A stretch of 62,875 bases of DNA, counting the filler, from Octopus bimaculoides (taxonomy: Eukaryota): NCBI RefSeq assembly GCF_001194135.2. It is 6 parts of 6 records of this genome, joined end to end, with 100 filler letters (N's around TTAATTAATTAA, not from the genome) between each part and the next. Parts side by side here need not be neighbours in the genome. Positions count along the whole stretch, not along the records: positions 30,464 to 42,319 come from NC_068990.1; 5 more parts are not named here. One strand, given 5' to 3'. Every line of letters begins with the position of its first letter. Position 1 is the stretch's first letter. The notes under the pieces are model-generated. The model worked only from the letters and a program-made list of their open reading frames with translations. It searched no databases and had not been told where the DNA came from. Below, in pieces: positions 1 to 62,875 of the stretch. Made by a program: the position numbers and the translations under genes.

Positions 1-24783: not shown

Positions 24784-25868
24784 AAGGGTCTTTATTTTGT
24801 CACTAATTACAAGGTGAACTATGCCATTATGAGAATCAGTACTGCCTTGAAGCATGGATATTCTAGGCAGTTGTCTGGGAGCCCTGCAAGTCAACAAGCC
24901 CTTTTCTGATCTATGTATGCTGTGATTTGCTTTAAATAAATAAGTACTATAGGGCCCAGAGCATTGATTTGCCTGGTGGCCTATAATGCTACTAAGATAG
25001 CCATGGTGAGAATATAAGAATACAAAGTTACACAACACAATTATGTCTAAAATAAGCATAAAGTCAGGAATTTGGAAGAGAGAATAGTTGATTAAACGGA
25101 TTTCAATACTTGTTTGGTACTTCATTTTATTGACCCACCACCACTAGGAGAATGAAAAACAAAGCTAACCTAGGCAGGATTTGAAGCCAAAATCTAGAAC
25201 AAAATAATACAACGCATTTTGTTTGCTGCTTCAACAATTCTATTAATCCACTTCCCTACAATAGGCAAACAGTGCCAGTAGTATGGTAAGAACCGCTGAA
25301 TTTTTGATCTCTACCACTAAACAAACCACTTTTGTAGCTGCAAGTTTGTAAGCATTCTATATATGATTTCCATTCAAGTAGCACTTTTGCCAAATGTTTG
25401 TAGTTTTGCAAGATAATTATGGGATCTTTCAGTTAGAACCTATCAGATATTCAAAGCTTATTACAAGTTATTTACATATTTATAAGCAATTATATTAAAA
25501 TAAATGGCAAACCATTGTAATAACATTTTACAAAATAGTATGTAAATGAAAATATAAAAAGAAATGTCACAAATTAGGAAGGAAGAGACGAGTTGTCACA
25601 CACATTAAGGAAGATACACAAGTGTCGACACACAAATACAAAAATAAATATATGAGAACAAGAAATAAGATAATCTAATTTACGTATGTACACATACATA
25701 TATATATATGTTGGGTGTCTGTATGCCTGTGTGTACGTTTACATATGAGGTGTATGAATAGGCCTGTAAATGTATGTACGTAATTATAGGAGTGTCTGTT
25801 GTGTACATGCATATATATTTGTATTCAAAATGTTAAAATCTCTTTATATATTTGTATGTATATATGTG

Positions 25869-25924
<56 letters not shown>

Positions 25925-26461
25925 CACACATATATGTACATATATAAATATGTATATATATGTATGCATGTATATATATATGTATGTATATATATATATA
26001 TATATGTATGTATGCATGTATATACATATATATATATATATATGCATATATGTACATATATATGTATGCATGTATATACATGTATATATGTATGCATGAA
26101 AAAAAAAATATATATATATATGTATGTATGTATATACATATATATATATATGTATCCATGTATATACACATATATATATATATTAATATAGTTGCACTTA
26201 TATATTTATAAATGTCTATTATATGTGTATATTTAATGAATTTATTACATAGAAAGTAATCGATGTAGTGAATGAGTAATGCATTAGAGCATTTTGCTTA
26301 ACACTCTGTGTTATAGGTCTAAATTTCATCAAGGATGGCTTTGCATTTCAACTTTCATAGATCTATAAAACAAATGCTATACAAGTACAGGGGACAATTT
26401 CATTCCACCACTCCTAAATCTCTAGCCTTGTGGAAATATAAAGTATTGATATTACAATTAT

Positions 26462-26955
26462 AAGAGGTGGTGAGATGGCAGAATCATTAAGTGGATTGGA
26501 CAAAATCCTTAACAACATTTCTCCCCACTCCATACACTCTGAGTTCAAATCCCACTTAGGTTAATTTACATTCTATTTTTTCAGGGTCAAATGGATAAAC
26601 TACAGGTCAAGTACTTGGCTCAATGCCATTCACTTAAACTGATCCCTGTAGTACTGCTGGCTTTGTGCCAAAATTTGAAACCACTAGAGGCAGTGAGCTG
26701 CCAGAATCATTCGCACATCAGAAGAAATGCCTTGTGGTATTTCTTCCGGCACTTTACATTCTGAGAAAAATCTCTGGTTAAATGAAATTTGTCTTTCATT
26801 CATTTTGGTCAATAAAAAACGTTTCTGTCTTGTAATGAGGTGGGTCTTAACTGCTAACCCCTTCCTATTGAAATTGTCAGCCTTGTACCGGAATTAAAAG
26901 CCATTATTATTAAGGTGTCAATCTGGCACAACCATTAGTCCATTAGATAAAATGT
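26462..26955 (+). mobile_element. Head-to-tail run of old SINE family F copies
   Basis: Heads (T)AAGAGGTGGTGAGATGGCAGAATCATT (26462), TAGAGGCAGTGAGCTGCCAGAATCATT (~26684) and TAAGGTGTCAATCTGGCACAACCATT (~26911). Confidence 0.65.
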
Positions 26956-27244
26956 TTATCCTTTACTTGTTTCAATCATTATGCTGCACCCATGTTGGGA
27001 CACTACCTTGAATTTGTCAAGCAGTGGTGGGATCAAAAACAGACGCAAAGACACACACACACATATATATAATACACACACGCACACAACAGGCTTCTTT
27101 TAGTTTCTGTCTAACAAATCCACTCACAAGGCTTTGGTTAGCCCAAGGCTATAGTAGAAAACACTTGCCCAAAGTACTACACTGTGGGAATGAACCCAGA
27201 ATCATGTGGCTGGGAAGCAAGCTTCTTACCTCACAGTCATGCCT
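26953..27244 (-). mobile_element. SINE family A with internal deletion
   Basis: Tail at 26953, head ending ...GCTTCTTACCTCACAGTCATGCCT. Confidence 0.85.
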
Positions 27245-27534
27245 GTGTCTATTTAGAAATATTCCTCTCTGAGTGTAGACCTGTGAGTCAGAGAGAAGGA
27301 AAAAAGAGAGAGCACTTACTCATGGGGTTTCAGGGAAATCTTGAATGGTCGGGTTCCTCGGTTATCCCTAGAGGCATTCCTGTATCAGGAGGTCCACATC
27401 TCTATCATCCTCCCTACTCCCACTTTTTTCTTTGTACCTCTGTATGCTGTGCATATATCTCCTCCTTCCCAGTGTATACCATGTATTCTTTTTTTTTTTA
27501 TCATTTCATTATTATATTGATGGTGATTGTAGCA

Positions 27535-27714
27535 AACGATCGACCGTGTACGACCCTTGCGCCACAGCTCTCGACGACCGGCGCGGCCGACGAGATTCGG
27601 CGTTGGGCTTCTCCCGGTTCACTCGCCGTTACTTAGGGAATCCCGGTTGGTTTCTTTTCCTCCGCTTAGCGATATGCTTAAGTTCGGCGGGTAGTCTCGT
27701 CCGAGTCGAGGGCA
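27535..27714 (-). rRNA. 28S: 28S rRNA 5' end (partial, ~180 nt)
   Basis: Minus strand reads GACGAGACTACCCGCCGAACTTAAGCATATCGCTAAGCGGAGGAAAAGAAACCAACCGGGATTCCCTAAGTAACGGCGAGTGAA, the conserved start of eukaryotic LSU rRNA. Confidence 0.95.
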
Positions 27715-27902
27715 GCATTAGCTTAGGAAAAAAAAAAAAGTCGTCGCTGCGGCACGAACGCTCGCAAACGAGATCCACAGAGCGAACACCGACCGAAGAT
27801 GTAGACGGCTGCGGCGGCGGCGGCGGCGGCAACGGCCGCCACGGAGTAATAAGAGGAGGCAACGACGGCGAGGGCGGCAGGCAGAAGAGTGCGCACGAAC
27901 GG
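27715..27902 (-). other. ITS2 3' portion adjoining the 28S fragment
   Basis: GC/CpG-rich sequence directly upstream of the 28S start on the minus strand; truncated by the linker gap. Confidence 0.8.
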
Positions 27903-28609
27903 NNNNNNNNNNNNNNNNNNNNNNNNNNNNNNNNNNNNNNNNNNNNTTAATTAATTAANNNNNNNNNNNNNNNNNNNNNNNNNNNNNNNNNNNNNNNNNN
28001 NNTATATATATATATATATATATATATATGGAAACACGTATGTATATGCAGTTAGATGGATTCACGCAAATATTCTCGCACATATATTCATTATATATAT
28101 AAATATATATATGTGCGTGTGTGTGCATGTGTATGTATGTGTATGTATGTATGTATGTATGTATGTATATATAACCAGTCTTTAAGTGCATATATATATA
28201 TTTATATACATAACCAGTCTTTAAGTACATATATATATTTATTCGTATACTCAGTATATATGTATGTATGTATACATATAAATACATATATATGTACGCA
28301 TATATCTATATTTATCTATCTATCAACCTCTCTAACTATATATATGTACACACACATCTCATCATACATTTATGCAGACAAATGAATATGCAGAAATAAT
28401 CTCACATACACATTCACATACATACATACACATACATATATGCAAGCATACATGCATATATTCATTCTCCCCTATTTTCTGTTCTGTAAGTCAATACCTT
28501 TCTAAGAATAGCCAGCTCGTTCATCATATTTAGGGTTCTTGCGTGTTCGGGGGATTTTGTTAGGGTTCCCTTACCCCCGCCACTTACCTTCTCTGTGCTC
28601 AGTAATTTC

Positions 28610-28646
<37 letters not shown>

Positions 28647-29180
28647 NNNNNNNNNNNNNNNNNNNNNNNNNNNNNNNNNNNNNNNNNNNNNNNNNNNNNN
28701 NNNNNNNNNNNNNNNNNNNNNNNNNNNNNNNNNNNNNNNNNNNNNNNNNNNNNNNNNNNNNNNNNNNNNNNNNNNNNNNNNNNNNNNNNNNNNNNNNNNN
28801 NNNNNNNNNNNNNNNNNNNNNNNNNNNNNNNNNNNNNNNNNNNNNNNNNNNNNNNNNNNNNNNNNNNNNNNNNNNNNNNNNNNNNNNNNNNNNNNNNNNN
28901 NNNNNNNNNNNNNNNNNNNNNNNNNNNNNNNNNNNNNNNNNNNNNNNNNNNNNNNNNNNNNNNNNNNNNNNNNNNNNNNNNNNNNNNNNNNNNNNNNNNN
29001 NNNNNNNNNNNNNNNNNNNNNNNNNNNNNNNNNNNNNNNNNNNNNNNNNNNNNNNNNNNNNNNNNNNNNNNNNNNNNNNNNNNNNNNNNNNNNNNNNNNN
29101 NNNNNNNNNNNNNNNNNNNNNNNNNNNNNNNNNNNNNNNATATATATATATATATATACATATATGTATGTATGTATATG

Positions 29181-29375
29181 TTTGTGCATCTGTGTTTGTC
29201 CCCTACCGTTGCATGACGACCGATGCTGGCGTGTTTACGTTCCCGTAACTTAGTGGTTCGGCAAAAGAAACCGATAGAAATAAGTACTGGGGGTCGATTT
29301 GCTCGACTAAAGGAGGGTGCTCCAGCATGGCTGCACTCAAATGACTGAAACAAGCAAAAGAATAAAAGAATAAAA
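29181..29375 (+). mobile_element. SINE family A, 3' half
   Basis: CCGATGCTGGCGTGTTTACG...CAGCATGG...AAATGACTGAAACAAG. Confidence 0.9.
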
Positions 29376-29544
29376 AGAGAAGTCTACGAATCTCCCATCC
29401 CAACTCTGTCTTGGAATATTGCAAAAAGTAATTTTCCTTAAATGGTGAGTAAAAGGAATGAAGAAGAAAAATAATAAATAACAACACAAAGAAACAGCTT
29501 GTCTTAATTAATAAAAAACCATTATTCCCAGCAGCAACAGCTAG

Positions 29545-29941
29545 CATCATCATCATCGTCGTTGTTGACGTCACCACCTTCATCATCATCATCATCATTA
29601 TCATCATCATCGTCGTCGTCGTTGTCATCGTATTCACCATAGCCACCACCATCATCATCATCGTCATCATTCGACCATCGTCATCACCATCATCGTCGTC
29701 GTCATCATCATCATCATCATCATCATCATCACCATCATCACCATCATCACCATCATCATCATCATCATTATCATCATCATCATCATCATCATCACCATCA
29801 TCACCATCATTATAATTATCATCACCATCATCACCATCATCTGCATCATCGTCATCATCGTCATCATCATCATTATAATTATCATCACCATCATCACCAT
29901 CATCACCATCATCACCATCATCATCATTATAATTATCATCG

Positions 29942-29982
<41 letters not shown>

Positions 29983-30063
29983 GTCATCGTCATCGTCATC
30001 GTCATCATCATCGTCATCGTCATCGTCATCACCGTCATCATCTCCACCACCATCAACATTACC

Positions 30064-30096
<33 letters not shown>

Positions 30097-30175
30097 GTCG
30101 TCGTCGCCGTCGTCATCGTCATCACCGTCTTCACCATCGTCATCATCGCTATCATCATTACGGTAGTCGTCGTCC
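29545..30175. repeat. Long (CAT)/(CGT)/(CAC) compound microsatellite
   Basis: Direct reading; explains the poly-M ORFs. Confidence 0.96.
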
Positions 30176-31338
30176 TCATACCAGCGTTCTTCATTATTCT
30201 AATTATAATTATTATTAATCTCAGCATCATCAATATATTATCCTTATTATATTTATATTTACATTCATGATTATTTGTAAATCATAATTTTCCCTCTTTA
30301 ATTAAAGTTGACCAATTTCAAGGAATTTCTTTTAATTAAATTATCTCAATGCCTCTGAGTCAGNNNNNNNNNNNNNNNNNNNNNNNNNNNNNNNNNNNNN
30401 NNNNNNNTTAATTAATTAANNNNNNNNNNNNNNNNNNNNNNNNNNNNNNNNNNNNNNNNNNNNATATATATATATATATATATATATATACGAGAGAGTG
30501 GGAAGTACTGATACCATGGGAAAATGAGAATAAATTGAAATAATTCTTCAAATATCTGATCGTCATCGAATAACGGCTATTTATCTCATATGGGTATAAA
30601 CAGTAATAACATGACCATCAATAACAATAAGATTATCAACAGCAGAAGTCAGCTTCCCATTTATCAATCTTGAAGTTTAGCTTTTTGCAGTTGTTACTAT
30701 CATTGCTGCTGCTGTAACTGTTGTCGTTGTTGTTGTTGTTGTTGCTGTTTGACATTCAGTTCCAAACTGATTGAATAGACTTCTCACCGAAAATGTTGAA
30801 GCTGTGTCTTTGTCTCCTTTTATCCATGTTCTGCAACTTTCTTCGAGAAGGCAGTGAGAATGTGTAAGAGATCTGGGTGCAATCTCTGACAGGTCAGCCG
30901 ACTACAAAGAAACTATTTCATTAGCTCTCTGGTTGTTAGTATCATTATAGTGGGAGCCTTAGCATAATCGCGTAGATGTGGTGTCGATATAACGAAAAGT
31001 ATGTCCTTGTTGTCTGCATCCAGTCACAAACACTGCATTGTGTTCTTGTTGAATATAACTATGGATAGCACAGTCTACATAGGTGTTAACTGGTTATTAA
31101 TGCCTCCAGAGAAAGGCACCAAGACACATTTTGTGATGAGAGTACAGTCGATTTTATCATCGACTTCAGAAATTGATTGTTACTATTTTACCAATAACAG
31201 AATGATGCAGTTCAGACTTGGCCCCGGCACAATTTGAAAACAGAAATAAGAATAGGAAACTAAGCACAGCAAAGTATTTTGTCTGTCACTCTGCCGATTT
31301 TCCTAACTATCGCACTTATATTTCTATCGTTAACATCA

Positions 31339-31696
31339 GGCGCAGGAGTGGCTGTGTGGTAAGTAGGTTGCTTACCAGCCACATGGTTCTGGGTTCAGTC
31401 CCACTGTGTGGCACCTTGGGCAAGTGTCTTCTACTATAGCCTCAGGCCGACCAAAGCCTTGTGAGTGGATTTGGTAGACAGAAACTGAAAGAAGCCCGTC
31501 GTATATATATGTNNNNNNNNNNCGCTTGTCAACCGATGCTGGTGTGTTTACGTCCCCTTAACTTATTGGTTCAGCAAAAGAGACCGATAGAATAAGTAAT
31601 AGGCTTACAAATAATAAGTCCTGGGGTCGATTTGCTCGACTAAAGGCGGTGCTCCAGCATGGCCTCAGTCAAATGACTGAAACAAGTAAAAGAGTA
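31339..31696 (+). mobile_element. SINE family A, near full length
   Basis: Head, central TA microsatellite (gap) and TAAAAGAG tail are all present. Confidence 0.93.
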
Positions 31697-32489
31697 TTTA
31701 TTGGTGGATGGAAGAATTGTAGAATAAAGTGTAGTACAGTTTCTAATTTTGATCCGTTACGTTCTCATTTCAAATCCTGCAGAGGTCGATTCTGCTCTTC
31801 TTAATTCCAGGGCATATAAAGTTAAGTTTTCGCTGATTAGATCAGCTGTGTCGTGCTCAATAATTGGTTGGTCTCGTATCTGTTAGAATCATCGCTGACT
31901 TTAAAAAACTACTCTCATATCAGGCACGTCATAAGCTCTCTCTCTAATGACACAGTCTGTAATGCCACGCAATTCTCTGGTGACATATCATAGATTATTT
32001 ATCATGTTTCAGATTCTCTGATGACACCGGCTCATAACATACCAAATACTGCTCTCATGTTAAAAACATTTCCTATGTTGCAGACTTGTCTCATATCAGA
32101 CTACTTCGATAACAAAACCTACTCTCGTGGGGAAGACTTTTCTGATGACACAAACAATGCTTGATGGAATTATCATACCAGGGAAAACAATGTCAAGCAA
32201 CTGTCTCAGTGCCTTGACTTGACGTCATTAAATAGAAATATCATTATATTATCAATAATGGAAGGAAAAAAATCATGGGAGTCACCGAACCGGTAGAGTG
32301 TAAGACGTAGTATCTTGTGGTAATTAGAGATTTATTTAAACATAATGAGCTTTAAATCTCACTTAAATCAGTTTTGCTTTTTCTTCAAAGATTTCAGGGG
32401 TTCGCTAAAGTAAAAGATCGGTGAAATAATGATTGACTAAATGGACTCTACCTTCCTACCTTCATCATAAAATATGTAAAATTGTAACT

Positions 32490-32893
32490 ATGCTAGAAAT
32501 TATGAGGGGCGGGGAAAGTCAATACCATTAATCACTGTACTAGACTGGTACTTAATTTTTTCTACTCGGGGGATTAAACGGTAAAGCTGACTTCGGTAGG
32601 ATTTGAACTCAAACCGTAAATAGCTGGAATAAATGTTGCCAAGCATTTTTCAAGGTTCTCAAGATTTGCCATTTCGCTGCCTTAAAAAATCCTAATTGAT
32701 ATGATTTCTACCATTGGAACAAGACCTGAAAATTTGGGTGAAGGGGCTAGACAATTATAACGAGTCCAGTACTCAAATGGTACTTATTACATTGACCCCA
32801 CCCCACTAATAGGACGAAGTCAGAGTCAACGTCGGAGGAGTTTAAACTCAGAACGGAAGAAATGCCGCTAACGATTCTCCAAGCTAACCACAT
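32490..32893 (-). mobile_element. Two adjacent old SINE family F copies
   Basis: Each has TGGTACTTA and (G)GATTTGAACTCA or GTTTAAACTCAGAAC motifs. Confidence 0.6.
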
Positions 32894-33155
32894 TAAAGAA
32901 GTCGTAATTAATATGAGCCAACGAGGGTGTCTCTATACAGTCACAGGTTTTTTTTAGAAATAGTAGCAAAATGACCCATAAACTCGGTCAGTTGTCTTGA
33001 AAAAAGAACAACAGATTGGAGATAGTGTTAAATAAACTACATTTGAAAAAATGGAAAGGTCACGGTTAGAGATCACCTTTGATCACGTCTGCTCAGGATT
33101 CCTTTTGATACTAAATAACGACTATAAAAATTATAATTAATATAGCAGTAGGTAA

Positions 33156-33366
33156 TAAAGCAGTGAGCTGACAGAATTGTTAGCACGCCGGACGAAATGC
33201 TTAGCGACATTTCCTCCGTCTTTATACGTTCTAAGGTTCACTTTGTTTTCAGCCTTTCGGAGTCGATAAAATAAGTACTAGTTGAGCACTGGCATCGATG
33301 TAATCGACTTATCTCCTCCCCACTCCCTCGAAATTGCTGGCCTTGTACCAAAATTTGAAACCAATA
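33156..33366 (+). mobile_element. SINE family F
   Basis: AAGCAGTGAGCTGACAGAATTGTTAGCACGCCGGACGAAATGCTTAGCG head. Confidence 0.88.
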
Positions 33367-33696
33367 TAACAGAAAGTAGTGTGTTTTTAGAAAAATAAAG
33401 CAGAACGATGAATGAAAGCCAGTTTTGCCAACTTTCCAGAGGCTTAGTTTTGCGGTTAAAAGTATTGCGTCGCAACTACAGGATTTCGGATTCAATCTTA
33501 TTGCATACCAATTAAGTGAGATAGCATCCGTAAAGGTCTTTCAACATTTCTGAGGATGGACAAAAACCCTTCATTGAAATTTTGTAAACAGAAAATATGT
33601 GGGAGACCACCAATAGAGCACATCTTATGACTGTTTGATGTAATCCATAACCCAGTTTAAAATCATCATTCGGAGCCCTTGGTCGTTTTCATAAAA

Positions 33697-33910
33697 TACG
33701 AGCGAGTGCTGAAAAGTTCCTGGCTTTAGGTAAACGGAAATGAAGGAGGATCAATTATGATTTGATCCAACATATTACCCTTAGATTACACACTTATTGC
33801 AGCGGTCCTTCAGTTTTTTTAAATCCTGTGAAAGAAGTCAAAAGTTTGGGCCTCCAACCAGGCGTTTCGAGATTCCTTTAAAGCTAGGAAATTTTCAGCA
33901 CCTCCTCGTA
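33697..33910 (-). mobile_element. Mariner-derived MITE with both TIRs and TA TSD
   Basis: Left TACGAGCGAGTGCTGAAAAGTTCCTGGCTTTA versus reverse complement of the right end TACGAGGAGGTGCTGAAAATTTCCTAGCTTTA. Confidence 0.88.
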
Positions 33911-34699
33911 GGCTCTCTCGCAAGAATTCGGTTTAGGGTATCTGCCTTGAGAAGTACTTCCTTTTTTCCCACTTGTTTTGGATGCTGCCTTTGCTCATTT
34001 TTTTTTCAAGTCATGAAATAAATTCGAAAAACTACGTTCTACTGAAGAGAAGGGTCAACCAAATTAACTGTACTTTGTTCAAAGTTGTGTGGCTTCCTAC
34101 CAAATTTAGAAACGAATGTGATTTATAAGAGCAAACATTTATTGTGATTTATAACATAATTCCTATAATAAAAATTTAACCATATCATAAAAAAGTATAT
34201 ATATATATATATACTGCCTCGTAATATACAACGTTGCGTTCGGTGACATTAAGCAGCAAAGTGATTGAATAGCTAAAACTAGTAAATAAAATAATGCTTG
34301 CACTCGAATTTCGCCGAGGTTACATTTAATGTTTATTGATACAAGTCATTAGGTTTGACGAAGTTAACTATGTATGTATTCTAAAATTTATTCTCCTATG
34401 ATAATGTTAGAAAGGAAATTAGATATGAAATAATAAGAGCAAAGGATGGCAAAATGTTCTGAGTATGGGACAATGCTTTTCAGTTTCTACTTTAAACTTT
34501 TTTTACTTCTGATTTCAAATTCCACCTGATTCTGCCTTGCGTTTCATCCCTCTGAGATCGATTTAAAAAATCAACCAATTACTGATCGAATATACCTTCC
34601 TTCAAAATTTGGTGTCTTGTGCCTACGTTCAAAATAGTGTGTATGTGTGTGTGTTTGTGTCTGAGTATTCTAATATAGATGGTCATGCTTAATAATTAT

Positions 34700-34995
34700 T
34701 CCTCCATCGTTCCGTCTTCTTCGCCCACGATTCCTGAGATGGTCTTGAGAAAGATTCTTCAGACACCTCCTTCATAGGGTCCTCTCAGAAGCAACCGTCA
34801 TTAGAGTTTCCGGCTGGATTCCCAAGCATGACCGACTGAAATTATGGATATTATTCGACTATATTGTTCTTAGTCTCTCCTTAAGTCTCCTCCCGGTTGG
34901 CTCAGCTTGAAGAACACACCTTTCTATTTTTTCTATGATATTCCAATCACATGTCCATAATACCGGAGTTGTGAACTGTCAACGCGGAGAGAGGT
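34700..34995 (-). mobile_element. RTE-clade LINE ORF2 C-terminus
   Basis: SQLRYYGHVI...VLQAEPTGRRLKERLRTI*SNNIHNFSRSCLGIQPETLMTVASERTL*RRCL, matching the RTE pattern LRWFGHV...PTGRRPRGRPRTRW...DR..WR. Confidence 0.85.
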
Positions 34996-35499
34996 GGCAC
35001 AACCAAGAGAAACTCCCTGATCTCCGAGCTAAGACAAATGGTGGTCCATTGATTATCAGACACATGTGATGAATTGAGATTTCCGAATCTGCTCAAACCC
35101 ACCCCCCACCCCCAGTATTCAACGAAGTTTCTGTAACATGCATTCAGGAGATTACAAATCTTGCTTCATGAAAACATGGATATATTTGTTAGTGTTGACT
35201 GGTAATATAATATTTCACATCGGAATGGTAGAGTGGTTGAAGTGTTAGAATGATTCCTACATTCTGACTTCAGATATCCTAGAAGGCATCTTTAAATTTC
35301 ATTCTTCCAGGACTGATGAAATAAAATAAAATTGCAGTTCAGTACGTATTGATTCAAGTCCTAGGTCTCATAAGACCGATTTCGCGGATTTTGTGACGGA
35401 TAAGTGGCTGAGATCGCAATATACCTATTGAACAGAAAGCCACTCAGTCACAGCATTATTCATGTTCAGCTGTGTGGACTGAAGCAACCTTAAAAAGAA

Positions 35500-35597
35500 G
35501 TGTTTTGCTCCAGAAGACATTGCGGGTTCGAGAATCGAAACGACGATCGTAGGATCGTGTGTACAGCAACCTTAACCACAAGGCCGCGCGCCTTCAT
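35500..35597 (-). mobile_element. SINE family D-like head
   Basis: GAATCGAAACGACGATCGTAGGATCG...TTAACCACAAGGCCGCGCGCC. Confidence 0.6.
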
Positions 35598-36295
35598 AGA
35601 TAAGTACGAAGGTCGATATAATCGACTGCGCTTCTCTCTCCAAATCTGAGATGTTGTACCTTTGTTAGGATTCAATACAATTGCTCGTATTAATATAAAC
35701 CAATTTAAACTCACTCTATGTTCTAGCATTGTGTCTTTAAAGTACAACACTTCACATTGGATTGAATATTTAACAAGCAGCAGCATATCCTGGAGGACAG
35801 AAAGCAAGATAATTCTATACGTTCTATTAGTTAATTTGATCAAATTAGACATCTTCTTGAGAATACTTTCTTAGGCATTCAATTCAGGAAGACACGGTAA
35901 CTAATTCATTCTGAAGACGAACTGCTTAAATTGACTAAGACAAAAGCGTGTACATACACCTGTTTAACTAAACCCTCTTAGCAATAGCTAAATGAGTACA
36001 CAGTAACTATAAATCTGGAGATGGATATTCAATTCTGCTTTATTTACTGCACAGGCACAGTAGGTTATTCAAAAAACAAAAGGAATTATATATGTGATTT
36101 GCTTTGATTGAGAAAACAGGTGATCAAAGGCGTTCCGGACATGACTACCGCTTAATTTTTAATAGTATAATATAGCTAAGACTACCTTATCCTATGAGTC
36201 CTGTTTTTAAAACAGCAGCGATTTAACTGGTATTTCTAACATGTTGAAAGATATTAAAGAGTTTCCTACGTTGGCTGGATGAACAAAAATGGTGC

Positions 36296-36570
36296 TGTTG
36301 TTGTTGTTGTTGTTGTTGCTGTCACCGTCGTAGGGCTATGAACAAAGGTCTTCCAGCGATAGTTTTCCCATCTTTTTGCATCCTTTCAGTTCTCCAAGAT
36401 GGTAAGATCTAATTTTAAAAGATCTTGCTTCTAATTTTCGCAGATCGAACAGGCCATGTAGAATCTCCTTCATTGGCTCCAAAGAGTGGGTTCCCGTAAT
36501 AGATCACGCTGATATTCGTGAAGAGTTTCCGAAAATGTTGAAATAATCATTTTTCTGAAAACAGACTCTA
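36296..36570 (-). mobile_element. Probable RTE-like LINE 3' end with (CAA)n tail
   Basis: DLLREPTLWSQ*RR ... QDLLKLDLTILEN*KDAKRWENYRWKTFVHS, then CAA repeats; similarity is weak. Confidence 0.45.
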
Positions 36571-36686
36571 CCAATATTCCGCAAAGGTATACATATGCAG
36601 TGGTATAATGTGTATGTATATGCGCGGTATGTGTGTGTGTGTGTGTGTGTGTGTGTATACATATATATATATATATNNNNNNNNNN

Positions 36687-36730
<44 letters not shown>

Positions 36731-37047
36731 GCAGAGGTATTGTATATACATATCTGTATATTATAGTATTCGATCCAATATTATCGATATTGTGGAAGTG
36801 ATTGAATCAATAAAAGCTCAATATTATGATTCAAATGAATGTAGAAGAATGGCTCCAATTGAATTGATTTAGAATTTGACAATTTTGAAATTTCCAGTAC
36901 GAACTTAACTGGAAAGATTATGCTTGGTGCAAATTTGATAGAGTAATTGGCATTCCATTCGGAATATGGTCCTTCGCTACATCATTGTGGCTGCAGATTC
37001 TTATTGAAATATTTTGCTGTGGAATCGGTGTGATTTAATTTCAGAGA

Positions 37048-37250
37048 AAGGCGGTGAGCTTGCAGATTCCTTAGTATTTCAAACAAAATGACTAAAGACC
37101 TTTCTTCTGGCTTTTTGCATTCTGAGTTCAAATCTCACCGAACTAGAATTCGTTTCTCATTTTGTTGGGGACCGATAAAATAAAGTATGAGTCAAATACT
37201 GGGATCGATGTAATCGACTTGTCCCCTCCCCTAAAAATTGCTGCTCTTGG
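37048..37250 (+). mobile_element. SINE family F, diverged
   Basis: AAGGCGGTGAGCTTGCAGA head; GATCGATGTAATCGACTT body. Confidence 0.8.
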
Positions 37251-37360
37251 ACCCCCTGCAACACATCGTCGTCCTTTTCGGAGTTGGTGGTATACTATGC
37301 TCTCAGTCATTTACGAGAAATTGCTTTAAGAGTGTCACGAAAGGCCTTCCGAGTTCTATT

Positions 37361-37499
37361 ACAGGGCTTAGAAAACTGAAGGGCCGCTGCAATGAGTGTG
37401 TGAATCTGAAAGGGGAATATGTTGAATAAAATCGTAATTGACTTATCGTCCTCTATTTTCTTTGACGCAGGGCCAGGAACTTTTCAGCGCCCCTTCGTA
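37361..37499 (+). mobile_element. Mariner MITE family, right end
   Basis: Encodes GLRKLKGRCNECVNLKGEYVE* (transposase terminus) followed by TIR GCCAGGAACTTTTCAGCGCCCCTTCG+TA. Confidence 0.8.
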
Positions 37500-37643
37500 T
37501 ACATCATGGAAAATGGGTAACCAGCCTTATGAATCAAAATTGCAGAAATAGTAACATAATATGTCTGCAAATTTGCTTTCTGCAATTTTGATTCGCTCAG
37601 TGGATTTATTGCTTTTCTTTTCCACTTTCATATTCTTTCGTTA

Positions 37644-37795
37644 GAACAAAAGTCACGTTAATAAAGTCACAGGAACAAAAGTCACGTTAATAAAGTCACA
37701 GAAAAAAAGTCACAGGTTTTTCCTAGACGGTTTTGTCTGGTTCCCATAAATTAATTGTGACTTTTTTTTTCCTGTGATTTTATAACCGGTCACCC
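37644..37795. mobile_element. Foldback-like element with AAAGTCACAG subrepeats in inverted orientation
   Basis: 29-bp unit x2 (37644, 37673) plus AAAAAAAGTCACAGG, mirrored by TGTGACTTTTTTTTTCCTGTGA at 37756-37777. Confidence 0.55.
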
Positions 37796-39119
37796 GTCTA
37801 GCAACCTTCTAAAGCTCTTGTGCTCAAATGCCTGGATTTTTCGTTCCATAGCATATGTAACAGTTCAGTTTTCACACCCACATAGAAGGATCGAAGTCAC
37901 TAGGGTCTTACACACTCTGAATCTTGTTGGAAAACTAATGAAATTGTTTTTCTATATGCTGCTAATATTATCTCAACCCTAATGTGTTTCTTCACTGCTA
38001 CACTTAACTCTACTGTCGGGCTTTCTGATAAGAAAAGCATTTGAGGTGATCAAAAGCATCTTTTATTTGTTTTATATTGACCGTGTGGGAGTTGATACTT
38101 TTGAGTCACCGTATACTTTGCATAATATATTTTATCGAAACTACAGGAAAGAAAATAATGTCAACGTATAGCAATACTTGAACTCAGAACATTTGGGTAT
38201 CTAATTAGATATTGGAAAGTAGCCACCTTTGAAACATCAGTGCCAAAAATACAGTATTGTAACAAAACGTAAGATTTTCTATAGATTAGTTCGGATTGAA
38301 GCATTTTTGTATTATTCCGCCAACTTACAAAACGTGTCTTGTATTTCGTAAAGAGAAATCAATATTTAAAAATGAAAAAAAAAATGAATGAAATCAATAT
38401 TTGAAGAAGAGAAACCAATATTTGAACGAATTGAAATCTTAGCTAGAATCAGATATTGAAACATATTCTCTCGGGTTTGGGTTTGGCGTTTTAATAAACC
38501 GCTTTTAACATTTACTTTCATGAGAGCAGGGAAATATAATAAAAACAGATTTATGGGTTTTGTCTTTTTTTTTTTAGACACCGCAGCATTTTTTCGCAAT
38601 TTGATTCCTGACGGATCGATTCCATTTAAACCCACCAGCTTGAACAGTCTACTGGTTACGATTTTATTTTTAATCCTGGTGTAAAATAAAAGAAACATAA
38701 TTTTAGTTTGCTTAAGATGTTTAAATTTGCACACGTTGCGGTTGTCTGTTGCTGAGCCGTATGTTAGAATATGTCAGAAACCTGATGCATCAAAGTTAAT
38801 GATACTAACGAACTTATGTTTATTTCATTGTTTTTCTTTTTTGTCTTTCCTTTTTTATTTTATTATTTTTATTTTTTACGGATAGCTCCCAAATTTCTAT
38901 TGAAATAGAGAAGGAACAAATAATGGAATTCTAGAAAACTTTACAAAGTTTCAATAGTTACAGCTAAAATGCCTTTGATCAGGTATCTTCTAGATCAGGT
39001 TTGACCTGGAACAAATTACAGAACAAGAATGGACACTAATGTCTGTCTATGAAGTGAATCTCATAATATAGGCTGTGAAAATTGCATTAAACATTAAAAG
39101 CTATAAACATTGTTGCTTA

Positions 39120-39250
39120 TACAGGGTGTCCACAAGGTCTGGGTACATGGAGTAAACAAAATCATAACATAAACAATTAAATATAAGAAATAATAATTTC
39201 TTAAAGTATGTGTTAATCCTCATGTACCCAGACTGTGTGGACACCCTGTA
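39120..39250. mobile_element. Tc1/mariner-type MITE
   Basis: 28-bp TIRs CAGGGTGTCCACA(AG/CA)GTCTGGGTACATG, 26/28 identical, TA on both sides. Confidence 0.92.
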
Positions 39251-40506
39251 GAATCAATCTTAAATTTTTCAGAAAGAGAAACTGGGACCCGCTAGTGCGA
39301 AGGGTTTTTTTTTCTTCTTTTCTGTTTTTTTTTGTGGTAGGATGCGGTAAAGATACCATTGTAAAGAAACGGCTAAATCTAGGAATGGAAATACGATTAC
39401 AGTAACAGATCTTCAAAATCTTATAATCTCTTCAACATCGATGGCTAAGAAAAGTATTGAAAGAGATAAGCGTAGACGGTTGGTTAAGAAGTACGATTTG
39501 GAAATCATTATGTCCTACCAAGTGACACCTTAAATGCTTTAACCTTAACTGCGAATCAGCCCAGCCCTTTTACCTGAAATTTAATAGGCATAAAATGTGA
39601 GGAAACCTGTTTGCTAGACTGTCCTTGTAATAAACAGGGTACAGTAATAGATAGGGTACCGCGATAAATAGGGTGCAGTACAGGACGTTCTATGTAGTCA
39701 GATGTAAAAGAAATATTGATTCAGTCCGGTAACAGACCACAGAATTACGCCTTTTCCCCAGGGACAAACGCTGGAGCAAGTGCTAGTAACTATTTCCAAC
39801 CCAGCCAGGGTTACGGAATCAAAAACCGATGTGAAAGCTAGAAGTAGTCCACACAGATTCCACAGCTGTGAGATCTAATGATGGCGGCAATAGTTTGCAG
39901 CATCCAGTTGCCATGAATGCTTTGCCATTAGACCAAAATATTTCAGTGTCGAGATCGAGAAGAAATTAATGTGCAATTGCTTCCCCACGTCAAATAAGTA
40001 TGTTTGTATAGTGCTACTTTTTTTTCTGATATTAAACATTAAATTTTTTTTTTTTTTTAAATTTCTATGATTAGTACTAAGAAATATAAATTGTATGCTC
40101 CTGAGAGTTCTGTCTGGTATTAAATTAAAGTCTTCGAATCACTTGACTATTACTCCATTATGAAAATAACTATATAAGAGAGGGAGAGAGTGGGGAGATC
40201 AACTTCACGTTTATAACAAAATTACCAAACTATACATTAAATATCAATAATTCAACAAATATTTTGTAGACGCAATGAAAATATTGTCTTTGTCTGTTAA
40301 CTGTAAGATATAGAACATGATTTTTCCTGAGTTTTGTACATAACAATGTAAAATCTACTTTTGCTATTCGAAACGAAGATAAAGTATTCACCTCGTTGTA
40401 CCCGCATAAAATTAAACATAGATATTCTACACTGAGACATACATACACGCACACATAACGATTTAATATACATACATACATAGATACATACATACATACA
40501 TATATA

Positions 40507-40805
40507 GACGAGGGTCCCAGCTGATACGACCAACGGAACAGCTAGCTCGTGAAATTAATGTGCAAGTGGCTGACCACTCCACAGACACGCGTACCCTTAA
40601 CATAGTTCTCAGGGAAATTCAACGAAACACAGAGTGTGACAAAGTCGGCCCTCTGAAATACAGACACTACTCATTTTGGCCAGCTGAGTGGATTGGAGCA
40701 ACGTGAAATAAAGTGTCTTGTTCAAGGACACAACGCGTCGCCGGGGATCGAGTTCACGACCTTGCGATCGTGAGCTCAACACCTAACCACTAAGCCACGC
40801 ACCTT
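40507..40805 (-). mobile_element. Chimeric SINE: family C-type head and core with family D-type tail
   Basis: The head and core match 1981-2298 and 24467-24783; the tail matches 52103-52280. Confidence 0.8.
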
Positions 40806-40967
40806 CATATATGTATATGTACGTATGGATAGATGTATGTATGAATGTAGCTATGTATGTGTATGCATGTATGTATGTATGCACGCATATATGTACGTAT
40901 ATGCATGTATGTATGTATTATGTATGTATGTATGTATGCATGTATGCATGTATGTATGTATTATGTA

Positions 40968-40997
40968 GGCTCATGAGCGGTTGTGTGGTAAGAAGTT
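40968..40997 (+). mobile_element. SINE family A head, first 30 nt, interrupted
   Basis: GGCTCATGAGCGGTTGTGTGGTAAGAAGTT versus GGCGCAGGAGTGGCTGTGTGGTAAG at 31339; apparently resumes as AAGAAGCTTGCTTCC at 42268. Confidence 0.7.
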
Positions 40998-40998
40998 G

Positions 40999-41933
40999 AC
41001 AAGAGCTTGGGTCTGCGGGTTGCCACCTGGGATAGAACCCGAGTGGATAGAAGACACTATCCGCTGGGGTCTGAGTGACAGCGGGTCCAAGCTGCTTAAT
41101 GTTAAAATATTGCCGGCGGCTGATTGGGTTGGGTCAAAAGCTGTTTTGACACTGTGGACCCAATCAGCTAAAATCTAGTCTTTCCAGATTTTTTTGAAAA
41201 TGGCCGGTTGCAGGCACCCAGTGATACTTGAGGGACACCCCCTCCCAAGTATCACCTGTGCCTGGAACCAGGCCACATTAAAAAGAATTGTCCCCAGGAC
41301 CTGAGAAGGGTCCTAGAAGAGTTGGTTGAGTAAGAGATCCCCCTCCTCCTTCGCAGGGAGAGATGGAGGCAGTCGAGGAGGTGGAGACCTCCCCGAAAGA
41401 AAAAGGGGAAAAAAGGAAGAAGGTGGGAAACAATGTCCCCCCCTCCCCGAAGGACCCCGAAGGACCCCGAAGCTGTAGGAGGGAGGGAAGATCCTTCGGT
41501 TAAAGCAGAGGAAGTACACCCTCCTGTATCAAAGGCGAGAAAAAAGAAGAAAAAGAATGGGCCAGTGCCGGCGATTAGCATTGCATGGAAGCATGTCCTG
41601 AAACCTCGTCGGTGGGTATTTGTGCCACCGACGGAGGAAACTGTGGCCTCTCCCAGTATGATAAATTAGGAATTTGTGATCTTCTTTCTTAAGGTAGGGG
41701 CCGTAGGGAACTTTGTGAGGAATGTGGAAGGTCGGGAAGAGGTGGTCCTGTCCTGCACTGAAAGCCCGGATTGACCTCTGCAGGTGGCTGCGGAGATCAT
41801 GGCGGAAAATGATTTCTGCAGGGTGATAGCCTCCTTTACCAAGGACGAATACAATTTTTTCTTATGGGGCCCCGACTTGCGACTGCAGGCTTGCCTTCAA
41901 GCAACAAGAGACTTAGTCGGGGCGGTAGAGTAA
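40999..41933 (+). pseudogene. Decayed L1/Tx1-type ORF1 (gag-like; RRM-like segment plus CCHC zinc knuckle)
   Basis: TRAWVCGLPPGIEPEWIEDTI..., VILEGHPLP, then a -1 frameshift into K(Y)HLCLEPGHIKKNCP (41247-41294; CX2CX4HX4C with TGT>TAT), a Lys/Pro-rich linker, and a C-terminal segment ending LVGAVE* at 41931-33. Several stops and frameshifts. Confidence 0.75.
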
Positions 41934-42096
41934 GAGGTCTAAGTGCCTCAATTTGAACTTGGTGATTTTGGTAAGAGGCTATGCGCCTCAATTTGAAAGA
42001 ACGATTGAATATTTGCTGAACTTTTGTGAGATTTGATTGGTCAGAGGCTCAGCGTCTCAATTTGTAACTGTTGTAAGAGGTTCAATACCTCATTTG
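41934..42096 (+). other. Array of four GAGGY-N5/6-RYCTC-A(A)TTTG hairpins
   Basis: Stems at 41934/41945, 41975/41985, 42044/42054 and 42077/42087, with compensatory or wobble changes. Confidence 0.8.
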
Positions 42097-42575
42097 TGTT
42101 TTGTTTTTTTTTTAAAGAACAATGTTTTCGGGAACTAGCAATCGGTGGGCGTTGTCTGCTTCCCCCACCAACCATCTCTTTTTTTCATTCCATCATCATC
42201 ATTGTGTCTGCGTCCAGCCCGCAAACTTTCATCTGTATTATGCCTGTATGGCAAATGTAATGAAATAAAGAAGCTTGCTTCCGCGCATGCGTTGGGTTAT
42301 TTGCTGTCTGGATTTTGTANNNNNNNNNNNNNNNNNNNNNNNNNNNNNNNNNNNNNNNNNNNNTTAATTAATTAANNNNNNNNNNNNNNNNNNNNNNNNN
42401 NNNNNNNNNNNNNNNNNNNTATATATATATATATATATATGTTATATATATATATATTATATTTATATATATATGTACATATATATGAATCTCTTTACAT
42501 ACATACATACATACATATGAACACACACACACACATATGCATGCATGCATACATACACACACATTATATATCCAT

Positions 42576-42626
<51 letters not shown>

Positions 42627-42721
42627 TCGAGAGAAACACTGTTAAGGTCAGACTGTGTTGTGTGTTTACATTTCGTTCAAGTTGAATGACAACTGGAGGT
42701 GAGGAAGATACAGTAAACACG

Positions 42722-42722
42722 T

Positions 42723-42754
<32 letters not shown>

Positions 42755-43380
42755 GAAGAAGGAGAGAGACAAGGAAGTAATGGGAATGATAGAGAAAGAA
42801 GACGAGAAGAAAAAATAGAGGATGGAGTGAATTGATTTAGAGATAGATAGATAGATAGATAGATAGAATGGCTGGATGGATGGATTAAAAGGTAGACAGA
42901 CAGAATTAGGATGTAAGAGGAAGTATAGAGACCTGGAGAAGGACGATGGGGCGAGAACAGGAAGTGGGGGATGAGGAGAGAAAGATAAACCACTGATCGA
43001 TCGATCAATATAGGTAGGTTGGGAGATTGAAGGAAAATGAGAGGAATGGGTGGAGGTATTGATGTAGAAAGAGAGGGGAGGATAGAGAGGAAGGTGGGGG
43101 AAAAGAGTGATAGAAAAGGAAAGAGGAAGGGGAGAGCCAGATGGAGTTATTTGTTGGAGGGAGGATAATATGGGGAAAGAATGATGGTATTATAGAAAGA
43201 GAGAGAGAGAGAGAGGAGGGAGTAAAGGGTAATATAAAGAAACTATGAGAGAGAGAGAGAGAGAGGGGGACAGAGAAGGTAGAAAGATTAAGAGAGAAAC
43301 GTAGAGGGAGGTGAAGCGATAGAAAGAACGAAAAGACGAAAGAAGAATCATTATAAAATCAGAGAAAGAGAAAGATAAAC
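42722..43380. repeat. GA-rich low-complexity tract
   Basis: Strong purine bias on the plus strand; (GA)n and (GATA)n. Confidence 0.85.
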
Positions 43381-44059
43381 AATATAGAAATAGTGTGTAT
43401 ACATACACACGTATATACGGTGTTTGTATATGATTTTATAAACATGTATGGTTAATATTATATATTCGTGTATGTGTATACACACACACGTATATATGCA
43501 GACACAGAAAAACCACGCAAAAATATGCACTTATATAACACATGTATTTGTATATACGTTTATCTATATACACACGCACACACCAATATGTGCTGAAGAG
43601 AAAAACAATTTTAATTCCACAGCACAACAACGATATGGAATATATAAATATTTACAAATGTTTAGACATACATAAACGTATATTCACCATACTATNNNNN
43701 NNNNNATATAAACACGTATTATACATACATATATAGATATATGCACATCTACATACATATGTGTGTATAGGCGTGTGGTAGCGCGTATATAGACATATAA
43801 AACATGCTTTAAATGAATTTATCCCTCTTGAACATATATAAACACGCATACATACACGTGTGTGTACACACACACACATACATATATACATGGATGTATG
43901 TATGTATACACACTTTTGTATACATTCTTCGTTTAATACAAACACAGATGCAATAAATATTGATATACTCCATAAAAACAGACTGGTGGGTAACGTATAA
44001 GTAAATGCATCTATGTGATATGTATACATCCACGCAGACACATATGTCTGTGTGAGTGC

Positions 44060-44134
<75 letters not shown>

Positions 44135-44291
44135 AAATGAGGGCAGGGAATCGTCAATTAATAATAGAATTAATAGTTAACAATTTTGCCAAGTAGTTCA
44201 GTAGTTTGGAATCAGTAGTTCTTTGACTGCTATTTCTAAATTTTCAGTGTGTTGGAGAAGCAACTCAATTGCTAATCCCTTATATTTATGA

Positions 44292-44326
<35 letters not shown>

Positions 44327-44604
44327 GAGACATATCTAACCGTAACTATCTATCTATCTATCTATCTAATATGTATGCATATACACAAGATACGCGGTTT
44401 TAACAGACACAAACACATATTTATACATACAAACATACATGCCTACAAATATATATACCTACGTACCTCCTAAATACATACACACATTCATGTGCACTGA
44501 CTATAAATATATCAAAATTTCAATGTAATGATAAATGTATATATGCGAATCTAACTGTACACATAATCACAACACGCACCAAAGGTACGCGCGCTAACAT
44601 ATCC

Positions 44605-44716
44605 ATCTATCTATCTATCCATCCATCCATCCATCCATCCATCTACCCATCTATCTATCTATCCATCCATCTACCCATCCATCCATCTATCTATCTATCT
44701 ATCTACCCATCCATCC

Positions 44717-44795
<79 letters not shown>

Positions 44796-44810
44796 CATCC
44801 ATCCATCTAT
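44605..44810. repeat. (ATCT)n/(ATCC)n tetranucleotide array
   Basis: Direct reading. Confidence 0.95.
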
Positions 44811-45070
44811 CTATACTCATGTTCTGCGTGTATGTTGTCTACACATATATGCAGTATACATTCATATAAACAGAACCCAATATATATATATATATATATA
44901 TATAGTCCTAAAACAATACATACATTCCCACCCACGTACAGATATATTTAATTATAGTCAAAACACATTCTCCATGTAGATAGAAATATATACACTCTTA
45001 AGACGTAGATATAGATATAAATAGACATGAAACACTATAAACATAACGGATACTCAAACACCGACGTATA

Positions 45071-45102
<32 letters not shown>

Positions 45103-45116
45103 ATACACACACACAA

Positions 45117-45157
<41 letters not shown>

Positions 45158-45335
45158 CACACATAATCATACTGTGTGTATATACATAGGTGATACATAA
45201 ATATGTGATGAGTGTATATACAAAGAAATGAGTGTGGCAGTATGTATACATAATACTAACCATAATAGATTATGTATTAGATATAATATAATTAAGGATA
45301 AATGCATACACACGTGTATGTATGTATGTATATAA

Positions 45336-45375
<40 letters not shown>

Positions 45376-46495
45376 GGACACATTGATACATATACATATA
45401 TAGTATTATATCTTGTGTGTGTATATATATATACATATATATGTTGTTATGTTTTCACAACGCTCATCAAATATCAAGTGTTTGTGTATATATATATATA
45501 ATCTCTCTTTCTCCTTCTCTCTCTCTCTCTATATATATATGTGTGTGTGTGTGTGTATTCTCATATCTCTGCTTCTATATGAATAAACATAGAAATATAT
45601 AATATAATATAATATAATATAATATAATATAGATACCTTGAATTTCCATCGGAGAAGAGAAGAGTGAAGAGAGAGTGAGAGACAAAAAGAAAGAAGGTGA
45701 GTGTTGTGGGCCAAAATGAAATCCTGTATCCTCTCTGGCACTTGTACTCCTGTTTCGAAGGGGCAGGGGTGTTCTTTGAGACTTACTCCCGTCTACATCC
45801 AGCAGGGGTTGTATATAGTAGGTGTGACTTCTCTAGTGGTGACAGGTGACAGGCAGGTAGTATGATATAGATCGAGAGAGAGAGTGAGAAGGAGAGAGGC
45901 AGATAGAGAGAAGAGTGTGTGTGTGTGTGTGTGTGTGCGCGAGAGAGAGAATAAGGAACAGAGTGAGTGAATTGGCGCGGGAGTGAGTGAGACTAAAGCG
46001 AAACGGTGGATAGAACATGAGAGTGACAGAGAGTGGGAGGGATGATATAGGCTTAAGTGGGAGTAAGAGAGAGAGGGAGTGGGAGGAAGCGAGAGTGTGT
46101 GAGAGAAATACAGATATAAAGAAGGGATGTGAGAGAGGGAGAGAGAGAGATAGAGTGGATTAGTGAGGGAACGAAGGAATGGTGAAGACTTAAGTGAAAC
46201 TGGATGGAGCAAGCGAGAAAGCGAGAGACAGACAGAAAGACAGAGAGAGGGGGGAAGATAGAGAGAGATAGACAAATAGAGAGGGGAAGAGTCAGAGAGC
46301 GGGGGTAAGAGAGAAAGAGAGAAGAAAAGAAGGGGGTTAGTTTGCGTGCGTATGTGTGTGTGTATGTGTGAGTGTGTGTTTGTGTTTATGTATCTGAAAT
46401 AGAGAGAGAGAGAGAGAGAGTGAATGATATTCAAAAGAGACAGAAAGACGGAGAGAGAAAGATAGACCAGACACAGAGAGGAAGAAAATCAAAGG

Positions 46496-46533
<38 letters not shown>

Positions 46534-46553
46534 AGGAGTGGGCGCATAATATA

Positions 46554-46671
46554 TATTTCTTTATTGCCCACAAGGGGCTAAACACAGAGGGGACAAACAA
46601 GGACAGACGAAGGGATTAAGTCGATTACTTCGACTCCAGTGCGTAACTGGTACTTATTTAATCGACCCCGA
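46554..46671 (-). mobile_element. SINE family F, 3' half
   Basis: TATTTCTTTATTGCCCACAAGGGG...CCAGTGCGTAACTGGTACTTATTTAATCGACCCCGA. Confidence 0.85.
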
Positions 46672-46960
46672 TTAAATAAGTATAATATAGTAAGAAATAT
46701 TGTGCCGATACGCTTATGTTTGTGTACGTGCTATTTTGTGTGTGTGTGTGTGCATGTGTACATGTATGCGGTATTGTAAATATTGGCGATATAAGGCGAA
46801 CACACGCACACAGAGGGGGGGAGGAGAAAACTGATAGATAGAGCGAGTGTATAAGTTAAAGAGAGAGAGACAGACAGACAGGGTAAGTAATGTAAATGGG
46901 GAAGAATAAATAGTTAAAGTGAATCAATGAGTAAGGGATATTAGATAGACAGAAACAGAA

Positions 46961-47064
46961 ACAGAGGAAGAAAGATAGACAGATAAACAGAGGAAGAAAG
47001 ATAGACAGATAAACAGAGGAAGAAAGATAGACAAATAAGCAGAGGAAGAAAGATAGACAGATAA
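46961..47064. repeat. 26-bp minisatellite x4 (ACAGAGGAAGAAAGATAGACAGATAA)
   Basis: Units start at 46961, 46987, 47013 and 47039. Confidence 0.9.
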
Positions 47065-47324
47065 ACACAGAGAGAGAGTGAGTGTGTAAGATAGATAGAA
47101 AGAGGGAAGAGGAGAGATAGACAGAAGTAAAAAGAGATAAAGAGAGAGAGAGAGAGAGAGAGAGGTAAGGTATTTTCGCTAATTCCAAGAGACATGATCT
47201 CGCTCAACGAACGTTATCAAAAACCACTGACATGGAAATAACATCGACACCATCAGCATTGCATGACCATCACAGCATCCCCACCACCGCCGTCAGCATC
47301 AACACTCTGTTACTGTCCACCATC

Positions 47325-47333
47325 ACGATCGTC

Positions 47334-47370
<37 letters not shown>

Positions 47371-47433
47371 CCATCATCATCATCACAACTACCATCACCA
47401 TCATCATCATCATCATCCTCCTCATCATCATCC

Positions 47434-47469
<36 letters not shown>

Positions 47470-47501
47470 CAACTACCATCACCATCATCATCGCCATCAT
47501 C

Positions 47502-47559
<58 letters not shown>
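47325..47559. repeat. (CAT)n microsatellite
   Basis: Direct reading. Confidence 0.95.
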
Positions 47560-48035
47560 NNNNNNNNNNNNNNNNNNNNNNNNNNNNNNNNNNNNNNNNN
47601 NNNNNNNNNNNNNNNNNNNNNNNNNNNNNNNNNNNNNNNNNNNTATATATATATATAAAATATATATATATATAAAATATATATATATATAAACATGTGC
47701 GTGTATGCTTGTGTATGTATGAATGTCTATGTATGTATGTATGTATATATGTATGAATTTCTATGTATGTATGTATGTATGTATGTATGCGGAAACGAAA
47801 GAATTGACAAGTCAATACATTGTGTATGTACATTTCTTAGCTAACAGCTGAGCATTCACTCCATTCTTACTTGCAGTTTCATATATACACGTGTCTTTAT
47901 ACACACGTGATCAAGCTGAAAAATTCCTGATTCTTTACATACATACATACATACATACATAGAAATACATACACACATTAACACACATATATACACACGC
48001 ACAAATGTACATAGATGTATGTATGTATGTATGTA

Positions 48036-48098
<63 letters not shown>

Positions 48099-48299
48099 TA
48101 TATATAACAACAAATGTATTTGGACTTAAACAGCTTTTGTTCACCTAATCGACATGTTTAATACTGAGAGTGCACAACAAACAACAAGTAGTCGGTGCTA
48201 TGACTATATGACTAAGTTAATTATACACACATAGACACACACACTCTCTGTCCCTATATATTANNNNNNNNNNNNNNNNNNNNNNNNNNNNNNNNNNNN

Positions 48300-48344
<45 letters not shown>

Positions 48345-48539
48345 TACATATATATATGTGTGTGTGTGTGTGTGTTTATGCGTGCTTGAGTGTTTGCGCG
48401 AGTATGCATGTGTGAGTGTGAATGTGTACGTATGTGAGTGTGCGTGTGTGAATGTGTGTGTATGGCAAGAGAAATCACCTCCTCAACCCCTACCTCTGAG
48501 GGCAGGTAGAGCTGACTAGTCAAGTCACAGTCCCCTCCT

Positions 48540-49253
48540 CTTGCTTTTCACTCAAACTCAGTCACACTCTTTCACTTTCACTTTCACTTTCACTATATCA
48601 CACGCACTCATCTCTATGCGGCTTCTCCCCCGTTCATCGCTTTTCTTTTTCTTTCTGTCTCTTATCTCCCTCCCTCTTTTTGTCTATTTTTCTTTTCTCT
48701 CTTTCTTTTATTCTATTCTCCCCTCACATACGTGTTAGACTTTCTCTTTCTCCTCCACTCCTACCCCTTTTTTTTTCTTTCTCTCCTTCTCCCTCCCTCT
48801 TTTTTTGTTTTTGTATCTATTCCTCTGATCGCCTTACTCCTTTAGACATTTCTTTCTTTATCTTATCTCCCTGTGTGTCTGTGTATGTGTCTGTATATGT
48901 GTGTGTGTGTTTGTGCGTCCCTCTCTCTCTCTCTAGGATTGTCCCCTCCCTCACAAACGTGTTATACTCTCTTGCGCCTTCTCTGTCACTCTCACAACTC
49001 CCGGTCCGCTGCACTTCGGTAACTTTCTTCTCCTTCACATCTCTGTCTTTCTTTATCTCTCTATCTATTCTCTCTCTCTTTATCTCTCTCTCTCTATCTC
49101 CCTATCTTTTTCTTTATCTCTCTCTTTATTTATCCCTTTGTCGCACTCGAATCTCTCCGTTAGTCTCTTCTTTCTGTTTCTCTTTTCCTTTCCATCACAA
49201 AATTTCCTTCCAAATCCTTCTTTCATTTACTCTTTTCTTCACATGTTCATTCC

Positions 49254-49303
<50 letters not shown>

Positions 49304-49370
49304 GTTTACCTATCTCTCAAATCTATCTATCTGTCTATTTATCTATCTGTCTATTTATCTATCTATCTAC

Positions 49371-49408
<38 letters not shown>

Positions 49409-49980
49409 GCCTGTCTGTCTATTTCTCTTTCTTTCTTTCTTTCCTTCTCTCTCCCTTTCCCCCTCTCTCCTTCTAACTCTGATATTCTGCTCACACTTCG
49501 CCCACTCCTTTCTCCACTCCTCCTCCTCCTACTCTCGTGTCGTCTGCTTTACCACTCACTCACTTCGTTCGCCTCGCAATCAGGCTGTCCCTTTCCTTCT
49601 CTCTCTGTTTCTCTCTCTCTCACTCACTCTCTTTGAATCCCTCTCCTTCATTCACTCTCTCCTTATTGCTTTTCCTCACTAACTCCCATCTGTGTCTCAC
49701 TTACTCTCTTAATCAATCTCAAACTCATTTACTCTTTCATTCTCTCATTCTTGCACTTCCTTCTCGGCCTCGGCTTACAGTATGGCTTATACTCCACCTC
49801 AGTCGTCTGCTTTACTTGTTTCCATATACTTGTACAAGTAATCACTCTCACTCTCTCGCTCTCCCTCCCGCTCTCCCTATCTCTTACACATTCCTCCTCA
49901 TTGACTCCATTCGCCCTTCCATATCTCCCCCTCATGCATGTTACACTCAGCTGTACATTATTAGCTCATTCTCTCCATCA
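48540..49980. repeat. CT-rich low-complexity tract including (TATC)n
   Basis: Strong pyrimidine bias; explains the L/S/F-rich ORFs. Confidence 0.85.
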
Positions 49981-49989
49981 AATAGACGT

Positions 49990-62875: not shown

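What the first reader, a model, noticed from the sequence alone, without database searches (positions are those of the whole stretch)
41934..42096. Four co-varying stem-loops starting one base after the ORF1 stop codon
Seen: GAGGT-ctaagt-GCCTC, GAGGC-tatgc-GCCTC, GAGGC-tcagc-GTCTC and GAGGT-tcaat-ACCTC. Each is preceded by TAA or TCA and followed by AATTTG or ATTTG. Loops and spacers differ (starts 41, 69 and 33 nt apart) while pairing is always kept (C-G, T-A, G-U variants). Inference: selection on RNA structure, for example iterated binding sites for the element's zinc-knuckle ORF1p or a partner RT, or a translation or stability signal. Wobble pairs work on the plus-strand RNA, matching the ORF orientation.
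Basis: partly seen in the sequence, partly recalled or inferred. Interest (0 to 1): 0.7.

Follow-up and report, generated by a model that had tools for sequence, protein, structure and literature searches.

The report
Four repeated short hairpin motifs, selection unproven
Just after the end of a broken copy of an octopus gene sit four copies of a 30-base motif that can each fold into a tiny hairpin, but the evidence that the folding itself was preserved by selection is too thin to call.

Summary
The sequence facts hold. Four same-strand units, GAGGY-loop-RYCTCA, lie at 41934, 41975, 42044 and 42077, against 0.22 expected by chance. The first starts on the base after a TAA. Each unit is one copy of a roughly 30-nt direct repeat, (T)TGGTAAGAGGC-TMAGY-GCCTCAATTTG.

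"Co-varying" is overstated. Three of the five pairs never vary, one shows a G-U variant, and one shows a single compensatory change; 115 of 500 shuffles do as well. The hairpins are weak: z is -1 to -1.9 alone and +0.16 for the whole region. In context only two of the four are predicted to form.

The upstream "ORF1" is a 5'-truncated, frameshifted, stop-ridden copy of a real coding family. Its only database relative is Octopus sinensis LOC115225585 (about 78% nt identity, dN/dS 0.08). That copy breaks off before the hairpin region, so no family alignment could be made. No RT, no LINE end and no Rfam match were seen.

Most likely this is a locally duplicated palindrome-bearing motif in the untranslated tail of a dead gene copy. 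A selected array of protein-binding hairpins remains possible, at about 0.25. Interest is low to moderate.

The parts
40984..41933 (+). Decayed, 5'-truncated copy of a protein-coding family. Its relative is Octopus sinensis LOC115225585 (P0001). Window 40984-41704 aligns to L001 10301-10973.
   Evidence: Full HMMER search gave E 3.8e-15; the protein's name comes and its locus. blastn shows 78% identity. tblastn places P0001 residues 101-186 and 164-277 in two different frames. dN/dS is 0.077 over 63 codons. In-frame stops lie at 41331, 41667 and 41772.
41931..41933 (+). TAA that ends the last open stretch (53 codons). It is also the 5' flank (TAA) of repeat unit 1.
41927..41959 (+). Repeat unit 1. 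Hairpin 41934-41949, read either as GAGGU/GCCUC with a 6-nt loop or as GAGG[u]C/GCCUC with a bulge.
   Evidence: 39.1 bits. Alone: dG -6.4 kcal/mol, z -1.55. Pairing probability in context: 0.35.
41968..41999 (+). Repeat unit 2. Hairpin 41975-41989, GAGGC/GCCUC, loop UAUGC.
   Evidence: 43.1 bits. Alone: dG -8.4 kcal/mol, z -1.86. Pairing probability in context: 0.97.
42037..42068 (+). Repeat unit 3. Hairpin 42044-42058, GAGGC/GUCUC (one G-U pair), loop UCAGC.
   Evidence: 40.6 bits. Alone: dG -5.7 kcal/mol, z -1.03. Pairing probability in context: 0.01, because a longer alternative helix wins.
42070..42100 (+). Repeat unit 4. Hairpin 42077-42091, GAGGU/ACCUC, which holds the only compensatory change; loop UCAAU. 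The 3' flank is ATTTG, one base shorter than in the other units.
   Evidence: 35.9 bits. Alone: dG -6.7 kcal/mol, z -1.64. Pairing probability in context: 0.99.
42097..42116 (+). T-rich tract (TGTTTTGTTTTTTTTTT) ending in AAAG, directly after unit 4.
42264..42269 (+). The only AATAAA in this tail. A G/T-rich stretch follows. It is a plausible polyadenylation signal about 330 nt after the TAA. No A-tail appears before the piece ends at 42319.

Best explanation
The stretch is a cluster of four same-orientation copies of a roughly 30-nt motif, (U)UGGUAAGAGGC-UMAGY-GCCUCAAUUUG(A/U)AA. It lies in the untranslated tail right behind the last open stretch of a dead, 5'-truncated paralogue of an octopus gene family. 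That family looks like an ORF1-type protein and is probably derived from a retroelement.

The motif most likely arose by local duplication of a founder unit that already held a 5-bp palindrome. Possible routes are replication slippage, unequal exchange, or template jumping during reverse transcription. On this reading the hairpin potential of all four units is inherited, not maintained independently. The few differences between units are transitions that happen to be compatible with pairing.

In this copy the array does nothing that is under selection, because the gene it follows is broken. If the motif had a role in the source element, the most likely one is as iterated binding sites for a protein on the sense RNA. 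In that case the invariant flanks (GUAAGAGG and CCUCAAUUUG) would matter at least as much as the helix.

Shown here: the repeat itself, its strand, the dead ORF and its real coding family, and the lack of significant covariation or unusual stability. Inferred: the duplication origin and the neutrality.
For: - The units are direct repeats that include non-stem flanks. Mean pairwise identity is 0.85 for stems, 0.83 for the 3' flank and 0.53 for loops, so the conservation is not specific to the helix.
- Covariation is not significant. Three of five pairs are invariant, there is one compensatory cell, and 115 of 500 shuffles match it.
- Folding is no stronger than in shuffled sequence: z is +0.16 for 186 nt and -1.0 to -1.9 for single units. 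Only units 2 and 4 are predicted to form in context.
- 5-bp hairpins are as frequent in the rest of the piece as here.
- The host copy is dead: three in-frame stops, two frameshifts and a 5' truncation.
- No Rfam family matches, even at E<=10.
- A covariance model of the unit finds no further copy in 63 kb of octopus DNA.
Against: - TRF finds no tandem array.
- The spacers (16, 44 and 9 nt) do not align significantly with each other or with a unit. A plain tandem duplication followed by uniform neutral decay therefore does not explain well why only the 30-nt cores stay alike.
- All 20 stem cells still pair although the neighbouring ORF has decayed. Given 4 random substitutions this has probability 0.003 to 0.09.
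- The wobble variants fit only the sense strand.
- Loops vary most.

These points are what a selected hairpin array would also give.
Confidence: 0.5

Rival explanations
1. One reading: an array of four short RNA hairpins kept by selection on pairing in the sense transcript. They would serve as multivalent binding sites for the element's own RRM/knuckle-type protein or for a partner reverse transcriptase, or as a stability or localisation signal.
For: - 20 of 20 stem cells pair, with one C-G to U-A double change and G-U variants that work only on the + strand.
- Loops (0.53 identity) vary more than stems (0.85).
- The cores are conserved while the spacers are unalignable.
- The array is on the same strand as a coding family under strong purifying selection (dN/dS 0.077).
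- That family's architecture resembles RNA-binding type I ORF1 proteins, whose CCHC motifs are reported to act in specific mRNA packaging (PMC4120745, read).
Against: - Covariation is not significant (115/500).
- The helices have only 5 bp and are no more stable than shuffles.
- Unit 3 has a pairing probability of 0.01 and unit 1 of 0.35 in context.
- The non-helical flanks are as conserved as the stems.
- The one other family copy lacks the region, so there is no comparative support.
- Neither RRM nor CCHC reaches a Pfam threshold.
Confidence: 0.25
2. A linear sequence motif rather than a helix. Three units carry GUAAGAG, a 5' splice-site-like heptamer, and three of four carry an invariant CUCAAUUUG. 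The array could bind U1 snRNP, as the 5'-splice-site-like elements in papillomavirus late 3' UTRs do to dampen polyadenylation (own knowledge). It could instead bind another RNA-binding protein or a microRNA, or mark a short intron that ends at the T-tract plus AG at 42116.
For: - GTAAGAG occurs at 41930, 41971 and 42073, and GTCAGAG at 42040. The piece holds 5 copies on the + strand and 0 on the - strand.
- The flanks are as conserved as the stems.
- A T-rich tract plus AAAG follows unit 4, and an AATAAA lies downstream.
Against: - Splicing from 41930 to 42116 reads only 7 more codons before a stop, and the other two donors lie after the stop, so no donor extends the ORF usefully.
- Unit 3 has a poor donor (GUC).
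- The relative LOC115225585 is a single-exon model.
- No expression data are at hand.
Confidence: 0.1
3. DNA-level palindromes. GAGGC-N5-GCCTC would be repeated binding sites for a dimeric DNA-binding protein, for example subterminal transposase or regulator sites.
For: The units are perfect or near-perfect inverted repeats with fixed 5-nt spacing in three of four units.
Against: - The variants in units 1 and 3 break the palindrome at the DNA level (A-C on the other strand), while they remain pairs in + strand RNA.
- No terminal inverted repeats and no transposase were seen.
- All units are embedded in an asymmetric, strand-specific flank.
Confidence: 0.05
4. Coding repeats. Units 2 to 4 are spaced by multiples of three (69 and 33 nt) and read V-R-G-(Y/S)-(A/I)-(P/S)-(Q/H)-(F/L) in one frame. 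The array could therefore be a C-terminal peptide repeat of the ancestral ORF, reached through a frameshift in this dead copy.
For: The spacings are 69 and 33. The GTA/GTC and GGC/GGT differences are synonymous in that frame (read directly).
Against: - A TGA lies between units 2 and 3 in that frame, and there are many stops upstream of it.
- Unit 1 is in another frame.
- No protein in the collection matches any + frame of 41934-42319.
- Most differences between the units are non-synonymous in that frame.
Confidence: 0.03

Closest known systems
3'-tail stem-loops of stringent-type LINEs (eel UnaL2, zebrafish ZfL2) that the element's ORF2 protein recognises and that partner SINEs share (PMC1636434, PMC4176376; found)
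   Same: A short hairpin in the untranslated 3' part of a retroelement-like transcript, on the sense strand, proposed as a protein recognition site.
   Different: - Those are single hairpins at the very 3' end, followed by short terminal repeats, and they are shared with a SINE.
- Here there are four copies right behind the first ORF.
- At least 220 nt of unrelated sequence follow, with no terminal repeat or A-tail before the piece ends.
- No RT was seen, and no SINE partner was found in 63 kb.
Type I LINE ORF1 proteins (one or more RRMs directly upstream of a CCHC knuckle; Khazina and Weichenrieder classification as summarised in PMC4120745)
   Same: The family protein P0001 has two blocks that look like RRMs by eye (beta-alpha-beta pattern, 'AWVCGLPP' and 'KAVLTLW'). 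They are followed by a knuckle-like HxCx4Hx4C motif and a basic tail. The family is under purifying selection.
   Different: - No Pfam RRM hit even at E<=10.
- zf-CCHC scores 14-15 bits against a cutoff of 20.8, and the first Cys is F or Y in both copies.
- The structure model is useless (pLDDT 38.6).
- No ORF2 is seen next to either copy.
Internal short tandem or dispersed repeats in transposable-element UTRs (general knowledge; a microsatellite makes up most of the 3' UTR of octopus RTE-2_OV, PMC9115989)
   Same: Repetition of a short unit in the untranslated tail of a mobile-element-like gene in an octopus genome.
   Different: The unit here is about 30 nt, palindrome-bearing and irregularly spaced, and TRF does not call it a tandem repeat.

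Membership tests
LINE 3'-tail recognition stem-loop (stringent type) | Hairpin lies at the extreme 3' end of the element, just before terminal short repeats or an A-tail | tested here: inconclusive
   About 220 nt of non-repetitive sequence follow unit 4, with no terminal repeat or A-tail up to the edge of the piece at 42319. The element's true end cannot be seen.
LINE 3'-tail recognition stem-loop (stringent type) | The element encodes a reverse transcriptase/endonuclease ORF2 | not testable with these tools
   No RT-like ORF appears in the 385 nt after the TAA or in the 10 kb downstream of the relative in L001. The window copy is cut by the edge of the piece, and the L001 copy is cut at 10973.
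LINE 3'-tail recognition stem-loop (stringent type) | The tail is shared with a partner SINE or with other copies | tested here: not met
   Covariance model R1, run with filters off over the window plus L001 (63 kb, both strands), finds only the four units. The next best hit scores 11.9 bits. The sample is small.
Structured RNA under selection (covariation criterion) | Significant compensatory variation at helix pairs | tested here: not met
   One compensatory cell, three invariant pairs, and 115 of 500 shuffles as good. Only four paralogous units were available, so power is very low.
Structured RNA under selection (covariation criterion) | Folding energy below that of shuffled sequence | tested here: not met
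   z is +0.16 for 41925-42110 and -1.0 to -1.9 for single units.
Any curated Rfam family | Match at the gathering score, or any match overlapping 41934-42096 | tested here: not met
   No match overlaps the units at E<=10. There are no gathering-level matches in the whole piece.
Type I LINE ORF1p | CCHC zinc knuckle | tested here: not met
   PF00098 scores 13.9-15.3 bits against a cutoff of 20.8. The first Cys is replaced in both the window copy (Y) and P0001 (F).
Type I LINE ORF1p | RRM domain(s) immediately upstream of the knuckle | tested here: inconclusive
   No Pfam or PDB sequence match. The AlphaFold model has pLDDT 38.6. The resemblance rests on reading the sequence by eye.
Simple tandem repeat | Head-to-tail copies with a regular period | tested here: not met
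   TRF finds no array at score >=30. The spacings are 41, 69 and 33. A suspected decayed fifth unit in the 69-nt gap is not significant (P 0.18 and 0.63) and the model does not find it.

The most novel reading that the evidence does not exclude
A cephalopod-restricted retroelement family, with an ORF1-like protein carrying two RRM-like blocks and a variant knuckle, would use an array of four minimal hairpins placed immediately after its ORF1 stop codon. The array would act as a multivalent cis-packaging signal for that protein, kept by selection on pairing in the sense RNA.
Probability: 0.15. Interest if true: 0.5.

Novelty: new member of a known kind. Interest (0 to 1): 0.25.

Why it matters
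If the array were a selected packaging or recognition signal, it would be a rare case in which the cis-preference of an ORF1-type protein could be tied to a defined, iterated RNA site. It would also give a handle on an otherwise unannotated octopus element family. As things stand it is an ordinary short repeat in the tail of a dead gene copy. Its main use is as a ready-made motif and covariance model for a genome-wide check in cephalopod assemblies.

Tried and rejected
Searches for further copies or relatives:
- A word-indexed protein search with the decayed ORF found nothing.
- Exact look-up of 10 window ORFs found none in the collection.
- A full HMMER search found one true relative, P0001. 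The other two hits are WD40 noise.
- A search with P0001 found only itself.
- The contig of P0001 was fetched (L001). Its copy ends before the hairpin region, so it gives no comparison.
- Metagenome scans, by protein and by motif, gave 15 single chance hits with no homology.
- Viral-contig scans, by protein and by motif, gave only single chance hits.
- A three-frame translation of 41934-42319 searched as a protein found nothing.

Ideas tested and dropped:
- Decayed fifth unit in the 69-nt gap: rejected as not significant.
- Tandem repeat: rejected by TRF.
- Intron from the GTAAGAG at 41930 to the AG at 42116 that would extend the ORF: rejected, because the joined frame stops after 7 codons.
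- Readthrough or termination signal for hairpin 1: judged unlikely (own knowledge). A helix starting at +1 after the stop lies inside the ribosome's mRNA channel, and the next in-frame stop is two codons on.
- Structure prediction of P0001: pLDDT 38.6, so no fold search was run.
- Rfam at E<=10 and at the gathering score, and a tRNA scan: nothing relevant.
- Self-BLAST: no second copy of the element in the piece.

Full report
**What is in the sequence**

- GAGGT-ctaagt-GCCTC at 41934
- GAGGC-tatgc-GCCTC at 41975
- GAGGC-tcagc-GTCTC at 42044
- GAGGT-tcaat-ACCTC at 42077

They are preceded by TAA, TAA, TCA and TAA, and followed by AATTTG three times and ATTTG once. A search for GAGGY-N4-7-RYCTCA finds these four sites and no others in the window, all on the + strand. 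The expectation from shuffles is 0.22, and none of 100 shuffles reached four.

The units are copies of one longer direct repeat of about 30 nt, (T)TGGTAAGAGGC-TMAGY-GCCTCAATTTG(A/T)AA. The TAA that ends the upstream open stretch is itself the 5' flank of unit 1.

**Is the pairing more than inherited?**

On the alignment of the four units (A2), all 20 stem cells form standard or G-U pairs. However, three of the five pairs never vary. One pair has a single G-U variant (unit 3). One pair has a single compensatory cell (C-G to U-A, unit 4). In the shuffle control, 115 of 500 shuffles reach the same covariation score and the same count of double changes.

MAFFT treats the T in unit 1 as an inserted base next to an intact C-G pair. 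That leaves only three substitutions in the stems.

I simulated four random substitutions on four consensus stems. All pairs survive in 0.3% to 9% of trials, depending on the share of transitions. All observed changes are transitions, which puts the case at the lenient end. If units 1 and 4 share their T by descent, the number of independent events falls further. This is suggestive at best, and the site was picked because it looked good.

**Thermodynamics**

- The 186-nt region folds no better than its shuffles (z = +0.16). The minimum-energy fold keeps only hairpins 2 and 4.
- Folded alone with short flanks, the units reach -5.7 to -8.4 kcal/mol with z of -1.0 to -1.9. Between 11 and 30 of 200 shuffles fold as well.
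- In a 390-nt context the mean pairing probabilities are 0.35, 0.97, 0.01 and 0.99 for units 1 to 4. Unit 3 loses to a longer alternative helix.
- Five-base-pair hairpins with 4-7-nt loops occur about six times per 100 nt across the piece, and no more often here.
- The G-U variants do make the + strand the only strand on which all four helices can form.

**Pattern of conservation**

| Part of the unit | Mean pairwise identity between units |
|---|---|
| Stems | 0.85 |
| 3' flank | 0.83 |
| 5' flank | 0.62 (higher in the GTAAGAGG part) |
| Loops | 0.53 |
| Bases beyond the 3' flank | 0.29 |

The spacers are 16, 44 and 9 nt long. They do not align significantly with each other or with a unit. 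TRF reports no tandem array.

So the conserved object is a 30-nt island, and the helix is only part of it. This is the best argument that the motif mattered in some ancestor. It argues for a sequence-plus-structure site rather than for a helix alone.

**Context: the 'ORF1'**

The frame that ends at TAA 41931 is open for only 53 codons. Further upstream it carries stops at 41772, 41667 and 41331.

A full HMMER search of 1.84 billion representative proteins found one real relative, P0001 (E 3.8e-15). It is a 281-aa protein named 'uncharacterized protein LOC115225585 [Octopus sinensis]', encoded on chromosome record CM016886.1 of GCA_006345805.1. Window 40984-41704 matches its locus L001 10301-10973 at about 78% nucleotide identity.

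The window copy starts at P0001 residue 101, right after a (TATG)n microsatellite. It needs two frame changes to follow P0001. It is therefore a dead, 5'-truncated copy.

The family itself is a real coding family. Over the 63 ungapped codons that both copies share in frame there are 20 synonymous and 7 non-synonymous differences, giving dN/dS 0.077 and dS 0.66.

By eye, P0001 has two RRM-like blocks followed by HxCx4Hx4C and a basic tail. That is the layout of type I LINE ORF1 proteins (PMC4120745). None of this passes a test:
- Pfam gives only zf-CCHC, at 14-15 bits against a cutoff of 20.8.
- The first Cys is missing in both copies.
- PDB sequence search gives nothing.
- The structure model is unusable (pLDDT 38.6).

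No RT or endonuclease ORF lies beside either copy. 'LINE ORF1' is thus a fair guess, not a finding. The C-terminal 130 residues of the window frame have no relative anywhere. Both copies do keep that frame open across the part they share.

**Why the decisive test could not be run**

The L001 copy is cut at 10973 by a microsatellite. That position corresponds to window 41704, which is 230 nt before unit 1. Nothing further downstream in L001 resembles window 41705-42319.

Other routes also failed:
- No other relative exists in the protein collections.
- None of ten window ORFs is on record.
- No + frame of 41934-42319 matches any predicted protein.
- Scans of metagenome and viral contigs by protein and by motif gave only isolated chance matches.
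- A covariance model of the unit (R1), run without filters over the window and L001, finds the four units at 36-43 bits and nothing else above 12 bits.

The tools on hand hold no cephalopod genome beyond these loci.

**What it most likely is**

My best reading, at about 0.5, is a locally duplicated, palindrome-bearing motif in the untranslated tail of a dead copy of an ORF1-like octopus gene. The hairpin potential would be inherited from the founder unit, and the few pair-compatible transitions would be luck.

In its favour are the strand logic, the variable loops, and the conserved cores between unalignable spacers.

Smaller rivals:
- **A linear motif.** Three units carry the 5' splice-site-like GUAAGAG, which occurs five times on the + strand of the piece and never on the - strand.
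- **DNA-level palindromes.** The asymmetric variants argue against this.
- **A coding peptide repeat.** Units 2-4 are in one frame, but a stop lies between them.

An intron from 41930 to the AG at 42116 would not extend the ORF. A role for hairpin 1 in termination or readthrough is unlikely, since it starts at +1 after the stop and the next in-frame stop is two codons away (mechanism from own knowledge).

**Comparison with known systems**

The nearest functional analogue is the 3'-tail stem-loop of stringent-type LINEs such as UnaL2 and ZfL2, which the element's ORF2 protein recognises (PMC1636434, PMC4176376). That analogue differs from the present case in several ways:
- It is a single hairpin.
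- It sits at the very 3' end, next to terminal repeats.
- It is shared with a SINE.

None of these features was met or testable here. No Rfam family matches.

**Verdict**

'Covariation' is not demonstrated, and the interpretation cannot be decided with the data on hand. I file it as a new member of a known kind (short repeats with hairpin potential in the tail of a mobile-element-like gene), with interest 0.25.

A more striking structure lies nearby: the 33-bp hairpin inside the coding region at 41201-41275. It is present in both copies, with z of -8.9 in the window and -6.4 in L001. It is listed under things noticed in passing.

Noticed in passing
window 41201-41275 (+); homologue at L001 10518-10590: A long, near-perfect hairpin (about 33 bp) lies inside the coding region and spans the knuckle-like motif. 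In the window copy it folds at -49.1 kcal/mol with z -8.85. In the O. sinensis copy it folds at -43.9 kcal/mol with z -6.4. Several C-to-U differences between the copies keep pairing as G-U on the + strand. Rfam's nearest model is mir-306, at 33.8 bits against a gathering score of 52. It could be a substrate for A-to-I editing or small-RNA processing. It is far more unusual than the four small hairpins.
   Followed up: partly
window 40700-40975: A tRNA-derived SINE-like fragment (about 40700-40800) is followed by a long (TATG)n microsatellite that abuts the 5' truncation point of the gene copy at 40976-40984. The microsatellite draws spurious sub-threshold miRNA hits (mir-297, mir-3149, mir-466).
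   Followed up: partly
window 31338-31692; L001 5557-5601, 9452-9487, 20705-20773: A shared interspersed repeat, 85-87% identical between the window and the O. sinensis locus. This fits a cephalopod (Octopus-like) origin for the piece. ARAGORN finds no tRNA gene.
   Followed up: no
window 41930, 41971, 42073 (and 41330): The heptamer GTAAGAG, which resembles a 5' splice site, sits in the 5' flank of units 1, 2 and 4. It also occurs at the first in-frame stop of the decayed ORF (GAG TAA GAG at 41328-41336). The piece has five copies on the + strand and none on the - strand.
   Followed up: partly
window 41971-42100: Units 2, 3 and 4 are spaced by 69 and 33 nt, both multiples of three. In one frame they read VRGYAPQF, VRGSASQF and VRGSIPHL. 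A TGA lies between units 2 and 3 in that frame.
   Followed up: partly
window 42264-42319: A single AATAAA is followed by a GCGCATGCG palindrome and a G/T-rich stretch. It looks like a polyadenylation site without an A-tail. The piece ends 50 nt later.
   Followed up: no
window 31513-31522 and 36677-36686: Two runs of 10 N (assembly gaps). At least the second lies inside a (TA)n/(CA)n microsatellite.
   Followed up: no
L001 3012-4292 and 11505-11935: Next to the O. sinensis relative lie two features. One is a 426-aa tandem C2H2 zinc-finger ORF. The other is an LTR-like segment, TG...CA with an internal AATAAA, followed by a primer-binding-site-like TGGTGACCCC. Neither is related to the finding.
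   Followed up: no
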